Source of the DNA: a virus | Virus genome (UHGV): UHGV-0337628 | DNA length: 18,112 bases | Reading direction: 5' to 3' (one strand) | Shown here: piece by piece, positions 1 to 18,112 of the stretch | Numbering within the stretch: position 1 is the first letter of the stretch | How the letters are laid out: every line of letters begins with the position of its first letter | Made by a program: the position numbers and the translations under genes | Notes under the pieces: model-generated | Database searches by the model: none | Told to the model about the DNA's origin: nothing | Seen by the model: the letters and a program-made list of their open reading frames with translations, nothing else

Positions 1-1178
1 TGATTTCTAATCTTTCCGATAGAGTCACGAAAAGCCTTTTCACTCATTTTGGGGCTTAGGGCACCAACCGCATCGGATAATTTTTTACCCTCAGCATCTG
101 AAAGAGCGCCCATACCCTTCAGGGACTGCACCATAGGGAGGAAAGTTTGAGCTTTAAAGGTGTCGAGCCTTGCTTCAAAGTTAGCCGCATCAGAGCCAGG
201 AACTGTCGGAAACGCTGAGCGAATTCCTACTGCTTTTGAAAGGCCGGGGCTTTGCTCTATCTCGTTGAGAGAATCAAGCGCGGTGCTGAACGTATCAACT
301 GCACCCTGAGCGGCGGCCTGCCTGTCAGCGCGGGCTATGTCAGCCTTTTGCCGAACATCTGCCTGTTTCTGTTTTAGCTCTTCAAGCTTTAACTGATTGC
401 TTTCTCTGGCTATCTGTCTGTCCAGAGCCTTTTCTTGTAATTCTGCTCTTTGTATTTCTCGGGAAAGAGCAGCATTCTGTGCGCTGATGTTCTGTCCACG
501 TATCTGGATGTCCTGACCTCGAGCTGTTAGTGCTTCTCCTGCCTGATTGCTGCGGATTGTCTCTGCCAGTCTGCCTCGGTCAATCTCACGACCAGCCATC
601 TTGTCCTGAACATTGAAGTAATCAATCGGACCAAGAGCAGCCATTCCAAGGTGATCAACAAACTCACCAAATCCTGAAGGATTCTGCTGATACATCTGAG
701 CAACGTTGTTAGGGTCAACACCGACGCGATTCAGTTCCTTGGCGTTGTTTTGCAGCCATGATTGCATTGCTTCTGGAGATGATGATGCAAGGCGAGCGCC
801 AGCCGCTAAGGTGCCGATAGAATTGCGCTGGTCTTCATCAATGAACCCCATGCCTTTACGAATAGATTCAATCTGGTCTGGATATTGAGTAGCCAACTGA
901 CGCAAAGCTCCGCGATCACCAGACGCATAAGCATTAGCGTATGCCTGCTGAAATTCTTTCTGCCGCTGAGCCTGCTTTTCCTGATGAAAAACACCCGCAA
1001 TACCTGAAAGACCTTGCAAAGCAGTCAGCCCAACATTGTTAGCACCTGAACGCTCAATATCATTGTTCTGCCTGATAAGCTGATGCGTATTGCCGATGTC
1101 ATTTACGCTCGGAGCGTTTGAGTTGACGCCGCCGATACCAGCCAACAATCCGCCATTTGATCCTTGCCAAGTAGCCAT
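1..1178 (-). CDS. DNA ejection (injection) protein, P22 gp20-like; partial, C-terminus lies beyond the window start
   Basis: Minus-strand ATG at 1178 preceded by AAGGGG Shine-Dalgarno; my translation (MATWQGSNGGLLAGIGGVNSNAPSVNDIGNTHQLIRQNNDIERSGANNVGLTA...) stays open over the ~160 nt I checked by hand; the frame was not checked to position 1. The absence of a complete ORF in this frame on the track is consistent with an open-ended gene. Position directly after the gp7-like gene matches P22 order 14-7-20-16. Confidence 0.6.
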   Translation of the reverse strand, partial: MATWQGSNGGLLAGIGGVNSNAPSVNDIGNTHQLIRQNNDIERSGANNVGLTALQGLSGIAGVFHQEKQAQRQKEFQQAYANAYASGDRGALRQLATQYPDQIESIRKGMGFIDEDQRNSIGTLAAGARLASSSPEAMQSWLQNNAKELNRVGVDPNNVAQMYQQNPSGFGEFVDHLGMAALGPIDYFNVQDKMAGREIDRGRLAETIRSNQAGEALTARGQDIQIRGQNISAQNAALSREIQRAELQEKALDRQIARESNQLKLEELKQKQADVRQKADIARADRQAAAQGAVDTFSTALDSLNEIEQSPGLSKAVGIRSAFPTVPGSDAANFEARLDTFKAQTFLPMVQSLKGMGALSDAEGKKLSDAVGALSPKMSEKAFRDSIGKIRN

Positions 1179-1187
1179 GATTACCCC

Positions 1188-1880
1188 TTAAAACAACGAG
1201 CCAAGCAATCCGATACCAGCACCAATGCCAGCGCCCCAAGGTGTTGATGTTCCCAAAAGGCTGGCAAGACCTGCACCGGCAATCGCACCAGACGTGCCAC
1301 CGCTAATTGCTGTCTGAAGACTTGATGGTTTATTGGCATTAGCAGCGGCAAGAGCTGCGCTTTGCTGTGCAATGCTGCTCATGTTGTTGGCGTACGTCTG
1401 CCCGGCGTTTGCCTGACCTTGCAGCGCACCAAGCCCAACGTTTGCCAGATTGTTGTAATTGCTCATCTGGTTTGATAACCAAGACTGACCGAGAGTCGGC
1501 GCGATCGTAGCCAGTTGATTGCTTGTGGCTGTCGAACCAAGTCCACCCGTCGCCTCCGCAGCAGCAAGACTCTGGTAACGAGCCTGACCAGCAAGATCTT
1601 TGTACTGCTGAGAGTTGTAATACTGGTTAAGTGCCTTCCCCTGTCCTTCTAAACTGGAAAGATTCTGAAGCTGGTTAACATACTGCTCCGCAAGAGGCGT
1701 GAACGGAGCAAGGTTTTTCATGATCGTCTGCCACTGCTGATTTTGCAGGTCTGCGGCATACTTCTGAGCTTCTGCTGCATACTTTGCGCTTTTATCAGAG
1801 CTACCACCTTTCCCGCCTTTTTCAGGGCAATAAGGTTCCTCTCCGCGCAGTTTTCTGCCCAGCTTAAATGCATATAACAT
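1188..1880 (-). CDS. DNA ejection protein, P22 gp7-like
   Basis: 230-aa ORF; Gly/Ala/Gln/Ser-rich with a hydrophobic Gly-rich C-terminus; size (P22 gp7 is 229 aa) and position between the gp14-like and gp20-like genes. Confidence 0.65.
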   Translation of the reverse strand: MLYAFKLGRKLRGEEPYCPEKGGKGGSSDKSAKYAAEAQKYAADLQNQQWQTIMKNLAPFTPLAEQYVNQLQNLSSLEGQGKALNQYYNSQQYKDLAGQARYQSLAAAEATGGLGSTATSNQLATIAPTLGQSWLSNQMSNYNNLANVGLGALQGQANAGQTYANNMSSIAQQSAALAAANANKPSSLQTAISGGTSGAIAGAGLASLLGTSTPWGAGIGAGIGLLGSLF

Positions 1881-1882
1881 GG

Positions 1883-2338
1883 CTATCTCCCGTGATTCAG
1901 GAAGTCGATTAGTTCTTCGCGTGTGGCGCTGTAAAACGTCACGTCATCCACGCCTTTGAAGTATTTCTTGATGGTTCCTACACGATTAAGGCCAATCATT
2001 GCGCAGTACATCTGCCCGTGGCGGAATTTGCGTGCAGCGAACGATGTGACACACTGAACAGTGGTGTTAGTCAGAATGTATCGCCAGAACGCCAGCCCGA
2101 TTTCCTTGCTGAATCCACGAACCTCTGGCAGGTACATGGCGTGGCAATCAAAGGTCAAAGGCTGAATCTCCTGATAGTAAACAATGCCGCCGAACTGCCC
2201 GTGCACGTTCACCTCGAAGTAACGGCATTCAGGCTTGTAGTCGTATCCATCACCGTTATTGCTTCCGGCGATAATGTCAGGGTGATTTCCGACTGCTTCG
2301 ATCAGGTCGATGTTTCGCGTTGGTTTGAACTGAATCAT
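1883..2338 (-). CDS. virion assembly/ejection-associated protein, P22 gp14-like (Sf6 gp10 position)
   Basis: 151-aa ORF immediately downstream of the tail-needle gene; assignment is by conserved gene order only, I do not recognise the sequence itself. Confidence 0.5.
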   Translation of the reverse strand: MIQFKPTRNIDLIEAVGNHPDIIAGSNNGDGYDYKPECRYFEVNVHGQFGGIVYYQEIQPLTFDCHAMYLPEVRGFSKEIGLAFWRYILTNTTVQCVTSFAARKFRHGQMYCAMIGLNRVGTIKKYFKGVDDVTFYSATREELIDFLNHGR

Positions 2339-3249
2339 TACTGCTCCGCGATTATCTTGATGGTTGTGGCAGTAAACGCCGCACCATTCGACTGAATGGT
2401 TAACGTACTGCCATTTGTGGCAAGAAAGCCGTCTTTATCCACACTGAAGAACGTAGCTAACAGGATGTTGTCGGTTGTTGTCGCCGCATTACGACTGCTG
2501 ACCAGCGTATCAGGAACAGAACCGGAGAATGTTAGCTGCATTGACCTGTTGGCGGTTCCGCTGGGCCACGTCCCGACAATCGACAGCTTGAAGAACAAGG
2601 TTTTGTTCTCGTTGAACACAACCATCTTGTTGTTAACGGTGTCGAAGAATGGTGCCAACGTTCCGGATGACGGCGTGAGCGTTTTCAGCAGGCTAACAAG
2701 GTTGGTCGGCGCTGTCGGGATGGTTACAGATACTCCTGAGTAAACAACCTCTGATTTCTTGCGCGTGGTGGCATACTCAAGCGCAGATATTCTTGTTGAG
2801 TGATCACCAACTGTGCTTTGTAGCGTCGAAATACTTCCCTCTGCCGCTGTGAGCCTGGTATCAAGTGCGTCGATATCGGTTGTATTCTGAGTTATTCGCG
2901 TCTCGTGATCAGCCAGCTCTGTTTCGGCAGCCGTAATCCTTGTTTCATGATCTGCAAGAGTGCTTTCCGCTGCTGCGATTCTATGTTCATGATTGATGAG
3001 AGTTGCTTCAGCAGCTTCAATTCTGGATTCATGGTCTGCAAGGGTGACATCCTGCTCATCATTCTTCACCTGTGCATCATAAGCCCCCTTCCCTGCTTCG
3101 TTGGCCTTGTTCGCCACGTTACCAACATCAGTACCCTGTGCGATAACGTACAGCAGATATGACTGCGAGAAGATATTGCGTGGAAGAACTGATGTATCGA
3201 GCCGCGTAGCTTGGATGATTACCGGCTCATTGAGATTCGAATCCGCCAT
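2338..3249 (-). CDS. tail needle protein (P22 gp26-like) with C-terminal knob domain
   Basis: N-terminus [43 protein letters not shown] closely matches my recollection of P22 gp26 ([43 protein letters not shown]...); central DHExRI coiled-coil repeats; ~150-aa C-terminal extension as in Sf6-type needles; start overlaps the stop of the upstream gene. Confidence 0.85.
2875..3042 (-). repeat. four imperfect in-frame ~42-bp tandem repeats encoding the coiled-coil of the tail needle
   Basis: Translated units [14 protein letters not shown] / [14 protein letters not shown] / [14 protein letters not shown] / [14 protein letters not shown] (14 aa each); the repetition is visible in the DNA between ~2880 and 3060. 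Boundaries approximate. Confidence 0.5.
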
Positions 3250-4667
3250 TACTCAATCCTTATCTGGCAGCCAGACAGAGTGACAGGTGACTTCGTGATA
3301 ACGCGCAATTTGAAGCCAACATTTTTCCTGATGCGCCCTACTCGCTTCCACAAAACGCGTTTGTCGTAAACGAACGGTTCATTCTGCTCAATCATCTGCT
3401 CACGTCCGTAATTGATTCCGTCAGTGGTTGCAGAGAGGAACAGGCGGTCGGCGTACTGCGCAACGCCAGTTGACGATTCAACCTCAAGGTCGAACACTCT
3501 GGCGTTATCCGCTTTGAACAACGGAGTAAACAGCAGGTGTTCCTGCTGCTTGTCGTACTGGCTGCTGATATCGAACTGCAATTTCCCGGTCACGGATTCC
3601 AGCTTATCGCCGCACGTTATCTGATTGCCTTCGTAAATGAAGTCGATAGCGCGGTACACATCGTCATACAAGCCAGTTTTCAACACACACCATTGCGGAC
3701 CATTGGCGCTTGAAGATGCGTCGTACACGAGAACATGGCGCGCAAGATGGATAATCAGCAACTCATGCGCATCAAATCGCAGAGACTCCATCACACCATC
3801 AGCCAGTTCATCAGCAGTGTAGGCGCGTAGTATTTTCTCAATACTCGCGCTGGCGATTGGTGATACCTGACCGGAGCCGATGATGTATACAGACGGCGCA
3901 CCCGTTGCCGGATTGCTGATGAACGCATACGAATCAGCAAACGGCGTTTTGCAGTAAGTCCCGGCGATACCTTTTTGCACCATCAGTGATGGCTGTGCGA
4001 CATACAAAGCTGCACCAACGGTGGTTGCACCAGTCAGGGAGAAATATTCAATCGTCGATGAACCAAAGCAGACGATGAAGTCTCGCCATGTTCCGATGCC
4101 GATGATGCCGTCAGGCTGCGACTCGGCACGATATTGTGCGCTGTAGCGGTCAGGGTGCGATTCGTCTTCAGGGTCAGTGATAAACCATGAATCAGTACCG
4201 TCTTTTGACCACGCATAACGCCCACGTAAGCGCGTAATGTCGCGGACTGAGCCTAACTCATACTGCGTGAATCCGCTGTCTGTAGGCCAGTTTGAGACTG
4301 TTTTAACCGTGCCATCATAGCGATACTCGACCAGTTGACCATTAACGCCTACCGCCTGAGATGTCCGACCATGCGCCATTGATACGCGACCACTTCCGGC
4401 AACATCACCGACCTCGCTTTCGCCCTTATACAACTTGCCACCGCAAACGCGATAAACAGCATTCTGCGCCATGTTGTACTCGACACCGCGCGATACACCA
4501 TTCACATCAGAACGTTTGGCAATGCCCGGGAATGAGCGAAGATATCCGCTGCTGTTGAGTATTTCTTTGGGTGTAGCCAGCATATTCACTGGCAGATAGT
4601 CGATGTAGTCGGCGTTTCGGAAATCTTTGCCGACACCTTTCATAAGCGGAAGTTGCTGAATCGGCAT
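3249..4667 (-). CDS. head-to-tail adaptor / portal plug protein, P22 gp10-like
   Basis: 472-aa ORF (P22 gp10 is 472 aa) placed between the gp4-like and tail-needle genes. Confidence 0.75.
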
Positions 4668-4676
4668 TTATTCACC

Positions 4677-5138
4677 TCACGTACTCGGATCATCTTTCTC
4701 GATGTAAAACCGATTCCACGTAAACGCGCTTTTGTTACCACTACCGCGAGGCATGTCATTTCGCCGCTCAAGTGGTGGTATTTTGGTTAAAGCGATGCAG
4801 ATTGTCTGATATGCGCTGTCAGCAGCGGTAAGGAGAGCATCTGACGGCTGAATGACGTTATCCATGCACACTTGCACAGCGAGTTTCAAAGCGACGCCAT
4901 CATTTGCCCATGCAGGGATACCTGAATCATCGTCAGGTAACGGCATGATGCCGTTTTCTGTATCAGCAAACAGATACCCAAGCTCGATACCTTTCGCCTG
5001 CCATGCTGCCATCATGTCTTCAAGGTCATTAATGGCATCTTCAATTGCCTGAGGGTCGGCATCTGTCAACGTGGCATTGGAATACAGCCCGGCTTTTCGT
5101 AAAGCCTTTAGAACGAGATCACCCTTCGTTTTCGCCAT
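4677..5138 (-). CDS. head completion / tail accessory protein, P22 gp4-like
   Basis: 153-aa ORF directly upstream of the gp10-like gene; size and order consistent with P22 gp4 / Sf6 gp7. Confidence 0.7.
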   Translation of the reverse strand: MAKTKGDLVLKALRKAGLYSNATLTDADPQAIEDAINDLEDMMAAWQAKGIELGYLFADTENGIMPLPDDDSGIPAWANDGVALKLAVQVCMDNVIQPSDALLTAADSAYQTICIALTKIPPLERRNDMPRGSGNKSAFTWNRFYIEKDDPST

Positions 5139-5307
5139 CTTCTTCCGCCTTAGCCACTTTTTGCTTCGTTGCGGTTTCTTCAGGAGTTTTTACCCAACCT
5201 TTTTTCAGGTGAGATTTAACTTCTTCGTCATCAACAATGATGTAATCGACAGCAAACTGACCACAGGTGATCATGTTGCCAGGCTTATAGAGCATTGTTC
5301 GTGCCAT
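5119..5307 (-). CDS. small hypothetical protein (62 aa) between coat and gp4-like genes (Sf6 gp6 position)
   Basis: ATG at 5307 preceded by GGGAGAAG Shine-Dalgarno immediately after a terminator hairpin; product MARTMLYKPGNMITCGQFAVDYIIVDDEEVKSHLKKGWVKTPEE... The track reports the longer 5119..5346 version, whose start leaves no room for a ribosome-binding site after the coat stop. Confidence 0.5.
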   Translation of the reverse strand: MARTMLYKPGNMITCGQFAVDYIIVDDEEVKSHLKKGWVKTPEETATKQKVAKAEEDGENEG

Positions 5308-5318
5308 TGTCTTCTCCC

Positions 5319-5341
5319 AATAAAAATGGGGCCGAAGCCCC
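5319..5341 (-). terminator. intrinsic terminator-like hairpin after the coat gene (GGGGC-UUCG-GCCCC followed by a U-tract)
   Basis: On the minus strand GGGGCTTCGGCCCC then ATTTTTATTG, starting 8 nt after the coat stop codon; 5-bp G/C stem with a UUCG tetraloop. Confidence 0.5.
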
Positions 5342-5348
5342 ACCAAAA

Positions 5349-6602
5349 TTACTGCCCGGCAATAACGATGCCCGTATATTCAGGAACAAGTACAGAGCAA
5401 CCGTACAGAGTGGTGAAACGAGCAGTGGTTACGCCTTTGATGTGGTCGAAGGCGTAAGACATGATCAGCGTAGCGCCCTGCTCGGTGGTTGCTGTCATTA
5501 CCTGTGGACCCTGACCAGTCGGGAACGCTAGTTTGCCGTACATCAGCTCAACAGAACCATCAGCCCAGAACAGGTTAGCAGGTGCTGCGTTCTTGTTGAG
5601 AATGGTGATTGCTGCTGATTCTGCCGGTTTGGCATCGACGTTTGCATATGGACGACTCGCAACATCGGTATTTTCAACAGGGAGAATCTTTGGAGAGATT
5701 GTTACGGTAGTTCCGCTAACAGCCAGAACACGGAATACCTGCGGTTGCCCGGTGGTATCTTTTGTGATCTGGTGTACGGAATTCACACCGGCAATGGTGA
5801 ACGCATCACCAACCTGCAAGCCAGATGCAGATACCGTAATAGTCCCCTGTCGGTTATCAACTGGCATACCATTTGAATCTTTCGCTTCAACCTTGTGTTC
5901 AGGTTGGCCTGATACTGTCAAGGATTCAGCGCTTCCTTTCGGTAATCGACCAGAAATATCGGTCTTGTAGCTATCAAAGGAAGCAACCGGAGGGATCTGC
6001 GCTTTTTCGTATGCTGTCAGGGTTGCGCCCTGAGCGTAGGCACGGTGACCAAGCTCGCCAGCAAGGTCTTTGTAGTTGAAGGGGTTCCAGAAAGAGCGAC
6101 GGTTGATACCCTGCGGTACACCAATCGCCGTCATGGTGGCATCAATACCTGCCGCACAGTTCCACAAATCACGGCCCTGTGTACCTGTGGTTGAGTCAGA
6201 CATTGTGATCACGTTAGTAGCACGCTGCGTAACCATGGAAATCAGGTCAGAGTCAATCTGTGCAGCAAGGCGCATACCTGCGGCGCGACCAGCTTCAGTT
6301 TTATGCTCAGGGTCACGCATTTCACGCGCATCCAGAGTGTACAGAATGTTTTTCGGCTCCTTGAACACAGAAGGAACAAGGCGCTGAACCAGTGCTGTAG
6401 GCGTTTTGCTGCTGAGATCGAGGCCTTCCTCAATGTTCATGTGGTAATGCTGCGGACGATACAGAACATCACCTGCTCGCTGCATTGCTGTATCACCGGG
6501 ACGGAATTTTTTAGCATTACGGGAAACTACGCAGGCGGCCTCAAAGCCTTCAACGTAGTTTTCGAACATGATTTCAAGGTCTTTTGCTAATTGGTTAGCC
6601 AT
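5349..6602 (-). CDS. major capsid (coat) protein, P22 gp5-like
   Basis: 417-aa ORF following the scaffold gene; GGAG Shine-Dalgarno upstream of the ATG at 6602; size and position as for P22/Sf6 coat (~420-430 aa); followed by a terminator hairpin, as is common for coat genes. Confidence 0.8.
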   Translation of the reverse strand: MANQLAKDLEIMFENYVEGFEAACVVSRNAKKFRPGDTAMQRAGDVLYRPQHYHMNIEEGLDLSSKTPTALVQRLVPSVFKEPKNILYTLDAREMRDPEHKTEAGRAAGMRLAAQIDSDLISMVTQRATNVITMSDSTTGTQGRDLWNCAAGIDATMTAIGVPQGINRRSFWNPFNYKDLAGELGHRAYAQGATLTAYEKAQIPPVASFDSYKTDISGRLPKGSAESLTVSGQPEHKVEAKDSNGMPVDNRQGTITVSASGLQVGDAFTIAGVNSVHQITKDTTGQPQVFRVLAVSGTTVTISPKILPVENTDVASRPYANVDAKPAESAAITILNKNAAPANLFWADGSVELMYGKLAFPTGQGPQVMTATTEQGATLIMSYAFDHIKGVTTARFTTLYGCSVLVPEYTGIVIAGQ

Positions 6603-6620
6603 GCTTAATGCTCCGATAGG

Positions 6621-7514
6621 TTATTTTTTTGCCTTTTTAGCGGCGAAATACGGCGTCCAGTCACCAGTTTCCAGCGCCTTGGCTTTCAATTTGTCGAGGT
6701 TGTTGATTACTGCGCCGTTGCTCCCCTTAACTGTCGGGGTTGTGGCTGCCGTGGTTTTTGCTTTTGGCATGATTCTGGCCTTCGATTCGATACGTTCCAG
6801 CAGACGACCAATTGCTACGGGGTTGGTAGCTTCTGCCAGTTGCTTGCGCAGTTCAGCGTTGCGACCGAGTGCCAGAACAACGATTTCCGGCTTCTCTGAC
6901 TCAAGAAGGATCATGTCCTGAATATGAACAGGAACATCTTCGCGTACAGCCTGCTCTGCATCTTGGTAGCCAGCCACTTTCAGTGCTTTTACTCTCTGCA
7001 TGTAATTGGCTGCTTTCTGCTGAAGCGTTGCGGTACGCGCCTCTTCCTCTCGTTTCCGCTCTCGTACTTGCTCCTGGTATTTGCCGTTATCCTCTGCCCA
7101 CTTAGCCATGCGTTGCTGGTAGATTTCTTCATCGAAACCGATGTCCTCATCGTCCAGTTTTGGCATTCGCGGTGGTTGAGTGATTACCGGCTGCTGCTCG
7201 ACGGGTTTCTGATACTGACGCATCAGCTCTTTCAGCTCGCGGTCTTTCTCTTTAATCGTCTTGCGCAGGTGTTTTACCAGTCCATGCTCTGCGCCATCTT
7301 CGCTGGTTGGCGAATCCAGCTTTTCGTCACCAAAGTAGAATTCCTGTTCTGATTCGTCGTCATCAGTTTCAGTAGCTTCCTCTGCATCATTGCCGGAGGA
7401 CTCACTGCCATCTTCTGTTTCGACTTCTTCAGCCCGTTCGACATCATCAGGAATCTGCTCTGACGCGTCGGTTTCGATTTCAACTTCTGGTGTGTTTTCT
7501 GCCATCTGGTCCAT
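6621..7514 (-). CDS. scaffolding protein, P22 gp8-like
   Basis: 297-aa ORF (P22 gp8 is 303 aa); strongly acidic N-terminal region, charged helical middle and basic C-terminal tail; lies between portal and coat. Confidence 0.75.
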   Translation of the reverse strand: MDQMAENTPEVEIETDASEQIPDDVERAEEVETEDGSESSGNDAEEATETDDDESEQEFYFGDEKLDSPTSEDGAEHGLVKHLRKTIKEKDRELKELMRQYQKPVEQQPVITQPPRMPKLDDEDIGFDEEIYQQRMAKWAEDNGKYQEQVRERKREEEARTATLQQKAANYMQRVKALKVAGYQDAEQAVREDVPVHIQDMILLESEKPEIVVLALGRNAELRKQLAEATNPVAIGRLLERIESKARIMPKAKTTAATTPTVKGSNGAVINNLDKLKAKALETGDWTPYFAAKKAKK

Positions 7515-7604
7515 TTGTTACCCCTGTTTACTCGATGTTCAGCCCATCGGAAGGCAATAGGGTGCCAGGCCTCATAAAGACAGCCATTGCACGTTATGGG
7601 TTAA

Positions 7605-9803
7605 TTACTGCTGTGGTTGTTGCTGAGTTGATTTTTGCAGGATGCTGCTGATGTCAATGCGCTGCGCATGGCCCTGTGCCTGACTTTTCAGGACAAGCTC
7701 TGCATCAGCACGGGCATTGTCTCCTTGCTGTTGCTGGAACTGTCCGAGCAGTTTCAGAGCCTCGCGGATATCAGATTTCTGCTGGCTATCAGCAGATGCG
7801 AGGATTTTCACAACGTTTGCCGCTGCAACCTGAGCATCAGTCTGTGCCTGGAATGCTTTAACCTGAATGGCTGCCTGCTCGTTCTGCGCTTTCTGCAATT
7901 CAGCCTGACCAGCAAGAAGCTGACCTTGCGCAGCAACCATAGCCGGATCTGGCTGACTGGCCTGTTGTTGTTTCGCCTGCTCAACCATCTGCTGTTCTTC
8001 TGGCGTTCTCGGCTTGATAACTCCAGACAGAAGCAACTGATTGCGGTTGTATTCTTTAAGGTCGTCCATCCCTTCGCCGTCCATATTGTCGAGGATCATC
8101 GACGATACAAGGTCGTGTTTCGGCGTTCCGGGCGGGATAAGTGCCAGCATGGAAAGTAACGACTTAACCGTTGCGTCACGGCGAGTAGCGAACGACTGAC
8201 CGACATCGACAGTCACTTCATAGTTACCCTGCGAAAGGTCGTTAAGCGCGATAACCTGCCCTGTCTGACGGTCAACCACTTCACCAGTCATCAGCGCCAC
8301 GTCATCGCTGCCGTCCTCATTAACGATACGCATCGGCGTATCACTGCCATAGACCTCACGCGCCATAGAAAGCCACACAACGCCAGCGCGACGCATGGAT
8401 TTAGCCATGTTGTCCATGTAGATATAGGACTGCGTGTCCATCCGGTTAAAAATGCTATCAACAGTATCGGTGGCGACGTTGCTCGGCATGTTCTCAAGCT
8501 GCGACGCACCTGTAATTTGCTGAATAGCCGTTCCGGTGTACTGCAATAGCCCGGCAAGAGCAGGAGGCATTTGTGTCGGGGGTGTCCAGCCAGCAACCTG
8601 AGCTTCTGAAATGACTGTTCCGTTTTTGTCCTTCTTGCTGGTCATAGGAAGAACTGCAGGTCTTTTCTTATTCCTCTCTGCCCAGTGATTCATTAATGGA
8701 CCGGGAATGAAATCAACATCCACGATAGGAATGCCATCACCGCCAGCCTGAGTAGCGTTATCTGCAATCATGGAAACCATCAGGTTCTCAAGACGCTGTG
8801 CATCCATCGCTTTTGCTGCGTGGCCTTCGATTCGCTCCTGATTATCAACAAATGATCGACGCCCATATACCGGGATGAGAGGAATATGTTCGCCCGGAAT
8901 ACGCTTCGGTTCTTCCAGCCATTCAGCGCCAGACAGAAGACCGCAATAAACGCGGCGCTTCTTCACCGTTCGCTCGCCAATCAGTTCGAATGCACCATCG
9001 GTCAGCTCGTCGACAATATCTTTGATTTGCTCTTCATCATAAATTGCCGTTTCTCCGCTAACAGGGTTGCGCCACGCCGTGAGCTTCACCTTCTCTATGC
9101 GAACTTCGTAGTAGCGTCCAACATAGATGGCATCGGGCGTTGACCAGTCATACTGAGTACCAGTGTCATCACGAGAAAGGCTTGCCGCGATGGAACCAGG
9201 GTATTCGGCCTCGAACGCTTTAGGCGTCATGGAGAACATTTCCATAGCCCACATAGCATCAGAGCGGTCATATTGCTTGCTGTCCTGATCGAAGAAGACG
9301 CATGTCGCCGGGTCGTAAACAGGAAGAAGGCTGATGCGTCGCTGCTCGTTACTCGGATCCATTTCATCTTCGTAATCGGCACACATGCGGAAACAACCGA
9401 ATCCGCCCGTTACAGCATCATCAAATGCGTTATCACACGCTTCACCACCTGATGTTTCCTGATAGTCAGCGCGGAATTTGCCGTTCATCTTTTCGGCTAA
9501 CGCTTCCGATGCCTTATCGTCCTTCGGCCTGAATTTAACGCTGATGCGATTCTGTCGATACTCGCCAATGATGCGATCACATTCACGGGCAATCTTATTC
9601 AGTTCAAAGCGCGGATAGTGCTCAAACCTGCCTTCATCAAATGAGTAACCAGCGTTTGTGCTGCCTTCCCACTGTGCGCCGGACACCCGGACGAAACGCT
9701 GAGCCTCAATAATCTGCTCACGCATATCCTGCGTTGCTGACCAGGCATTATCAAAGTTGCACAGCACCTTGCGATGCCAGTCAGTCATCTTTTTTTCTGC
9801 CAT
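7605..9803 (-). CDS. portal protein, P22 gp1-like
   Basis: 732-aa ORF; long Gln-rich helical C-terminal tail (...PEEQQMVEQAKQQQASQPDPAMVAAQGQLLAGQAELQKAQNEQ...) resembling the P22 portal barrel region as I recall it; directly downstream of the large terminase. Confidence 0.9.
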   Translation of the reverse strand: MAEKKMTDWHRKVLCNFDNAWSATQDMREQIIEAQRFVRVSGAQWEGSTNAGYSFDEGRFEHYPRFELNKIARECDRIIGEYRQNRISVKFRPKDDKASEALAEKMNGKFRADYQETSGGEACDNAFDDAVTGGFGCFRMCADYEDEMDPSNEQRRISLLPVYDPATCVFFDQDSKQYDRSDAMWAMEMFSMTPKAFEAEYPGSIAASLSRDDTGTQYDWSTPDAIYVGRYYEVRIEKVKLTAWRNPVSGETAIYDEEQIKDIVDELTDGAFELIGERTVKKRRVYCGLLSGAEWLEEPKRIPGEHIPLIPVYGRRSFVDNQERIEGHAAKAMDAQRLENLMVSMIADNATQAGGDGIPIVDVDFIPGPLMNHWAERNKKRPAVLPMTSKKDKNGTVISEAQVAGWTPPTQMPPALAGLLQYTGTAIQQITGASQLENMPSNVATDTVDSIFNRMDTQSYIYMDNMAKSMRRAGVVWLSMAREVYGSDTPMRIVNEDGSDDVALMTGEVVDRQTGQVIALNDLSQGNYEVTVDVGQSFATRRDATVKSLLSMLALIPPGTPKHDLVSSMILDNMDGEGMDDLKEYNRNQLLLSGVIKPRTPEEQQMVEQAKQQQASQPDPAMVAAQGQLLAGQAELQKAQNEQAAIQVKAFQAQTDAQVAAANVVKILASADSQQKSDIREALKLLGQFQQQQGDNARADAELVLKSQAQGHAQRIDISSILQKSTQQQPQQ

Positions 9804-9804
9804 A

Positions 9805-11220
9805 TCAACCTACACCACAAGGAATTGAGTAACTGGAATAGTCGGGTTGCGCAGCCGACTCCGGGCAATGCATACACATCATCAGCGCATCAGCCAGGTT
9901 AGGAGATGGAATACCGAGCTTCTGCTTCATTTCGACCTTAGTCATAAGCTCCAGCTTCCCGTTGTTATTGAATTTGCGCTGAATCTGCGTCAGTTCTGCA
10001 AACAGCTTCTCCAGCATATTCTCGCCTATCGCTTCTTTGTCGAAACTCAGCATGTCGTCGGGGTCTGCATACTCACCGTGGACAACCGCCCGATATGTCA
10101 GATACAGCCTGTCAGCCAGCGCGTAATAGAATTGCGCTCGCTTATTGCGGAATACATCGCCAATAGTGCGGACGTTGTCGCCCTGCACGACTTCATCAGC
10201 CCATGCTCCGGCCTGGTAAGGCGCATCTTCATCGAATGGCGATTCGCTACCCTTGAACATCGTGGCGGTGATTTTCTTACCGGAGAACGCTTCCGTTGTC
10301 TGTCTGCGTAGCCCGGCACCAACACCATCACCATCCCACAGGTAGTGGTCAGCGCCGTCTTCAATCGCCAGCGAAGTAGCCCAGTCAGCACCATCGTTGA
10401 TGTCCATCAGCAGACCTTCGGCAATGCGCTTAACTACCGAACCGTGGCGCGATGCGTAACCTTTAGCATCTGGCCCTGTATCTGATGGGTCATGCGCAGA
10501 GACAACAGCACCTTTCGCTTTCCATCCGAGTTTCTTGTGCGCATCGGTTGCGGCTTCAAGCCATTCACGTTTGATGATTGCCATATCACTTGCGCTTACT
10601 GGCTCACCAAGCCAGATGTGACGATACAGTGTCGGGTTTCTGCGTTTACACTCTTCCATCTCCAGACGGAGAACTTCAGGAAAGTGCGGGTTGTCGGTGT
10701 AGTTCACCGTCAGCAGACAAATATCATCGGGAGGATTTACGACGAATCGCTGATAGGTATCGTCGAGGATGTTCTTCGGGTTAAAGCTCACCCATATTTC
10801 AGAGAACGGCTTACGGATGGTTGGTATCAGGATATCCCATGATTCCTTCGTTACCGCCTCCGCTTCTTCCACCCAGCAGATATCAATACCTTCGAGCGAT
10901 TTAATCTTCGTCGGGTTGTTTTTTATTCCGTAGAACATGAATTCAGCATTCGTTCCGAGATGACGAATCATTGAACGCTGAATTTCAAACTCAGCCGAAT
11001 ATCCTTCACGCTCGATGGTGTCTTCAAGCAACCGGATTACAGAATCGCTGATACTGTTTTGCAGTTCACGAGCGCAGAGTATGCGCACAGGCTGCCGACG
11101 CGCCGCTTCAACAAGCAGTCTCGCAATTGCCCATGACTTACCGCTACCTCGACCGCCTTTGGCGACTTTGTAGCGATGCGCCTCAATGAACGGTTCAAAG
11201 ATAGGATTAATCGAGGTCAT
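9805..11220 (-). CDS. terminase large subunit (ATPase/nuclease), Sf6 gp2-like
   Basis: 471-aa ORF; Walker A motif KGGRGSGKS near the N-terminus; 4-bp overlap with the small-subunit gene; strongly resembles my recollection of the Sf6/CUS-3 large terminase. Confidence 0.9.
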   Translation of the reverse strand: MTSINPIFEPFIEAHRYKVAKGGRGSGKSWAIARLLVEAARRQPVRILCARELQNSISDSVIRLLEDTIEREGYSAEFEIQRSMIRHLGTNAEFMFYGIKNNPTKIKSLEGIDICWVEEAEAVTKESWDILIPTIRKPFSEIWVSFNPKNILDDTYQRFVVNPPDDICLLTVNYTDNPHFPEVLRLEMEECKRRNPTLYRHIWLGEPVSASDMAIIKREWLEAATDAHKKLGWKAKGAVVSAHDPSDTGPDAKGYASRHGSVVKRIAEGLLMDINDGADWATSLAIEDGADHYLWDGDGVGAGLRRQTTEAFSGKKITATMFKGSESPFDEDAPYQAGAWADEVVQGDNVRTIGDVFRNKRAQFYYALADRLYLTYRAVVHGEYADPDDMLSFDKEAIGENMLEKLFAELTQIQRKFNNNGKLELMTKVEMKQKLGIPSPNLADALMMCMHCPESAAQPDYSSYSIPCGVG

Positions 11221-11744
11221 TTTCCGAATAGAGTGCTCATCGGTGATGTTTCAATCTGGATTGCGCCGCCGTCTTTGCCTGTTAATTCGTGAGAAGCTTG
11301 TTCTTTAAACGCCTGAACAGAAACATGCTTACCAAGAAGTTCGAGGTTTTTAACCTTATCAGGCCATTTGATTTTCTTCAGAAGTGCGGCGCTATCTGCG
11401 GATACCATCTCCACGACATCCATTCCTGATAGCGTTGTGCGCCATACCTTAGGCCAGTCTTTAATTGGCTTTAACTCGCCGTTTTGCAGGAGAATGTCGA
11501 GCACATCCATCTGGTCGATTTCAATAAGGCGATTAAGTACATATTCTGCATTAATACCAACAAGATCATTGCGTTGCGCTTTCAGTTCGGAGATTCTTAA
11601 CTTGATATCAGGTTTTGACAGGTTTTCGGATGCGGTACGGTTAGCTGTCTTTGCGCTGTACCCCGCCCGAATAGCCGCTTGCGTGGCATTTAAATCGATG
11701 AGGTACTCGCGACAGAACATTTCTTGTTTGTCGGTGAGTGCCAT
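11217..11744 (-). CDS. terminase small subunit
   Basis: 175-aa ORF immediately upstream of and overlapping the large subunit gene; N-terminal helix-turn-helix-like region (MALTDKQEMFCREYLIDLNATQAAIRAGYSAKTA) typical of small terminases. Confidence 0.8.
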   Translation of the reverse strand: MALTDKQEMFCREYLIDLNATQAAIRAGYSAKTANRTASENLSKPDIKLRISELKAQRNDLVGINAEYVLNRLIEIDQMDVLDILLQNGELKPIKDWPKVWRTTLSGMDVVEMVSADSAALLKKIKWPDKVKNLELLGKHVSVQAFKEQASHELTGKDGGAIQIETSPMSTLFGK

Positions 11745-11770
11745 TTTTTACTTCCCATAAGGAGATTGTT

Positions 11771-11953
11771 ATGAACGATGACTTTAAAACAGGTGACATT
11801 GTTAAACTGAAATCAGGCGGACCTGACATGACTATCAGGTCATTTTCATCTACCCACGGTAACTCTTTTCTTTGTCAATGGTTTGCTGGCAAGAAGCTTG
11901 AGCAAGGATATTTCAAACCGGAATCTCTTGAGCGCGTTACCCCAAAGCCATAG
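11771..11953 (+). CDS. DUF2158 (YodC-like) family small protein, 60 aa
   Basis: ATG at 11771 with a strong AAGGAG Shine-Dalgarno 7 nt upstream; product MNDDFKTGDIVKLKSGGPDMTIRS... carries the GDxVxLKSGGPxMT signature I associate with DUF2158/YodC. The track's 11738 start is an in-frame upstream extension lacking a ribosome-binding site. Confidence 0.7.
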   Translation: MNDDFKTGDIVKLKSGGPDMTIRSFSSTHGNSFLCQWFAGKKLEQGYFKPESLERVTPKP

Positions 11954-11997
11954 TCCCAAACACACCAACCTTAACTCTTGATGATATTTCATCATGG

Positions 11998-12237
11998 ATG
12001 ATGTCCGTTTTATCAACAGAGGGTTGCCTTTATCAGCAGGATGTTGTGGATTATCTCGTTAAACAACATAACGAGCAGCACCTCAAAGAAAATGCGGATG
12101 GCAACCAAGCGATATCAACAAAAGTGATTAATAAATTCAGGGTTGATAGCGGTGAAAGTGTTGTTTGGGTTAAGCCAGATAAGTACTGGCGTTTCCGTGT
12201 GCCTGAAGACGAAAACGGTCGTGAAGCTCGCGGTTAA
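11998..12237 (+). CDS. hypothetical protein, 79 aa (second gene of the plus-strand cassette)
   Basis: ORF with protein-like composition (...VVWVKPDKYWRFRVPEDENGREARG); same strand as and 44 nt downstream of the DUF2158 gene; followed by a hairpin. No clear Shine-Dalgarno, so lower confidence. Confidence 0.45.
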   Translation: MMSVLSTEGCLYQQDVVDYLVKQHNEQHLKENADGNQAISTKVINKFRVDSGESVVWVKPDKYWRFRVPEDENGREARG

Positions 12238-12250
12238 ACTAATCAACGAT

Positions 12251-12282
12251 AAAAGGCAGCATGTTGAGTGCTGCCATATTCA
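12251..12282. terminator. candidate bidirectional intrinsic terminator between convergent genes
   Basis: Perfect 7-bp stem GGCAGCA / TGCTGCC (12255-12261 and 12269-12275) with a 7-nt loop; flanked by AAAA on the plus side (giving UUUUAU on the minus transcript) and a T-rich stretch downstream on plus. Confidence 0.45.
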
Positions 12283-12312
12283 TCTCACTTATTTGTTATT
12301 TCAGGTTGAGCA

Positions 12313-12555
12313 TCATGCTCCGGTAGTGAACAGGTCTAACGCTTCCTTCGATTTACGCACCGCTTCGATAGTGCGGGTCGTGATATCCGAATTAGCGCCG
12401 CCTGACTGGAAGTGAATTTTGAATAGCTCAAGCTTCAGCTCGTCAGTGCCAATGAATTGAAATGCTTCTTCTGCGGCTGCGTTCTGGTTCATGACCAGTT
12501 TGTAAATCTCTAACTGGAATTTCTGTTCTTCAGTCATGGGAATAATCTCTGCCAT
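12313..12555 (-). CDS. hypothetical protein, 80 aa
   Basis: ORF with GGAG Shine-Dalgarno 6 nt upstream of the ATG at 12555; acidic, helix-prone product (MAEIIPMTEEQKFQLEIYKLVMNQNAAAEEAFQF...); family not recognised. Confidence 0.5.
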   Translation of the reverse strand: MAEIIPMTEEQKFQLEIYKLVMNQNAAAEEAFQFIGTDELKLELFKIHFQSGGANSDITTRTIEAVRKSKEALDLFTTGA

Positions 12556-12849
12556 TGTTGGCTCCGTTTATCCGTTAAAAGGGATATCAGTTAAGTTATC
12601 CCGTGTAGGGTATAAGCCATTGTCGAGACCACTCATTGAATGGCCTCTGCAATAACCGATGTCTTTCCATCAGTCCGCCACCACAAAGAATCTTTTTTGC
12701 CATAAGGCTGGAGGTTCATCTTTCAGTGGCTGCCAGTGTTATTTCCCCACTTTCTGGCTTGGGTTGCTTCGTGGTACTGCCATAACTGGTTGCCCAGAAT
12801 AAGCTCCGGTTTCATTATCAAGCCCACCCGCAGATAGGCTTTGTAATGG

Positions 12850-13137
12850 CTACTTCTTCAGAAATGATTCGATGAACTCACGCCGGGGATGACGATAGTT
12901 CAGAATATCTTCTGGCATCCTCATAAAGCGGTTGTTGCCGTCTTTGGCAGTAACGAAACAGCTGTGAACTCCGCAGACATCCGTTTTGATCGTGTCGCCA
13001 TACTCAAAAAGCAACTGCGCCATCTTCTCTTGCCATTCTTGCGGCATAGCCTCCATGAATACTCTCGGCATCACGCAGAACGACGCATGCGTCAGGCCAA
13101 ACCACAATTGCAGGTCTTTACGATATTCTTCATCCAT
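12850..13137 (-). CDS. hypothetical protein, 95 aa
   Basis: Internal ATG at 13137 preceded by AAAGG 8 nt upstream and by a terminator hairpin; product MDEEYRKDLQLWFGLTHASFCVMPRVFMEAMPQEW... The track's 13257 start is a TTG and would read through the hairpin. Family not recognised. Confidence 0.5.
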   Translation of the reverse strand: MDEEYRKDLQLWFGLTHASFCVMPRVFMEAMPQEWQEKMAQLLFEYGDTIKTDVCGVHSCFVTAKDGNNRFMRMPEDILNYRHPRREFIESFLKK

Positions 13138-13152
13138 CGTCTTTACCTTTGT

Positions 13153-13181
13153 TGCAATAAAAAGCCCCGCGAATGCGAGGC
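13153..13181 (-). terminator. intrinsic terminator-like hairpin downstream of Rz, immediately upstream of the 95-aa ORF
   Basis: Minus strand GCCUCGC-AUUC-GCGGGGC (7-bp G/C-rich stem, one G-U pair, 4-nt loop) followed by UUUUUAUUG. Confidence 0.55.
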
Positions 13182-13356
13182 TAAATCCTGGTATTTGTAA
13201 TGATCTGGCTCTTATCTCAACGCAACCCCTTACTGCGCGCCAGATGCTCAATATCAAGCATCAGCAATGAGATGTTTAATCTGGATTCACTCCAGAAGCG
13301 ATCACCACCCTGTCTACAGAGCCAGATGTGAAGGATGATGAGTAAAATTATCGCTA

Positions 13357-13824
13357 TCATCGAAGGCATTGCGTCCTGATGTATTCCTGAAGCGTTCTCA
13401 GTGCTGTTTGGTCGCGGATAATTCTGTCCCGGATACCGAGAACGTTTCGTCCAGCAACTGGAGAGAGTTCGACGGTGGCATCATTGCCCATGCCGGAGGC
13501 GCTGGAGGTTTCGTCTGAGGATGGCACAGGGCATTTTCCTTTGACGAGCACCCTGCCACCATTATCAAGCTTCCGCCGAAGAGCATCATTTTCAGCTTTC
13601 GCATCAGCTAACTCCTTCGTGTATTTAGCATCAAGTGCATCAGCATCACGCTGGCGCTGCTGCATGTCAGTAATGGTGGCGGTCGCCTGCTTCAGCTCAC
13701 TGACTTTTTTATCGCGCTGTTCTTTGTAGGTAATGGCGTTATCACGGTAATGATTAACAGCCCATGATAGGCAGACGATGATGCAGATAACCAGAGCGGA
13801 GATAATCGCGGTTACTCTGCTCAT
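13357..13824 (-). CDS. Rz: spanin inner-membrane subunit (i-spanin) Rz
   Basis: 155 aa; N-terminal transmembrane segment and first ~85 residues match my recollection of lambda Rz ([34 protein letters not shown]...[13 protein letters not shown]), then the C-terminal half diverges; start overlaps the R stop. Confidence 0.85.
13398..13604 (-). CDS. Rz1: spanin outer-membrane lipoprotein subunit (o-spanin) Rz1, embedded in the +1 frame of Rz
   Basis: ATG at 13604 with AAGGAG Shine-Dalgarno; product [23 protein letters not shown]... has a signal peptide and lipobox (VAGC) and a Pro-rich stretch, like lambda Rz1; entirely inside Rz. Confidence 0.7.
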
Positions 13825-14297
13825 ACCTCAATCTCTCTGACCGTTCCGCCAGCTTCTTTGAATTTTGCAATCAGGCTGTCAGCCTTATGCTCGAACTGAC
13901 CATAACCAGCGCCCGGCAGTGAAGCCCAGATATTGCTGCAACGGTCGATTGCCTGACGGATATCACCGCGATCAATCATCGGTAAAGCGCCGCGCTCTTT
14001 AATCTGCTGCAGTGCAACAGCGTCCTGGCTTTTGGGAGAGAAGTCTTTCAGGCCAAGCTGCTTACGATAGGCATCCCACCAACGGGAAAGAAGCTGGTAA
14101 CGTCCGGCTGCTGTTGATTTGAGTTTTGGGTTTAGCGTGACAAGTTTGCGAGGGTGATCGGAGTAATCAGTGAATAGCTCTCCGCCTACAATGACGTCAT
14201 AACCATGATTTCTGGTTTTCTGACGTTCGTTATCAGTTCCCTCTGACCACGCCAGCATATCGAGGAACGCCTTACGTTGATTATTGATTTCCACCAT
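13821..14297 (-). CDS. R: endolysin, lambda R-type lytic transglycosylase
   Basis: 158 aa; [23 protein letters not shown]...[23 protein letters not shown]... is essentially lambda R as I remember it; start overlaps the holin gene. Confidence 0.9.
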
Positions 14298-14604
14298 CTT
14301 CTACTCCGGCTTTTTTAGCAGCGAAGCGTTTGATAAGCGAACCAATCGAGTCAGTACCGATGTAGCCGATGAACACGCTCGTTATATAAGCGAGATTGCT
14401 ACTTAGTCCGGCGAAGTCGAGAAGGTCACGAATGAACCAGGCGATAATGGCGCACATCGTTGCGTCGATTACTGTTTTTGTAAACGCACCGCCATTATAT
14501 CTGCCGCGAAGGTACGCCATTGCAAACGCAAGGATTGCTCCGATGCCTTGTTCCTTTGCCGCGAGAATGGCGGCTAACAGGTCATGTTTTTCTGGCATCT
14601 TCAT
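14281..14604 (-). CDS. S: class I holin / antiholin, lambda S-type (S107/S105 dual start)
   Basis: 107 aa; [39 protein letters not shown]... matches lambda S; Met1-Lys2-Met3 dual-start motif (ATG at 14604 and 14598). Confidence 0.9.
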
Positions 14605-15135
14605 GTCTTACCCCCAATAAGGGGATTTGCTCTATTTAATTAGGAATAAGGTCGATTACTGATAGAACAAATCCAGGCTACTGTGTTTAGTAATCAGATT
14701 TGTTCGTGACCGATATGCACGGGCAAAACGGCATGAGGTTGTTAGCGCAACCTCCTGCCACCCGCTTTCACGAAGGTCATGTGTAGAAGGCCGCAGCATA
14801 ACTATCACTGATGAATTCAGGACAGCCAGTGGCTACGGCTCAGTTTGGGTTGTGGCGGTCGGTGCTGAACTCCGACTTAATGACGATAGGCGTGTACCGA
14901 CGCCTCGTTTTACTTCCTCCGCTTTCACGGCTTCACCCTAGACCAGCTTTACGAAATCCTCGTAAACCTAACCGCGGCAGATATGACCGGCACGGTGTGC
15001 CATATCACGGACCGGCGGGTGTCTCGTTCACCTGATTAACGCATCAGCCTGCGTATTCACCACAACGATAAGAGTACTGCGCGGCACCTTTCACCAATTC
15101 CGCGAGGTCTGCGGGTTCAATGCTCTTACCTGTTG
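14605..15135 (-). other. untranslated late-operon leader, lambda-type
   Basis: About 530 nt without a credible ORF between the candidate terminator and S; the minus-strand sequence (e.g. ...CACGAACAAATCTGATTACTAAACACAGTAGCCTGGATTTGTTCTATCAGTAATCGACC...) matches what I remember of the lambda region between tR-prime and S. Confidence 0.6.
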
Positions 15136-15183
15136 TGCAAACAAAAAAGCCACCGTTGCAACTTAAGAGTCACTAACGGCAGC
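15136..15183 (-). terminator. intrinsic terminator at the tR-prime position of the late operon
   Basis: Minus strand GCUGCCGUU ... AACGGUGGC (9-bp stem including two G-U pairs) followed by CUUUUUUGUUUG; located just downstream of the Q gene and upstream of the lambda-like leader. Confidence 0.55.
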
Positions 15184-15186
15184 TTA

Positions 15187-15223
15187 CCCTCTAATTATGG
15201 CTAAATGGCTAATTGCATGTCAA
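15187..15223 (-). promoter_or_regulatory. candidate sigma-70 late promoter (pR-prime analogue) overlapping the Q stop codon
   Basis: Minus strand TTGACA (15223..15218), 18-bp spacer, CATAAT (15199..15194). The -35 hexamer lies inside the last Q codons and the -10 directly after the TAG stop. Predicted start ~15187, only a few nt before the terminator hairpin. Confidence 0.4.
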
Positions 15224-15719
15224 GGCTTTTAACAGCAACATGCTTAACTTTCTCAACACGTTTACGCATTTTGAAAGCATTTTGCATTGGTTGGTACAAA
15301 ACAAATAATGACGCTTTCAGGATATCGTCAATTTCGTTTCTACAGGTTGCCAGTGAAGGTTTTCTCCATCCCTCGCCACCACGCCCACACATCTTGCGTG
15401 GCTTTGCAGTCGCGTGATAGTAGGATGCAATTGCTCGCTTAGATGAACCATGAGCGTAGTAGCTGAGGAGGATGCCAAAGGCTTTCTTGTCAATGTACAT
15501 GACGGAATCGACGACCTGAGAAATCAACATTCCATCATCATCATTACACATTGGCCTTGTCATAACTCTTCCCGGCTCTACGCTCTCCATGAACTTCGCT
15601 ATTACGCTGCTCATGCGCTTTTCCAGGCGACCTGAATAAACCCATGCGCCCCACAGTTCAAGCCAGCCATTCAGCCACTCGTGCTGTTCTTTGGTGAGGT
15701 TTAGTTCTCTTATGCTCAT
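15201..15719 (-). CDS. late-gene antiterminator Q, P22 gene 23 type
   Basis: 172 aa; motifs WLELWGAWV and RPMCNDDDGMLI resemble the LERWGAW and RPQCCDDDAMI motifs I recall from P22 gp23-type Q proteins; immediately upstream of the late promoter/terminator and lysis genes; start overlaps the NinH stop. Confidence 0.7.
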   Translation of the reverse strand: MSIRELNLTKEQHEWLNGWLELWGAWVYSGRLEKRMSSVIAKFMESVEPGRVMTRPMCNDDDGMLISQVVDSVMYIDKKAFGILLSYYAHGSSKRAIASYYHATAKPRKMCGRGGEGWRKPSLATCRNEIDDILKASLFVLYQPMQNAFKMRKRVEKVKHVAVKSLDMQLAI

Positions 15720-15904
15720 CGCCTTCCCCTTTTGCCCTGTTTGACCATCAGGACGCCGTTAACTATTACGTGACGTTCGCCTTTGCTGTCTCGGTTGTAC
15801 TTGAGCACCGTTCCTCTTGCGCAGGAAAGCATCCTCGCCACTTCGGTCTGATTGCCTCGTGTCTGGATAAGAAGCTCTGGTATCGTTTGAATTGTGGCGT
15901 TCAT
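15716..15904 (-). CDS. ninH: NinH-like small DNA-binding protein
   Basis: 62 aa; ...TIPELLIQTRGNQTEVARMLSCARGTVLKY...HVIVNGVLMV aligns with lambda NinH (...KTIPDMLVEAYGNQTEVARRLKCSRGTVRKY...HAIVNDVLMV) as I recall it. Confidence 0.75.
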   Translation of the reverse strand: MNATIQTIPELLIQTRGNQTEVARMLSCARGTVLKYNRDSKGERHVIVNGVLMVKQGKRGRR

Positions 15905-16263
15905 ACGTTCTCCAGTTCGGTGATTTTTATTCCAAGCCTTCCGCCTGGTACTTTCACACCACGAATTACGCGAATGTCATCGAATTGCTCGTCGTCTTCC
16001 GCAAATCCGGCGTGGATAAGGGAGTCGAGTAAACCCTTCAGGATGTTATCGAGGTCGCGGCGGCGGGAGTCTGGAACGTCTGCGATGACTTTGATGCGGA
16101 GTCGTGATTTGGTGAAAATGTCTAACTTGAGTTGGCGGATGATTTGCTGAACGTCTTTTCGGTATTTCTGGCCTTTATCGCTGATGTAGTATTGGCTTCC
16201 CCGTCTTCGCCAGTAGGTGTTCACCGACGGCGGGTAAGGAAGCACAAACTGATATTCGTTCAT
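15901..16263 (-). CDS. rusA: Holliday junction resolvase RusA
   Basis: 120 aa; conserved ...DVPDSRRRDLDNILKGLLDSLIHAGF...DD...GGRL... motifs match E. coli RusA (120 aa) as I recall it; sits in the nin region where lambdoid phages carry either Rap or RusA. Confidence 0.85.
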   Translation of the reverse strand: MNEYQFVLPYPPSVNTYWRRRGSQYYISDKGQKYRKDVQQIIRQLKLDIFTKSRLRIKVIADVPDSRRRDLDNILKGLLDSLIHAGFAEDDEQFDDIRVIRGVKVPGGRLGIKITELENV

Positions 16264-16550
16264 GGCTTAATCTTCCCCTCCTTCAGCAGGATCGCCTGCG
16301 TCCTGATCACGCCTTCCAGGTGGTAAAGTCTGGCGTCTTTGTTGTCGAGGTTATGGGTGCGTCGGTCGATTTCATCGTGACACGCGCTACAAGCCCATGC
16401 GCCGATCAGGTCGTCAGGCTTCATTCCCGTTCCGCAAATTCCAGCCATCCGGTAATGTGCCAGAACTGTAGTTTCAGGATTGCCATTGCATACGCCGTAA
16501 ATACGTACCTGACATTCTCTGCCGCGCGCTTCTTTGCGTAGGTTAGCCAT
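16260..16550 (-). CDS. YbcO-like (DUF1364) Cys-rich protein
   Basis: 96 aa with several Cys pairs (CQVRIYGVCNG, CSACHDE); position directly upstream of rusA as ybcO is in the E. coli DLP12 prophage; family assignment from memory. Confidence 0.5.
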   Translation of the reverse strand: MANLRKEARGRECQVRIYGVCNGNPETTVLAHYRMAGICGTGMKPDDLIGAWACSACHDEIDRRTHNLDNKDARLYHLEGVIRTQAILLKEGKIKP

Positions 16551-17272
16551 TAAGCAGCCTCCCCTGTTACTTTCAGCATTCCGTTATCGAGCAGCTTTCT
16601 GGTCAGCCACTGTTGACCACGCCCGGTGATTTTTGTGGTGAACGATATCTGTATTCCGTGATTTGTGTTGACCGCTGTTTCTTTCACTGTGAAATAGCCG
16701 CGATCCATATATTCCTGCATTGGCACATTTCGCCGGGAACCTGAAGCAATAAGGATTTTGTGATCGCGCATCCATGCAAACAGTTTGTTTGGACCAATAC
16801 CGACAACCTTTGCAAAGTTTCCAATCAAAATTCCGCTGGCCTCGCCAACGCGATCGGCAAACTCAACTTTAGGTGCGGCAATTGCGAGCTGGTTTTCCAG
16901 TTGCATTTTCTGCTCAGCAAGATCAGCAGCAAGGCGCAACGCTTCTGGTAGCGTTTTGGGGATATTAACCGCAGCTTCTTCAAGCTCTCGCCAACGGTCA
17001 ACAAGACGAGCGGTGAATTCCGGCGACAACTGAGCGACGACAATAATGCTGTCTCGCTTACCTTGTTCGCCCTCAAAAACGTAAGCCTCTACGCCACGAA
17101 GTAATCCTAAGTTATTGATTTTTTCGAAAACCACCATTGGGGGATTTCGGATCACACCTCGAGCCGCCATTCGTTCAATAGATTGTTTCACCTTGTCATG
17201 ACGACTTCCCACCAACTCAGAGATTTCAATGCTTGTCATTTTGATGGCATTGCCATTTATTAACTCATTCAT
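16550..17272 (-). CDS. phage antirepressor / regulatory protein (Rha-like N-terminal region, KilA-C/ANT-type C-terminal domain)
   Basis: 240 aa; N-terminus ...MTSIEISELVGSRHDKVKQSIERM... is Rha-like; C-terminal half resembles antirepressor KilA-C domains; GGAAGAAG upstream of the ATG at 17272. Confidence 0.6.
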   Translation of the reverse strand: MNELINGNAIKMTSIEISELVGSRHDKVKQSIERMAARGVIRNPPMVVFEKINNLGLLRGVEAYVFEGEQGKRDSIIVVAQLSPEFTARLVDRWRELEEAAVNIPKTLPEALRLAADLAEQKMQLENQLAIAAPKVEFADRVGEASGILIGNFAKVVGIGPNKLFAWMRDHKILIASGSRRNVPMQEYMDRGYFTVKETAVNTNHGIQISFTTKITGRGQQWLTRKLLDNGMLKVTGEAA

Positions 17273-17435
17273 CGTCTTCTTCCTCGTGCATCGAGCTATT
17301 CGGATCGCTCATCAGTTCTGCGCAGCAGTGCTCACACACGTGAACTTCCAGCACATGCAGCTTCTGACCGCAGTTAGCGCACGTTAAAGCTCGCTCGACA
17401 CTTCCTTGTTCGTAACTTCGATTTTGGTCAATCAC
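17265..17435 (-). CDS. ninF: NinF-like protein (56 aa, GTG start)
   Basis: Hand translation of the minus strand gives [56 protein letters not shown], matching lambda NinF (...[46 protein letters not shown]) as I recall it. No in-frame ATG; GTG at 17435 with AGGAAAA upstream. Below the track's 60-aa cut-off. Confidence 0.7.
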
Positions 17436-17614
17436 CTTGTTTTCCTCGCACGTTCTCTAAGCCACCGGATATCCCATAGGTGAGCCGTGTAGTTGAAGGT
17501 TTTTACGTCAGATTCTTTTGGAATTGGCTTGCGTTTATTTCTGGAGCGCTTCGTTGGAAGGTATTTGCAGTTTTCGCAGATTATGTCGGTGATACTTCGT
17601 CGCTGTCTCGCCAC
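17432..17614 (-). CDS. ninE: NinE-like protein (60 aa, GTG start)
   Basis: Track ORF whose start codon is GTG (plus 17612-17614 is CAC), preceded by AGGAGG 4 nt upstream; basic product with a CENC motif; position immediately upstream of NinF as in lambda. Identity to lambda NinE rests on order and size, not on remembered sequence. Confidence 0.55.
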
Positions 17615-17754
17615 ACGTCCTCCTTTTCCTGCGGTAGTGGTAACACCCCTGTTGGTGTTCTTTCACATCGGAGACACCATCGATTCCAGTAAGGTTGATT
17701 TGGTCGGAAGCGGTTATCTTCTTTGCATTCACCGCACCGATAACATCGCATCAT
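17581..17754 (-). CDS. small zinc-ribbon protein, 57 aa (NinD position)
   Basis: Hand translation: [57 protein letters not shown], with a CxxC...CxxC pattern; ATG overlaps the stop of the upstream gene (ATGA) and GGGAGGGA lies 8 nt upstream; 57 aa as for lambda NinD. Overlaps the NinE start by 34 nt; below the track cut-off. Confidence 0.5.
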
Positions 17755-18112
17755 GCAGCTTCCCTCCCGAAGTCGAAATCAAGCTGCCCTCCAAATATTT
17801 CGCATGACTCAGAACAAGAGCCGGTATCGAATCTTTTAGCTCGTACCATGTCCTGATACAGGGCTTGATAATCATTTTCTGAATACATTTTCGCGATACC
17901 GTCCAGCGACATTCTTCCTCGGTACATAATCTCCTTTGGCGTTTCCCGATGTCCGTCACGCACATGGGATCCCGTGATGACCTCATTAAAAACACGCTGC
18001 AATCCCTCCTCATCTTTGCAGGCAAGTCCGATTTTTTGCGTTGATTTTTTAATGCAGAATATGCAGTTACCGAGATGTTCCGGTATTTGCAAATCGAATG
18101 GTTGTTGCTTCC
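17751..18112 (-). CDS. hypothetical nin-region protein; partial, N-terminus lies beyond the window end
   Basis: The frame stays open from the stop at 17751 to at least codon 18108-18110 (...[22 protein letters not shown]...[12 protein letters not shown]). The track's start at 18092 is a TTG. Family not recognised. Confidence 0.5.

Follow-up and report, generated by a model that had tools for sequence, protein, structure and literature searches.

A Sf6/HS1-type tail needle with a shaft two heptads shorter than the commonest form in a P22-like prophage

The length of tail needles in relation to their stability was reportedly treated by Bhardwaj in J Mol Biol in 2009, and the Sf6 knob is said to be the subject of Bhardwaj in J Biol Chem in 2011. 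The needles of P22-like phages are about 220-320 Å long, contain 11-16 heptad repeats and end in one of two unrelated types of tip (Leavitt et al. 2013, PMC3741392); the HS1 needle (317 aa) has 16 heptads, and those of Sf6 and P22 have 11. P22 furnished with the Sf6 or the HS1 knob plates and infects Salmonella normally, and virions with a foldon-tipped needle are functional; the authors concluded that the knob confers no species specificity in the laboratory (PMC3741392). K+ is released (DNA delivery) at a different rate during infection when the tip, and possibly the shaft, is changed, though in only some of their constructs (PMC3741392). The full Sf6 needle has also been modelled in the virion, where its N-termini accommodate the mismatch between 3-fold and 6-fold symmetry at the hub (PMC9728967).

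We analysed a stretch of 18,112 nucleotides from the viral genome UHGV-0337628 (hereafter the window), in which one gene encodes, with a probability of about 0.96, the trimeric tail needle of a P22-like (CUS-3/Sf6/HS1-like) E. coli prophage (Table 1). The first-pass annotation had placed a 303-aa needle at 2338-3249 without naming a strand; an open reading frame of exactly that length lies there on the minus strand, and the plus-strand reading of the same interval was rejected, its frame being full of stops. Residues 122-303 match PF16532 (Phage_tail_NK, 'Sf6-type phage tail needle knob') with an E value of 2e-107 and a score of 356.9 bits against a cut-off of 27, all 175 profile positions being covered, and the protein matches PHROG 1030 ('tail needle knob') with an E value of 1.4e-134. 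No evidence contradicting the identification as a tail needle was found among these and the following comparisons. The gene is the orthologue of Sf6 gene 9, P22 gene 26 and HS1 EcHS_A0316, and a homotrimeric state is probable by analogy with near-identical solved trimers and from the literature.

Table 1. Positions of the tail needle gene, its parts and its two neighbours in the window
Feature	Residues	Coordinates	Strand	Evidence
Tail needle gene		2338..3249	minus	ORF of 303 codons plus TAA stop; PF16532, PHROG 1030 and PDB matches
Tail hub, P22 gp10 homologue (upstream neighbour)		3249..4667	minus	PHROG 578, E 1.5e-227; stop overlaps needle start (TAATG)
P22 gp14 homologue, DUF2824 (downstream neighbour)		1883..2338	minus	PHROG 651; start overlaps needle stop (TAATG)
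N-terminal hub-binding/plug region	1-64	3058..3249	minus	match to 8EAP_B; nearly invariant in relatives
Coiled-coil shaft	65-159	2773..3057	minus	heptad phase count, AF2 helix, homology to P22 gp26 coiled coils
Four imperfect 42-nt/14-residue units	70-125	2875..3042	minus	repeat search, autocorrelation
Repeat unit 1	70-83	3001-3042	minus	
Repeat unit 2	84-97	2959-3000	minus	
Repeat unit 3	98-111	2917-2958	minus	
Repeat unit 4	112-125	2875-2916	minus	
Indel junction zone, CGCGAAT	codons T117-R118-I119	2894..2900	minus	DNA alignment and breakpoint scan against three 317-aa genes
C-terminal knob, TNF-like jellyroll	160-303	2341..2772	minus	identity to 4K6B/3RWN, residue check, fold search

The genes of the window stand in the order large and small terminase, portal, scaffold, coat, gp4-like adaptor, gp10-like hub, needle, gp14-like, gp7-like and gp20-like, so that the needle gene is flanked, within a P22-like morphogenesis operon, by the gp10-type hub gene on one side and the gp14/gp7/gp20 ejection-protein genes on the other; the lysis genes, the Q antiterminator and RusA are upstream of the structural genes. 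These are all full length, intact and translationally coupled, starting with the terminase and continuing as far as the gp20 homologue, within which the window ends. The order from portal to gp20 is that of Sf6 and P22, and Sf6 genes 8, 9 and 10 overlap at their boundaries just as the needle gene of the window overlaps its two neighbours. The nearest phages are CUS-3 and vB_EcoP-720R6, with 95-96% identity over 74-77% of the window. Given this gene order and these nearest phages, the window is part of a P22-like (Lederbergvirus; CUS-3/Sf6/HS1-like) prophage, whose host is most probably E. coli.

Three further minus-strand genes of the window and several features of related loci were recorded. 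An ORF of 135 aa at 12850-13257 has no Pfam match and covers only positions 125-230 of the 233 in phrog_3527 (function unknown); because the match is partial, it may be a truncated gene or one with a mis-set start. Between holin and Rz, in the position expected of an endolysin, is an ORF of 158 aa (13821-14297) with no Pfam match at E 0.001 and a match to PHROG 90 'endolysin' at E 1.3e-63. A gene of 240 aa resembling Rha/KilAC (ANT) antirepressors (16550-17272) lies in the late-regulation region, upstream of the YbcO, RusA and Q genes. In public loci with an identical needle, PF11039 was found for the gp14 homologue. Prophages with different portal, scaffold and coat (417, 423 or 431 aa) genes carry the identical 303-aa needle along with the adjoining gp10, gp14 and gp7 genes; the tailspikes in such loci are 665 and 805 aa long, and in one locus an HNH endonuclease gene separates scaffold from coat.

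The two ends of the needle have different closest relatives of known structure. Residues 3-64 match the P22 gp10-gp26 chain 8EAP_B, solved in situ by cryo-EM, with an E value of 1.4e-27, and residues 1-147 match the P22 gp26 structures 2POH, 3C9I and 4ZXQ with E values of about 1e-44. All alignments to gp26 chains end near residue 147, and the P22-type tip (gp26 141-233) was not found in the needle; the C-terminal domain is therefore not the P22 tip. In the PDB search the C-terminal 150 residues match only knob structures. Between residues 151 and 303 the needle is identical at 151 of 153 positions to the crystal structure of the HS1 knob (4K6B) and at 150 of 153 to the Sf6 gp9 knob (3RWN); within the crystallised segment the window has A255 and T152, and HS1 has Ser at both positions. 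The residues that contact L-glutamate, mapped from HS1 numbering (PMC3741392), are present as E167, K221, S269, D271, L276 and K298, and so is the tip triad S252-R253-N254. The AlphaFold2 monomer model (mean pLDDT 81.7) consists of a single helix over residues 29-161 followed by a beta domain, with pLDDT values of 94-98 over residues 61-150 and of 55-68 in some blocks of the knob; this moderate confidence in the knob is unimportant because crystal structures at 99% identity exist. A Foldseek search with the model returned 4K6B and 3RWN first, then gp26, and then PRD1 P5 and TNF/C1q folds. The two earlier suggestions that the C-terminus is knob-like and that it differs from P22 gp26 are thus both borne out.

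The first-pass annotation also ascribed the extra length over P22 gp26, given correctly as 233 aa (PDB 2POH), to a C-terminal domain of about 150 aa. A distinct knob is indeed present, but it is not a simple addition: the tip is replaced and the shaft is longer. Among the 70 extra residues, the replacement of the 93-aa non-knob tip of gp26 (141-233) by the TNF-like knob of about 144 aa (160-303) accounts for a net gain of about 51, and the remainder is due to a shaft some 19-21 residues longer, with 14 heptads in the window needle against 11 in P22 gp26 (PMC3741392). The N-terminal plug and the shaft of gp26 (2POH, 3C9I, 8EAP) are homologous to those of the window needle and share about 60% identity with them in residues 1-145, the DHExRI heptads among them; by analogy within the family the window protein would have the same role as a channel plug.

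Comparison with the other described needles places the window protein close to that of HS1. The needle of E. coli HS (EcHS_A0316, 317 aa, 4K6B) has the same gene position and, as judged from 317-aa forms of the same type, the same N-terminal plug and shaft unit types; it differs in that the window needle is without the RIAANESELANHDA unit, which amounts to 16 against 14 heptads by the published count. The Sf6 gene 9 needle (282 aa; 3RWN) has the same architecture and gene order and is 91% identical over the aligned residues of the whole protein, but its shaft is 21 residues (three heptads) shorter than that of the window and consists partly of other unit types, e.g., IAQNESD ISSLDTR VQSLESQ; relative to the 317-aa form, Sf6 gene 9 is without 28 + 7 residues. 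The HK620 needle structure 5BU5 (233 aa, with a P22-type tip) matches only window residues 1-162. Two overlapping stretches of the engineered 320-Å fibre of P22 gp26 (4LIN, 300 aa) match the window shaft. In 4LIN the added heptad-repeat units give a folded, longer trimeric fibre, but the duplication is artificial and the tip is of the P22 type, unlike that of the window.

A continuous heptad-repeat shaft links the N-terminal and knob domains, and within it the four imperfect 42-bp/14-residue repeats that had been noted at the outset are real. All four units share the motif L-x-[DN]-H-E-x-R-I, and units 1-3 also have AAE; the second heptad of unit 4 differs (TQNTTD), and a fifth unit, at residues 126-139, is more degenerate. 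Set out in rows of 14 from residue 70, the shaft fills six rows and closes with ISALEY. Pairwise identity between units is 40-71% in DNA and 36-71% in protein. Tandem Repeats Finder, run on the needle gene at a score of 30 (the lowest), reported no array; the units are too diverged and were therefore missed, so that periodicity was tested by autocorrelation against shuffles. A repeat search of the gene found three copies at a spacing of 42 nt. Along the shaft, the nucleotide autocorrelation reaches 0.48 at offset 42 and 0.49 at offset 84, and offsets other than multiples of 21 give about 0.21-0.32; the value observed at offset 42 was not attained in any of 2000 codon shuffles, the highest figure in any of them, whatever the offset, being 0.42. 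For the protein, the autocorrelation is 0.44 at offset 14, a value again reached by 0/2000 shuffles. The repeats are also in register with the heptads, as a check of the 'a' positions (70+7k) made clear: L, I or V stands at 13/13 of them from residue 70 to residue 154, and the register is unbroken, without a stutter. At the 'd' positions (73+7k), His and Ala alternate from 73 through 115, followed by N, L, A, L, H and L.

As an observation apart, His at residues 73, 87, 101, 115 and 150 occupies every second core 'd' position, alternating with Ala, and the core His sits in the DHExRI motif that P22 gp26 carries too. A regular ladder of His in the core of a coiled coil could make the shaft sensitive to pH or ions.

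The needle gene has a match in 885 complete E. coli genomes. Its closest counterparts, from such genomes and from phages JEP4, Gally and vB_EcoP-720R6, are 954 bp long and encode 317 aa. The closest of these 317-aa genes have 97-99% DNA identity to the window gene and, across aligned residues, 99% protein identity, and the difference in length is exactly one 42-bp unit, encoding IAANESE LANHDAR. Compared with vB_EcoP-720R6, the breakpoint can be placed anywhere in the 7 nt CGCGAAT common to both flanks; compared with the other two 317-aa genes, its ambiguity is 2 nt. The deletion is in frame, and the heptad register is kept. On these alignments, the window allele is best described as the common 317-aa needle of the HS1 type less a single 42-bp unit. 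The unit that is absent is clearly diverged from its neighbours and is therefore not the product of a recent duplication. On grounds of parsimony rather than of a rooted tree, the 303-aa form would more probably have arisen by deletion from the 317-aa form than the 317-aa form by duplication.

To place this allele among its relatives, 5.8 billion clustered proteins were searched, which gave 2528 homologues at E below 1e-20. The lengths of the best 120 of these form a ladder in steps of 7 residues (254, 268, 282, 289, 296, 303, 310, 317, 324, 331, 338 and 345 aa), and the variation in repeat number expected by the first-pass annotation is thus seen directly among related prophages. By extension of the published count, the ladder corresponds to roughly 7 to 20 heptads, a broader range than the 11-16 cited (PMC3741392). 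The part from the ALEY motif to the C-terminus is 148 aa long in nearly every full-length sequence of the ladder in which the motif can be located. Judging from the unit strings of the homologues, blocks of 7, 14 and 28 residues have been deleted or duplicated at differing sites in the shaft. There are two different 303-aa forms, each without different units, that of the window being the one without IAANESE LANHDAR. Duplications of 28 residues are found in the 331-, 338- and 345-aa forms; the 331-aa form is the window type with its first two units duplicated, and the 338-aa form is of the Sf6 type with a 28-residue block in triplicate. The 303-aa needles comprise 31 distinct cluster representatives, and close relatives of this length (99-100% identical) are annotated as 'tail needle knob protein [Escherichia coli]'. 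Independent assemblies from NCBI, ENA and Logan include 17 public contigs that encode a protein identical to the window needle, and the prophages concerned differ in their coat, scaffold and tailspike genes; the needle is therefore a real circulating allele. In a few homologues (285, 298, 309 and 316 aa) the indels are not multiples of 7, which would put the shaft out of heptad register; sequencing errors, pseudogenes or tolerated stutters could account for them.

By analogy with P22 gp26 and Sf6 gp9, the N-terminal 60 residues or so would enter the hexameric tail hub, formed by the gp10 homologue, and plug the channel through which the DNA leaves, and the three-stranded coiled coil would form a shaft projecting beyond the tailspikes, with the C-terminal TNF-like jellyroll knob holding three L-glutamates at the subunit interfaces. 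Release of the needle on infection would then open the channel, and the ejection proteins (gp7, gp20 and gp16 homologues) could leave through it along with the DNA. Whole heptads may be added or removed by unequal recombination or replication slippage between the diverged 42-bp units, and the coiled-coil register would be kept because the heptads are gained or lost whole. The needle module is exchanged mosaically among prophages.

The closest matches in complete genomes all have 954 bp, and assemblers can in principle collapse tandem repeats; the length of 303 aa might accordingly be an artefact in which short reads collapsed one 42-bp repeat of a gene that in truth encodes 317 aa. This is scarcely credible, and we reject it because the independent assemblies with a 303-aa needle are many (17 contigs with the identical protein in differing prophages, and 31 distinct cluster representatives) and because the units, with their DNA identities of 40-71%, are too diverged to collapse. 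It is also conceivable that the prophage is defective, the gene an inert leftover within it and the loss of the repeat a matter of neutral decay. The ends of the prophage and the tailspike lie outside the window, and the ORF at 12850-13257 matches only the C-terminal half of its PHROG, both of which would fit such decay, but the intact, full-length and translationally coupled structural genes from terminase to gp20 argue against it, as do the in-frame deletion and the preserved heptad register. Moreover, the same allele persists in several mosaic prophages, which points to transfer within viable phages. We therefore regard decay as very improbable and retain the reading of the gene as the needle of a P22-like prophage, carrying a real 303-aa allele.

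A different question is whether the knob is a receptor-binding domain that determines host range, with knob swaps and changes in shaft length retargeting the phage to another envelope. Its fold is TNF-like, as are those of the PRD1 P5 receptor-binding knob and of TNF-family ligands, and the literature likens the needle knob to the adenovirus fibre knob; the needle is described as reaching past the tailspikes, so that it should touch the outer membrane first (PMC3741392). The effect of tip and shaft sequence on the kinetics of K+ release (PMC3741392) may also be cited in its favour. However, knob-swapped P22 infects Salmonella normally and a foldon-tipped needle is functional (PMC3741392), and the identical 303-aa needle adjoins tailspikes of 665 and 805 aa. 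It follows from the latter that the needle allele is not coupled to the primary receptor-binding protein, and the same two tailspikes speak against a strict coupling of needle allele to tailspike type, which had been entertained as a candidate. A role of the knob in host range is thus unlikely. The first-pass annotation had named changes in repeat number and knob swapping as plausible routes to an altered interaction with the host envelope; repeat number does vary, but knob swapping leaves host specificity in the laboratory unchanged, with only the rate of K+ release altered (PMC3741392). As for the ladder of lengths itself, it may reflect neutral repeat instability, or it may be a selected 'ruler' that matches the reach of the needle to the thickness of the host O-antigen or capsule, or that adjusts what triggers DNA ejection and how fast it proceeds. 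Recurrent independent indels (the two different 303-aa forms and the 28-residue duplications) would support selection, which we nevertheless consider doubtful.

The window needle, a member of the P22-like family as set out above, is an ordinary Sf6/HS1-type needle of a kind already known; the one thing that sets it apart is that its shaft is shorter by two heptads than that of the commonest, 317-aa form. The family, the knob structure, the glutamate ligands, the variable number of heptads and the effects of tip swaps have all been published, and the exact sequence of this needle is already in public databases under the name tail needle knob protein. The importance of the finding is therefore slight beyond correct annotation, and the survey of needle lengths is a mildly useful by-product. 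The natural series of lengths, with its 7-residue steps and recurrent independent indels, could be used to ask whether needle length affects the kinetics of DNA delivery. If the ladder is indeed a selected ruler, the 42-bp repeats would be a built-in contingency locus.

What the first reader, a model, noticed from the sequence alone, without database searches (positions are those of the whole stretch)
5119..5345. UUCG-tetraloop terminator after the coat gene, then a 62-aa ORF overlapping the gp4-like start
A GGGGC-UUCG-GCCCC hairpin plus U-tract lies 8 nt after the coat stop, which would boost coat-to-downstream mRNA stoichiometry. The small ORF immediately after it has its own Shine-Dalgarno and overlaps the gp4-like gene by ~20 nt. 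Its function is unknown, and the track's longer version of this ORF (start at 5346) is probably wrong.
Basis: seen in the sequence. Interest (0 to 1): 0.35.

Follow-up and report, generated by a model that had tools for sequence, protein, structure and literature searches.

The report
Known post-coat terminator hairpin and orf69-family gene
This is the standard junction of P22-like phages: a small terminator-type RNA hairpin right after the coat gene, then a conserved but non-essential 62-residue gene of unknown role that overlaps the start of the head-completion gene gp4. It is real but already annotated in P22, Sf6 and L.

Summary
On the minus strand the coat gene ends at TAA 5351-5349. A GGGGC-UUCG-GCCCC hairpin (core 5341-5328, extended 5344-5325, dG -13.6) and a U-rich tail follow. 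Then come a GGGAG Shine-Dalgarno, the ATG at 5307 and a 62-aa ORF that overlaps gp4 by exactly 20 nt.

The window is a CUS-3/Sf101/Kapi1-type P22-like prophage, found in about 8% of complete E. coli genomes. The same element is annotated as 't coat' terminator in Sf6, 'RNA stem-loop' in P22 and 'terminator' in L. Published work says its role is untested.

The hairpin and U-tract are conserved across more than 15 enterobacterial genera, and distant relatives show compensatory stem changes. The identical hairpin preferentially follows major head and tail genes in unrelated phages.

The ORF belongs to the P22 orf69 / epsilon34 gene 6 family (phrog_1175). It is under purifying selection, always sits next to gp4, and is reported non-essential in P22. 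Sf6 gp6 is only a positional analogue. The 75-aa TTG form is an artefact.

Verdict: real, ordinary, already known.

The parts
5349..6602 (-). Major coat protein gene (417 aa, P22_CoatProtein family, CUS-3 type); stop TAA at 5351-5349
   Evidence: PF11651 7e-77; phrog_283 1e-121
5325..5344 (-). Post-coat hairpin ('t coat' equivalent): GGUGGGGC-UUCG-GCCCCAUU; core GGGGC/GCCCC at 5341-5328 with a cUUCGg tetraloop
   Evidence: dG -13.6, z -2.7. Conserved in 110/116 related loci. Compensatory changes in distant relatives.
5319..5327 (-). U-rich tract AUUUUUAUU directly 3' of the stem; predicted transcript 3' end near 5322-5319
   Evidence: Across 40 distinct junction contexts the 9-nt tail holds a mean of 6.7 T against 2.0 expected.
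5314..5318 (-). Shine-Dalgarno GGGAG, 6 nt before the ATG of the small ORF
   Evidence: A GGAG/GAGG is present before the ATG in essentially all relatives.
5119..5307 (-). 62-aa ORF, P22 orf69 / epsilon34 gene 6 family (phrog_1175). Beta-hairpin plus helix N-terminal module (residues 1-40) and a short tail. Function unknown.
   Evidence: 9e-29; dN/dS 0.03-0.3; pLDDT 77
5344..5346 (-). TTG that starts the spurious 75-aa extended ORF call; it lies in the 5' flank of the hairpin
   Evidence: It is TAG in about 13 near-identical loci, and the frame relation is not conserved.
5145..5151 (-). gp4 Shine-Dalgarno AAGGCGG, embedded in the 3' end of the small ORF (codons K-A), 6 nt before the gp4 ATG
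   Evidence: the same AAGGCGG-type SD is seen inside the upstream ORF in nearly all relatives
4677..5138 (-). gp4-like head-completion / head-to-tail adaptor gene (153 aa); overlaps the small ORF by 20 nt
   Evidence: PF11650 1.6e-40; phrog_637
15201..15719 (-). Context: late antiterminator Q gene. A sigma-70-like promoter (TTGACA-18-CATAAT) at 15223..15194 overlaps its 3' end. The hairpin lies about 9.9 kb downstream in the same operon.
   Evidence: PF06530 1e-25

Best explanation
The stretch is the procapsid-module / head-completion-module junction of a CUS-3-type P22-like prophage.

(1) The hairpin and its U-tract form a compact intrinsic-terminator-type element. It is the same element annotated as 't coat' in Sf6. 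It marks the 3' boundary of the very abundant scaffold-coat mRNA segment. Non-antiterminated or partly modified polymerases stop there. On read-through transcripts made by Q-modified polymerase, the same hairpin can act as a 3'-exonuclease barrier after cleavage in the AU-rich tail. Either way, coat and scaffold mRNA exceed the mRNA for the 12-copy head-completion proteins. The anatomy and conservation are shown. The mechanism is inferred.

(2) The 62-aa ORF starting at ATG 5307 is a real gene of the P22 orf69 / epsilon34 gene 6 family. Its N-terminal module of about 40 residues (beta-hairpin plus helix) is under purifying selection. Its codons carry the gp4 ribosome-binding site and it overlaps the gp4 start. 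It therefore most likely delivers ribosomes to gp4 by translational coupling and also encodes a non-essential accessory protein tied to gp4. The coupling and the gp4 link are inferred from arrangement only.
For: Identity.
- 97-99.6% DNA identity to EC.P3, E212, CUS-3, Sf101 and Kapi1.
- The same feature is annotated in Sf6 ('terminator ... t coat'), P22-pbi ('RNA stem-loop') and L ('terminator').

Hairpin.
- One copy per locus at this junction in 110/116 loci.
- 40 distinct contexts with unrelated upstream flanks keep the stem and a U-rich tail (6.7 versus 2.0 T per 9 nt).
- Loops are mostly UUCG, with one GAAA.
- Distant P22-type head modules have different stems with 100% pairing and double changes in 4 of 5 pairs.
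- It is directional: the antisense strand has no U-tract.
- In arbitrary viral contigs, about 30 of the 72 ORFs ending just upstream of the identical hairpin match major-head families and about 15 match major-tail families.

Expression.
- Kapi1 RNA-seq reports scaffold and capsid among the highest phage transcripts (PMC12922286).
- The phage L paper proposes partial termination or stopping of non-antiterminated transcription.

ORF.
- phrog_1175 at 9e-29.
- 97 clusters in an exhaustive profile search.
- dN/dS 0.03-0.3 with dS near saturation.
- SD plus ATG conserved.
- 5 of 5 distant members lie directly upstream of a PF11650 gp4 gene, even where other genes separate them from the coat gene.
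- The gp4 SD lies inside the ORF in nearly all loci.
Against:
- The operon is driven by a Q antiterminator. Q-modified RNA polymerase is known to read through intrinsic terminators, so actual termination may be small.
- The stem is short (5 G-C pairs plus 3 weaker pairs).
- The distant hairpins used for the covariation count were chosen by eye.
- Higher scaffold/capsid RNA than portal RNA in Kapi1 cannot be explained by a downstream terminator alone.
- The gp4 start region is not significantly structured (z = 0.07), so coupling is not enforced by unmasking.
- The ORF gave no fold or family match with known function.
- The P22 homologue is reported non-essential (Eppler 1991, cited in PMC2629481).
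Confidence: 0.72

Rival explanations
1. The hairpin does not terminate transcription at all in the infected cell. Q-modified polymerase reads through it completely, and it acts only after transcription. It would be a 3'-exonuclease barrier that stabilises the upstream scaffold-coat mRNA after RNase E cleavage in the AU-rich tail.
For: - Q gene present upstream.
- Extra-stable tetraloops (UUCG, once GAAA) are selected.
- Kapi1 scaffold and capsid RNA exceed the upstream portal/terminase RNA as well, which needs differential stability or internal starts.
- P22 scaffolding gene expression is known to be modulated post-transcriptionally (Casjens and Adams 1985; Wyckoff and Casjens 1985; from my own knowledge).
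Against: A pure stability hairpin does not need a U-tract, yet the U-tract is conserved almost everywhere. The two roles are not exclusive.
Confidence: 0.3
2. The element's main role is in the lysogen. It stops spurious transcripts, or transcripts from internal promoters, that lack Q modification. This keeps downstream head-completion, ejection and tail genes silent.
For: - Proposed in the phage L genome paper.
- dRNA-seq of the P22-like prophage BTP1 reported four start sites on the coding strand inside the capsid gene cluster (PMC7067206).
- Other terminator-like hairpins lie inside the same late operon at 13182..13163 and 12275..12255.
Against: This does not explain why the identical hairpin so strongly prefers the 3' end of major head and tail genes in unrelated, including lytic-type, phage contigs. 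No sigma-70-like site was found in the portal-scaffold gap.
Confidence: 0.15
3. The near-invariant 14-nt GGGGC-N4-GCCCC is kept mainly as a boundary sequence. It would be a short shared homology that lets procapsid modules and head-completion modules be exchanged between phages.
For: - The stem sequence is identical across coat families that are very divergent.
- WIN versus L080 shows a breakpoint at the hairpin: coat 50-80% identical, everything from the first 100 nt downstream 98-99% identical.
- P22 versus L share the coat and hairpin but differ directly after it.
- Morons are inserted right after it in L088, L090 and L110.
Against: - 14 nt is very short for homologous recombination.
- Breakpoints also occur elsewhere, for example about 100 nt downstream in WIN versus L031.
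- Distant relatives keep the structure but not the sequence, which argues for RNA-level selection.
- The same hairpin occurs after head and tail genes of unrelated phages.
Confidence: 0.1
4. The small ORF is only a translated leader for gp4 (a coupling device), and its peptide has no function of its own.
For: - A non-homologous ORF (Sf6 gp6 type, phrog_3251) occupies the same position with the same kind of overlap.
- The P22 homologue is reported non-essential.
- The gp4 SD is embedded in the ORF.
Against: - There is strong purifying selection on the N-terminal 42 codons, far from the overlap (dN/dS 0.03-0.3).
- The family is recognisable in 97 clusters at 50% identity.
- The predicted fold is confident, with pLDDT 85-90 in the core.
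Confidence: 0.12

Closest known systems
[quoted passage not shown]
   Same: Same position (4-7 nt after the coat stop). Same GGGGC-N4-GCCCC stem, U-rich tail and SD, followed by a small ORF that overlaps gp4.
   Different: The loop differs (UUCG here and in L; UGCG in P22; UUAC in Sf6). The coat gene upstream is the CUS-3 type. None of these elements has been tested experimentally, according to the L paper.
P22 orf69 / epsilon34 gene 6 / phage L Orf186 (phrog_1175, phrog_3769)
   Same: Homologous N-terminal module (M..MLYKPG...G...VD..E..L..GW..P.E). Same position and same overlap with gp4. Role unknown, and the P22 gene is reported non-essential.
   Different: The window's protein has a minimal tail. 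It lacks the (EP)n acidic linker and the basic K/R-P-G, AT-hook-like motif of many members. It also lacks the WDGH-domain insert (PF25311) of L, epsilon34 and L112.
Sf6 gene 6 / HK620 hkbT (phrog_3251)
   Same: A small ORF in the identical slot, with its own SD, a basic tail and a 26-nt overlap with the gp4 homologue.
   Different: Not demonstrably homologous: a different PHROG, and hhalign probability 28% over 24 columns.
T7 T-phi and the terminators mapped directly after major capsid genes in T7-like and other phages
   Same: A terminator-type hairpin immediately after the major capsid gene, read through in part so that downstream virion genes are expressed at a lower level. [quoted passage not shown] Inefficient terminators balance expression in T7.
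   Different: Those act on phage RNA polymerases or unmodified host polymerase. Here the host polymerase is expected to carry a Q antiterminator.

Membership tests
Intrinsic (Rho-independent) terminator | G+C-rich stem-loop with a short loop | tested here: met
   8-pair stem (5 G-C), 4-nt loop, dG -13.6 kcal/mol, z -2.7
Intrinsic (Rho-independent) terminator | U-rich tract directly 3' of the stem, on the transcribed strand only | tested here: met
   AUUUUUAUU follows the stem. It is conserved at 6.7 of 9 T across 40 contexts. The antisense side reads ACCAAAAUU.
Intrinsic (Rho-independent) terminator | Generates transcript 3' ends in vivo or in vitro | not testable with these tools
The literature says the role is not known.
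P22-like post-coat stem-loop ('t coat') | Lies within a few nt of the coat stop and is followed by an SD and a small ORF that overlaps gp4 | tested here: met
P22-like post-coat stem-loop ('t coat') | Structure conserved with compensatory changes among relatives | tested here: met
   100% of cells paired and 4 of 5 pairs with double changes. Caveat: the distant hairpins were picked by eye.
cUUCGg extra-stable tetraloop | UUCG loop closed by a C-G pair | tested here: met
   The sequence is C(UUCG)G. The closing C-G is invariant in 15 of 15 variants. The thermodynamic bonus itself was not measured.
P22 orf69 / epsilon34 gene 6 family (phrog_1175) | Profile match over the N-terminal module | tested here: met
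   phrog_1175 at 9.2e-29 over residues 2-56. P22 orf69 matches the same PHROG at 4.5e-31.
P22 orf69 / epsilon34 gene 6 family (phrog_1175) | Located immediately upstream of, or overlapping, the gp4 (PF11650) gene | tested here: met
   20-nt overlap here. The same arrangement is seen in about 30 prophage loci and in 5 of 5 distant members.
Sf6 gene 6 family (phrog_3251) | Sequence or profile similarity to Sf6 gp6 | tested here: not met
   No phrog_3251 hit for the window ORF. hhalign probability is 27.9%.
AT-hook-bearing proteins | R-G-R-P core flanked by basic residues | tested here: not met
   The window's tail is ETATKQKVAKAEEDGENEG, with no GRP core. Relatives such as P0062 (PRRGRPPKV) and P0075 (KRGRPPVE) do have one.

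The most novel reading that the evidence does not exclude
The orf69-family protein is a dedicated partner of the gp4 adaptor. The conserved N-terminal beta-hairpin/helix module would bind gp4 or the portal. In most relatives, the acidic spacer plus AT-hook-like basic tail would contact the last-packaged DNA end, helping to hold DNA in the head until gp4 closes the portal. The window's tail-less version would keep only the gp4-binding half.
Probability: 0.15. Interest if true: 0.5.

Novelty: already known. Interest (0 to 1): 0.18.

Why it matters
It matters little for discovery. The element and the ORF are annotated in the model phages P22, Sf6 and L, and the published view is 'putative terminator, role not known; small gene, role unknown, non-essential'.

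It has some practical value:
- It settles the correct start of a gene that is mis-called in some records, for example Kapi1_051.
- It shows that the hairpin is one of the most conserved non-coding features of P22-like head modules and a generic mark of highly expressed virion genes.
- It shows that the small gene's constant partner is gp4 rather than the coat gene.

That last point gives a concrete handle for anyone who wants to find the function of orf69.

Tried and rejected
The Kapi1 paper holds no supplementary tables as text.
- Pfam gives nothing for the ORF.
- A PDB sequence search with the family profile finds nothing real.
- Foldseek against the PDB has best E > 1. Foldseek against BFVD finds only uncharacterised family members.
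- Rfam finds nothing at the junction.
- Homology to Sf6 gp6 is rejected as unproven.
- The 75-aa TTG form is rejected.
- A structural mask over the gp4 start is rejected (z = 0.07).
- The 71-nt fold of the whole junction was not better than shuffles (z = -0.57). Only the isolated hairpin stands out.
- tblastn of the ORF against phage records reached only 11 near-identical records, and the word-indexed protein search reached only close relatives. The exhaustive profile search was needed.
- In one search the Xenorhabdus (L088/L090) comparisons with the window used the wrong ORF and should be ignored.

Full report
**What is there**

All genes in this part of the window run on the minus strand.
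- The 417-aa ORF at 6602..5349 is a P22-type coat protein (PF11651, 7e-77; phrog_283). It ends with TAA at 5351-5349.
- Seven nucleotides later comes GGGGC-UUCG-GCCCC (5341-5328). It can extend to an 8-pair stem at 5344-5325. It is followed by AUUUUUAUU (5327-5319).
- Next are GGGAG (5318-5314), six nucleotides, and ATG 5307.
- The ORF from that ATG is 62 aa and ends at 5119. The gp4-like gene (PF11650, 1.6e-40; phrog_637) starts at ATG 5138, so the overlap is exactly 20 nt.
- The isolated hairpin folds at -13.6 kcal/mol (z = -2.7). A 71-nt fold of the whole junction is not exceptional.

**What the window is**

The stretch is 97-99.6% identical to phages EC.P3, E212, JEP4, CUS-3, Sf101, Kapi1 and others of the genus Lederbergvirus. 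The 301-bp junction occurs in 428 of 5,426 complete E. coli genomes, among them E. coli HS.

A Q antiterminator gene (PF06530) lies at 15719..15201. A strong sigma-70-like site at 15223..15194 overlaps its 3' end. The hairpin therefore sits about 9.9 kb inside a Q-dependent late operon.

**Already annotated**

- The Sf6 record marks 'stem-loop that is likely to be a transcription terminator; t coat' directly after its coat gene, followed by gene 6, which overlaps the gp4 homologue.
- The P22-pbi record marks an 'RNA stem-loop' followed by orf69.
- The phage L record marks a 'terminator' followed by Orf186.
- The four junctions read TAA-(6-7 nt)-GGGGC-loop-GCCCC-U-rich-SD-ATG.
[quoted passage not shown] It offers partial termination, or stopping of transcription that lacks antitermination, as possibilities.
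[quoted passage not shown] 1991.

**Conservation of the hairpin**

- In 116 loci fetched through gp4 homologues, GGGGCNNNNGCCCC occurs exactly once per ~5.4-kb locus in 110 of them. It is always on the coding strand at this junction. Four more loci carry GGGAGC/GCUCCC or GGGGGC/GCUCCC.
- The prophages come from Escherichia, Shigella, Salmonella phages, Xenorhabdus, Erwinia, Proteus, Yokenella, Pseudescherichia, Yersinia, Buttiauxella, Citrobacter, Tatumella, Pantoea, Kluyvera, Rahnella and Providencia.
- In 40 distinct sequence contexts the upstream flank is unrelated, but the 9 nt after the stem hold 6.7 T on average against 2.0 expected. The loop is UUCG in 31 contexts and GAAA in one, another extra-stable class.
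- More distant P22-type head modules were reached through remote members of the small-ORF family. They carry GGAGCC-GAAA-GGCUCC, GCCCCC-UUCG-GGGGGC and GUCCUC-UUCG-GAGGGC with U-rich tails.
- On 15 distinct hairpins every cell pairs. Four of five pairs show changes on both sides, and the loop-closing C-G is invariant. I selected the distant hairpins by eye, which favours this result.

**A generic mark of abundant virion genes**

- In 73 of the 80 loci listed, an ORF of at least 80 aa ends within 100 nt upstream.
- I scanned 72 of these against PHROGs. About 30 match major-head-protein families (phrog_371: 15; phrog_283: 9; phrog_138: 3; phrog_264: 2; phrog_212: 1).
- About 15 match major tail or tube proteins (phrog_3575: 10, and others).
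- Family counts may overlap slightly. A phage has one such gene among 50-100, so this is a strong enrichment.

It fits the textbook case of T7 T-phi and the mapped terminator after the LUZ100 capsid gene. It also fits the general use of leaky terminators to balance expression.

**Mechanism**

The anatomy is that of an intrinsic terminator, and it is directional: the antisense strand has no U-tract. Q-modified polymerase is known to resist such terminators, so the share of real termination is uncertain.

The Kapi1 transcriptome paper reports scaffold and capsid among the highest phage RNAs. A downstream terminator alone does not explain why they exceed the upstream portal and terminase RNA. A 3' stabilising role, or internal starts as reported for BTP1, probably contributes.

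I therefore favour a combined reading: a leaky terminator that also serves as a 3' protective hairpin. The pure-stability, lysogen-insulator and recombination-boundary readings are rivals.

The boundary idea has some support. WIN versus L080 switches from 50-80% identity in the coat gene to 98-99% identity from the first 100 nt after the hairpin. But structure rather than sequence is kept at depth.

**The small ORF**

*Start codon.* The 62-aa form is right, for these reasons.
- The TTG at 5346 lies in the hairpin flank with no SD.
- The stem-to-ATG distance varies from 30 to 38 nt and falls in all three frames among relatives.
- The TTG is TAG in about 13 near-identical loci.
- The 'GLRP' extension is simply the translated hairpin.
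- CUS-3, Sf101 and PGAP nt, while Kapi1_051 carries the long form.

*A real gene.*
- It matches phrog_1175 at 9e-29.
- An exhaustive profile search finds 97 clusters at 50% identity.
- dN/dS over the first 42 codons is 0.03-0.3 with dS near saturation.

*Architecture.* The family consists of an N-terminal module of about 43 aa, a variable acidic (EP)n or (EQ)n spacer, and a basic tail. The tail is often AT-hook-like and its codons hold the gp4 SD. The window's protein has only a short tail.

*Structure.* AlphaFold gives a beta-hairpin (residues 3-26) plus a helix (27-35), with pLDDT 85-90 in the core. Nothing in the PDB matches.

*Genomic partner.* Five of five distant members lie directly upstream of a PF11650 gene, even when other genes separate them from the coat gene. 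The constant partner is therefore gp4.

*Relation to Sf6 gp6.* Sf6 gp6 is a positional analogue only.

*gp4 start region.* It is not structured, so any coupling comes from the overlap itself.

**Verdict**

The feature is ordinary and already known, and its function remains experimentally untested.

Noticed in passing
L088:2062-2328 and L090 (Xenorhabdus prophages): An 89-aa Tad2-like (PF11195, 8e-25) anti-Thoeris-type gene is inserted exactly between the post-coat hairpin and the orf69-family gene. The slot after the hairpin is used for cargo. L110 (Kluyvera) carries a different 78-aa insert there.
   Followed up: partly
L005:948-1505 (phage L Orf186) and L112:1885-2502 (Pantoea): Long members of the family carry a WDGH domain (PF25311, 2e-40) inserted between the N-terminal module and the basic tail. 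P22 orf69 and the window's ORF are the short forms.
   Followed up: partly
P0062, P0075, P0067, L095, L116 and other family members: Many members have an acidic (EP)n/(EQ)n spacer followed by an AT-hook-like core (RGRPPK, KRGRKPKA, KKPGPKPKA). The window's protein lacks both.
   Followed up: partly
L089 (Symbiopectobacterium purcellii), about 1431-2392: An IS-type transposase gene is inserted into the orf69-family ORF, leaving only its C-terminal 42 codons in front of gp4. The post-coat hairpin is displaced to 363-376.
   Followed up: no
L080 versus window (junction at the hairpin): There is a mosaic breakpoint. The coat gene is 50-80% identical, and everything from the first 100 nt after the hairpin is 98-99% identical. 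L031 has its breakpoint about 100 nt further on, inside the small ORF.
   Followed up: partly
window 13182..13163 (-) and 12275..12255 (-): Two more terminator-like hairpins with U-tracts lie inside the same late operon, between the lysis genes and the small-terminase region.
   Followed up: no
L117:2962-3189 (Kapi1_051, MT813197): The GenBank record of Kapi1 annotates the 75-aa TTG-start form, which begins in the hairpin. This is very probably a mis-called start.
   Followed up: yes
L122:4194-6377: In one metagenomic P22-type module the gp4 homologue is a 727-aa protein (PF11650 plus a large extension). It is followed by a Laminin_G_3 protein.
   Followed up: no
window 7515-7604 (-): There is a 90-nt non-coding gap between the portal and scaffold genes, with no consensus promoter or terminator hit. 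It could hold a processing site or weak start that contributes to the high scaffold/coat RNA reported for Kapi1.
   Followed up: no
L102 (Symbiopectobacterium MAG): This is the only diverse locus with an intact coat to small-ORF junction but no hairpin. The gap is only 24 nt.
   Followed up: no

What the first reader, a model, noticed from the sequence alone, without database searches (positions are those of the whole stretch)
11217..11775. Promoter for the antisense cassette must lie inside the terS coding sequence
The terS ATG (11744) and the DUF2158 ATG (11771) are 26 bp apart and divergent, so any promoter for the plus-strand genes has to be embedded in terS. The best candidate I see is weak: TTGTTT (11725-11730) with a 17-bp spacer to TTTTAC (11748-11753) or an 18-bp spacer to TTTACT (11749-11754). 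In P22-like phages the pac site also lies within the small terminase gene, so this short stretch may carry overlapping coding, promoter and packaging signals. I cannot locate the pac site by eye.
Basis: inference. Interest (0 to 1): 0.4.

Follow-up and report, generated by a model that had tools for sequence, protein, structure and literature searches.

The report
Moron promoter buried inside terminase gene
A small two-gene accessory cassette in a P22-like E. coli prophage sits back-to-back with the small-terminase gene and is most likely transcribed from a weak promoter about 170 bases inside that gene, the counterpart of the mapped pid promoter of phage P22; this is an ordinary kind of prophage "moron", but it shows where P22's oddly long pid leader came from.

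Summary
The geometry is real. terS (11217-11744, minus) and the DUF2158/YodC gene (11771, plus) start 26 bp apart, and that gap holds only two back-to-back ribosome-binding sites.

They score no better than chance, lack the key -10 adenine, and are not conserved across 61 alternative junctions.

The general inference holds for a better reason. The 5' half of this terS is homologous to the untranslated DNA upstream of the P22/BTP1 pid moron, whose promoter and start site were mapped experimentally. These project onto -35 TTGCGT 11569-74, -10 GATTCT 11592-97 and start G11604. That gives a 167-nt leader antisense to terS codons 1-47.

In 190 related loci, 81% carry a divergent gene 19-38 nt from the terS ATG, drawn from 50 unrelated families. 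The projected promoter position is the most recurrent promoter-like site and tracks cargo presence. Ten longer terS relics that travel with cargo keep at least 221 nt.

The pac site cannot be placed: this TerS is SPP1-like at its N-terminus and unrelated to P22 gp3.

The cassette is an ordinary antisense moron. It does show that P22's "long pid 5'UTR" is a terS relic.

The parts
11217..11744 (-). terS, small terminase subunit, 175 aa. The N-terminal part is SPP1/SF6 G1P-like. The last 36 residues (window 11220-11327) are like the Sf6/Gally TerS tail.
   Evidence: Pfam Terminase_2 E 1.1e-39. PDB 3zqp E 1.6e-11 for residues 3-76, and Sf6 gene 1 protein E 4e-8 for residues 143-175. Local blastp: 61% identity to Gally TerS over residues 140-175, and no hit to P22-type gp3.
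11745..11770 (.). 26-nt divergent gap made of two back-to-back ribosome-binding sites: the complement of the terS Shine-Dalgarno sequence (CTTCCC 11751-56) and the cargo AAGGAG (11759-64). It is the sharp left junction of the swappable cargo.
   Evidence: Sequence. Homology between near-identical terS genes with other cargo ends at 11744-11752 in every case.
11771..11953 (+). First cargo gene, DUF2158/YodC family, 60 aa.
   Evidence: Pfam DUF2158 E 2.4e-18. phrog_3261, unknown function. No PADLOC hit.
11998..12237 (+). Second cargo gene, DUF6953 family, 79 aa.
   Evidence: Pfam DUF6953 E 3.1e-18. phrog_10782 E 3e-44. No PADLOC hit.
11569..11604 (+). P1, the positional homologue of the P22/BTP1 pid promoter: -35 TTGCGT 11569-74, 17-nt spacer, -10 GATTCT 11592-97, projected start G11604. 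It lies antisense to terS codons 47-59. The last T of the -10 is the complement of the first base of the AGA codon for R50.
   Evidence: Alignment to P22. Mapped P22 promoter and start site from PMC8835761. It is the most recurrent promoter-like aligned position in cargo-bearing relatives. AGR codons at R50 reach 55% against 12% at other Arg codons. The core motif is present in 27/38 cargo-bearing and 6/27 cargo-less representatives. It is kept in 9/10 long relics.
11615..11641 (+). P2, a secondary candidate: perfect -35 TTGACA 11615-20, 15-nt spacer, -10 TACGGT 11636-41. A start would fall near 11648.
   Evidence: Top position-weight score in the window (9.7 bits), which equals the mean maximum of shuffles. 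Equally frequent with and without cargo, 63% against 67%. No start site was seen at the homologous place in BTP1 dRNA-seq.
11604..11770 (+). Predicted 167-nt leader of the cargo mRNA, fully antisense to the terS ribosome-binding site and codons 1-47.
   Evidence: Projection of the 174-nt pid 5'UTR. Fold -59.1 kcal/mol, z -3.2. No Rfam match.
11655..11744 (.). Near-invariant block covering terS codons 1-30. It contains an imperfect hairpin at 11702-11742 (GGTACTCGCGACAG...TTGTCGGTGAGTGCC, -22 kcal/mol), followed on the plus strand by a T-run at 11744-11749.
   Evidence: Pairwise synonymous identity is 0.73-0.85 in cargo-bearing loci against 0.36-0.46 mid-gene. Fold. 92% of cells are paired, but covariation is inconclusive. 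The block is kept as a 58-78-nt non-coding leader in short relics.
12255..12275 (.). Hairpin at the 3' end of the cassette (GGCAGCA-N7-TGCTGCC). It resembles a bidirectional terminator, with the better U-tract on the minus strand.
   Evidence: Terminator scan. Folds of -14.5 (plus) and -17.6 (minus) kcal/mol. Homology to HK620-type phages resumes at 12264-12315.
11724..11752 (+).
   Evidence: Coordinates. Scores of -5.7 and 2.2 bits, ranks 232 and 19. Not conserved across 61 junctions.

Best explanation
The plus-strand DUF2158-DUF6953 pair (11771-12237) is a moron. It occupies a conserved slot that abuts the start codon of an SPP1-type small-terminase gene in a P22-like prophage.

The 26-nt gap holds only the two ribosome-binding sites. 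Transcription therefore most likely starts inside terS, from a weak sigma-70 promoter: -35 TTGCGT 11569-74, a 17-nt spacer, -10 GATTCT 11592-97, and a start near G11604. This is the positional homologue of the experimentally mapped pid promoter of P22/BTP1.

The RNA would run antisense through terS codons 47 to 1 and through a conserved hairpin (11702-11742). It would then pass the cargo ribosome-binding site and both cargo genes, ending near the hairpin at 12255-12275.

Shown: the homology, the geometry, the comparative pattern, and the P22/BTP1 experiments.
Inferred: that the same promoter fires in this window, the leader length, and the 3' end.
For: 1. Window 11494-11748 is homologous to P22 40740-40990, directly upstream of pid. 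Identity is 74.5% overall and about 93% over the last 90 nt. The P22 segment is a frameshifted terS relic covering TerS residues 1-89.

2. In P22/BTP1 the promoter was defined in three ways (PMC8835761):
- up-mutations in the -10;
- gfp fusions;
- dRNA-seq, which placed the start site 174 nt upstream of the pid ATG at P22 nt 40880.
I checked these coordinates against the sequence. They map without gaps to 11569-74, 11592-97 and G11604.

3. Of 355 aligned positions in terS, 11592 is the one most often promoter-like (at least 4 bits) in cargo-bearing representatives: 68% against 32% of cargo-less ones. With better cargo calls the figures are 71% against 26%. The core TTG-N20-xAxxxT occurs in 27/38 against 6/27 (Fisher p 1.4e-4).

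4. The last T of the -10 requires the rare AGR codon at R50. AGR is used there in 55% of dereplicated genes, against 0-13% at six other conserved Arg codons.

5. Natural deletion series. Ten truncated terS relics next to cargo, in phages with other terminase types, keep 221-316 nt. Nine of the ten keep TTGCGN-17-xATyCT. Two of them carry the same YodC-DUF6953 cargo as the window. The inactive P22 construct Ppid232 ends at the equivalent of terS nt 211.

6. The divergent gene with a 19-38-nt gap is found in 153/190 non-duplicate related loci. A promoter upstream of the cargo must therefore lie in terS in all of them.
Against: - There are no transcript data for this window or for any locus with an intact terS.
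- P1 is weak by sequence: 3/6 in each hexamer, 4.0 bits, rank 9. About 12 sites as good are expected by chance in this stretch.
- About 29% of cargo-bearing representatives lack the P1 core.
- The association with cargo is phylogenetically confounded, because the cargo-less loci are mostly phages of Morganellaceae.
- The promoter segment itself is only about 65% identical to P22.
- P22 needs DNA upstream of -70 for activity. A CRP-like site seen there in P22 is absent from the window.
- The hairpin followed by U6 at 11702-11749 looks like an intrinsic terminator lying between P1 and the cargo.
Confidence: 0.55

Rival explanations
1. The cassette is driven by P2: the perfect -35 TTGACA (11615-20) with -10 TACGGT (11636-41) across a 15-nt spacer. 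The start would fall near 11648, giving a leader of about 123 nt.
For: - It has the highest position-weight score on the plus strand of terS, 9.7 bits.
- TTGACA is strongly conserved. The Ser43 codon is TCA in 87/89 genes, and pairwise synonymous identity is 0.85-0.97 at codons 41, 43 and 44.
- It is kept in 6 of 10 long relics.
- It is the best site in 12/37 cargo-bearing representatives.
Against: - The score only equals the mean maximum of shuffles.
- A 15-nt spacer is poor for sigma-70.
- The -10 codons (N35, R36, T37) are variable.
- It is equally frequent with and without cargo, 63% against 67%.
- In P22 the homologous -10 lacks the essential A, and the BTP1 dRNA-seq analysis reports no second start site.
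Confidence: 0.15
2. The -35 TTGTTT (11724-29) lies in the conserved terS block and the -10 TTTACT (11747-52) in the gap. The start would fall near 11757-11760, giving an mRNA with a leader of at most 14 nt.
For: - The hexamers exist with a 17-nt spacer.
- Such a start would lie downstream of the hairpin-U6 and so escape it.
- Short relics (58-78 nt) keep just this block next to cargo.
- In P22 the 5'UTR segment +110 to +162 is needed for a second, smaller pid RNA.
Against: - TTTACT lacks the -11 adenine. Scores are 2.2 bits (rank 19) and -5.7 bits for TTTTAC.
- The start would fall on or within 2 nt of the Shine-Dalgarno sequence.
- The P22 fragment -244 to -12 has no promoter activity.
- Across 61 different junctions, -10-like hexamers at the right spacing are not enriched: 5% reach 3 bits, against 15% in shuffles.
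- The short relics have better promoter-like sites in their new upstream DNA.
Confidence: 0.07
3. There is no dedicated promoter. The cassette is silent or made only from pervasive antisense transcription. The hairpin-U6 at 11702-11749 terminates whatever starts in terS, and during lytic growth the convergent late transcript suppresses it.
For: - No candidate exceeds chance by sequence alone.
- The hairpin (-22 kcal/mol) plus the T-run resembles a terminator.
- Wild-type pid expression in P22 lysogens is too low to give a phenotype.
Against: - The cargo genes are intact and conserved, with strong Shine-Dalgarno sequences, across 50 families and many genera.
- pid is transcribed from the homologous DNA, and the full-length RNA passes the same hairpin.
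- The P1 position is conserved and cargo-associated.
- Ten longer relics keep at least 221 nt of terS.
Confidence: 0.15
4. The conserved terS 5' block (11655-11744) is conserved mainly for packaging or for terS itself (pac site, TerS autoregulation, translation control), not for the cargo. This does not exclude P1.
For: - In SPP1, the studied member of this TerS family, pac overlaps the ribosome-binding site and the part of gene 1 that codes for the DNA-binding domain (PMC6316719; PMC4737164).
- Synonymous conservation of codons 1-30 is also raised in cargo-less loci: 0.51-0.69 against 0.36-0.46 mid-gene.
Against: - Conservation is higher in cargo-bearing loci, 0.73-0.85.
- The block survives as non-coding DNA next to cargo in relics inside phages that use other terminase types: P22 gp3-type and HNH plus a small ORF I judged by eye to be a P27-type terminase small subunit. 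A foreign pac site would be useless there.
Confidence: 0.3

Closest known systems
pid moron locus of Salmonella phages P22 and BTP1 (Cenens 2013, PMC3573128; Wolput 2022, PMC8835761)
   Same: - The DNA upstream of the cargo is homologous.
- The -35, 17-nt spacer and -10 sit at the same positions, and both promoters are weak.
- Both have a long leader: 174 nt in P22, 167 nt predicted here.
- Both share the hairpin just before the cargo ribosome-binding site.
- Orientation is divergent within the late operon, with a hairpin after the cargo.
- Both lie between the lysis genes and the terminase.
   Different: - The cargo is unrelated: Pid (86 aa) against DUF2158 plus DUF6953.
- In P22 the terS segment is a frameshifted 264-nt relic between orf25/rha and orf80, and the phage packages with an unrelated gp3. 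Here the segment is the working terS.
- The -10 is GATTCT here and AATCCT in P22.
- The P22 CRP-like site at -61.5 is absent from the window.
- The P22 terminator has a good U-tract on the cargo strand. Here the better tract is on the other strand.
Lambdoid morons, such as lambda bor between Rz and cos, and the HK97 morons (from my own knowledge of Juhala et al. 2000 and Barondess and Beckwith 1990; not checked here)
   Same: - An extra gene or genes inserted between conserved late genes.
- Lower GC content, 41% against 49.5%.
- Opposite strand to the late operon.
- Presumed expression from the prophage.
- The same lysis-to-terminase location as bor.
   Different: Classical morons carry their own promoter in their own flanking DNA. 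Here the cargo brings only 19-38 nt, and the promoter lies in the neighbouring essential gene.
pac/gene 1 region of Bacillus phage SPP1 (PMC6316719, PMC4737164)
   Same: - The same TerS family at the N-terminus.
- Precedent for promoters, a ribosome-binding site, coding sequence for the DNA-binding domain and a packaging signal all overlapping at the 5' end of terS.
   Different: - The SPP1 promoters drive terS itself, not an antisense cassette.
- pac has not been located for the enterobacterial type.
- Any pacL-like part upstream of terS would fall in the hypervariable cargo.
P22 gene 3 and Sf6 gene 1 small terminases, which have internal pac sites
   Same: - The same phage type and gene position.
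- The last 36 residues match the Sf6/Gally-type tail.
- In the P22-like prophage Gally the packaging start maps inside terS (PMC9928086).
   Different: There is no sequence similarity to P22 gp3, and none to Sf6 gp1 outside the C-terminal tail. Their pac positions therefore cannot be transferred by alignment.

Membership tests
Moron (accessory gene cassette in a prophage late region) | Inserted between genes that are adjacent or differently filled in related phages | tested here: met
   HK620, CUS-3 and other P22-like phages match the flanks but not 11220-12264. Near-identical terS genes carry other cargo, with the junction at 11744-11752.
Moron (accessory gene cassette in a prophage late region) | Own promoter, active in the lysogen | tested here: inconclusive
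   There is no room in the cassette's own DNA (26 nt). The homologue of a mapped promoter lies in terS. There are no transcript data for this locus.
Moron (accessory gene cassette in a prophage late region) | Own terminator | tested here: inconclusive
   A hairpin at 12255-12275 is present, but the U-tract is good only on the minus strand.
Moron (accessory gene cassette in a prophage late region) | Base composition differs from its neighbours | tested here: met
   The cassette has 41% GC, against 49.5% for the window and 51% for terL.
pid-type locus (P22 Ppid promoter plus long leader) | Homologous promoter and leader DNA, with -35, spacer and -10 in register | tested here: met
   The gap-free alignment maps TTGCTT/17/AATCCT/+1 G onto TTGCGT/17/GATTCT/G11604.
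pid-type locus (P22 Ppid promoter plus long leader) | Transcription start about 170 nt upstream of the cargo ATG | not testable with these tools
   This needs dRNA-seq or 5' RACE. Only the P22/BTP1 data exist.
pid-type locus (P22 Ppid promoter plus long leader) | Encodes Pid | tested here: not met
   The cargo is DUF2158 plus DUF6953. No sampled locus with an intact terS matches the pid ORF.
Terminase_2 / SPP1 G1P-like small terminase | N-terminal helix-turn-helix DNA-binding domain and oligomerisation core of the family | tested here: met
   Pfam PF03592 E 1.1e-39 over residues 3-151. PDB 3zqp, 4zc3 and 2cmp with E from 1e-9 to 1e-11.
Terminase_2 / SPP1 G1P-like small terminase | pac overlapping the ribosome-binding site and 5' coding region of terS | not testable with these tools
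   Known for SPP1. Here there is only a conserved 90-nt block, and it also survives as non-coding relics.
P22 gp3 / Sf6 gp1 small terminase (pac placed by alignment) | Sequence homology across the DNA-recognition part of the protein | tested here: not met
   There is no hit to P22-type gp3. Only residues 140-175 match Sf6/Gally-type TerS.
   TTTTAC lacks both bases and TTTACT lacks the A. Scores are -5.7 and 2.2 bits (ranks 232 and 19), with about 12 sites of at least 4 bits expected by chance.
   Across 61 distinct junctions, -10-like hexamers 16-18 nt from TTGYTT are not enriched. The P22 fragment covering the homologous site is inactive.

The most novel reading that the evidence does not exclude
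The terS-embedded promoter plus the conserved leader hairpin may form a shared, portable expression platform for a hypervariable moron slot.
- At least 50 unrelated cargo families dock 19-38 nt from the ATG of this SPP1-type terS in phages of many enterobacterial genera.
- When cargo moves into phages with other terminases, it takes 221-316 nt of terS with it as a non-coding relic.
- The P22/BTP1 pid locus, with its unexplained long 5'UTR, is one such relic.

In intact loci every cargo mRNA is also a cis-antisense RNA to the terS translation start. Prophage accessory-gene expression and terminase synthesis could therefore be coupled.
Probability: 0.4. Interest if true: 0.6.

Novelty: new member of a known kind. 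Interest (0 to 1): 0.4.

Why it matters
- **Annotation.** In this widespread prophage type the regulatory DNA of accessory genes lies inside an essential packaging gene. Promoter searches limited to intergenic DNA will miss it, and recoding or deleting terS will silence the neighbouring moron.
- **P22 biology.** The result gives an evolutionary explanation for the "exceptionally long 5'UTR" of pid, which is the antisense of the first 89 codons of a foreign small-terminase gene. None of the four papers I searched (the two pid papers, the BTP1 paper and the phage L paper) mentions this.
- **Discovery.** The fixed junction at the terS ATG is a simple handle for harvesting prophage-expressed ORFan genes. 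Fifty families were seen here, almost none of them with a Pfam or PADLOC match.
- **Limits.** None of this changes the basic picture of morons, and the key step, that P1 fires in an intact terS, is untested.

Tried and rejected
- **Consensus promoter scans.** Neither the tool scan nor my position-weight scan gave a site above chance, so sequence alone cannot settle the promoter.
Rejected as the main promoter.
- **P2 (TTGACA).** Kept only as a minor rival, because its conservation does not depend on cargo.
- **Placing pac by alignment to P22 gene 3 or Sf6 gene 1.** Impossible, because there is no homology outside the C-terminal tail. The mapped packaging start of prophage Gally lies in an Sf6-type terS and is not transferable.
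- **Rfam.** No family matched in 11000-12700.
- **Covariation test of the leader hairpin.** 92% of cells are paired and 3 pairs change on both sides, but a slid control scores as high. The result is inconclusive.
- **Cargo function.** There was no PADLOC hit for the two window proteins or eight other cargo types. There was no Pfam hit for 8 of 10 cargo representatives, and one is DUF4145/HEPN-like.
- **Literature.** Searches for an earlier description of a terS-adjacent moron hotspot or a terS relic at pid found nothing. Leavitt et al. 2013 could not be read.
- **Alternative gene starts.** The DUF2158 gene starting at GTG 11738, or terS starting at Met9, would change the geometry. Both were rejected: Pfam and RefSeq starts and the AAGGAG at 11759-64 fit ATG 11771, and the Terminase_2 profile starts at residue 3.
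Full report
**What the window is**

The window is the late region of a P22-like (Lederbergvirus-type) E. coli prophage, with the late genes on the minus strand.
- Portal: 7605-9803.
- terL: 9805-11220.
- terS: 11217-11744.
- Further right come a DUF2560 gene (the P22 orf80 homologue, 12313-12555) and a series of further minus-strand ORFs; their functions were not tested here.
- Two small plus-strand genes lie between terS and DUF2560: DUF2158/YodC (11771-11953) and DUF6953 (11998-12237).
- Ten complete E. coli genomes carry the whole stretch at 97.5-99.8% identity with the same annotation.

**Check of the observation**

The terS start (CAT at 11742-44) and the DUF2158 ATG (11771-73) are divergent and separated by 26 nt. 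The gap holds the complement of the terS Shine-Dalgarno sequence (CTTCCC 11751-56) and the cargo AAGGAG (11759-64).

- TTGTTT is at 11724-29.
- TTTTAC is at 11746-51, with a spacer of 16.
- TTTACT is at 11747-52, with a spacer of 17.

They are no better than chance.
- The tool scan finds no promoter-like site in 11000-12700, against 2.2 expected.
- My position-weight scan ranks them 19th (2.2 bits) and 232nd (-5.7 bits) among plus-strand positions in terS.
- About 12 sites of at least 4 bits are expected in shuffles.
- TTTACT lacks the -11 adenine, and its start would fall on or next to the Shine-Dalgarno sequence.

**The lead that decides the matter**

A sensitive DNA search showed that window 11494-11748 is 74.5% identical to P22 nt 40740-40990. 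That window stretch is the antisense of terS codons 1-84. The P22 stretch is unannotated and lies directly upstream of the pid moron, between orf25/rha and orf80.

Identity is about 93% over the last 90 nt. At the protein level the P22 stretch is a frameshifted relic of TerS residues 1-89.

The pid promoter has been mapped (Wolput et al. 2022, PMC8835761).
- Up-mutations C-183A and C-182A fall in a degenerate -10, AATCCT.
- gfp fusions show weak constitutive activity.
- dRNA-seq of the BTP1 lysogen places the start site 174 nt upstream of the pid ATG, at P22 nt 40880.
- The fragment -244 to -12 is inactive.

I verified these coordinates on the sequence. They map without gaps onto the window as -35 TTGCGT 11569-74, a 17-nt spacer, -10 GATTCT 11592-97 and +1 G11604.

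**Comparative test**

I fetched 160 loci encoding this TerS type from genomes and IMG/VR, and 119 more by scanning for the conserved 5' block.
- Among 190 non-duplicate loci, 153 (81%) have a Shine-Dalgarno-led divergent ORF starting 19-38 nt from the terS ATG.
- The first cargo genes fall into 50 unrelated clusters.
- Almost all cargo genes are ORFans.
- Among near-identical terS genes with different cargo, DNA homology always stops at 11744-11752. The right-hand junctions vary.

The arrangement in the window is thus one instance of a fixed-junction, hypervariable slot.

**Is P1 conserved?**

- Of 355 aligned positions, the P1 -10 position (11592) is the one most often promoter-like in cargo-bearing representatives: 68% against 32% of cargo-less ones. 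With improved cargo calls the figures are 71% against 26%.
- The core TTG-N20-xAxxxT is present in 27/38 against 6/27 (p 1.4e-4).
- The last T of the -10 is the complement of the first base of the R50 codon. AGR is used there in 55% of dereplicated genes, against 0-13% at the six other conserved Arg codons.
- The second candidate, P2 (TTGACA 11615-20, 15-nt spacer, TACGGT 11636-41), scores higher in the window. It is equally common with and without cargo (63% against 67%), and it has no start site in BTP1.

Caveat: the cargo-less loci are mostly phages of Morganellaceae, so the association is not phylogenetically independent.

**Relics as a natural deletion series**

The block scan also found truncated terS fragments next to cargo in other contexts.
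- Ten long relics keep 221-316 nt of the terS 5' end. They sit beside other genes, including P22-type gp3, HNH-like ORFs and, next to one of these, a small ORF I judged by eye to be a P27-type terminase small subunit.
- Nine of the ten keep TTGCGN-17-xATyCT.
- Two carry the same YodC-DUF6953 cargo as the window.
- Five short relics keep only 58-78 nt, which is the hairpin block. Their new upstream DNA holds better promoter-like sites.
- No relic ends between 78 and 221 nt.
- The inactive P22 construct Ppid232 starts at the equivalent of terS nt 211.

This pattern fits a promoter that needs about the first 220 nt of terS.

**The conserved block and the pac question**

terS codons 1-30 (11655-11744) are unusually conserved at synonymous sites.
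- Pairwise synonymous identity is 0.73-0.85 in cargo-bearing loci.
- It is 0.51-0.69 in cargo-less loci.
- It is 0.36-0.46 mid-gene.

The block folds into a hairpin (11702-11742, -22 kcal/mol), followed on the plus strand by a T-run. Covariation is inconclusive.

In P22 the same hairpin lies at +95 to +135 of the pid RNA. That is inside the segment needed for the smaller pid RNA species of 350-400 nt, and 476 minus 95 is 381. Processing at, or stabilisation by, this hairpin is therefore a reasonable inference.

The block could also be, or overlap, pac. In SPP1, pac overlaps the ribosome-binding site and the 5' part of gene 1 that codes for the DNA-binding domain (PMC6316719). Its survival as non-coding DNA in phages with other terminases argues that packaging is not the only constraint.

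Pac cannot be placed by alignment. This TerS is SF6/SPP1-like in residues 3-76, Sf6/Gally-like only in residues 140-175, and unrelated to P22 gp3.

**Verdict**

The cassette is an ordinary antisense moron of the pid type with new cargo.
- The best-supported promoter is P1 at 11569-11604 inside terS (confidence about 0.55).
- Confidence that some promoter inside terS drives the cassette is about 0.8.

The by-product is that the P22 pid promoter and its long leader are a relic of an SPP1-type terS. This TerS type carries a widespread cargo slot at its start codon. I did not find either point in the papers I could search.

Noticed in passing
window 11220-11327 (terS residues 140-175): terS is a chimera. 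The N-terminal part is SPP1/SF6 G1P-like. The last 36 residues are 61% identical to the tail of Sf6/Gally-type TerS. The N-terminal and C-terminal parts of TerS therefore appear to have different origins.
   Followed up: partly
L002 (P22 NC_002371, reverse complement) 776-791: A CRP-like site, CATGA-N6-TCACA, is centred at -61.5 from the mapped pid start. The inactive Ppid232 construct begins 1 nt before it. This might explain why that construct is dead. The site is not conserved in the window.
   Followed up: no
window 11702-11749: The leader hairpin followed by a run of six T resembles an intrinsic terminator on the plus strand, between the terS-internal promoters and the cargo ribosome-binding site. 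The T-run is the complement of the A-rich spacer before the terS ATG, and it differs between cargo variants.
   Followed up: partly
L177, L194, L197, L200, L217 (IMG/VR) and L003 2501-2542 (E. coli ET670): Short relics keep only 42-78 nt of the terS 5' block next to cargo, with unrelated upstream DNA. In ET670 a prophage deletion ends exactly at the 5' base of the hairpin, window-equivalent 11703.
   Followed up: partly
window 11217-11744 (protein-level matches): Two PHROG families of unknown function, phrog_17390 (69 aa) and phrog_36099 (52 aa), match TerS residues 1-60 and 43-93. They are probably ORFs called on terS relics in sequenced phages.
   Followed up: no
L001 (BTP1 LT714109) 701-1015: The BTP1 record annotates pid as a 104-aa ORF that starts inside the terS relic. 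The experimentally supported Pid is 86 aa and starts at the AAGGAG-led ATG.
   Followed up: yes
window 12255-12275: The hairpin after the cassette has its better U-tract (TTTTATCGTT) on the minus strand. It may act mainly on late-strand or stray transcription entering the antisense cassette and terS. Homology to HK620-type phages resumes within or just after it.
   Followed up: partly
window 11615-11620: A perfect TTGACA lies antisense to L42-S43-K44. The Ser codon is TCA in 87/89 genes, and the motif is conserved with or without cargo. The reason is unknown.
   Followed up: partly
L005 2550-3697 (E. coli PS_131_S11) and other loci: Other occupants of the same slot include an 81-aa protein followed by an LPO_1073/Vpar_1526-family protein, a DUF4145/HEPN-like protein, small membrane proteins and many ORFans. 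None matched PADLOC defence models convincingly.
   Followed up: partly
window 12850-13257 (minus): A 135-aa ORF between DUF2560 and the next minus-strand ORFs to its right has no Pfam match.
   Followed up: no

Follow-up and report, generated by a model that had tools for sequence, protein, structure and literature searches.

Two accessory genes and a conserved folded non-coding module, probably related to the Proteo-phage-1 RNA motif, in the late operon of a P22-like prophage

Phage RNA elements, morons and the lysis–packaging interval

Proteo-phage-1 is an orphan phage RNA motif, reportedly introduced by Weinberg et al. in 2017, and is represented in Rfam by model RF03044. So far it is known only from Pseudomonas-type phages. 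Genomic position is outside Rfam's definition of the motif and was surveyed here in 60 canonical copies. All of them were co-directional with the neighbouring genes; about half lay after NinG/Q-like genes and before holin/Rz genes, and about half lay before Rad52/RecT/Gp157 genes. Positions upstream of lysis or early recombination genes are where lambdoid phages keep antitermination signals. The put RNAs of phage HK022 are cis-acting antiterminators of about 70 nt with two stem-loops, located in operon leaders (PMC9378689). Canonical Proteo-phage-1 resembles them in size, in the two-hairpin layout and in its position upstream of an operon. A moron, in the description credited to Juhala and Hendrix, is said to be a gene with its own promoter and terminator between essential genes. 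A further gene of relevance is pid, which was found in an “unannotated” gap of P22 between orf201 and orf80 (Cenens 2013, PMC3573128; Wolput 2022, PMC8835761).

The locus described here belongs to virus genome UHGV-0337628, of which a stretch of 18,112 nucleotides (the window) was analysed. Two small genes on the minus strand, ORF95 (12850..13137) and ORF80 (12313..12555), separate the lysis genes of a P22-like prophage from its DNA-packaging genes, and the surrounding gene order comprises spanin, endolysin, holin, TerS, TerL and portal. The coordinates given for both genes in the initial annotation were confirmed. The spacer between them (12556-12849, 294 bp) is exceeded by only one other gap in a late operon that is otherwise tightly packed, and within this operon the whole interval would be transcribed as an accessory region. 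More than 200 phage records, P22-like and lambdoid, match the region. A terminator-like hairpin was found by the consensus scan just upstream of ORF95 (13163..13182, minus strand; 8 pairs, 6 of them G-C, followed by TTTTTATT). Another follows ORF80 (12255..12275, minus strand) and faces the end of a plus-strand DUF6953/DUF2158 cassette, whose place is taken by hkbN in HK620.

The earlier suggestion that the interval is a cargo hotspot is borne out by related phages, which carry KilA-N, Rha, GIY-YIG, Gp49-like, pid and other genes in the stretch from spanin to terminase. Insertions, about 128 to about 1330 bp long, start right after ...GGAAAGACATC (12658); 27 distinct sequences with approximately eight different cargo genes were found there, and several of these genes end in strong intrinsic terminators. 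The spacer module would form the fixed upstream flank of a slot in which alternative small genes follow position 12658 and which is closed by the DUF2560 gene, ORF80. The P22 pid locus is the same interval, and its gap holds a homologue of window positions 12597-12781. In P22 and BTP1, pid is inserted between 12597 and 12569, a little beyond the slot at 12658, and the window, which lacks pid, corresponds to the empty site of this locus. According to primer orientation, P22 pid is antisense to the late operon, with its promoter inside its own P22-specific insert. Since it is encoded on the opposite strand, within DNA specific to P22, that promoter is absent from the window and was rejected as a candidate content of the spacer.

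Taken together, the interval is read as accessory genes and a conserved folded non-coding module, a probable relative of Proteo-phage-1, which flank a cargo slot; this whole reading is considered reasonably likely. The two accessory genes are ordinary, and the spacer is probably an undescribed enterobacterial variant of the orphan phage RNA motif.

The two small proteins

ORF80 starts with ATG, encodes 80 aa and is preceded by a GGAG Shine-Dalgarno motif (12562-12565). The initial annotation could not place either protein in a family, which is incorrect for ORF80. It matches Pfam DUF2560 (PF10834) with 147.7 bits (E 1.1e-43), well above the curated cut-off of 25 bits, and over the full length of the profile (1-72 of 72), both cut-off and coverage being used to define membership. 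The Pfam domain is also present in all 92 stronger homologues of the 93 found. By sequence and position, ORF80 is the same gene as P22 orf80 and HK620 hkbM: the protein is 100% identical to those of HK620, HF4s and Huey and 98.8% identical to that of P22, and in P22, HK620 and every other P22-like phage examined, the DUF2560 gene immediately precedes the small-terminase region. The protein is acidic by sequence. Its AlphaFold2 model (pLDDT 81) predicts four helices, and a Foldseek comparison of the model with the PDB yielded no match below E 3. A protein also named “ORF80” in Stx phage Sp5 (PMC5155283) was rejected as a relative, since it has 2,793 aa and is unrelated.

ORF95 is the ATG-started part of a mechanically called 135-aa ORF that opens with TTG (12850-13257). 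The 95-aa start appears correct, because nearly all of its 45 homologues are 94-105 aa long and because the NCBI pipeline (PGAP) calls the same CDS; in the PGAP annotation of E. coli 23CRST013, the same 95-aa CDS is accompanied by the same unannotated gap of 294 bp. The protein matches PHROG 3527 (E 5.3e-56) at profile positions 139-230 of 233 only. Despite this partial coverage it is not a fragment, since the homologues found directly are approximately 95-105 aa long. Searches of Pfam, NCBIfam and PADLOC, the last of which covers defence systems and not anti-defence proteins, gave no meaningful match, and PDB profile searches with ORF95 and ORF80 gave only matches with E > 0.2. The AlphaFold2 model of ORF95, built from a 32-sequence alignment, reached a pLDDT of only 52 and gives no usable fold. 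An anti-defence function, as suggested in the initial annotation, is a candidate only. The “anti-CRISPR” labels in phage Huey are attached to neighbouring, unrelated cargo genes that are not homologous.

Both proteins are conserved and under purifying selection. Among 45 collinear copies, the diversity of ORF80 is 0.108 for third codon positions, against 0.031 for the first two. ORF95 has homologues at 43-98% identity (Salmonella, E. coli, Enterobacter, Yersinia, Erwinia and Klebsiella) and a dN/dS of 0.10-0.12, and is a genuine small protein, though a rarer one than ORF80. In several genera its gene comes first behind the spanin genes, and Yersinia prophages have the homologue directly after them. 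The RNA element discussed below was not found with the Yersinia homologues, so the gene and the element are independent modules. As one known DUF and one conserved hypothetical protein, the two products add little in themselves.

Conservation and folding of the spacer

The spacer is found at 88-97% identity in 207 phage records, including P22, HK620, L, epsilon34 and HK022, where it is mostly unannotated. It is also present in 1121 of 5426 complete E. coli genomes (21%), with the annotation “none” in nearly all matches listed. A non-coding late-operon block of 130-250 nt has gone unannotated in several of the most thoroughly studied temperate phages (P22, HK620, L, HK022), and roughly one in five complete E. 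coli genomes also contains it. Its longest ORFs are 49 and 47 aa on the plus strand and 35, 34 and 28 aa on the minus strand, in agreement with the earlier statement that ORFs of at least 60 aa are lacking; a stretch of 294 bp free of such ORFs is not improbable by chance alone. In several copies these small ORFs are interrupted by stops or have lost their start codons, and codon periodicity is absent. Variable sites are spread over the codon positions of two of them as 7:7:11 and 8:11:9, and conservation begins about 65 nt upstream of either ATG. Judged by these sequence patterns, the spacer is a conserved non-coding module, not a decayed gene.

The spacer also bears signs of selection and of strand-specific folding. 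In the 45 collinear copies, the mean pairwise difference in 12727-12556 is 0.012-0.023, which is 5-9 times lower than at ORF80 third positions and also below the value at first and second positions. The predicted fold has a z-score of -4.75 on the sense (late-transcript) strand vs. -1.6 on the antisense strand. The same sense-strand bias was observed in all eight variants analysed, with late-transcript z-scores from -3.5 to -6.1.

All of the predicted helices lie on the minus strand. Hairpin A (12813..12848, minimum free energy fold) stands directly after the ORF95 stop and is followed by GAUAAUGAAACC. It is part of a module common to HK620, HK022, L and Stx2-1717, and it can be preceded by genes other than ORF95 (hkbL in HK620 and Stx2 phage 1717). 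Where phages differ in this hairpin, U and C are exchanged opposite a G, a change that is tolerated only in the late-sense RNA. The Proteo-phage-1-like core (12728..12802) follows, with stem P2 (CCC 12763-12761 with GGG 12747-12745), box1 (GCCAG 12758-12754), box2 (CUGGC 12736-12732) and the conserved tail GGCAGCC ending at 12728. The long hairpin P3 (12677..12730; minimum free energy and alifold) starts in the GCC of this tail and is nearly invariant among copies (mean pairwise difference 0.017). Downstream are hairpin D (12658..12671, GAUG GAAAGA CAUC; alifold), with the cargo insertion point right after 12658, and hairpin E (12621..12651), whose 10-bp stem is the best-supported helix of the spacer. 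Three compensatory changes from G-C to A-U and a G-U/A-U/G-C alternation were seen in hairpin E, in 6 of 62 sequences that may represent a single lineage. Hairpin F (12577..12602, minimum free energy fold), followed by UUUU, is a weak terminator-like structure upstream of ORF80, and it is missing from L-type phages according to an alignment with L, SE21 and sal4. Within the enterobacterial class the core hardly varies, and most helices are therefore beyond covariation testing.

The same observations might be explained at the DNA level. The spacer could be a “linker”, a stretch of module-boundary homology that promotes lambdoid recombination and has no role as RNA, in which case its conservation would reflect recent horizontal spread and the hairpins would be incidental or leftovers of terminators. 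Sharp mosaic breakpoints at the spacer edges (12657, 12597/12569, 12604 and about 12785-12807) agree with this, and so does the presumed P1 hairpin, in which types of 5' arm combine freely with variants of the 3' arm. Against the two closest relatives, moreover, spacer divergence is 3.7-5.8%, about equal to third-position divergence, so the constraint signal rests on the larger sample of copies, which is prone to recombination. Nevertheless, such an explanation is unlikely in view of the low variability relative to ORF80 third positions in that sample, the strand-specific folding excess in every variant, the G-U-compatible and compensatory changes in hairpins A and E, and the covarying boxes that are common to Pseudomonas-type phages without shared flanking DNA.

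Relationship to Proteo-phage-1 and possible function

The core is predicted to form a short hairpin with a loop, AAGCCAG..AGUG, that would pair with the conserved 3' tail AACACUGGCAGCC, followed by the long hairpin. In Proteo-phage-1, the loop is AAGCCGG..AGUG and the tail is AACACCGGCAGCC, and the single difference per box is mutually compensating, with A:U here in place of G:C. Common to both are thus a loop AAGCCNG..AGUG pairing with a tail AACACN'GGCAGCC, a hairpin enclosing the loop and a hairpin after the tail. Both elements occur in temperate phages of lambdoid type and in sense with the operon. The differences concern the hosts (Enterobacterales here, Pseudomonas-type for Proteo-phage-1), P2 (3 bp in the window and 5 bp in Proteo-phage-1) and the linker, which is 7 nt shorter in the window. 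Read by eye, variants L182, L183 and L184 have P2 stems of different sequence with 6, 6 and 3 bp, which suggests that the stem covaries across classes.

This likeness could also be a matter of chance, the spacer then being its own kind of structured or regulatory element, for example with hairpins for RNase processing or stabilisation. The score against RF03044 is in keeping with such a view: the core reaches 20.6 bits over the whole model, with a gathering threshold of 42, and the E value of 0.15-0.55 is not significant alone. A search of the window at the Rfam gathering threshold gave no match, and RF03044 was also unreported in larger searches. The P1 hairpin points in the same direction. 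The window sequence can form P1, a hairpin with an internal loop upstream of the boxes in the Rfam model, without non-standard pairs, but P1 is unsupported in the enterobacterial class: in 67 variants, the 5' arm is mosaic, the arms assort freely and 20-30% break pairs without compensation. In this class, P1 may be replaced by a different local hairpin. The genomic position is also unlike that of the canonical copies, which stand upstream of lysis or early recombination genes, whereas the element of the window lies in the middle of the late operon, after the lysis genes. Finally, Y:R variants of the box pair were sought with a pattern scan and none was found, and the box helix has an A.C mismatch in 11 copies.

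Other evidence argues against coincidence. A covariance model (R1) built from 32 canonical copies, with no enterobacterial sequence included, ranks the core first in the 18-kb window (19.5 bits, E 0.003; next best 10.4 bits), and its top match is the homologous site in the HK022, HK620 and P22 loci as well (E 0.003-0.03). A shared sequence pattern with 22 specified bases retrieves both the enterobacterial and the canonical class. Across five sequence classes, box1 and box2 are 100% paired with 5 double changes, and none of 500 shuffles was as good; the variable pair is A:U or G:C and its neighbour U:A or G:C, with both positions complementary in all five classes. In our reading of the alignments, a hairpin follows box2 in the canonical copies at the place of P3. 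A chance resemblance is accordingly regarded as improbable, to the same degree as a pure recombination linker. The core is probably a member of a wider family centred on Proteo-phage-1, as its covarying pseudoknot-type pairing, common to the orphan Rfam motif, suggests. The RF03044 model itself appears incomplete, as it is without the loop-tail pairing and the third hairpin. If the relationship is true, the RNA motif becomes testable in genetically tractable model phages, and the fixed insertion points of cargo such as pid and Gp49-like genes in this region would be explained.

The module could act in cis on the late transcript by controlling either elongation or termination, or else processing and stability, and the cassette and the structural genes downstream would be its targets. 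A more specific proposal is that the enterobacterial element and Proteo-phage-1 belong to a single family of cis-acting RNAs, which would modify the transcribing polymerase or its transcript in the manner of put or nut. Its Pseudomonas-type members would head the early and late operons, and those of P22-, HK620-, Sf6- and HK022-type phages before a terminator-laden cargo slot. If this were so, late transcription would reach the packaging and head genes whatever the cargo. The proposal is a functional analogy only and is rated as rather unlikely, somewhat below the two explanations weighed above. The put RNAs have no detectable similarity to the element in sequence or structure; in the whole HK022 genome, neither RF03044 nor R1 matched at the put regions, and R1 matched only the late-region copy. 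In addition, a Q-modified polymerase should already ignore terminators, so a role in antitermination is not obviously needed.

Of the contents that the initial annotation had considered for the spacer (a promoter, a small RNA or a decayed gene), the view that the spacer holds something stands, most probably as a structured RNA element; the promoter and the decayed gene are not supported. A promoter, perhaps activator-dependent or of the extended -10 type, would express DUF2560 and any inserted cargo from the prophage, as the regulatory portion of a classic moron. The region is moron-like in its variable small genes between conserved late genes, in the cargo after 12658 that ends in strong intrinsic terminators, and in the terminator-like hairpin (12275-12255) after ORF80. 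A GATAAT hexamer after hairpin A, together with -10-like hexamers that we read before several canonical copies, could be counted in its favour. However, a consensus scan of the minus strand from 11600 to 13500 found no sigma-70-type site, a result that weak or activator-dependent promoters could escape, and no -35 is recognisable. Neither ORF95 nor ORF80 was found to have the promoter of its own that a moron has, and ORF95 is followed only by hairpin A without a U-run. Expression is also unlike that of morons: in lysogens of BTP1, the expression of Orf80 and rha is as low as that of the other lytic genes, and the listed ncRNAs include none from the homologous place, between rha and pid. A promoter in the spacer is accordingly doubtful. 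STnc6030 of BTP1 was set aside as a spacer-related RNA, since it is an unrelated transcript antisense to the tailspike gene.

That the spacer is a coding region, either the decayed remnant of an orf118-type DUF2560 gene or a short gene for a 28- or 35-aa peptide, is highly improbable: the ATG equivalent to 12703 opens a 118-aa ORF into the DUF2560 domain in phages L, ST64T and SF6, and a similarity of orf118 type was remarked by the epsilon34 annotators, but the long ORF of L, ST64T and SF6 contains a GGAG and ATG identical to the ORF80 start, the 35-aa ORF of the window is out of frame with ORF80, and the small ORFs are broken as described above. The “orf118” N-terminus in phage L was thus rejected as evidence of gene decay and is most simply an upstream-ATG annotation.

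Two small genes in a mosaic late region

The window corresponds to the late region of a P22-like (Lederbergvirus-type) prophage whose late genes lie on the minus strand. The genes for the holin (14281-14604), the endolysin (13821-14297) and Rz (13357-13824) are followed on this strand by a 50-aa ORF (13217-13369), which shares 13 nt with the end of Rz, and then by ORF95 (12850-13137), the spacer (12556-12849) and ORF80 (12313-12555). The small terminase gene (11217-11744, minus strand), with the large terminase and portal genes behind it, comes after two plus-strand genes (11738-12237) with DUF2158 (YodC family, E 4e-18) and DUF6953 (E 3e-18) domain matches. This pair lies between ORF80 and the small terminase gene and is convergent with the late operon; it is also found in several E. 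coli prophages, while HK620 carries hkbN in its place. A 68-aa ORF with a lipoprotein-like start, located inside Rz in another frame (13398-13604, minus strand), is consistent with an Rz1 o-spanin. The 50-aa ORF has a hydrophobic N-terminus and a full-length match to PHROG 11822 (E 3e-36); PGAP, the NCBI annotation pipeline, calls it in E. coli. The largest gap in the window, 596 bp without a long ORF upstream of the holin gene (14605-15200), presumably holds the late promoter and leader. The gene content between Rz and the terminase varies among related phages: HK620 has KilA-N and hkbL-N, P22 has Rha and orf80, phage L has orf118/orf129/dec, and further combinations occur in other phages. 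When 11700-13400 was compared with phage records, 203 matches with 80-99% identity were obtained and none reached 80% coverage, which is typical of a mosaic region.

Both small ORFs and the ORF-poor gap are present as the initial annotation described them, and the NCBI pipeline independently called these 95-aa and 80-aa genes with the same unannotated 294-bp gap in an E. coli prophage. The two are genuine genes. The statement that neither could be assigned to a family does not hold for ORF80, which belongs to Pfam DUF2560 over its full length (E 1.1e-43) and is identical or nearly so to HK620 hkbM and P22 ORF80. A comparison of 45 collinear copies gave 3.4 times as much variation at its third codon positions as at the first two, which indicates purifying selection. 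The AlphaFold2 prediction consists of four helices (pLDDT 81), and no resemblance to solved structures was found. L-type phages carry longer "orf118"-type DUF2560 versions, the extensions of which vary with context; because the GGAG-ATG start of ORF80 recurs within the long ORF, the 80-aa form is the gene. Three homologues (P0047, P0052 and P0057) have an N-terminal extension resembling part of the small terminase of the window (TerS; ...SELKAQRNDLVGINAEYVLNRLIEIDQMDVLDIL), which suggests that a rearrangement fused a TerS fragment upstream of DUF2560 in contigs of this type. In HK022 (L005:694-777) and mEpX1 (L008:688-825), the spacer is kept and DUF2560 is reduced to its first 28 codons; in HK022-type siphoviruses, the truncated gene is a 45-aa ORF (PHROG 23132), and an HNH endonuclease gene comes next.

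For ORF95, the lack of a family stands as regards Pfam, NCBIfam and PADLOC, none of which gave a match, though PHROG 3527 does match. Its 45 homologues (43-98% identity, nearly all 94-105 aa) come from Salmonella, E. coli, Enterobacter, Klebsiella, Yersinia, Erwinia and other hosts and share conserved residues that include KDL, WF, PR and NYRHP. The dN/dS ratio is about 0.1 against close relatives, and dN reaches only 0.18 against Yersinia, with synonymous sites saturated. In Yersinia prophages, with their different holins and spanins, the homologue likewise takes first place behind the spanin gene; a more distant contig has it immediately before an HNH gene and a 584-aa gene. The predicted structure (pLDDT 52) is too poor for a usable model. 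ORF95 is a real late-region accessory gene. Both ORFs are ordinary accessory genes for a phage, and ORF80 is already a named DUF. ORF95 was upstream of the spacer element in none of 106 viral contigs containing that element, and the Yersinia loci lack the element. Therefore, ORF95 and the spacer are independent modules.

Conservation and predicted late-sense folding of a non-coding spacer

The suspicion that the spacer held something was well founded. It occurs in 207 phage records with 88-97% identity, including P22, HK620, L, epsilon34, CUS-3 and the siphovirus HK022, and among the matches listed most have no annotation beneath them. Of 5426 complete E. coli genomes, 1121 contain its central 197 bp, and the block 12658-12784 shows at least 90% identity at almost every position across 105 unique copies. 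A decayed gene, one of the proposed contents, is not what the block contains: its 28-aa and 35-aa ORFs have stops or lost starts in several copies, and no third-position excess was found in them. In the 45 collinear copies, the mean pairwise difference is 0.012-0.023 for 12556-12727, compared with 0.108 for third and 0.031 for first and second positions of ORF80. Against the two nearest relatives, this contrast is gone (3.7-5.8% in the spacer vs 5-9% at third positions; small counts), so the constraint is suggestive rather than firm.

The minus-strand RNA of the spacer has a minimum free energy of -96.8 kcal/mol (z -4.75; plus strand, z -1.6), and all eight divergent copies share this late-sense bias (z -3.5 to -6.1 vs -1.4 to -3.4). 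Hairpin E (12651-12621) shows three compensatory G-C to A-U pairs and wobble-compatible changes within one group of six sequences. In hairpin A (12813-12848, directly after the ORF95 stop), the differences between phages are U/C changes opposite G. The remaining core is nearly invariant and offers too little variation by which pairing could be tested.

Probable relation to the Proteo-phage-1 motif

The spacer, located at a cargo hotspot of model phages, is best regarded as a hitherto undescribed enterobacterial form of Proteo-phage-1 (RF03044), an orphan RNA motif of phages. Rfam gave a single weak full-length RF03044 match in the window (12728-12804, minus strand; 20.6 bits, E 0.15-0.55, gathering score 42). 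R1, a covariance model built from 32 canonical copies only, ranked 12728-12802 first (19.5 bits, rough E 0.003; next match 10.4 bits); over 14605-15200, it gave no convincing match. It also ranked the homologous site first in HK022 and detected it in the HK620 and P22 loci. Scanning viral contigs for the shared boxes yielded an enterobacterial class with 33-nt spacing and a class with 39-41-nt spacing, which scores 72-86 bits and is bona fide RF03044.

The spacer element and Proteo-phage-1 have a covarying box pairing in common. GCCNG pairs with CN'GGC; the N:N' pair is A:U for enterobacterial copies and G:C for canonical ones, and three variants obtained by relaxing the neighbouring pair (GCUGG/CCAGC, GCGGG/CCCGC and GCUGG/CUAGC) are all complementary. 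In sequences gathered by patterns with fixed flanks, 100% of cells were paired, with five double changes; none of 500 shuffles was as good, and slid controls were all far lower. The three variant classes, L182 (4472-4538), L183 (1213-1294) and L184 (2598-2668), with R1 scores of 25, 51 and 15 bits, have the same architecture with differing P2 stems and compensating box pairs. An A.C mismatch in the box helix occurs in 11 copies, and the RF03044 stem P1 does not appear to be maintained across the enterobacterial class. In canonical copies, the loop-to-tail pairing appears to form an H-type pseudoknot with P2, and a third hairpin with visible compensatory changes, as read from the alignments, appears to lie directly after the tail GGCAGCC (e.g., L139:5262-5390). 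Neither feature is in the consensus structure printed by cmscan for RF03044; in the window, a long hairpin takes the position of the third one. Overall, the enterobacterial element is probably a true relative of Proteo-phage-1.

Cargo slot and possible role in the late transcript

Cargo is inserted at a fixed point, the 3' edge of the spacer element. Directly after 12658 (...GAUGGAAAGACAUC), inserts were found in 27 distinct sequences (e.g., L012, L017, L046, L074, L079 and L127); they range from about 128 to about 1330 bp and encode roughly eight different products. These include proteins of 61, 72 and 80 aa, a 118-126-aa protein ("Gp49 family" by PGAP; labelled "anti-CRISPR" in phage Huey) and a 246-aa protein matching an "S1 family peptidase" of E. 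coli annotation; one 143-nt insert has a strong ribosome-binding site. Several inserts end in a strong intrinsic terminator followed by a variant of the downstream hairpin region, and most cargo genes end in the same terminator type and then ...TTATTGCCATCACAAAAGCCATTC. The window has the "empty" slot, the commonest type. In P22 and BTP1, the pid moron sits between 12597 and 12569. It is oriented antisense to the late operon and brings its own promoter along in the insert.

The proposed spacer promoter found no support, since a consensus scan of the late strand over 11600-13500 for sigma-70-like sites found none. In lysogens of BTP1, expression of the adjacent rha and Orf80 is as low as that of the lytic genes, and no ncRNA is listed in this neighbourhood; together, these observations fit co-transcription with the late operon. 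The element would act in cis, as RNA, inside the late transcript. More speculatively, it might influence how the terminator-bearing cassette and the structural genes behind it are transcribed (elongation and termination) or how their transcript is processed.

Canonical copies lie in the sense of the downstream genes in every case. In about half of the 60 loci surveyed, the motif is flanked by NinG and a Q-like gene on its upstream side and by holin/Rz on its downstream side, a layout shared by Pseudomonas phages Solano and phiAH14a. The remaining half stand before Rad52/RecT/Gp157 genes, and some of these have a repressor gene upstream. In lambdoid phages, antitermination signals sit in such upstream operon regions. 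The put RNAs of HK022 are a possible functional analogue of similar size (PMC9378689); RF03044 and R1 searches found no similarity between them and the element. A hairpin and U-run discerned by eye, which the consensus scan did not flag, precede one canonical copy by about 17 nt. Two sequence subtypes are also apparent among canonical copies (L023-L180), in two genomic contexts: ahead of the lysis genes or ahead of early recombination genes.

Follow-up and report, generated by a model that had tools for sequence, protein, structure and literature searches.

What does a terminator-like hairpin do in the middle of a phage late operon, directly in front of the ribosome-binding site of a small gene? 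The question is raised by an 18,112-nt stretch of virus genome UHGV-0337628 (referred to here as the window), which is a P22-like or lambdoid prophage with its late genes on the minus strand (Table 1). In the late operon of lambdoid phages, the polymerase that reads through terminators is the Q-modified one. The late genes of P22-like phages are taken to be expressed from a single Q/gp23-dependent promoter (PMC8022706), and those of phage BTP1 form one polycistronic operon (PMC7067206). Terminators also exist within the operons of P22-like phages; their roles are not known, and partial termination or the halting of spurious transcription by unmodified polymerase have been proposed (PMC8022706). 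The reading that we favor, with a probability of roughly 0.78, is that the hairpin is an intrinsic terminator within the Q-dependent late operon, where it closes the lysis module (S, R, Rz/Rz1 and a short conserved tail) and operates by the mechanism set out in the Discussion.

Table 1. Features of the late region, with positions in the window.
Feature	Position	Strand	Remarks
Q	15719..15201	-	
pR' (TTGACA-18-CATAAT), tandem Q-binding repeats AATTAGCC ATTTAGCC and tR' hairpin	15223..15147	-	
Holin S	14604..14281	-	
Lysozyme R	14297..13821	-	
Rz (i-spanin)	13824..13357	-	phrog_13, E 1.2e-75
Rz1, inside Rz	13604..13398	-	
50-aa ORF, overlaps Rz stop	13369..13217	-	Homologue of Sf6 gene 65 / epsilon34 gp67, phrog_11822
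Proposed promoter TTGAGA-15 nt-TACAAA	13220..13194	-	Judged a chance match
Terminator stem-loop	13182..13163	-	From scan, fold, relatives and epsilon34 annotation
U-tract UUUU-A-UU	13162..13156	-	End of inter-phage homology
95-aa cargo gene	13137..12850	-	phrog_3527; ribosome-binding site AAAGG 13149..13145
Conserved 294-nt spacer	between 95-aa ORF and DUF2560 gene		
DUF2560 gene	12555..12313	-	Followed by a small antisense cassette
Terminator-like hairpin after DUF2560 gene	12275..12255	-	-15.6 kcal/mol with flanks
terS, terL, portal etc.	beyond the DUF2560 gene and antisense cassette		In late order
Hairpin after 417-aa ORF (5349..6602)	5344..5325	-	Counterpart of P22 stem-loop after gene 5

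Results

Structure and position of the hairpin

Rz, identified by its PHROG profile match, is the last certain gene of the lysis cassette. In the transcript of the minus strand, the stem that lies beyond it reads AGCCUCGC-AUUC-GCGGGGCU (in DNA, AGCCTCGC-ATTC-GCGGGGCT, followed by TTTT-A-TT down to position 13156). It consists of eight pairs (six G-C, one A-U and one U.G) capped by the tetraloop AUUC, and UUUUUAUU lies directly 3' of the stem on this late strand. The hairpin alone has a folding energy of -13.6 kcal/mol, and in a scan of the whole window it ranked first among terminator-like sites, which bears out the GC-rich hairpin and U-tract that were originally predicted here. A GC-rich stem-loop, a 3' U-rich tract and pairing that is kept in relatives are the properties of an intrinsic terminator. 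With no T-run on the opposite strand, the terminator is one-directional, along the late transcript; a C.A mismatch would also weaken the stem on that strand.

The distance to the ATG of the 95-aa open reading frame (ORF), previously given as about 15 nt, was roughly right: we counted 25 nt from the last base of the stem to the ATG at 13137 and 18 nt from the last U. A transcript that ends at the U-tract therefore lacks the ribosome-binding site of the 95-aa gene. The start of this gene (ATG 13137..13135, behind the Shine-Dalgarno sequence AAAGG) is real, given that homologues share both the Met and the length, namely Sasha gp32 (96 aa), the Carvaje protein (98 aa) and 30 database relatives (94-105 aa). 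Two longer calls, one of 135 aa with a TTG start in the window and one of 114 aa in phage HF4s, extend across the hairpin and are artefacts. The ORF matches positions 139-230 of a 233-position PHROG profile, and we considered whether it is a truncated remnant; this was rejected, as the homologues are about 95 aa long and begin at the same Met. The protein had no match in Pfam, NCBIfam or PDB sequences, and its AlphaFold model was poor (pLDDT 48.6).

In Enterobacter and Yersinia prophages (L130, L133-L136), homologues of the 95-aa gene always lie directly after the spanin gene and before Rha, KilA or terS. That placement holds even where the lysis genes belong to other families (a DUF2570 spanin, other holins).

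Conservation and distribution of the hairpin

The segment of about 270 nt that runs from the end of Rz to the U-tract is 95-98% identical across several collections. It was found in 91 phage records, including HK620, CUS-3, epsilon34, Sf101 and Kapi1, in 2021 of 5426 complete E. coli genomes and, by a pattern scan of IMG/VR, in at least 124 copies among the matches listed, where the stem is nearly invariant. The loop is ATTC in 97 and ATTT in 26 of these 124 listed copies, and one copy has a C-G pair in place of the U.G wobble. The U-tract is kept in nearly all copies. Conservation of the hairpin in relatives, on which the original prediction had staked its own survival, is thus what we found. 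Thirteen distinct stem variants were 100% paired and none of 500 shuffles equalled the observed score, a figure that is partly circular because the variants were chosen by a hairpin finder; compensatory changes among them occur at the loop-closing pair (C-G, G-C, A-U and G.U).

Related stems occur outside the conserved block. In P22, the stem GCCTCGC-AGAT-GCGGGGC followed by GTTTTTGT lies, unannotated, 45 nt after gene 15 between unrelated flanks. One Yersinia prophage has the same stem as the window 28 nt before its homologue of the 95-aa gene, again between unrelated flanks, and sister Yersinia prophages carry the 95-aa gene with identical flanks and without the segment of about 50 nt that holds the hairpin (L135 versus L133). 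The terminator is therefore dispensable for the 95-aa gene. In the Enterobacter prophage L130, the stem is kept and the U-tract is lost.

To gauge how often a terminator follows Rz, we sampled Rz genes that were picked without reference to the hairpin and counted terminators on the same strand within 400 nt of the Rz stop. Such a terminator was present at 6 of 29 Enterobacteriaceae genome loci from different genera, all 6 with a GCCT(C/T)G...CGGGGC stem, and at 41 of 80 IMG/VR loci, where 36 of the 41 had this stem with six different loops; upstream coding controls of these samples yielded no terminators. About a fifth to half of the sampled Rz genes therefore have a terminator behind them, and about 90% of those terminators share the stem. 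The arrangement is not universal: roughly half of the Rz genes in the samples, or more, do without it. In a further comparison, 15 of 125 copies of the stem, from 121 genomes, lay on the same strand and no more than 1.5 kb downstream of the 60 Rz matches; by our own rough estimate from the total bases searched, about 0.02 would be expected by chance.

The idea that the stem is specific to phages was rejected. It also ends host genes, including a CspE-like cold-shock gene (in 4 genomes, recognized by eye) and other long ORFs, and a perfect GCCCCG version of the stem is commoner overall. Its occurrence at host genes indicates that the stem is a common archetype of strong terminators. This archetype is markedly enriched behind spanin genes, where it has probably spread horizontally.

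At three prophage loci in the genome sample (L143, L149 and L152), the hairpin begins 0-5 nt after the stop codon of Rz. A ribosome finishing Rz there would cover the 5' arm, and termination could be coupled to translation. Such coupling does not apply in the window.

The cargo slot behind the hairpin

Homology between phages ends within a few bases of the T-run and is followed by at least six unrelated downstream sequences. These include an HK620-type leader with a KilA-N gene, an epsilon34/CUS-3-type leader with a Rha gene or a gene of unknown type, the 95-aa gene (10 copies), a gene of Huey and Kapi1 that encodes 166-173 aa and has its ATG about 25 nt behind the terminator, and an "empty" form that has nothing but a second terminator. 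At least three of the cassettes, the 95-aa gene among them, start as close as about 20-28 nt behind the first terminator. On the right-hand side, the phages become similar again precisely where the 95-aa gene has its stop codon. With similarity lost at the U-tract and regained at that stop codon, the hairpin forms the left edge of a cargo slot, which measures, from the terminator to the right-hand conserved block, 53-56 nt when empty, 552 nt with the 95-aa gene and 726-1380 nt with Rha, KilA-N and other genes.

Several details of the cassettes were seen along the way. Those with Rha or KilA-N share the sequence TTTCAC(A/C)GCGCA(T/C)C(T/G)CA(C/G)CGCGCA, which lies 10-45 nt past the terminator (L002, L008, L128, L129 and many IMG/VR loci). 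Where the slot is empty, in phage Ayreon (L003, 2765..2810) and at least 33 IMG/VR loci, a second, unrelated terminator hairpin, AAAAGCCACTCCCTACAGAGTGGCTTT, follows at once and leads to the right-hand block. In phage Huey, CDS0064 (L004, 2758..3258), which is labelled "anti-CRISPR protein", adjoins the same terminator; its matches were confined to PHROG families without a known function (phrog_872), none was to an NCBIfam model, and the label looks unsupported.

In a wider comparison, the stem had at least six unrelated flanks upstream and at least eight downstream, and markers 10-25 nt upstream of the stem reassort freely with the downstream cassettes. These features fit the "boundary sequence" picture of module exchange (PMC3233612). 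One possibility, which we consider unlikely, is that the GCCUCG...CGGGGC hairpin with its nearly invariant U.G is a sequence-specific punctuation mark of enterobacterial lambdoid late operons, serving as a crossover linker for cargo swaps or as a site for a phage or host factor. If true, this would explain why about 90% of the terminators after Rz share the stem, why its flanks are so many and unrelated, and why cargo genes start 20-28 nt behind it. The conserved piece itself, however, looks like a working terminator, and recombination need not be the reason for its conservation.

Other hairpins of the late operon

The intrinsic terminator that we favor behind the lysis genes is not the only hairpin in the late operon of the window. 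At least two more are present, one after the DUF2560 gene and one after the 417-aa ORF, which from its position we presume to be the coat gene; internal terminators are thus routine here. The P22 record (BK000583) has a stem_loop at 6102..6119, after gene 5.

Stem-loops that follow coat genes have been proposed to act as stabilizers. A rather improbable explanation of the hairpin behind the lysis genes is that it, too, is mainly a 3' stabilizer or processing barrier, one that shields the upstream lysis segment of the read-through late transcript from 3'-to-5' exonucleases after cleavage, with termination being secondary. The comparable hairpin after the presumed coat gene is in keeping with this idea, as is the description of its P22 counterpart simply as "stem_loop", similar to HK97 and lambda, and so is the Enterobacter prophage in which the hairpin has been kept without a U-tract. 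A pure stabilizer would not need a U-tract, however, and nearly all copies conserve theirs; moreover, lysis proteins are needed in small amounts, and stabilizing their mRNA would bring no obvious gain.

The gap between Rz and the hairpin

The original prediction spoke of a 170-nt gap between Rz and the hairpin. The region is not empty: it holds the 50-aa ORF, which is annotated in relatives and has a weak coding signal. Its variable sites are distributed 16:11:19 over codon positions 1:2:3, most of the changes alter the amino acid, and stops interrupt the frame in two variants; no indels were seen. The coding status of the ORF is therefore doubtful, and the region may be a conserved 3' untranslated region rather than a gene. 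In phage HF4s, the ORF is labelled "Rz2 o-spanin". Attenuation through translation of the ORF was considered and rejected, since 35 nt separate its stop codon from the stem, a distance that, reasoning from the sequence, is too great for a terminating ribosome to cover the hairpin.

Between the Rz stop and the hairpin, conservation over the 200 nt is high, and the folding is somewhat better than that of shuffled sequences (z -2.4). This raises the question of whether the terminator ends a separate transcript of the lysogen, either a small RNA or the mRNA of a small protein, that comprises these 200 nt, starts from a promoter inside Rz and has an Hfq-type 3' end. The conservation and folding would suit such a transcript, and the low third-position bias of the 50-aa ORF together with its interrupted variants would suit a non-coding one. 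We nevertheless regard it as very unlikely: the minus strand has no sigma-70-like site within the 800 nt upstream, Rfam yielded nothing at its gathering score and, with E up to 5 allowed, noise alone, and the conserved block is absent from P22 and several other phages in which the hairpin follows Rz at a distance of 0-45 nt.

The proposed promoter

Hexamers resembling a promoter had been reported just upstream of the hairpin, and they are present, one base away from where they had been placed (TTGAGA at 13220..13215 and TACAAA at 13199..13194); they do not, however, rise above chance. TTGAGA agrees with the consensus at 5 of 6 positions and TACAAA at 4 of 6, without the final T. The spacer is 15 nt, compared with 16-18 nt for a sigma-70 promoter, and is 14 nt in 52 of the 77 sequence variants of the block. 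The first base of the -10 element is C in 17 of the 77 variants, and among the 10 copies with the same 95-aa gene, 7 read CACAAAC, in which that base is lost. The two elements are among the least conserved bases of an otherwise well-conserved block, the window has 31 sites whose crude quality is as good or better, and a sigma-70 scan of the window did not list the pair. A promoter that fires into the hairpin was rejected on these three counts: its match to consensus, the number of similar sites in the window and its variability among relatives.

The hexamers had also been taken as a hint of a second antitermination-controlled unit in the manner of pR'-tR'. The Q-binding repeats at pR' in the window are of the type described for phage L (PMC8022706), and an exact half-site, ATTTAGCC, is found at 13179..13186 on the minus strand, where it overlaps the 5' arm of the hairpin. 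The half-site occurs 3 times in the window versus 0.52 expected. It lies downstream of the supposed -10 element, whereas at pR' (15199..15214) it lies between the hexamers. The conserved block is accompanied by a lambda-type Q at 29 loci, by a 21-type Q at 29 and by neither detectable type at 20; because the block goes equally with both types, we treat the overlap as a coincidence, and it is probably due to chance. A second unit is extremely unlikely: although the hexamers exist and a half-site overlaps the hairpin, there is no credible promoter, the only half-site is misplaced, and the block is not tied to a type of Q. The phage-21 repeat ATTGAGCA (13252..13245) was considered as a Q-loading site and rejected, with 2 occurrences in the window versus 1.25 expected and with the phage of the window using AATTAGCC/ATTTAGCC.

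Discussion

How, then, would a terminator between the lysis genes and their downstream neighbors work? The hairpin, its conservation, the junction that it marks and the lack of a conserved promoter are observed here, and established lambdoid biology suggests the rest by analogy. Unmodified polymerase that leaked past tR' or started spuriously within the lysis genes would stop at the hairpin, leaving a transcript whose end, at about 13156-13158, would not reach the ribosome-binding site of the 95-aa gene. Q-modified polymerase from pR' would ignore the hairpin and continue into the 95-aa gene, the DUF2560 gene, the terminase genes and the head genes. The 95-aa gene, having no promoter of its own, would be expressed strictly late, plugged in directly behind the terminator. 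At the level of the DNA, the hairpin forms the conserved left boundary of a slot in which lambdoid and P22-like phages exchange cassettes.

The original prediction had allowed two routes to the 95-aa gene, terminator read-through or a promoter in the gap. Read-through alone stands, by Q-modified polymerase in a lambdoid late operon, and a gap promoter is unsupported. A scan of the window found no sigma-70-like site on the minus strand from 13200 to terS and neither a promoter-like nor a terminator-like site on that strand at 12556..12850. The 18-25 nt between the hairpin and the ATG are too few for a promoter, and with no such site as far as terS, the packaging and head genes depend on pR'.

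Candidate roles for the terminator are insulation against unmodified transcription, a modest down-tuning of downstream genes, stabilization of the 3' end of the lysis mRNA, or none beyond marking the junction. The gain from stopping unmodified polymerase after the lysis genes and not before them is not obvious. The hairpin is a known and already annotated intra-operon terminator and not a second promoter-terminator switch, and it reveals no new regulatory mechanism. It is nevertheless useful in several ways. For annotation, it marks the 135-aa and 114-aa ORF calls that run through it as wrong and the gene as one of 95 aa. Across many enterobacterial phages that have Rz, at about a fifth of the genome loci sampled and about half of the viral ones, the lysis module ends in one and the same stem, and since this stem marks the edge of the cargo slot, it is a practical landmark for accessory genes. 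It also offers a clean test case for the role of intra-operon terminators in antiterminated phage operons.

Comparison with known systems places the hairpin and its neighbor more precisely. Morons are inserts in phage late operons that are expressed independently; in the classical case, each brings a promoter of its own and is followed by a terminator. Like morons, the 95-aa gene is an accessory gene that is present or absent among syntenic relatives and lies between essential modules; unlike them, it has a terminator in front and no room for a promoter. It is a promoterless late passenger and not a lysogen-expressed moron.

Boundary or linker sequences at the module junctions of lambdoid phages are the subject of a model cited in PMC3233612. 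The terminator resembles such sequences, which are annotated as "bsq" features in HK620 and CUS-3, in being short, conserved and placed exactly where modules meet, between flanks that are unrelated from phage to phage, but the site of the terminator is not annotated as a bsq in CUS-3.

The pR'-tR' region of phages with a 21-type Q (15223..15147 in the window) likewise presents a strong hairpin and U-tract that Q-modified polymerase must override. There, however, a consensus promoter, tandem Q-binding repeats and a transcription start just upstream of the terminator are found together, whereas the hairpin behind the lysis genes has a single, unlinked half-site.

Closer parallels are the intra-operon terminators of phage L (PMC8022706), which also lie inside a late operon with a single Q/gp23-dependent promoter. 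The phage L example sits after the procapsid genes, while the hairpin of the window sits after the lysis genes. The closest parallel is phage epsilon34 (EU570103, 41071..41094), in which the homologous hairpin is annotated as a Rho-independent terminator after gene 67. The two have the same stem on the same strand, about 35 nt after the post-Rz 50-aa ORF, and differ in the loop, which is AUUU in epsilon34 and AUUC in the window, and in what follows: a 147-nt leader and a 161-aa gene in epsilon34, and the 95-aa gene, about 20 nt after the U-tract, in the window.

Follow-up and report, generated by a model that had tools for sequence, protein, structure and literature searches.

A putative spanin gene pair in a P22-like phage segment, with an HK620-type Rz1 cassette behind a lambda-like 5′ block

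The lysis region of the virus genome UHGV-0337628 contains an Rz gene that resembles the Rz gene of phage lambda in its first part and departs from it in the second, and a second reading frame, that of Rz1, lies inside the gene. A sequence-only reading of this locus had described Rz as a chimera. The question is what kind of gene pair the locus encodes and how its two unlike parts came to stand side by side. The answer that we consider very probable is that the pair is a functional two-component spanin belonging to an E. coli prophage of the P22-like (CUS-3/HK620-like) kind, in which an HK620-type cassette is placed on a lambda-like 5′ block. In this text the window means the whole stretch of 18,112 nucleotides that was analysed, and all positions refer to it.

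Judged by its whole-window matches, the window belongs to a P22-like prophage or phage. Among the matches listed, the closest whole-genome relative is CUS-3 (77% coverage, 94.8% identity), followed by vB_EcoP-720R6, phiv205-1, Kapi1 and HK620. The genes S, R and Rz follow each other in the lambda order on the minus strand with overlapping stop and start codons, Rz being the last gene of the lysis cassette (Table 1). In the alignment with lambda (J02459), identity is 97-100% over S, R and the start of Rz, and the block homologous to lambda comprises about 250 bp 5′ of S, then S, R and codons 1-83 of Rz. The likeness extends to the S-R-Rz/Rz1 order, the start codon and the Shine-Dalgarno sequence of Rz1, the domain layout and the positions of the cysteines. 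The gene next downstream of the spanin pair looks truncated. The 50-aa ORF located 3′ of Rz was considered as a candidate fourth lysis gene: 96 of 98 copies are intact, but the coding signal is weak (p=0.036), with a similar signal in the +1 frame.

Table 1. Positions of the genes and sequence elements discussed in the text
Feature	Position	Strand	Remarks
Holin S	14281-14604	minus	from ORF list
Endolysin R	13821-14297	minus	from ORF list
Lambda-homologous block	13577-14854	minus	96% identity; blastn against the lambda locus (L001) and sliding-window identity
Rz, putative inner-membrane spanin subunit	13357-13824	minus	155-aa ORF; PF03245, phrog_13
Polymorphic middle of Rz helix 1	13631-13725	minus	residues ~34-65; window variant marked by a 10-residue stretch
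Conserved island	13578-13630	minus	53 nt; Rz residues ~65-83
Rz1 Shine-Dalgarno sequence (GGAG)	13612-13615	minus	7 nt 5′ of the ATG (13604-13602); read from the sequence
Rz1, putative outer-membrane lipoprotein spanin subunit	13398-13604	minus	68 aa, +1 frame inside Rz
Variable cassette	13392-13595	minus	Rz1 plus Rz residues 77-144 (end of helix 1, linker, most of helix 2)
Rz tail and stop codon	13357-13391	minus	last 11 residues, including Cys153
50-aa ORF	13217-13369	minus	overlaps the Rz stop, lies mostly inside the downstream block; phrog_11822
Downstream block	13154-13356	minus	accompanies most HK620-type and some HK97-type alleles
Terminator-like hairpin	13182-13163	minus	within the downstream block

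Both open reading frames were confirmed as they had been read, with an embedded Rz1 longer than the 60-aa Rz1 of lambda. The Rz product scores 105.5 bits against Pfam PF03245 (Phage_lysis; cut-off 25.4), its residues 29-153 matching profile positions 1-125 of 126, and matches phrog_13 with E=1.2e-75. Residues 4-23 form a transmembrane segment with a mean Kyte-Doolittle hydropathy of 2.71, which is identical to that of lambda. Lambda Rz has been mapped into a transmembrane domain (residues 1-24), the helical domain CC1 (27-87), the linker L2 (89-120) and a second helical domain, CC2 (121-150) (PMC5295617). A single-sequence AlphaFold2 model of the window protein (mean pLDDT 79) has one helix spanning residues 3-87, then a stretch or linker of low confidence (92-120) and helices between 122 and 154; this predicted architecture agrees with the lambda domain map. 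The periplasmic cysteines C98 and C153 align with C99 and C152 of lambda Rz, which are the homodimer-disulfide cysteines. By family score, topology, cysteines and position in the cassette, the protein appears to be a member of the lambda-family i-spanins.

The earlier description of the C-terminal half as unrelated to lambda Rz did not hold. BLASTP aligned the two proteins over their full length with the cysteines in register, and the C-terminal half alone matched positions 64-125 of PF03245 (E=9e-10).

Rz1 begins at 0.47 and ends at 0.91 of the length of Rz. It scores 75.6 bits against Pfam PF06085 (cut-off 27.9), and its residues 1-67 match positions 1-68 of 68 of the phrog_3198 profile, which is annotated as 'Rz-like spanin'. 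The 18-residue signal peptide, followed by the cysteine, has a positively charged N-terminus and a hydrophobic core. The lipobox (VAGC, residues 16-19, with Cys19) is followed by Ser at position +2, a non-Asp residue as expected of a lipoprotein sorted to the outer membrane. The mature protein has 50 residues with seven prolines, a PPAPPAW motif, a single periplasmic cysteine (Cys27) and a core of 26 residues.

The protein is clearly homologous to lambda Rz1, though diverged from it. A proline-rich PPxPPAW motif is present in both proteins. The mature proteins are 33% identical in a global alignment (41 aa with ten prolines in lambda), whereas the full precursors are 45% identical in a local BLASTP alignment, which includes the shared first eight residues. 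These eight residues, MRKLKMML, are the majority form in the lambda-type alleles and are encoded 5′ of the junction described below. The signal peptide and lipobox had been taken as lambda-like; this is true of the first eight residues, but the remainder differs and the lipobox of lambda is VVGC. The extra length of the window protein is a C-terminal tail ending in 13 residues, the most variable part of Rz1 within its class. The extreme C-terminus of lambda Rz1 was reported to be dispensable (PMC5295617).

In agreement with the sequence-only reading, the Rz1 frame was undisrupted in relatives. It was intact and always 68 aa long in all 83 HK620-type loci, and intact and always 60 aa long in all 81 lambda-type loci, counts in which the window and the reference phages are included. 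We then looked at the polymorphisms of the HK620 class in the overlap. In the Rz1 frame 25 of 58 were synonymous (23% expected, p=7e-4), whereas the third frame, which served as control, had 10 of 58 and no such bias. The enrichment in the Rz frame was weak (20/58, with 26% expected; p=0.1). Purifying selection acts on Rz1, and Rz1 is a real gene.

These results bear on the possibility that the locus has no function, being part of a decaying prophage remnant or having a 68-aa Rz1 that is a chance ORF. The window is indeed prophage-like, the next gene downstream has a truncated appearance, and truncated Rz copies exist in some Shigella and E. coli genomes (loci L260-L266). However, both frames of the window are full length and score above the Pfam gathering thresholds, the lipobox, the cysteines and the proline-rich core are intact, the class-wide integrity of Rz1 is accompanied by purifying selection, and the allele is nearly the same as those of the plaque-forming phages HK620 and Kapi1. 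We regard loss of function as highly improbable.

The whole allele is 96-98% identical in DNA sequence to the Rz genes of Kapi1, phiv205-1, HK620, JEP4, SEN22 and SPN9CC. The HK620 allele itself is also found in Kapi1, mEp460, ST104, SPN9CC, SEN22 and Oslo. The Rz and Rz1 proteins of HK620 have the same lengths as those of the window (155 and 68 aa), and the Rz1 start, stop, lipobox and cysteines are equal; the C-terminal halves of Rz are 93% and the mature Rz1 proteins 96% identical. Mature Rz1 is likewise 96% identical to that of ST104 and 94% identical to that of JLK-2012. The window differs from its HK620-type relatives by point differences only. At Rz residue 133 it has Arg where most of these relatives have Gly, a change that is silent in Rz1, and at residue 103 it has Asp where most have Ala. 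Its variant of the middle segment (13725-13631) differs from that of HK620 itself. The records of HK620, Kapi1 and JLK-2012 do not list Rz1 in the HK620-type allele, and the HK620 record annotates Rz as 'similar to Rz protein of bacteriophage PS119'.

The extent of the divergent DNA was revealed most clearly by the comparison with CUS-3, which has an HK97/P22-type Rz (gp15)/Rz1 pair. CUS-3 and the window agree in S, R, roughly 30 codons at the beginning of Rz, the Rz tail and the Rz1 start codon. The two DNAs are 93-100% identical up to the end of R and for ~65 nt into Rz; identity then falls to 30-50% between ~13595 and ~13392, and returns to 97-100% from ~13390 on, through the last 11 codons of Rz and the downstream block. 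The segment 13595-13392 is thus replaced, and this two-sided replacement is almost exactly the Rz1 gene. The C-terminal halves of Rz are ~36% and the mature Rz1 proteins 28% identical; mature Rz1 of CUS-3 has 42 residues and no periplasmic cysteine, and helix 1 of its Rz has a deletion of seven codons relative to the window. The 97-100% identity over the tail (13357-13391) was found also with other HK97/P22-type alleles and not with lambda.

The same edges were seen in the other HK97-type loci. Most of the 80 loci of this type lose homology to the window at 13594-13595, and those that share the downstream block regain it at 13389-13392. In the class consensus sequences divergence sets in at Rz1 codons 2-4 for the HK97 class and at codon 9 for the lambda class, the HK620 and HK97 types reconverge 6-9 nt past the HK620-type Rz1 stop, and the GGAG together with the Rz1 start codon is common to all three allele classes.

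Class diversity was assessed in a panel of twelve phages. The panel replaced a protein search whose best 120 of 7993 matches all belonged to the same class (89-98% identity), so that it informs on abundance only, not on diversity. Downstream of Rz residue ~83 the panel falls into three discrete classes: the lambda type (lambda and the Stx1 phage), the HK620 type (the window, HK620, ST104, JLK-2012 and a Klebsiella phage) and the HK97/P22 type (CUS-3, P22, mEp235, phi80 and Stx2a_F349). The window carries a cassette of the HK620 class. Across the panel the identities of the C-terminal half of Rz and of Rz1 rise and fall together, and the identity of the N-terminal half is independent of them. 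The Klebsiella phage, for example, is 52% identical to the window in the N-terminal half of Rz, 76% in the C-terminal half and 78% in Rz1. The class pattern is descriptive and post hoc and comes from biased samples, and that its edges coincide with the Rz1 ORF was recognised only afterwards.

Cassette diversity is 0.2-5% within each class, and divergence between the classes is 40-60%, without intermediates. Natural hybrid cassettes were absent among 253 loci scored with three class-specific motifs, a result limited by sampling bias, since the 240 IMG/VR loci were picked as top matches to three full-length queries, a choice by which hybrids are under-represented. Two degenerate patterns that combined left and right parts found no hybrid in IMG/VR either, under the requirement of an exact motif match; a same-class control pattern matched at least 120 IMG/VR contigs.

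The 5′ surroundings of the cassettes were found to vary freely. Each class occurs behind several endolysin types and with several variants of the middle segment, near-identical cassettes (94-98% in DNA) stand behind unrelated endolysins and several middle-segment variants, and many HK620-type loci share nothing with the window 5′ of the Rz start codon.

Could the cassette have diverged in place, for instance under diversifying selection, with similar flanks being retained and no exchange of DNA? The coincidence of the divergent stretch with the doubly coding region would fit such local hyper-divergence, and the three classes are still recognisably homologous. However, the gap between within-class and between-class divergence has nothing in it, near-identical cassettes lie behind unrelated endolysins and N-terminal halves in phages of E. 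coli, Salmonella and Klebsiella, CUS-3 is 97-100% identical to the window on both flanks, and the histories of flank and cassette are incongruent. We consider divergence in place very unlikely. Because the same cassette is found behind varied endolysins and middle segments, reassortment by recombination is the preferred reading.

Against lambda the window has one junction. Rz residues 1-83 are identical at 73 positions (88%), in line with the initial observation that the protein follows lambda for about 85 residues, and residues 84-155 are ~36% identical. In DNA the identity by segment is 98.0% (13824-13726), 80.0% (13725-13631), 94.3% (13630-13578) and 49.3% (13577-13357), or 90.6% up to base 13580 followed by 49.3%. 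A maximum chi-square analysis placed the breakpoint between 13580 and 13579 (chi2 96.5), and none of 2000 permutations reached this value. A sharp breakpoint, as opposed to uniform divergence, had been set beforehand as a check on the chimera, and a sharp breakpoint was what we found. The lambda-type loci, collected from IMG/VR and GenBank with 1.5-kb flanks, gave the same position: in all 81 of them blastn homology to the window ends at 13577 (at 13580 in three). Between 71 HK620-type and 75 lambda-type genes there are no fixed differences in the first ~255 nt, and 3′ of this point there are 9-17 per 30 nt. Synonymous sites are also conserved 5′ of the junction. Gradual, uniform divergence from lambda Rz, with the breakpoint as an artefact of alignment or of a conserved anchor, could appeal to functional conservation of N-terminal membrane anchors and coiled coils, but it deserves practically no credence in view of the size of the step in the permutation analysis, the conserved synonymous sites and the change in fixed differences at ~13590.

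A second breakpoint inside the spanin genes had also been proposed. In the 81 lambda-type loci and their 1.5-kb flanks, homology to lambda does not return downstream of Rz. A two-breakpoint swap against lambda was therefore rejected, nothing 3′ of 13577 being lambda-like; the lambda Rz tail and the DNA downstream of it are unrelated to those of the window.

The N-terminal half of Rz is itself a mosaic, as the stretch of 80% identity to lambda at 13725-13631 indicates, and each cassette class is found together with several variants of this segment. It is followed by the conserved island, which has zero fixed differences between the HK620-type and lambda-type classes. The island encodes 20 residues of the distal part of CC1 and holds in addition the ribosome-binding site, the start codon and codons 1-8 of Rz1. 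It falls within the equivalent of lambda Rz residues 57-88, a segment which received ~62% of the lysis-defective missense changes (PMC5295617).

The term chimeric was justified in so far as the junction is of the recombination type. The label depends, however, on the phage chosen as reference: because the whole 155-aa allele is widespread, lambda could equally well be called the recombinant.

The proposal that Rz and Rz1 were exchanged as a pair needs a similar qualification. Rz1 is inherited in one piece with the C-terminal part of Rz, but this is forced by the layout and is not independent evidence of co-variation; because Rz1 lies inside the divergent DNA, separate inheritance of the two is impossible. 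The C-termini were also expected to co-vary. The identities of the Rz C-half and of Rz1 do move together, but the Rz tail is common to the HK620 and HK97 types, between which the identity of mature Rz1 (window against CUS-3) is the low value given above. The 11 residues of this tail align with lambda Rz 143-151, a stretch implicated by genetics in the contact with Rz1 (PMC5295617).

By analogy with lambda, Rz would be anchored in the inner membrane with type II topology, its two helical domains lying in the periplasm on either side of a flexible linker, and Rz1, made from the +1 frame of the same gene, would be a lipoprotein of the outer membrane. Both proteins would bind each other via their C-terminal regions and so span the periplasm, and after removal of the cell wall by the endolysin they would fuse the inner and outer membranes (PMC6139136, PMC5295617). 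We infer lysis activity of the window pair from this analogy.

The lambdoid Rz gene may be seen as a freely recombining 5′ scaffold, encoding the membrane anchor and the first helix, to which one old, discrete cassette is attached. At least three classes of this cassette exist (lambda-type, HK620-type and HK97/P22-type), and the variable stretch runs from just past the shared Rz1 start codon to a few nucleotides (6-9) past the Rz1 stop. In the window a lambda-like S-R-Rz 5′ block is joined to an HK620-type cassette at 13580/13579, and the join probably arose by homologous recombination in the conserved island with its ribosome-binding site and start codon for Rz1. Being constrained for both genes, the island would stay similar between classes and thereby offer a natural site for homologous crossover. 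Selection would act against crossovers inside the cassette.

The edges of the cassette could instead reflect constraint on Rz itself, because it is in the island that CC1 is sensitive to mutation, and the tail has a functionally important cysteine.

The gene pair, the allele class and lambdoid mosaicism are already established, and the allele of the window is an ordinary, catalogued one. Kongari et al. (2018) placed HK620, mEp460, SPN9CC and Oslo in the lambda i-spanin family, which has 83 members, and their Rz1 proteins in a separate 'HK620' o-spanin family of 14 members (PMC6139136). Other o-spanin families are those of lambda, with 28 members, and HK97, with 32 (PMC6139136). The criterion for a family was 40% identity or more across 40% or more of the periplasmic sequence. 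On this definition the window Rz1 belongs with the HK620 o-spanins (96% to mature Rz1 of HK620) and falls outside the lambda family, its 33% lying below the 40% threshold.

The cassette is also common in bacterial genomes. Of 5426 complete E. coli genomes, 1793 contain it, under the annotation 'lysis protein', and it occurs across the Enterobacterales in Citrobacter, Raoultella, Enterobacter, Pantoea, Erwinia, Edwardsiella and Pectobacterium. In the distant Enterobacterales relatives the 26-residue Rz1 core is nearly invariant, and the first 56 residues of Rz are 20-30% identical. With the cassette in about a third of the complete E. coli genomes, its value as a discovery is limited. The comparison is of use for annotation, Rz1 being often left unannotated.

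A search of the literature library used here found no paper that explicitly maps junctions inside Rz to the Rz1 ORF. What is mildly new is the existence of three discrete, non-hybridising cassette classes with boundaries that track the embedded Rz1 ORF. The C-terminal half of the i-spanin appears, from the sequences compared, to split into the same three classes as the o-spanin. According to the published view, i- and o-spanins follow independent evolutionary paths (PMC6139136); the three-class split would add a nuance to this statement on independent evolution of the subunits.

We see it as possible, somewhat short of probable, that the embedded o-spanin gene defines a discrete cassette in a recombining i-spanin gene, from which crossovers inside the cassette are removed by selection. 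The edges of the cassette lie within ~10 nt of the Rz1 start in the HK97 class, 25 nt inside Rz1 in the lambda class, and within ~10 nt of the Rz1 stop; crossing over would take place at the ribosome-binding site and start codon of Rz1 that all classes have in common. Exchanges inside the cassette would be selected against because the same bases encode helix 2 of Rz and Rz1, and these two are co-adapted. If this is true, cross-class Rz/Rz1 pairings and intra-cassette chimeras are predicted to be lysis-defective, and the published view of independent paths would have to be revised. Three non-hybridising classes on a common scaffold may be regarded as a natural experiment, which could tell which surfaces of Rz and Rz1 must match for membrane fusion.

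The half of Rz that the sequence-only reading had called lambda-like contains a second mosaic segment (residues ~34-65), which shares 80% identity with lambda. This segment occurs in at least four variants, one of them with a 7-codon deletion, and these assort with the classes of the variable Rz/Rz1 cassette. Codon 133 of Rz encodes Arg in the window (IRDRII); the remaining listed alleles of the HK620 type have Gly there (IRDGII). In the Rz1 frame this substitution is synonymous (ACA vs ACG). Arg likewise occupies the corresponding residue of lambda Rz.

Positions of features within and downstream of Rz
Feature	Position	Strand	Remark
Second mosaic segment of Rz	13631-13725	minus	
Rz codon 133	13426-13428	minus	
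50-aa ORF	13217-13369	minus	start 10 nt upstream of the Rz stop codon
Terminator-like hairpin	13163-13182	minus	AGCCTCGCATTCGCGGGGCT then TTTTATT
96-aa ORF	12850-13140	minus	phrog_3527 match

In four GenBank/RefSeq records, those of HK620 (L002), Kapi1 (L003), JLK-2012 (L171) and a Klebsiella phage (L172), Rz is annotated and the embedded Rz1 is omitted; the 68-aa Rz1 frame is intact in all four.

In one HK620-type IMG/VR locus (among L004-L083) Cys27 of Rz1 is replaced by Arg (…NALRHPQ…), and the sole periplasmic cysteine of Rz1 is thereby lost. In two loci from the control scan (L319, L364) the stretch of cassette that separates the class motifs is shorter by 9 nt. Four loci in the chromosomes of Shigella flexneri SFBU1023 and E. 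coli ECMA0423 (L260, L261, L265, L266) have truncated Rz frames of 96-140 aa and an Rz1 whose C-terminus is altered or which is no longer fully embedded in Rz; these are apparently prophage copies of the HK620-type cassette in the course of decay. HK620-type Rz1 (72-98% identity) was also encountered in eight genome contigs (L253, L254, L255, L257, L258, L278, L282, L284) labelled as Collinsella, Cellvibrionaceae, Segatella copri, Bacillota and Geobacteraceae MAGs and as a Chryseobacterium isolate assembly. They are probably contaminant or mis-binned contigs of enterobacterial phages.

The end of Rz is overlapped by a 50-aa ORF with a hydrophobic N-terminus, which matches phrog_11822 (labelled unknown function; E=2.7e-36). 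Its reading frame is intact in 96 of the 98 related loci, and it accompanies Rz alleles of the HK620 type and some of the HK97 type. The Kapi1 annotation has a version of 47 aa that includes a signal peptide. The synonymous-site coding test gave a weak signal (15/43 vs 22% expected, p=0.036). Directly 3′ of this ORF, within the late operon, stands the terminator-like hairpin; phi80 and mEp235 have annotated rho-independent terminators at the equivalent position after Rz.

The next downstream gene, the 96-aa ORF, occupies the place of a KilA-N domain gene in HK620 and ST104 and of a 203-aa gene in CUS-3. Its phrog_3527 match is confined to positions 138-230 of the 233-position profile, and the window ORF looks N-terminally truncated.

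Follow-up and report, generated by a model that had tools for sequence, protein, structure and literature searches.

The DNA analysed here, referred to as the window, is a stretch of 18.1 kb (18,112 nucleotides) from the virus genome UHGV-0337628. It belongs to a CUS-3-like member of the P22-like phages (Lederbergvirus), and its genes are located on the minus strand. Phage CUS-3 of E. coli K1 RS218 shares 98.2% identity with the stretch 13800-15750, and the CUS-3 match to the whole window amounted to 94.8% identity over 77% of the window length. The virion genes were P22/CUS-3/Sf101-like, in agreement with a preliminary description of this DNA, in which the structural genes had been called Sf6/P22-like. 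The features of the late regulatory and lysis region are listed in Table 1. The holin gene S was identified by Pfam (PF05106, E 2e-30) and was 97% identical to lambda S at the nucleotide level; the same identity was obtained for the endolysin gene and lambda R, and the gene is labelled R in the matching records. A late promoter pR' is annotated at the same position in the Sf6 and HK75 records. It was the only sigma-70-like promoter upstream of the tRNA-like element described below. The tR' stretch folded with an MFE of -21.5 kcal/mol (z -2.9). Within the lambda-type leader of the lysis genes, a terminator-like hairpin (GGCAGGAGGUUG..CAACCUCAUGCC, then GUUUUG) was predicted with an MFE of -26.1 kcal/mol (z -2.3), and its sequence is kept in lambda.

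Table 1. Features of the late regulatory and lysis region of the window.
Feature	Position	Strand	Evidence
Q antiterminator gene, phage-21 type, 172 aa	15201..15719	-	PF06530, Q21 identity
Late promoter pR' (TTGACA-18-CATAAT), overlaps the end of Q	15194..15223	-	11/12 consensus positions
tR' intrinsic terminator, target of Q antitermination, phage-21 type	15143..15185	-	hairpin and U-tract
23-nt lambda-identical island, 5' arm of the leader hairpin	15117..15139	-	exact blastn-short match
Leader hairpin, interrupted stem of ~18 bp	15063..15135	-	MFE fold
tRNA-like structured RNA, 214 nt	14851..15064	-	covariance model, covariation, MFE, RNAalifold
Lambda-type leader of the lysis genes	14605..14854	-	97% identical to lambda 44936-45185
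Terminator-like hairpin inside the lambda-type leader	14719..14765	-	MFE, conservation in lambda
Holin S, lambda type	14281..14604	-	PF05106, lambda S identity
Endolysin R, lambda type	13821..14297	-	lambda R identity, annotation in matching records

The Q protein was assigned to Pfam family PF06530 (E 1e-25) and shared 82% amino acid identity with phage 21 Q; its gene was 97.8% identical to Sf6 gene 59 at the nucleotide level. Over 44 nt, the tR' leader/terminator was 100% identical to the leader RNA (aRNA)/terminator of phage 21, so that both the protein and its pR' leader and terminator are those of a phage-21-type Q module. The P22-type Q module of the preliminary description is wrong, because a PF06530 protein without detectable similarity to P22 gp23 (BLASTP, E=5) is combined with a phage 21 terminator; P22 gp23 belongs, together with lambda Q, to PF03589. 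A P22-like pR'/tR' was likewise not found, and the Q/terminator region of P22 had no nucleotide match in the window. The same description had set the Q gene and the terminator hairpin apart from lambda. This was borne out by an identity to lambda that did not rise above background in either of them.

The Q-to-S interval was aligned with lambda, P22, Sf6, HK620, phage 21, HK75, IME10 and CUS-3 by short-word BLAST and by global alignments scored in 30-nt bins, as had been proposed for locating the breakpoint. From 15750 to 14855, identity to lambda stayed at background (20-57% per bin) with the exception of TTGCACAACAGGTAAGAGCATTGA (15139..15117). This 23-mer is identical to lambda 44785-44807, the sequence directly after lambda tR', and had been given correctly in the preliminary description. 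In the following 262 nt (15116..14855) identity was again at background (20-50% per bin). It resumed abruptly at 14854, a position within the acceptor 3' strand of the tRNA-like element and some 290 nt past the terminator, and remained at 90-100% through S and R (97.2% over the 1055 nt of 14854..13800). S and R are accordingly lambda-like, as had been stated. A lambda match from ~15140 downward, as claimed previously, applies to the 23-mer and to the leader from 14854 onward, but not to the 262 nt in between. Identity to the lambda late leader (lambda 44785-45185) was therefore not continuous: the window has the 23-mer after tR' and the 97% identical stretch 14854..14605, whereas lambda 44808-44935 (128 nt) is replaced by the 262 nt.

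The other phages changed over at neighbouring positions. Sf6 matched 15729..15138 (97.8%) and again from 14845, with genes for tRNA-Asn and tRNA-Thr in between. HK75 matched to 15056 and again from 14862, i.e., within the two acceptor strands, its common sequence extending up to the acceptor 5' strand and then from the T-stem and acceptor 3' strand. IME10 differed from the window in the loop of the leader hairpin only, and P22 matched only in the S region (83%). The flanks were common to Sf6, HK75, lambda, IME10 and HK620, and the centre differed. The Q-to-S interval is thus a finely mosaic late-operon leader of four segments or more, namely a 21-type Q/tR' module, the arms of a leader hairpin, an exchangeable tRNA-like cassette of 214 nt, and the lambda-type S leader from 14854. 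The breakpoint at the terminator is real, Sf6 homology ending at 15138 and the lambda 23-mer starting at 15139, but it is not the sole one. Likewise, a non-lambda Q/pR'/tR' unit is joined to lambda-type S and R genes as described before, but not by a single P22-to-lambda join.

Boundary sequences at the module junctions of lambdoid phages are reportedly a concept of Clark et al. from 2001. The mosaic junction as such is already known: both flanks are annotated in the CUS-3 record (CP000711), window 15200..15137 as 'bsq4; boundary sequence', which includes the tR' terminator, and 14845..14605 as 'bsq3'. As in other lambdoid phages, for which the boundary-sequence idea is established (PMC3029335), the segment between Q/tR' and S is non-homologous and has a short conserved sequence on either side. 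Nothing is annotated in the record for the 291 nt from bsq4 to bsq3, nor are the flanks connected there with RNA structure; in the window, the conserved patches fall on the hairpin arms and the acceptor strands. The interest of the locus lies in the content of the junction and not in a textbook junction.

The 214 nt within this segment are, in our judgement, very probably a structured RNA under selection. The MFE fold of the isolated 214 nt was a cloverleaf. An acceptor-like stem of 7 bp is formed by UGUGGUG (15064-15058) and CGCCACA (14857-14851) and is followed by an AAU linker and a D-like arm, ACGC-AGGCUGAU-GCGU (15054-15039). An anticodon-like stem (~15032-15024 / 14888-14881) closes a multi-hairpin insert of ~150 nt in place of an anticodon loop. 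The T-like arm, GUCGG-AGUUCAGCA-CCGAC (14876-14858), has a 5-bp stem and directly adjoins the acceptor 3' strand. No CCA is encoded, and position 1 is U. RNAalifold recovered all four stems and the cloverleaf from 8 divergent relatives. The folding energy as such was unremarkable (z -1.2 for the element, -0.7 for 301 nt).

When the window was aligned with IME10 and with one Hafnia and one Aeromonas phage, a variable centre was seen between two conserved blocks, and in these four the 5-bp stem varied in a compensatory manner (GUCGG/CCGAC, GCUGG/CCAGC, GCCGG/CCGGC). For an unbiased test, elements were anchored by the D-loop and T-loop motifs only, and the flanks were read at fixed offsets without a pairing criterion. 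All 7 acceptor pairs were found in 85 of 98 unique elements, and all 5 T pairs in 82. A second alignment (A2, 61 sequences) had 98.9% of its cells paired, compared to 92.4% in shuffles (none of 500 as high) and 28-54% in slid-register controls; since its members were chosen with a pairing filter, the anchor-test count is the fairer of the two. Double (compensatory) changes in A2 affected 4/7 acceptor, 2/4 D and 3/5 T pairs. The acceptor helix contained 17 G-U cells and no non-standard ones; G-U pairs were tolerated on the element strand only, in keeping with an RNA from the late strand rather than a DNA repeat. Its variants included TGTGGTG/CACCACA, GTTGGTG/CACCAAC, GATGGTG/CACCATC, TGCAGTG/CACTGCA, GAGGGTG/CACCCTC and GGCGGTG/CACCGCC. 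The centre of the element (~30-160 nt) was essentially unalignable between lineages.

The D-loop sequence GCUGAU is complementary to AUCAGC of the T-loop, and both are near-invariant. T-loops had 7-15 nt, and CAGC or CAGU was kept in 159 of 196 unique elements. Double changes of the D-loop/T-loop helix were absent from the 61 sequences of A2; among the rare D-loop variants (8 loci from two extra viral scans), one was compensatory, one gave a wobble pair and about five gave mismatches. Because these variants are few and their outcome is mixed, we state only that the two loops may form a kissing helix (elbow).

The leader hairpin has the lambda-identical 23-mer as its 5' arm, and its 3' arm ends at the acceptor stem. 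A gapless hairpin search underestimated the structure, which contains a bulge, and an MFE-based test was used instead. At 72% of 75 related loci, 10 or more of the 14 nt immediately 5' of the element were paired, compared to 19% of shuffles. Arms of differing sequence still paired with each other (ACGTTGAGAACA/TGTTCTCAACGT, TCGGAGGTCGGC/GCCGACCTCCGA). In P1, the motif ACAACAGGTAAGRGCAT of the 23-mer follows tRNA-Thr as well as each tRNA-like copy; the HK620 leader contains it twice.

Relatives were collected with a covariance model, termed R1, the members of which have a D arm of the form AAU-NCGC-AGGCUGAU-GCGN and a T arm with CAGC. The window element has both and scored 76.8 bits (E 5e-19, model positions 1-125), by construction, because the window sequence is in the seed; independent relatives scored 60-95 bits. 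Three copies are present in P1 downstream of tRNA-Asn/Thr (88, 73 and 29 bits) and one within the long late leader of HK620 (88 bits). Further matches were obtained in IME10, Hafnia phage Meifeng and Aeromonas phage 62AhydR11PP. The 291 nt between the boundary sequences had matches of 81-85% in one Hafnia and one Aeromonas phage, and a core of ~40 nt recurred in P1 and in Klebsiella, Erwinia, Cronobacter, Edwardsiella and Acinetobacter phages. When IMG/VR was scanned with the D-arm motif, at least 120 viral contigs were returned, and the 19-mer AATGCGCAGGCTGATGCGC was found in at least 120 bacterial species (one genome per species). Altogether, hundreds of phages and prophages carry the element. 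Full-length R1 matches in bacteria (50-95 bits) were likewise obtained in at least 120 species and came from Enterobacterales, Pseudomonas, Xanthomonadales, Burkholderiales, Rhizobiales and others. In the RefSeq complete genomes of E. coli, 338 of 5426 had a match, which covered nearly the whole query in 110; no annotated feature lay under any match among those listed.

Annotated matches were intergenic and oriented like the neighbouring late, lysis or tRNA genes, and the first ORF downstream was often a holin gene. At 21 of 128 viral loci, tRNA genes lay within 1 kb; all 52 of these tRNAs were on the same strand and none on the opposite one, and at several loci the element was located between tRNA genes. 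Spurious coding sequences are annotated over some relatives (MIFENG_9 in the Hafnia phage, 'polyubiquitin-A' in 683R2). In HK75, 683R2 and HK629, the same slot is occupied by a different tRNA-like element; its acceptor stem is the same, and its D- and T-loops are canonical. Lambda and HK75 gave no R1 match with default filters and were not counted as family members. With filters off, HK75 reached 22.3 bits with the same architecture and canonical loops; lambda reached 12.5 bits, having at the equivalent place (44856-44942) only the 8-bp closing stem UUGUGCUG/CAGCACAA and AAU.

Rfam 15 contained no family for the element, either in permissive scans of 14200-15800 and 14835-15095 or in a scan of the whole window at gathering scores, and the tRNA model (RF00005) did not hit it. 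ARAGORN (default, introns, relaxed thresholds and tmRNA mode) returned low-score artefacts only, and no published description of the element was found in the open-access literature. With tRNAs it shares the cloverleaf, the 7-bp acceptor stem, the D arm and a 5-bp T arm placed directly next to the acceptor 3' strand. It lacks the 7-nt anticodon loop, the canonical T-loop (TTCRANY), the GG of the D-loop and detection by a tRNA finder. The comparison with the tRNA genes of late leaders is closest in context: those of Sf6 and phage 21 (tRNA-Asn/Thr) and of phage L occupy the slot between tR' and the lysis genes, and, with those of P1, they have the same orientation, a 7-bp acceptor and 5-bp T stem and a common flanking motif. 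They differ from the window element in having an anticodon loop and neither its non-canonical 9-nt T-loop nor its D-loop, and from the family in its length (84-214 nt or more) and its absence of CCA.

STnc100 is a prophage-encoded sRNA of gammaproteobacteria. In Stx2 phages it lies 75 nt downstream of stx2, i.e., in the same late-leader slot, and has been detected as RNA (PMC12370729). In its consensus, the closing stem ..UGGUG and AAU are followed by a D-like and a T-like hairpin, which are separated by a variable middle; the T-like hairpin adjoins CACCA... The window element has both this architecture and the location in a lambdoid late leader. The third P1 copy, which also scores with R1, matched the Rfam model of STnc100 (RF02076) with 33.9 bits, which is below the gathering score of 47 bits. 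The D and T hairpin sequences of STnc100 are unlike those of the element, and RF02076 did not match the main family, including the window element and the HK620 copy, at E<=10; for this reason the element was not filed as STnc100. Both are likely branches of one superfamily, which suggests that STnc100 itself is a tRNA mimic; a description of STnc100 as tRNA-like was not found in the open-access literature. PasD has been described as structurally related to STnc100 and as having RIL-seq targets (2026 preprint). The Pas sRNAs by holin genes (Zhu, Shabalina and Storz 2026) are terminator-bearing Hfq sRNAs and were set aside as a different thing.

YrlA, a bacterial Y RNA, is likewise non-coding and contains elements resembling the D arm, T arm and acceptor; RNase P cleaves the version whose acceptor stem has 7 bp, and CCA is added to it (Chen et al. 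2014; PMC4201824). The 5' and 3' ends of YrlA form the Ro60-binding stem, its T- and D-loops are canonical, and its gene is located beside rsr. In the window element, by contrast, the ends form the acceptor stem and the loops are non-canonical. No Rfam match to YrlA was obtained and no rsr is nearby; the neighbours in CUS-3 are the nin region, Q and the lysis genes, with no Ro60 among them.

We regard it as probable, taking the account as a whole, that the locus is a mosaic leader with an exchangeable slot which holds a processed tRNA-like RNA. The slot is filled by tRNA-Asn/tRNA-Thr genes in Sf6 and phage 21 and by the 214-nt RNA in the window. The RNA would be made only when Q permits read-through of tR'. 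It would fold into a tRNA-like L, with the pairing of the D- and T-loops as a putative elbow, and would be excised from the late transcript by enzymes of tRNA maturation, with a candidate RNase P cut at U15064 and RNase III or RNase E presumably acting in the flanking hairpin. The main determinant for RNase P would be the helix of the 7-bp acceptor and the T stem, for which YrlA offers a precedent (PMC4201824); the leader hairpin and the acceptor strand overlap by 2 nt, a possible hindrance to this enzyme. The lack of an encoded CCA, the U at position 1, the ordinary folding energy, the mixed D-loop variants and the failure of tRNA detectors to call the element also count against the account. 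Processing by the tRNA machinery appears possible to an extent that falls slightly short of probable. The product would be a stable RNA, the variable insert of which may have a phage- or lineage-specific function; the hypervariable centre may also carry none, and we place no confidence in any particular trans-acting role.

Four other explanations were weighed against this account. A plain two-module mosaic, produced by a single recombination at the terminator and leaving functionless filler, would agree with the lambda identity that begins directly after the terminator, with S and R, and with the established boundary sequences (PMC3029335; CUS-3 record). Its single-breakpoint version is refuted by the 262 nt without lambda similarity between the 23-mer and 14854. 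These contain a cloverleaf that shows covariation and is conserved in several proteobacterial classes, and Q is not of the P22 type; we consider this explanation highly improbable. The presence of real tRNA genes in the same slot of Sf6, phage 21 and L, the canonical T-loop GGTTCGATTCC in the HK75 version, the reduction to a closing stem in lambda and the hypervariable centre would all be expected of a decayed tRNA gene (pseudo-tRNA), or of a tRNA remnant disrupted by an insertion, that persists passively in the leader. Decay does not account for compensatory changes in three stems, nor for near-invariant non-tRNA D- and T-loops across prophages of alpha-, beta- and gamma-proteobacteria. Up to three tandem copies occur beside intact tRNAs in P1, and a passive remnant therefore seems unlikely.

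An Hfq-dependent base-pairing sRNA like STnc100 or PasD, with the variable centre as seed and the tRNA-like part as scaffold, was given somewhat more weight, yet it too is doubtful. The match of the third P1 copy and its shared architecture, the RNA detected in the same slot of Stx2 phages (PMC12370729), the RIL-seq targets reported for PasD and the terminator-like hairpin ~90 nt downstream of the element speak for it. The failure of RF02076 with the window element and the HK620 copy, the absence of a terminator directly 3' of the element and of known targets speak against it; the sRNA reading is moreover compatible with a processed tRNA-like RNA and does not exclude it. A small protein or a DNA-level site (inverted repeats of a mobile element, or a recombination site) could be invoked in view of a 74-aa ORF on the plus strand (14811..15035), the coding sequences annotated over relatives and a closing stem readable as terminal inverted repeats. 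Between relatives, however, there are indels of 1-4 nt and the centre is replaced wholesale; conservation lies in the stems, where compensatory and G-U changes are confined to one strand. An internal cloverleaf of D, T and anticodon stems would be unexpected for inverted repeats, and such a protein or site is extremely unlikely. The ORF itself was rejected as a gene, its product being of low complexity (R/P/L-rich) and not conserved.

The processed tRNA-like RNA of our account can be extended, tentatively and at less than even confidence, to a large phage-borne family without annotation that would act as a natural 'tRNA scaffold': the acceptor, D and T arms would be under strong structural selection, the anticodon loop would have given way to a hypervariable insert, and the RNA would be released by the tRNA-processing machinery, from late transcripts or from tRNA arrays, and act in trans. 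STnc100 would be one branch of this family, and the flanks would explain the boundary sequences. If this holds, tRNA-binding factors of the host or of its defences could be occupied by the RNA acting as a decoy or sponge, or the RNA could carry variable guides or aptamers; if it is processed and stable, the hypervariable insert is a candidate module of phage-host interaction. In either case, a covarying tRNA-like RNA is present without annotation in the well-studied phages P1, HK620, CUS-3 and IME10, and prophages of at least 120 bacterial species also have it.

The breakpoints between relatives fall on structural pieces, which suggests that the boundary sequences at this locus are conserved as RNA stems and are then used as recombination patches. 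Hairpin arms and acceptor strands would stay similar between phages because they are constrained by structure, and would for that reason serve as homology patches for cassette swaps, giving rise to the junctions. Such a constraint would be a concrete and testable reason for conserved boundary sequences, and bears on how homologous recombination shuffles modules at defined points. The loop of the leader hairpin was of the CUS-3/HK75 type in the window and of the lambda type in IME10.

At the position between Q/tR' and the lysis genes, HK75, 683R2 and HK629 carried another tRNA-like element (coordinates of this and the other features are compiled below), which shared an identical acceptor stem with the 214-nt element of the window and was distinct from it. 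Its D arm read GCUC-AAUGGC-GAGC, the T arm was canonical (GGTTCGATTCC), and the centre comprised 77 nt. No call was made by ARAGORN on this element. A CDS annotated as 'polyubiquitin-A' was located directly upstream of it in 683R2, where it overlapped the leader hairpin together with the last part of tR'; this stretch was read as non-coding. In the lambda leader, the closing stem UUGUGCUG...CAGCACAA and AAU were retained, and D and T arms were absent. This segment looks like a decayed or an alternative cassette at the homologous place.

Coordinates of tRNA-like elements and neighbouring features
Feature	Sequence	Position	Strand	Remarks
tRNA-like element, ~127 nt	HK75 (L014)	1570-1701		same leader position as in window; likewise in 683R2 (L005) and HK629
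Closing stem and AAU	lambda (L002)	1057-1143 (lambda 44856-44942)		tR'-S leader
Three tandem tRNA-like copies	phage P1 (L008)	2015-2151, 2444-2547, 2705-2831		downstream of tRNA-Asn/tRNA-Thr
Terminator-like hairpin	window	14719..14765	minus	strong hairpin; 12-bp stem, then GUUUUG
Antisense ORF, 74 aa	window	14811..15035	plus	overlaps 214-nt RNA element
Equivalent antisense ORF	Hafnia phage (L006)	2592-2789	minus	annotated hypothetical protein MIFENG_9
Endolysin R, lambda-type	window	13821..14297	minus	DNA 97% identical to lambda R

The terminator-like hairpin within the lambda-type leader, with S beginning approximately 115 nt downstream, was also kept in lambda. It could mark where a processed leader RNA ends, or it could influence the expression of S and R. 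Both antisense ORFs look spurious. Endolysin R obtained no Pfam match at E<=0.001, despite the 97% DNA identity to its lambda counterpart.

In P1, each of the three copies was preceded by a long hairpin of its own, and none of them bore an RNA feature in the P1 record. Among the sequences examined, only the third copy was scored by the Rfam STnc100 model (33.9 bits). The T-like arm GCCGGAGAUCAGCGCCGG (HK620, L015, 4161-4178; P1, L008, 2123-2140) weakly matched part of rydB (RF00118), an sRNA of E. coli, with E-values of 0.19 and 8.1; this match is probably due to chance, the alternative being that rydB could have been left over from a tRNA-like element of this kind.

Conserved blocks in the central domain of the long variant were UAAUCAG..GAGCGAGA and GUAAAACGAGGCG..CGCCUAUCG. 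This domain may be a separable module; its blocks were present in four IMG/VR contigs (L288, L293, L297 and L303) without the D-arm motif of the family at the expected distance.

What the first reader, a model, noticed from the sequence alone, without database searches (positions are those of the whole stretch)
15136..15223. Candidate late promoter overlapping the Q stop codon, followed within a few nucleotides by the terminator
A near-consensus promoter (TTGACA, 18 bp, CATAAT) sits with its -35 inside the last Q codons and its -10 immediately after the TAG. The predicted transcript enters the terminator stem a few nucleotides after the start, giving a terminated RNA of only ~45-50 nt. This would be a very compact Q-binding/pause/terminator unit compared with the 194-nt lambda 6S RNA, and Q would regulate a promoter encoded partly within its own gene.
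Basis: partly seen in the sequence, partly recalled or inferred. Interest (0 to 1): 0.5.

Follow-up and report, generated by a model that had tools for sequence, protein, structure and literature searches.

The report
Phage 21-type late promoter and terminator
This is the well-known compact late-gene switch of phage 21-like prophages: a constant promoter at the end of the Q gene, followed at once by a terminator that the Q protein overrides. It is real but ordinary, and it occurs in about one in seven complete E. coli genomes.

Summary
All features lie on the minus strand. TTGACA (15223..15218) sits in the last Q codons. An 18-nt spacer holds the TAG stop (15203..15201). CATAAT is at 15199..15194. 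A strong hairpin (+3..+41, -20.2 kcal/mol, z -4.4) plus a U-run ends about 45 nt after the predicted start at G15187.

The Q protein belongs to the phage 21 family (E 1e-91 to the Q21 structures). The DNA aligns base for base with the curated phage 21 elements: -35, Q-binding element, -10, start site, sigma-dependent pause element and tR' terminator. Positions +2 to +45 are identical to phage 21. The same unit is annotated as pR'/tR' in Sf6 and HK75, and its variant Q-binding repeats (AATTAGCC/ATTTAGCC) were described for phage L.

Homology to lambda resumes exactly after the U-run, where lambda's own tR' ends. The right comparator is therefore phage 21, not P22 or phage 82. Q acts on the paused polymerase after initiation, not on promoter firing.

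One modest extra came out of the comparison. Across 208 related loci, Q residues 95 and 128 track the repeat sequence perfectly.

Interest is low.

The parts
15201..15719 (-). Q antiterminator gene, 172 aa, phage 21 (Q21) family
   Evidence: ORF list and translation. Pfam PF06530 at E 1.1e-25. PDB 6jnx/6p18 Q21 at E about 1e-91.
15218..15223 (-). pR' -35 hexamer TTGACA, inside Q codons 166-168
   Evidence: Promoter scan. Aligns with the annotated pR' -35 of phage 21. It is TTGACA in every window-type and phage 21-type locus; some more distant relatives have TTGACT or TTGCTT.
15207..15214 (-). Upstream Q-binding subsite (QBEu), AATTAGCC
   Evidence: Aligns with phage 21 QBEu ATTGAGCA. Phage L paper PMC8022706 gives the same repeat. 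Co-varies with Q residues 95 and 128.
15199..15206 (-). Downstream Q-binding subsite (QBEd), ATTTAGCC. It contains the Q stop codon TAG (15203..15201) and overlaps the -10 by one base.
   Evidence: Aligns with phage 21 QBEd AATGAGCA. The core TTAGCC is present in all 141 loci of this Q subtype that were scored.
15194..15199 (-). pR' -10 hexamer CATAAT
   Evidence: Promoter scan. Aligns column for column with the annotated -10 (AACACT) of phage 21. Invariant in the 79 loci listed with a Q at least 98% identical to the window's.
15187..15187 (-). Predicted transcription start (+1, G)
   Evidence: Aligns with the annotated late start site of phage 21 (A at OL657228 39541). It is the seventh base after the -10. 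Inferred, not mapped.
15180..15186 (-). Sigma-dependent pause element TAAGCTG (+2..+8)
   Evidence: Identical to the annotated SDPE of phage 21. It lies 11 nt after the second repeat in all 208 loci scored. TAAGCT recurs in almost all compact (window/phage 21-type) leaders while the six bases upstream of it vary.
15147..15185 (-). tR' terminator hairpin (+3..+41). Its 5' arm starts inside the pause element.
   Evidence: Fold: -20.2 kcal/mol, z -4.43. Identical to phage 21 tR'. Hairpins of different sequence at the same +3..+42 in GF-2 and L104 types, z -4.6 and -5.8, with double-sided pair changes.
15139..15148 (-). U-rich tail TTTTTTGTTT, the expected 3' end of the roughly 45-nt RNA
   Evidence: Sequence. 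Homology to lambda begins at its last base, exactly where lambda's tR' U-run ends.
14605..15138 (-). Lambda-like untranslated leader between tR' and the lysis genes. It carries no tRNA genes, unlike phage 21, Sf6 and L.
   Evidence: Alignment with lambda 44729..45250. ARAGORN finds no tRNA genes. Sf6, phage 21 and L records carry tRNA genes here.
13357..14604 (-). First late genes under this switch: holin S (14604..14281) and, by lambda gene order and size, the presumed endolysin R (14297..13821) and Rz (13824..13357)
   Evidence: ORFs. Pfam PF05106 for the holin; no Pfam match for the 158-aa ORF. CUS-3 annotates S and R here. Rz is inferred from position and size only.

Best explanation
This is the late-gene switch (pR' - QBE - SDPE - tR') of a phage 21-type Q cassette, carried by a CUS-3-like, P22-like prophage of E. 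coli.

Host sigma-70 polymerase starts constitutively at about G15187, from a promoter whose -35 lies in the last Q codons. Sigma region 2 re-binds the -10-like TAAGCT at +2..+7, and the polymerase pauses about 18 bp downstream.

Without Q, the polymerase goes on. The hairpin spanning +3..+41 forms, and the RNA is released in the U-run at about +42 to +46.

With Q, two Q protomers bound to the tandem repeats AATTAGCC/ATTTAGCC between -35 and -10 dock on the paused complex. One protomer forms a ring at the RNA exit channel that passes only single-stranded RNA. The hairpin then cannot form at the polymerase, and transcription continues into S, R, Rz and the head genes.

Shown here: the sequence anatomy and its exact homology to phage 21. 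Taken from the literature on phage 21: the pause, the loading and the ring. Inferred for this subtype: that its Q reads the altered repeats.
For: - The Q protein is in the Q21 family (Pfam PF06530; E 1e-91 to the Q21 structures).
- The curated phage 21 genome annotates -35, QBEu/QBEd, -10, start site, SDPE and terminator. The window aligns to each of them, with 44 identical bases from +2 to +45.
- The same unit is annotated as pR'/qut/tR' in Sf6 and as pR'/tR' in HK75.
- The repeat variant was described for phage L (PMC8022706).
- Among 79 loci encoding a Q at least 98% identical to the window's, the -35, the downstream repeat and the -10 are invariant. TAAGCT recurs in almost all compact leaders, while the discriminator between the -10 and TAAGCT varies.
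- Q residues 95 and 128 co-vary with the repeat sequence in 208 loci and 80 distinct proteins.
- The distance from QBE to SDPE is 11 nt in all 208 loci.
- The hairpin has z -4.43. Hairpins of different sequence occupy the same position in GF-2 and L104 types.
- Lambda homology resumes exactly after the U-run, where lambda's tR' ends.
- The mechanism for phage 21 comes from PMC6606751, bioRxiv 10.1101/651190 and PMC9191641.
Against: - No experiment exists for this Q subtype. The start site, the pause, the terminated RNA and Q-dependent read-through are all transferred from phage 21.
- The 11/12 promoter match would arise by chance in 16% of shuffled windows.
- The 18-nt spacer is longer than the optimum.
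- Covariation within the closely related leaders is uninformative: no double-sided changes, and 114 of 500 shuffles reach the observed score.
- The CUS-3 record labels the segment only as a 'boundary sequence'.
Confidence: 0.93

Rival explanations
1. The 64 bases after Q are only a conserved 'boundary sequence' that promotes recombination between mosaic phage modules. On this view the promoter and hairpin resemblances are incidental.
For: The CUS-3 record annotates exactly this segment as boundary sequence bsq4. The block +2..+45 is identical between cassettes whose Q genes differ by about 17% in protein. It is joined to at least two kinds of downstream DNA, lambda-like or tRNA genes.
Against: The identical phage 21 sequence is annotated as a terminator on the basis of PMID 1704887, and 21tR' served as the terminator in a Q read-through assay (PMC6606751). 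The conservation pattern is element-shaped: hexamers and TAAGCT are fixed while the discriminator is free. The repeats co-vary with the DNA-reading residues of Q. Being a recombination junction and being a regulatory unit are compatible.
Confidence: 0.02
2. The hairpin plus U-run is mainly the terminator of the early rightward operon that ends with Q. The true late promoter would lie further downstream, as the HK629 record proposes for that phage.
For: The HK629 record places a 'putative late promoter pR'' about 160 bp downstream of Q, after a terminator. Any transcript entering from Q would also meet this hairpin.
Against: HK629 keeps the same TTGACA-repeat-CATAAT promoter at the end of Q, followed by TATGCT at the pause-element position. 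No promoter-like site of 9/12 or better lies on the minus strand between 15139 and the S start. The HNH insertion that carries HK629's proposed promoter is absent from the window. The phage 21 start site is annotated at the position homologous to 15187.
Confidence: 0.03
3. In addition to being a by-product of the switch, the constitutively made roughly 45-nt RNA has a function of its own in lysogens. It would act as a small regulatory RNA, like StxS of Shiga-toxin phages.
For: PMC7547250 shows that the pR'-tR' RNA of Stx phages is an Hfq-binding sRNA. It also notes that similar short RNAs come from phages 21, phi80, 82 and P22, with no known function. The leader, including its loop, is nearly invariant across 16 distinct variants. 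It is identical between the two QBE classes.
Against: The RNA is almost entirely a closed hairpin with no obvious single-stranded seed. Rfam gives no match. Invariance is equally explained by overlapping constraints (pause element, initial transcribed region, terminator) and by recombination. Other family members use unrelated leaders.
Confidence: 0.08

Closest known systems
Phage 21 late regulatory region: pR', QBE, SDPE at +2, pause at +18, tR' (Guo, Kainz and Roberts 1991; Q21 structures by Shi et al. 2019 and Yin et al. 2019)
   Same: - Same Q family: 83% protein identity in the four-way alignment.
- Same order and spacing of -35, two 8-bp direct repeats, -10, start, TAAGCT and terminator.
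- Bases +2..+45 are identical.
   Different: - The repeats read TTAGCC instead of TGAGCA. Q has R95 and N128 where Q21 has H95 and R128, both listed as base-reading residues in PMC6606751.
- The -10 is closer to consensus (CATAAT against AACACT), and the spacer is 18 nt instead of 17.
- Q is 10 residues longer, so it runs through the -35 and both repeats, whereas phage 21 Q stops 6 bp before the -35.
- No tRNA genes follow the terminator.
Sf6, HK75, CUS-3 and phage L late regions (same Q subtype)
   Same: 96-98% identical over the 136-base unit. It is annotated as pR'/qut/tR' in Sf6 and as pR'/tR' in HK75. The variant QBE and the predicted start were described for phage L (PMC8022706).
   Different: There are only point differences, for example G or T in the upstream repeat and a variable discriminator. 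Sf6 and L have tRNA genes after tR'. The window, HK75 and CUS-3 have lambda-like DNA there.
Lambda pR' - 6S RNA - tR'
   Same: The logic is the same: a constitutive promoter after Q, a sigma-dependent pause, a terminator, then S-R-Rz. The window's DNA becomes homologous to lambda immediately after the terminator.
   Different: - The Q family appears unrelated: only PF06530 and PF06576 reach the 0.001 E-value limit, and PMC6606751 reports no obvious homology or structural similarity between the two proteins.
- PMC6606751 states that the extra -35-like element lambda Q needs is absent from other lambdoid late promoters.
StxS, the pR'-derived small RNA of Shiga-toxin phages (PMC7547250)
   Same: A short RNA made constitutively from pR' and ended at tR' in lysogens.
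   Different: StxS is processed from a longer leader to 74 nt and binds Hfq. Nothing of the kind has been tested for this 45-nt hairpin RNA.

Membership tests
Phage 21-type (Q21 family) late antitermination cassette | Q protein of the Q21 family encoded immediately upstream | tested here: met
   PF06530 at E 1.1e-25. Q21 structures 6jnx/6p18 at E about 1e-91 over residues 1-162.
Phage 21-type (Q21 family) late antitermination cassette | Sigma-70 promoter at or overlapping the 3' end of Q | tested here: met
   TTGACA, 18 nt, CATAAT: an 11/12 match. It aligns with the annotated phage 21 -35 and -10.
Phage 21-type (Q21 family) late antitermination cassette | Q-binding element: two tandem 8-bp direct repeats between -35 and -10 | tested here: met
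   AATTAGCC/ATTTAGCC at 15214..15199 aligns with phage 21 QBEu/QBEd. The repeat sequence differs from phage 21 and co-varies with Q residues 95 and 128.
Phage 21-type (Q21 family) late antitermination cassette | -10-like sigma-dependent pause element at +2..+7, at a fixed distance from the QBE | tested here: met
   TAAGCT at 15186..15181 is identical to phage 21. It lies 11 nt after the second repeat in all 208 loci scored.
Phage 21-type (Q21 family) late antitermination cassette | Intrinsic terminator shortly downstream, followed by late genes on the same strand | tested here: met
   Hairpin at +3..+41 with z -4.43, plus a U-run. It is identical to phage 21 tR'. The holin S and the presumed R and Rz follow.
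Phage 21-type (Q21 family) late antitermination cassette | Pause at about +18 and Q-dependent read-through of the terminator | not testable with these tools
   This needs in vitro transcription. It is known for phage 21 only (PMC9191641; PMC6606751).
Lambda-type pR'/6S RNA unit | Lambda-type Q protein with a long (about 194 nt) leader | tested here: not met
   The Pfam scan at E <= 0.001 returns only PF06530 and PF06576, so no lambda-type Q family is matched. The leader is about 45 nt. Lambda homology starts only after the terminator.
Phage 82-type late unit | Phage 82-type Q protein with a pause at +25 | tested here: not met
   The Pfam scan at E <= 0.001 returns only PF06530 and PF06576. The pause element is at the phage 21 position, not the phage 82 one (PMC9191641). 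That phage 82's Q is a separate Pfam family is from memory and was not tested.
pR'-derived regulatory small RNA (StxS-like) | Stable RNA that binds Hfq and base-pairs with targets | not testable with these tools
   Rfam gives no match. The RNA is predicted to be almost fully paired.

The most novel reading that the evidence does not exclude
The roughly 45-nt pR'-tR' RNA would be more than a by-product of the switch. This prophage element occurs in about 14% of complete E. coli genomes, so the RNA would be made constitutively in those lysogens. Its sequence from +2 to +45, loop included, is identical between cassettes whose Q proteins and Q-binding repeats have diverged. On this reading the RNA has a trans-acting or protein-binding role of its own, as StxS does in Shiga-toxin phages.
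Probability: 0.08. Interest if true: 0.5.

Novelty: already known. Interest (0 to 1): 0.1.

Why it matters
As a finding it mainly confirms that a reader working without tools can recover a textbook regulatory unit from raw sequence.

The unit matters biologically because it gates all lysis and virion genes of a very common class of E. coli, Shigella and Salmonella prophages: 755 of 5,426 complete E. coli genomes carry it.

Two small points go slightly beyond the database annotations.

1. The segment is mislabelled or unlabelled in several records. CUS-3 calls it a 'boundary sequence', and HK629 places pR' elsewhere.
2. Family-wide, Q residues 95 and 128 track the Q-binding repeats across three classes in the tabulation (TGAGCA, TGAGCC, TTAGCC). 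A fourth class, TTTACC, is seen by eye in four loci. This could guide the design of orthogonal antiterminator/promoter pairs. The basic point was already made for phage L against phage 21 (PMC8022706).

Tried and rejected
- **Rfam and tRNA scans** of the whole window found nothing. The leader is not a curated RNA family, and the tRNA genes that follow tR' in phage 21, Sf6 and L are absent here.
- **Covariation test on 16 distinct compact leaders** was uninformative. There were no double-sided changes, and 114 of 500 shuffles reached the observed score, because the leaders are 96% identical. Support for the hairpin comes instead from its energy, from its identity to phage 21 tR', and from hairpins of different sequence at the same position in GF-2 and L104 types.
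- **A conserved 5' hairpin in all family leaders.** I considered that every leader, including the longer two-hairpin ones, shares such a hairpin. The first hairpins of the long leaders are weak (z +0.2 to -2.6), so I do not claim this.
- **Guo et al. 1991 (PMC207295)** is not held in the library. Its content is cited only through the OL657228 annotation and later papers.
- **The phage 21 template sequences** are not in the text or supplements of Shi et al. or Yin et al..
- **The promoter match on its own** is not statistically decisive.
- **The first IMG/VR scan** with the window's Q returned only relatives at 98% identity or more. Three further scans with more distant Q proteins were needed.

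Full report
**What is in the sequence.** The genes of this window run on the minus strand. An ORF of 172 codons (15719..15201) ends ...KSLDMQLAI-TAG. Read on that strand, TTGACA lies at 15223..15218, inside codons L-D-M. After an 18-nt spacer that contains the stop codon (15203..15201) comes CATAAT at 15199..15194. Seven bases further on is G15187, followed by TAAGCT. A 17-pair hairpin spans 15185..15147, and TTTTTTGTTT lies at 15148..15139. The hairpin folds at -20.2 kcal/mol, z = -4.43 against dinucleotide shuffles.

**How strong the promoter match is.** On statistics alone it is only suggestive. It is the only site in the window matching at least 10 of 12 positions, but shuffled windows give 0.18 sites of 11/12 or better, and 16% of shuffles have one. 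The case rests on context and homology.

**What the surroundings are.**
- The ORF is a Q antiterminator of the phage 21 family (Pfam PF06530, E 1.1e-25). It matches the crystallised Q21 protein over residues 1-162 at E about 1e-91.
- Upstream lie NinH, RusA and a KilAC/Rha-type antirepressor protein.
- Downstream lie a lambda-type holin S and ORFs the size of lambda R and Rz, then the head genes of a P22-like phage.
- The window is closest to coliphage CUS-3: 98.6% over the Q-to-S region, and about 95% over most of the window.

**Direct comparison with phage 21.** The curated complete genome of phage 21 (OL657228) annotates these elements in order: the pR' -35; the Q-binding element (QBEu ATTGAGCA and QBEd AATGAGCA, after Yin et al. 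2019); the -10 (AACACT); the late start site; the sigma-dependent pause element; and a terminator credited to Guo et al. 1991 (PMID 1704887). That terminator begins two bases after the start and ends 50 nt from it.

The window aligns with this region column by column:
- The -35 hexamers coincide.
- The two 8-bp repeats coincide.
- CATAAT lies exactly over AACACT.
- G15187 lies over the annotated start.
- From TAAGCT to the sixth T of the U-run, 44 bases are identical.

An older phage 21 record even annotates a 50-nt RNA here. The same unit is annotated in records of the window's own Q subtype:
- In Sf6: a promoter 'nearly identical to phage 21 late promoter', a qut site and tR'.
- In HK75: pR' and tR'.
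- In phage L: a terminator.

The phage L genome paper describes the altered repeats AATTATCC/ATTTAGCC overlapping the 3' end of the gene. It predicts the start site and notes that three of the six QBE-contacting residues differ from Q21 (PMC8022706).

**Position relative to lambda.** Aligning the region with lambda shows no similarity through the promoter and hairpin. Near-identity then starts at TGCACAACAGGTAAGAGCATTGA, directly after the U-run of this terminator and directly after the U-run of lambda's own tR'. The hairpin therefore sits at the tR' position of a lambda-like late leader. This is independent positional evidence that it is the late terminator. It also explains why CUS-3's annotators saw the segment as a mosaic 'boundary sequence'.

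**Comparative evidence for each element.** I collected about 320 loci encoding Q21-family proteins from IMG/VR, plus phage records.
- Among 79 loci whose Q is at least 98% identical to the window's, the -35, the downstream repeat and the -10 never change. TAAGCT recurs in almost all compact leaders. The six bases between the -10 and TAAGCT vary freely: TAGAGG, TAGAAG, TAGCAG, TAGCTG, TATAGG.
- The same promoter and repeats are joined in some phages (HK629 type) to a different leader. That leader keeps a -10-like TATGCT at the same position but puts an unrelated terminator at about +59.
- Across 208 loci (80 distinct proteins) the second repeat ends 11 nt before the TAnnnT element in every case.

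**Covariation between Q and its binding repeats.** Shi et al. list H95, A124, R127, R128 and R113 as base-reading residues (PMC6606751). The repeat sequence tracks these residues as follows:

| Q residues | Repeat core | Loci |
|---|---|---|
| H95 or I95 with R128 | TGAGCA | 60 |
| R95 with R128 | TGAGCC | 7 |
| R95 with N128 (the window's type) | TTAGCC | 141 |
| R95, E124, K128 | TTTACC | 4 (seen by eye only) |

The first three rows come and the last. There are few independent lineages, so this is a correlation across perhaps six clades and not a statistical proof. It is nevertheless what one expects if the repeats are the Q-binding element.

**The terminator hairpin.** Within the closely related compact leaders, covariation is uninformative. 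However, two more distant family members have hairpins of different sequence at the same +3..+42, each followed by a T-run:
- Edwardsiella phage GF-2, z = -4.6.
- The L104 type, z = -5.8.

Both show double-sided pair changes relative to the window, for example C-G to G-C at +6 and U-A to A-U at +12.

**Mechanism.** Shown here: the anatomy and its homology. Taken from work on phage 21:
- pR' is described as always active (PMC7547250).
- Sigma-dependent pausing occurs 18 bp downstream of phage 21 pR' (PMC9191641).
- Two Q protomers bind the direct repeats and engage the paused complex. One forms a ring or nozzle at the RNA exit channel that admits only single-stranded RNA, so terminator hairpins cannot form there (PMC6606751; bioRxiv 10.1101/651190).
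- A template carrying 21 pR' and 21 tR' shows Q-dependent read-through, boosted by GreB.

Inferred for this window: the 172-aa Q reads TTAGCC repeats, the start is at about G15187, and the terminated RNA is about 42-46 nt. A consequence of the compact layout is that the 5' arm of the terminator begins inside the pause element. Q must therefore be loaded before the 3' arm, at +25..+41, is made.

- Q does not control promoter firing. It modifies the polymerase after initiation.
- The useful comparator is phage 21. P22 has a lambda-type Q. That phage 82 has yet another type is from my own knowledge.
- Overlap of Q's 3' end with its own promoter is real here but variable in the family. The stop codon lies upstream of the -35 in phage 21, inside the -35 in GF-2, in the upstream repeat in a Klebsiella type, and in the downstream repeat here. 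The 10 extra residues fall beyond the end of the 162-residue crystallised protein and are probably incidental.

**Rivals.**
- A pure 'boundary sequence' without function is contradicted by the phage 21 experiments and by the element-shaped conservation.
- A late promoter further downstream, as in the HK629 annotation, finds no support. No other promoter-like site lies on this strand before S, and HK629 itself keeps this promoter.
- A function of its own for the 45-nt RNA, by analogy with StxS, cannot be excluded. However, the RNA is almost fully paired and matches no Rfam family.

**Verdict.** It is characterised experimentally in phage 21 and annotated or described for this very subtype in Sf6, HK75 and L. 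It is common: 755 of 5,426 complete E. coli genomes carry it, many at 100% identity. Interest is low.

Noticed in passing
window 15394..15426, + strand (antisense, inside Q): A paQ-like promoter that would depend on CII. TTGCGTGGCTTTGC matches TTGY-N6-TTGY and is followed 13 nt later by TAGGAT. It aligns with the annotated paQ (CII site, -35 and -10) of phage 21. The motif alone is not enriched in the window (5 found, 4.7 expected). The support is positional homology.
   Followed up: partly
related loci L011-L333, L091, L092, L334; window 15199..15214: Q residues 95, 124 and 128 co-vary with the 8-bp Q-binding repeats.
- H95 or I95 with R128: TGAGCA.
- R95 with R128: TGAGCC.
- R95 with N128: TTAGCC.
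- R95, E124 and K128: TTTACC.

There are no exceptions in the 208 loci tabulated for the first three classes. The fourth class was seen by eye in four loci. Few independent lineages are involved. The contrast between phage L and phage 21 was already noted in PMC8022706.
   Followed up: partly
L003 830..935 (HK629); also L025, L026, L032, L043, L050, L051, L063, L065, L073, L085: The same Q, promoter and repeats are joined to a second leader type. It has TATGCT at the pause-element position and an unrelated terminator (AGCCCACCTCCTGTGGGCTTTTTT) at about +59. In one locus (L026) no terminator is found within 110 nt. The HK629 record places pR' about 160 bp further downstream, which conflicts with the conserved promoter.
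   Followed up: partly
window 15188..15193 (minus strand): The six-base discriminator between the invariant -10 and the near-invariant TAAGCT is the most variable stretch of the unit among otherwise near-identical loci: TAGAGG, TAGAAG, TAGCAG, TAGCTG, TATAGG, TTGGAG.
   Followed up: no
L005/L093 (AJ237660) against L334 (OL657228): The older phage 21 fragment reads GCAAGT-AGCAAC where the complete genome reads GCAAATGAGCAAC. This damages the downstream Q-binding subsite. It fits the statement that the complete genome corrects single-base errors in earlier fragments.
   Followed up: yes
window 14706..14779, minus strand: A stable nested structure in the untranslated leader upstream of S, centred on GGCAGGAGGTTGCGCTAACAACCTCATGCC followed by GTTTTGCCC. 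It folds at -33.7 kcal/mol over 91 nt, z -2.9. The region is nearly identical in lambda. Its function was not examined.
   Followed up: no
window 14860..15045, minus strand: Relative to lambda, the leader between tR' and S carries a block of about 125 bases that lambda lacks, within a poorly aligned stretch. A 74-codon ORF on the + strand (14811..15035) overlaps it and was not examined.
   Followed up: no
whole unit, window 15125..15260: The 136-base unit occurs in 755 of 5,426 complete E. coli genomes, up to four copies per genome, and many copies are 100% identical. RefSeq annotates only the Q gene there.
   Followed up: yes

Follow-up and report, generated by a model that had tools for sequence, protein, structure and literature searches.

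The gene roi was first described in phage HK022, in 1996. Its product reportedly binds a site within its own gene, beside a site for IHF, with the binding stabilised by IHF. HK022 escape mutants reportedly map in roi and are altered in DNA binding. Two papers on Stx phages cite Roi as binding DNA and as having an effect on lytic growth when IHF is mutant (Clerget and Boccard 1996, J Bacteriol 178:4077, as cited there). The Rha proteins of phi80 and P22 give the same phenotype as Roi – they inhibit phage growth in IHF-deficient hosts. Most Stx phages carry roi, and insertions of IS629 into the gene have been suggested, in the accessible literature on these phages, to affect toxin output.

KilAC domains, of which Roi carries one at its C-terminus, have been studied in other proteins. 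In AriS, from the Listeria phage phi10403S, KilAC inhibits SOS, and regulation of the genes of the phage itself falls to the N-terminal domains of AriS-like proteins, which are AntA/B, Bro-N or pRha (Azulay et al. 2022, PMC9043618). The Acinetobacter protein CreP consists of KilAC only and blocks cell division.

The roi gene analysed here lies in UHGV virus genome UHGV-0337628, and "the window" refers to the whole 18,112-nt stretch of that genome that was examined. Outside the region of roi, the window is that of a P22-like (Lederbergvirus-type) E. coli prophage, with its lysis cassette and genes for the head, portal, terminase and needle. The features of the roi locus are collected in Table 1. 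The part of the analysis that goes beyond the accessible literature is a conserved intragenic dyad, a candidate Roi operator, that co-varies with the predicted recognition helix of the protein.

Table 1. Features of the roi locus and their positions in the window
Feature	Position	Strand	Basis or location
roi coding sequence	16550..17272	(-)	ATG-initiated ORF, 240 aa
ninF	17265..17435	(-)	Pfam NinF; upstream neighbour, stop overlaps roi start
ybcO (DUF1364/HNH-like)	16260..16550	(-)	Pfam YbcO 1.8e-44; downstream neighbour, ATG overlaps roi stop
N-terminal Rha-like winged-helix domain (aa 1-100), predicted	16973..17272	(-)	Phage_pRha below cut-off; AF2 model
Predicted recognition helix, codons 23-34	17171..17206	(-)	candidate specificity residues S23, K27, Q30, S31, R34
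13-bp dyad CCCCCAaTGGtGG, candidate Roi operator	17131..17143	(-)	roi nt 130-142, codons 44-48
A/T-rich palindrome TTTTCGAAAA	17121..17130	(-)	between dyad and IHF core; allele types A and E
IHF core consensus AATCAATAACTTA, predicted site	17108..17120	(-)	roi nt 153-165, codons 51-55
Long linker helix (aa 107-141), predicted	16850..16954	(-)	AF2 helix H107-141
C-terminal KilAC/ANT domain (aa 126-228)	16589..16897	(-)	Pfam PF03374, 9.7e-33

Identification of roi in the window

The 240-aa ORF is roi, a lambdoid-phage gene. Its product is 89% identical to HK022 Roi (215 of 241 residues, E 4e-160) and of equal length. The C-terminal 176 residues (65–240) are identical in the two proteins, and all of the differences fall within residues 18–64. 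Protein identity to the orthologues of HK022, HK97, HK620, HK75, CUS-3, HK629 and the Stx phages ranges from 89 to 93%. DNA and protein searches of a phage collection gave matches annotated as roi or Roi in HK022, HK97, HK620, CUS-3, HK629, mEpX1/2, VT2-Sakai and many Stx phages. A protein 100% identical to the window Roi is already present in NCBI, and roi is found in 19% of complete E. coli genomes.

Pfam identifies the upstream genes on the same strand as those for NinD, NinE and NinF, and the downstream genes as those for YbcO, RusA, NinH and Q. The order ninE-ninF-roi-ybcO-rusA-ninH-Q is common to the window, HK022, HK97, HK620, HK75 and CUS-3. Both ends of roi overlap the adjoining gene: ninF by 8 nt, where the roi ATG meets the ninF stop (ATGAATGA), and ybcO by 1 nt, where the roi TAA meets the ybcO ATG (TAATG). 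These overlapping junctions are also found in HK022, HK97, HK75 and CUS-3, in which ybcO is named hkbD. Lambda carries ninG in the ninF-ninH interval, and in the Stx phages ninG is directly after roi.

An earlier reading made without database searches (the sequence-only reading) had reported a 240-aa ORF at exactly these coordinates, between ninF and a YbcO-RusA-NinH block, and the Pfam matches confirm those neighbours. It had further taken the placement to suggest a moron-like insertion; a novel insertion is not what the related genomes show. The window has the canonical arrangement of HK022, HK97, HK620 and CUS-3, and the gene and its placement were already known. Given the orthologue matches and the same order in HK022, HK97, HK75 and CUS-3, the placement of roi has been known for a long time from many genomes and does not represent a new insertion.

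Occupants of the ninF-ybcO slot

A comparison of nin regions for presence or absence of the gene, proposed in the sequence-only reading, bore out a polymorphic slot and not a novel insertion. 88 roi loci (roi at least 80% identical) were sampled. About 58 of these have the order of the window, ninF>roi>ybcO>rusA>ninH, and about 28 are of the Stx type, (arc-like)>ant>roi>ninG. Both recombinant combinations of the two locus types were also seen among the 88.

A second set of 79 loci was sampled by YbcO. Universal presence of roi upstream of ybcO would have spoken against an insertion; roi is the upstream gene in 45 of the 79 loci. The place is taken by an 89-aa ORF in about 17, by a 70-aa ORF in 10 and by a 101-aa ORF in 5, and almost nothing is found there in 2. 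The ninF-ybcO slot is thus polymorphic, with four alternatives to roi, and roi is its commonest occupant. The variety of occupants in the 88 roi loci and the 79 YbcO loci marks the slot as a true exchange point for cassettes.

Morons have been defined by a promoter and a terminator of their own flanking the gene, and by their presence at a given position in only some of a set of otherwise similar genomes (Juhala, Hendrix and colleagues, 2000). The slot counts show the second of these features for roi. A scan for promoters and terminators found no promoter-like or terminator-like site at either roi junction, with counts equal to those of shuffles. Because roi overlaps the genes on either side and lacks both a promoter and a terminator of its own, it is not a moron in the strict sense; it is a mosaic cassette of the early rightward operon, without a promoter. 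The strongest promoter-like site of the region coincides with the 3' end of Q, the place at which pR' is annotated in HK75.

Domains, predicted structure and allelic mosaicism

The C-terminal ANT/KilAC match (PF03374) scores 113.2 bits against a cut-off of 25.3 and covers profile positions 1–106 of 108. Among characterised proteins, the nearest to the C-terminal half of Roi is the product of an ORF in the lytic replicon of phage P1 (X15638), which we take to be kilA; Roi aa 104–233 and its C-terminal part share 66.9% identity. The N-terminal match to Phage_pRha (PF09669; aa 12–99, 2e-5, 25.5 bits) is just under the cut-off of 29.9 bits, and PF09669 is listed for the identical protein among the precomputed hits of the database. 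Three homologues (L018, L011 and L013) score above the cut-off, with 48.6, 45.8 and 31.9 bits, and the homologues that pass it are 48–60% identical to the window Roi over the N-domain. The domain search therefore sustains the earlier call of a Rha plus KilA-C protein, strongly for the KilAC half and weakly for the Rha-like half, for which the homologues pass the cut-off. Roi also matches PHROG 63, 'anti-repressor Ant' (5.9e-95). There were no matches for Roi in NCBIfam or PADLOC, and a sequence search of the PDB gave chance matches only (ribosomal protein L5, E ~0.6).

A first set of homologues, all at least 92% identical, was too shallow for AF2, and a second search was seeded with a 35%-identical homologue. 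The AF2 model was made from 118 sequences, with a mean pLDDT of 80.5 and values of 87–93 over aa 11–50. In the modelled N-domain, a strand (11–13) is followed by helices 14–21 and 25–38, two wing strands (46–52 and 58–67) and helices 68–82 and 84–102. In the model, helix 25–38 would form the second half of a helix-turn-helix, and a wing made of a beta-hairpin (46–67) comes after it. A Foldseek comparison of the model with the PDB gave nothing below E 0.02 and only weak matches to winged helices of the MarR, CodY and ArsR types. A winged-helix fold for the N-domain is suggested by the AF2 secondary structure together with Pfam. The linker helix is a possible dimerisation element.

Roi alleles are mosaic in the part that differs from HK022. 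Alignment of seven reference Roi proteins shows at least four alleles of the segment of residues 18–64. The roi gene of the window is an intragenic recombinant, in which nt 61–210 are VT2-Sakai-like and nt 300–400, encoding the linker, are HK022/HK75-like. In the window Roi, the VT2-Sakai type extends over residues ~18–64, a segment that includes the wing and the predicted recognition helix.

A conserved dyad and a predicted IHF site within roi

The dyad within roi was examined in 72 distinct N-domain alleles, anchored on the conserved motif EIA(E/D)L. The centre of a palindrome falls in one 6-nt bin in 64 of the 72 alleles, against a background of 0–3 per bin. At the fixed position of the dyad, 46 alleles have a perfect 6+1+6 palindrome and 22 have one mismatch, so that 68 of the 72 have at most one. 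When synonymous codons were resampled with the protein held fixed, a palindrome at this position was expected by chance at 0.03–0.25 per allele. The sequence of the dyad varies among alleles, and a change in one arm is matched in the other. The classes include CCTCAA.TTGAGG, CCCCCA.TGGGGG, CCTGCA.TGCAGG, CCGCCA.TGGCGG and CCACCA.TGGTGG, with a few singletons. Homologues with a C-domain other than KilAC retain both the dyad and the predicted IHF site – the element moves with the N-domain.

The dyad in roi is the only match with at most one mismatch in the window, which otherwise holds a weak two-mismatch match. In the HK75 genome the dyad is single-copy, with no match outside roi, and the best match in the HK022 genome is the roi site. 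HK022 has 7 near-matches against 2.4 expected, from shuffles that leave a codon bias for CTG, CAG and GCA uncontrolled. Because the helix and wing segment of the window roi is recombinant, its predicted operator differs from that of HK022. The predicted HK022 operator is CTGCAtTGCAG, with the candidate dyad CTGCATTGCAG at HK022 34785–34795, and that of the window is the imperfect CCCCCAaTGGtGG.

The sole match to WATCAANNNNTTR in the 18-kb window is the predicted IHF site beside the dyad, with 0.82 matches expected over the whole window. Every enterobacterial allele, HK022 included, has the IHF consensus at the same place in roi, in flanks that are 40–70% identical, and in these alleles the predicted site is 10 bp from the dyad. 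The exact consensus is present in 25 of the 26 alleles with an [IV]NxL wing, and Leu is encoded by the minor codon TTA in every one of the 26. Chance alone, with synonymous codons drawn at random, would produce the consensus at 0.05–0.09 per allele. The 46 alleles with another wing have no IHF site, which makes the IHF element a lineage-specific addition. The palindrome TTTTCGAAAA would be the A/T-rich 5' element of the IHF site.

The predicted intragenic IHF site and the adjoining dyad fit the report that Roi, together with IHF, binds within roi. The window dyad presumably corresponds to the published Roi site of HK022, to go by the binding reported there and by the conservation data.

Dyad sequence and the predicted recognition helix

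Sequence variation in the dyad is associated with a small number of residues in the protein. For residues 23, 27, 30, 31 and 34, the adjusted mutual information with dyad class reaches 0.55, 0.73, 0.60, 0.54 and 0.46, respectively. Residues 45–47 also peak, and these are encoded by the dyad itself; all remaining variable columns have values of 0.0–0.22. The spacing of the five residues (i, i+4, i+7, i+8, i+11) places them on one face of a helix. Every dyad class has its own helix type: DNVKRT is found with CCTCAA, DKVKQS (the type in the window) with CCCCCA, NVK(V/I)S with CCTGCA, DDVKRS with CCGCCA, and DSVKR(T/S) with CCACCA. The third base of the dyad seems to be determined by residue 27, with N for T, K for C, D for G and S for A.

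Part of this covariation could come from co-inheritance, the gap between helix and dyad being only 30–60 nt. Simple linkage is disfavoured, however, because residues 36–43 score only 0.05–0.22, although their codons lie between those of the helix and the dyad and any such linkage would extend to them.

The dyad of the window has one mismatch, which is at a specificity base and gives it the half-sites CCCCCA and CCACCA. Alleles that share the helix of the window (RHDKVKQSIERL) have the perfect CCCCCA.TGGGGG. The perfect form of the dyad is CCCCCAATGGGGG, against the natural imperfect dyad of the window. Because the mismatch is at a specificity base, self-binding by the window allele, which is common to Stx phages of the VT2-Sakai type, may be weak.

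These observations suggest a broader proposal, for and against which we see the case as evenly balanced: that Roi-type Rha domains are self-targeting modules, with the operator in the codons of the wing and a code on the helix face (23, 27, 30, 31, 34) that sets the bases of the dyad. If this is true, a promoterless mosaic cassette gains a portable autoregulatory site, with many orthogonal specificities. In the literature searched, no paper was found that describes a family-wide pattern of operators in a protein's own codons. For each of some twelve classes of allele, the proposal predicts the 13-bp dyad that Roi binds and the five residues that decide it. A switch of K27/Q30/S31 to N/R/T, for example, is predicted to make the preference between CCTCAAaTTGAGG and CCCCCAaTGGGGG follow the helix. 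The role of Roi and Rha, and the harm that they do in hosts lacking IHF, is a 30-year-old question that is hereby made directly testable.

A model for Roi and its alternatives

We consider it probable that Roi is a delayed-early, two-domain protein that binds its own gene with the help of IHF and carries a KilAC effector. Lacking a promoter of its own, roi would be expressed as a delayed-early gene by read-through transcription from the early rightward promoter. The Rha-type winged helix would then bind the intragenic dyad, probably as a dimer, with the helix face of residues 23, 27, 30, 31 and 34 reading the variable bases. Host IHF, bound at the neighbouring predicted site, would make the complex more stable by bending the DNA. 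An operator placed in the coding sequence would be a control element that recombines together with its cassette. The most likely consequence of binding would be a promoter-independent feedback on roi by a block to transcription, possibly acting also on the downstream ybcO-rusA-ninH-Q genes. Without IHF, the feedback would break down, to the detriment of phage growth. The KilAC domain would be an effector separable from the N-domain, with the host as its probable target; its nearest characterised relatives, P1 KilA, AriS and CreP, all act on the host. The feedback step has a cost, because Q lies downstream: a roadblock in roi would lower the expression of Q too, which seems costly.

A different account gives the KilAC domain the leading part. 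The main role of Roi would be host-directed, as in AriS, damping RecA/SOS or blocking division; the N-domain would only tune phage genes, and the harm in IHF-minus hosts would be an overdose of KilAC. AriS-like proteins do match Roi in architecture, with a variable N-domain (pRha among them) joined to KilAC, and their KilAC alone inhibits SOS; CreP, with KilAC only, is bacteriostatic and halts division. Both AriS and CreP are, however, distant proteins, from Listeria and Acinetobacter. The KilAC of Roi is 67% identical to the C-terminus of the P1 ORF taken to be KilA, and expression of P1 KilA is lethal. The HK022 escape mutants, reportedly altered in DNA binding, suggest instead that the phenotype arises from the activity of the N-domain. 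Both the dyad and the IHF site are kept where the C-domain is not KilAC, so that the conserved core is the N-module. On this evidence a mainly host-directed role is possible but somewhat unlikely.

The sequence-only reading called the protein antirepressor-like, a term that is here the label of a Pfam family and derives from no experiment on Roi. The KilAC domains studied experimentally inhibit SOS or division and do not lift repression. As a true antirepressor, Roi would use KilAC to inactivate a CI-type repressor of its own or of a co-resident prophage, with anti-immunity or cross-induction as the result; this we regard as improbable. By Pfam, Roi lacks P22_AR_N, P22_AR_C and ORF6N, all of which are found in the adjacent Ant proteins of Stx phages. 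KilAC is also present in P1 Ant1/Ant2 (in text quoted by Azulay et al. 2022, PMC9043618), yet the same paper treats the antirepression role of these domains as unclear, and its KilAC inhibits induction and does not promote it. A true ant gene adjoins roi in Stx phages, but if Roi were an antirepressor as well, ant and roi in one phage would be redundant. There is no Arc/Mnt-like or LexA-type control upstream of roi, where ninF overlaps its start, and a delayed-early Roi would be made only once repression had already been lifted. The database label 'antirepressor' should be read with caution and not as a function.

Less probable still is that the dyad, in place of a Roi operator, is a hairpin in the mRNA, a signal for recombination or for a mosaic boundary, or a side effect of the wing codons: it can fold into a small hairpin (-3 to -12.6 kcal/mol in 25-nt contexts), has a T-run after it in several alleles and lies within the most mosaic part of roi, but its 1-nt spacer leaves only 4–5 possible pairs in most alleles, the 13 distinct one-mismatch dyads have no excess of G.U and have their mismatches at the outermost or innermost pair, codon resampling rules out a by-product of the amino acid sequence, covariation with a helix face encoded 30–60 nt upstream is unexpected for an RNA or recombination signal, and the promoter/terminator scan found nothing at the dyad.

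If Roi does bind the dyad, as the self-binding model holds, the locus would illustrate cleanly how part of a coding sequence can also serve as a binding site for the protein that it encodes.

Comparison with other phage proteins

The P22-type Ant proteins of VT2-Sakai and JLK-2012 are similar to Roi in size, are encoded next to roi and share a database label with it. They differ in domains, with P22_AR_N, P22_AR_C or ORF6N in the Stx Ant proteins and pRha plus KilAC in Roi, and in gene context, since Stx ant has an Arc-like gene upstream and such genes are found only upstream of ant, in loci of the Stx type. There is no ant gene in the window.

The Rha proteins of phi80 and P22 (PF09669) have an N-terminal domain related to that of Roi. 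P22 Rha is not known to carry a KilAC domain, and its gene is in the late region, whereas roi is in the nin region. No rha-like gene is found at the position of P22 rha in the window (11744–13357).

P1 KilA, the founding member of the KilAC family, is encoded in the P1 lytic replicon, and its N-terminal domain is KilA-N while that of Roi is Rha-like (Iyer et al. 2002, as quoted in other work). AriS is distant from Roi in sequence and has an N-domain of its own, AntA/AntB. With its pRha-type N-domain and C-terminal KilAC, Roi has the architecture defined as AriS-like (PMC9043618).

Recombination within roi

Comparison with loci L006 and L001 shows that the roi gene of the window (16550-17272), which encodes a Rha-like N-terminal domain and a KilAC C-terminal domain, is an intragenic recombinant. 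Nucleotides 61-210 are the same or almost the same as those of the VT2-Sakai roi gene; nucleotides 300-400 agree with HK022 and HK75 and diverge from the Sakai gene (16-23 of 30 identical).

Palindromes and near-matches to the dyad

Near its 5' end the gene has a second perfect 6+1+6 palindrome, ATGGCAaTGCCAT, in addition to the dyad that is the candidate Roi operator. About 20 E. coli alleles have this palindrome regardless of their recognition-helix or dyad class; the Sakai-type and JLK-2012 roi genes are without it. The lack of co-variation with the allele makes a role as a Roi site improbable.

A search of the complete HK022 genome for the HK022-type dyad CCTGCANTGCAGG, allowing up to 2 mismatches, gives 7 sites, where 2.4 were expected; none of 100 shuffles reached 7. 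These near-matches include one in gene P (31233) and one in the nin region (33661). The surplus could represent additional weak targets of Roi; alternatively, codon bias could have inflated the count, CTG, CAG and GCA being common codons.

The HK75 genome has a single other near-match to its own dyad, CCTAAAGTTGAGT, with 2 mismatches. It too falls within roi, where it is 270 bp further downstream than the main dyad, and the identical sequence is found in the window roi. This near-match is probably due to chance, because it is conserved across all alleles and so shows no co-variation. In the window, a weak match to the window-type dyad, CCCCCAATAAGGG with 2 mismatches, stands directly before the start codon of the holin gene (14604); chance alone would give about 0.35 matches of this kind over the window.

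Other genes of the window

The interval between the spanin and small-terminase genes (11744-13357), the position of rha in P22, has no rha-like gene. Three ORFs in it have family matches. The PHROG-3527 ORF matches the C-terminal half of its family only and is possibly truncated. The DUF6953 ORF, on the strand opposite to the other two, is the only family-matched gene of the window in reverse orientation, which makes it a better moron candidate than roi, the gene that the sequence-only reading had suggested as a moron-like insertion. Upstream of ninD, an ORF matches PAPS-reductase-like PHROGs over only part of their profiles. Probably this ORF represents the 3' portion of a longer gene, whose start lies ahead of the listed TTG or which continues past the end of the window.

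Positions of features in the window and in compared loci
Feature	Position	Strand	Remarks
DUF6953 ORF	11998-12237	+	
DUF2560 ORF	12313-12555	-	
PHROG-3527 ORF	12850-13257	-	TTG start
CCCCCAATAAGGG	14611-14623		
ATGGCAaTGCCAT	17244-17256		roi nt 17-29
ORF upstream of ninD	17751-18092		TTG start
CCTAAAGTTGAGT	L260:31936-31948		HK75; roi nt 400-412
Alternative slot ORF			89 aa; sequence MSDFSELISFKKDREEM...
Alternative slot ORF			101 aa; sequence MMSELRAGGIAIVIF...
Alternative slot ORF			70 aa
ninF-ybcO slot, example loci	L108:2232-2501; L100:2203-2508; L002:2945-3157		
Roi-N fusion homologues	L013:2501-3208; L014:2824-3534; L015:2110-2716; L016:2501-3208; L019:2501-3211		

Alternatives to roi and to its C-terminal domain

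Three further small ORFs, none with a significant Pfam match, take turns with roi between ninF and ybcO among loci L100-L179.

In prophages of Pantoea, Yersinia, Buttiauxella and Serratia, the N-terminal ~100 residues of Roi are fused to a different C-terminal domain, which has the motif ...KRGSVPxGW...MTPDGQ... and no Pfam match in the two homologues scanned (L013 and L016). Most of these fusion homologues retain the intragenic dyad (clear in L013, L015 and L016), and all except L016 retain the IHF site.

Follow-up and report, generated by a model that had tools for sequence, protein, structure and literature searches.

Lambda-type ninD, ninE and ninF genes in a P22-like Escherichia coli prophage

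Three small genes correspond to ninD, ninE, and ninF of phage lambda

Three short genes on the minus strand of the virus genome UHGV-0337628, analysed here over its whole stretch of 18,112 nt (the window), are near-identical copies of the long-known ninD, ninE, and ninF genes of phage lambda (Table 1). The DNA that carries them is 97.6% identical to lambda positions 41904-42434, and at the protein level the identity is 57/57 residues for NinD, 57/60 for NinE, and 54/56 for NinF. We consider it almost certain that the genes belong to a lambda-type ninR module carried by a P22-like E. coli prophage of the CUS-3/HK620/Kapi1 type. The finding itself is ordinary and already known, with the nin genes having been part of the lambda sequence since 1982, and the description of the overlapping nin gene chain is credited to Kroger and Hobom (1982, Gene 20:25).

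In RefSeq lambda, ninD occupies positions 41950-42123, ninE 42090-42272, and ninF 42269-42439, and the lengths, start codons, and 34-nt overlap of ninD with ninE (lambda 42090-42123) match those in the window. A preliminary description of this DNA had proposed the same three identities, and the alignment with the lambda proteins upholds them, with the same starts and gene lengths. It had described a 57-aa frame with a CxxC...CxxC pattern in the NinD position, which we find with its CxxC motifs at residues 4-7 and 27-30; a NinE-like frame with a GTG start behind an AGGAGG, which is present with that site 4 nt upstream; and a 56-aa NinF homologue with a GTG start and the C-terminus ...MHEEEDDE, which is present as well. 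Its statement that all three genes are shorter than 60 aa and were missed by the ORF track holds for ninD (57 aa) and ninF (56 aa) but not for NinE, which is 60 aa long and already appears in the default list. The ORF listing that we used for the window extends down to 20 aa.

Table 1 Features in and around the ninD-ninE-ninF chain (window coordinates).
Feature	Position	Strand	Description
ninC 3' part	17751..18112	-	PAPS-reductase-like; leaves the window at its end
ninD	17581..17754	-	57 aa, ATG start; small Cys4 zinc-ribbon-type protein
ninE	17432..17614	-	60 aa, GTG start; very basic, predicted helical
ninF	17265..17435	-	56 aa, GTG start; small zinc-ribbon-type, acidic tail
ninD/ninE dual-coding overlap	17581..17614	-	34 nt, out of frame
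AGGAGG Shine-Dalgarno-like site	17619..17624	-	4 nt upstream of the ninE GTG
GTGA, ninF start over ninE stop	17432..17435	-	Read from the sequence
ATGA, ninD start over ninC TGA	17751..17754	-	Read from the sequence
Roi-like antirepressor, ANT/KilAC	16550..17272	-	240 aa; Pfam ANT PF03374, 113 bits
Third-frame ORF, 65 aa	17535..17732	-	Spurious; no family match, frame broken in relatives

Each protein exceeds the gathering score that serves as the cut-off of its Pfam family. NinD matches PF17466 with 140.4 bits against a cut-off of 35 (E = 1.8e-41, 57/57 profile positions), NinE matches PF05322 with 150.1 bits against 25 (E = 1.5e-44), and NinF matches PF05810 with 47.5 bits against 27.5 (E = 1.6e-12). 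The corresponding PHROG matches are 8091 for NinD, 288 and 32968 for NinE, and 672 for NinF. NCBIfam gave no passing match; NinE scores 35.1 bits, over residues 24-59 only, against the 88-bit cut-off of NF007245 (PRK09689), and it is a member of the lambda-type branch that lies outside this subfamily model. PGAP/RefSeq annotation also calls NinD, NinE, and NinF in syntenic E. coli prophages. Immediately upstream, the part of ninC inside the window encodes 119 aa that are 100% identical to residues 172-290 of lambda NinC, and the RefSeq annotation of the syntenic prophages agrees. The three families are mostly limited to prophages of Enterobacteriaceae and comprise 12 (NinD), 126 (NinE), and 102 (NinF) clusters at 90% identity. 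The best match in the search for NinD representatives, a protein of 803 aa, was rejected as spurious, being repetitive and free of cysteine.

Start codons and gene junctions

The preliminary description had assigned GTG starts to ninE and ninF. Lambda uses the same codons, and the conserved N-termini cannot be reached from any other start. In both genes, no possible start lies between the in-frame stop and the GTG, and no later start is possible because the residues from Q3 onward in NinE and from Y8 onward in NinF are nearly invariant. Among 82 comparison loci and the window, ninE begins with ATG in 76/83 and with GTG in 7/83. Where ninD is present, the A/G change that switches the ninE ATG to GTG leaves NinD unchanged, since it falls on the third position of a valine codon (GTA/GTG) there. 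A site resembling AGGAGG precedes the ninE start in several unrelated upstream contexts, including one in which a Dam methylase gene replaces ninD. On sequence evidence, the GTG start of ninE is well supported.

The junctions of the chain had been given as ATGA and GTGA overlaps. Both are present, but the junction between ninD and ninE, which went unmentioned, is a 34-nt out-of-frame overlap and not a 4-nt one. The 8-nt overlap of the 3' end of ninF with the antirepressor start is as claimed (17265..17272). In the 82 loci and the window, the ninE/ninF junction reads GTGA in 80/83 and ATGA in 3/83. At least four different genes are found upstream of ninD, and in all contexts the TGA of the preceding gene and the ninD ATG share the sequence ATGA. 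From ninC to the antirepressor, the stop/start overlaps run ATGA, 34 nt, GTGA, and 8 nt, a conserved succession of the kind looked for in a coupled chain. This conservation suggests translational coupling, in which ribosomes ending one gene would re-initiate at the next overlapping start. Translation of the three genes would take place in lytic growth, on the long rightward early transcript extending towards Q.

The window ninD begins with two adjacent ATG codons, and initiation at the second of these, instead of at the first over the ninC stop, would give a NinD of 56 aa. PGAP annotates a 171-nt ninD in the syntenic E. coli T28R prophage, and the 56-aa NinD cluster P0006 has 134 member sequences. 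However, the first ATG is the one used in RefSeq lambda, and the P22-like NinD (MKHCYRC...) has an ATG at the first position only, always as ATGA over the upstream stop. We regard initiation at the second ATG as unlikely, and the resulting protein would differ by one methionine, leaving the finding unaffected.

Genomic context and mosaic joints

The window as a whole matches the P22-like coliphages CUS-3, HK620, and Kapi1. The order of genes around the chain is that of a ninR module, with ninC upstream and with the antirepressor, YbcO, RusA, NinH, and Q following downstream on the same strand, where the holin, Rz/Rz1, and terminase genes are also found; the replication genes lie beyond the window. 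Scans of the window for Rfam families and tRNAs found nothing.

With lambda (NP_040636, NP_040637, NP_040638), the window shares the order of the three genes, their lengths of 174, 183, and 171 nt, the ATG/GTG/GTG starts, the overlaps of 4, 34, and 4 nt, and the presence of ninC upstream, at identities of 100%, 95%, and 96%. The rest of the phage is P22-like and not lambda-like. Homology to lambda ceases 5 nt before the ninF stop, at the Roi-like antirepressor, and therefore a mosaic joint lies at this gene boundary. Because the homology ends there, the last residue of NinF is E in the window and G in lambda, and the stop codon is TGA instead of TAA. What follows ninF differs accordingly between the two phages: the window has the Roi-like antirepressor with its 8-nt overlap, whereas lambda has ninG/rap with an 11-nt overlap.

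P22-like Salmonella phages (BTP1, epsilon34, ST160) carry the same families in the same order, with the 34-nt overlap and a NinD tail ending ...DSDEVSPT, at ~83 to 88% DNA identity to the window. Unlike the window, they start ninE with ATG, their NinD begins MKH and does not have C10, and ninX often stands between ninE and ninF. Phages of the mEpX2/HK022 type share the downstream half of the arrangement, namely ninF, the Roi-like antirepressor, a YbcO/DUF1364-type (HNH/YbcO-like) gene, RusA, NinH, and Q, and the mEpX2 counterpart of the antirepressor is annotated as similar to HK022 Roi. In mEpX2, however, ninD is a longer frame of 83 to 89 aa, an unrelated 133-aa ORF replaces ninE, and ninC is absent.

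Further joints are seen among the relatives. In most of the IMG/VR relatives (e.g. loci L004 and L005, 917..1683), the gene upstream of ninE is not ninD but encodes a Dam-type N6-adenine methyltransferase (PF05869, 218 bits). DNA similarity between these Dam-type loci and the window begins 7 nt inside ninE, and therefore a mosaic joint lies at the ninE start. Another joint among the relatives falls at the ninE/ninF boundary.

In several relatives (L005 1680..2389; also L022, L039, L040, L049, L054, and L061), ninF is interrupted at codon 36 by an AT-rich insert of 543 nt that carries a gene for a 168-aa HNH_3 endonuclease (70 bits). With a cysteine codon contributed by the insert, the second CxxC is rebuilt as CERC, giving a new NinF variant of 59 aa, and the former C-terminal coding piece persists downstream, out of use. 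This 59-aa variant is common in the protein clusters, P0107 having 147 members. We rejected an intron or intein as an explanation for the insert: its 543 nt replace 4 nt, which is not a multiple of three, and the HNH ORF of 507 nt occupies nearly all of it.

Selection on the reading frames and alternative explanations

For the comparison of reading frames, 80 IMG/VR loci found with NinE, together with lambda and mEpX2 (82 in all), were projected onto the window; these sequences are related and non-independent, most being >90% identical, and the counts that follow do not represent independent events, although they all point the same way. Codon-position conservation in relatives had been proposed earlier as a check on the three genes, and variation does concentrate at the third positions of the claimed frames. 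Variable columns at the third position, compared with the other two, number 28 versus 8 and 15 in ninD, 23 versus 4 and 3 in ninE, and 16 versus 9 and 4 in ninF. The synonymous fraction of codon differences over the whole ORFs is 0.52 for ninD, 0.89 for ninE (211 synonymous versus 25 non-synonymous differences), and 0.51 for ninF, compared with 0.05 to 0.33 for rival frames on either strand, and the antisense ORFs also carry stops. Across the 82 loci, there are 0 premature stops in the claimed frames and many in the other two frames. Among the other distinct sequences, stops or frameshifts were found in 0/10 for ninD, 0/43 for ninE, and 0/22 for ninF. These are the observations that could have gone against the preliminary description: none of the three frames is interrupted by a stop or frameshift in any relative, and the rival 65-aa frame discussed below is not the conserved one. 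The ninD/ninE overlap is the least variable segment, with 4/34 columns varying versus 51/140 in the part that belongs to ninD only. Judged by these substitution patterns, the ninD, ninE, and ninF frames are the ones under purifying selection.

An antisense frame is open over ninE in the window (17480..17692, plus strand) and reaches up to 174 aa in some relatives (L004 1111..1635, minus strand). It was rejected as a gene, having 7 synonymous versus 137 non-synonymous differences over the ninE part.

The stretch could instead have a mainly regulatory purpose as the site of nin-region transcription terminators, with the ORFs being secondary. The lambda nin region does hold terminators, whose deletion gives N-independence (PMC5630979), and the record of phage O276 has a terminator annotated under the match. 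A consensus scan, however, found no terminator-like hairpin within 17265..17754, where promoter-like matches number 1 compared with 1.9 expected by chance; the window gave no match to Rfam, and the substitutions follow a coding pattern. A terminator could also coexist with the genes without replacing them. We consider a mainly regulatory role very unlikely, and the reading as translated genes is preferred.

Alternatively, the ORFs could be inherited but non-functional, untranslated passengers of the prophage kept by recent descent from lambda-like phages. Under laboratory conditions the nin genes can be dispensed with (PMC10695390; PMC5630979), and the relatives are mostly very similar, so that intactness is partly a matter of shared ancestry. 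In a CRISPRi study of lambda, ninF was essential alone but non-essential once a plasmid supplied Q, while ninD and ninE are listed as non-essential from earlier work and stood outside the screen because they do not have PAM sites (PMC10695390). Transcriptome data from a lysogen of the related phage Kapi1 likewise showed no expression of ninE or ninF (PMC12922286), but such silence in a lysogen is expected of lytic-phase early genes. A re-analysis of lambda ribosome profiling makes no mention of the nin genes. Against the three ORFs being passengers stand the third-position excess and the high synonymous fraction, above all in ninE, and frames that stay intact down to ~83% DNA identity and ~58 to 62% protein identity. 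In unrelated upstream contexts, too, the start codons and ribosome-binding sites persist, and the CxxC was rebuilt where the HNH endonuclease gene landed inside ninF. That the ORFs are mere passengers is highly improbable, and we continue to treat ninD, ninE, and ninF as functional genes.

There is next to no chance that the 65-aa ORF is a real gene and the ninD and ninE frames accidental: although it is longer than ninD or ninE and is listed by a mechanical ORF finder, it carries premature stops in 9/14 distinct relatives, has 50 synonymous versus 228 non-synonymous codon differences (fraction 0.18), with variation across its span avoiding its third codon positions, has no match in Pfam, PHROG, NCBIfam, or PADLOC, and is used in no public annotation examined (lambda, mEpX2, syntenic E. 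coli prophages), so that the earlier suspicion that it is spurious proves correct. As a matter of quality control, a 60-aa length cut-off combined with a bias towards ATG hides genuine conserved phage genes, and length cut-offs can promote a spurious longer frame in place of real small genes. In phage L, automatic annotation missed ninD, which was later added by hand.

Properties and possible roles of NinD, NinE, and NinF

The three proteins have calculated pI values of 6.2 (NinD), 11.0 (NinE), and 4.5 (NinF). In NinD, cysteines C4, C7, C27, and C30 are kept in the variants found among the loci and in 17/18 distant small relatives, the exception having M at position 4. The second CxxC is followed by a (T/S)PxGxxP motif, which reads TPTGVLP in the window, and neither C10 nor the tail that overlaps ninE is conserved. 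NinF has an invariant C34, retains C19 and C22 in at least 90%, and carries a fourth cysteine at position 37 or 38, after which comes the acidic tail. An AlphaFold2 model of NinF shows a helix, a knuckle, and a second helix with moderate confidence (pLDDT 66). From their cysteine patterns, NinD and NinF resemble small zinc ribbons of the Cys4 type, and each would fold around one Cys4 zinc site and bear an acidic tail.

NinE would be a basic two-helix protein that does not bind zinc. Its AlphaFold2 model (mean pLDDT 76) has helices at residues 7-17 and 33-58 joined by an invariant basic PTKRSRNK segment, and the invariant residues P19, T20, R24, K26, and L45 are all present in the window. A zinc-binding NinE was considered and rejected, since a 58-aa branch from Enterobacter and Salmonella has M/I and L/M at the positions of its only two cysteines, C13 and C16.

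No function for NinD, NinE, or NinF is reported in the papers and family libraries that we searched. Fold searches against the PDB with the AlphaFold2 models gave only generic zinc-finger/RING matches for NinF (E >1) and none for NinE. A sequence profile search of the PDB returned nothing for NinE and only small zinc proteins at chance level for NinF (ShdD, E = 0.011), and the PADLOC defence models gave only chance-level matches of NinF to Cas12 zinc ribbons. In a yeast two-hybrid study, the partners of NinD, NinE, and NinF are mostly single, unverified hits, while the M-NinF and NinD-K pairs were each found in two vector combinations (PMC3224144). A tentative suggestion, made with low confidence, is that the three proteins serve as dispensable accessory factors, binding either nucleic acid or protein partners and modulating DNA metabolism or the interaction with the host; the fold searches brought up no significant structural analogue for this guess at function. 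More doubtful is the narrower idea that NinD, NinE, and NinF might form one small-protein module directed at a specific target, either in the DNA metabolism of host or phage or in host defence. If such a conserved module did exist, strong selection would be keeping the dual-coding overlap of ninD and ninE and rebuilding the zinc site of NinF after insertion of the homing endonuclease gene.

Other small genes in the window

Several other small genes lie elsewhere in the window. Two ORFs on the minus strand have no Pfam match at E <= 0.01: one of 158 aa (13821..14297), in the endolysin position between holin and Rz, and one of 135 aa (12850..13257), downstream of Rz. The Rz1 lipoprotein gene (13398..13604, minus strand; PF06085, 75.6 bits) is contained out of frame inside Rz (13357..13824, minus strand), and embedding of Rz1 within Rz is the usual arrangement of spanin genes. 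NinH, another short gene near the 60-aa cut-off, encodes 62 aa (15716..15904, minus strand; PF06322, 85.7 bits) and shares 4 nt with each of its neighbours, rusA (15901..16263) and Q (15201..15719). On the opposite strand, flanked by the lysis genes on one side and the small terminase gene on the other, are genes for a DUF2158 protein (71 aa; 11738..11953, plus strand) and a DUF6953 protein (79 aa; 11998..12237, plus strand), adjoined by a DUF2560 gene (12313..12555, minus strand). The DUF2158/DUF6953 pair looks like an inserted accessory ('moron') cassette.
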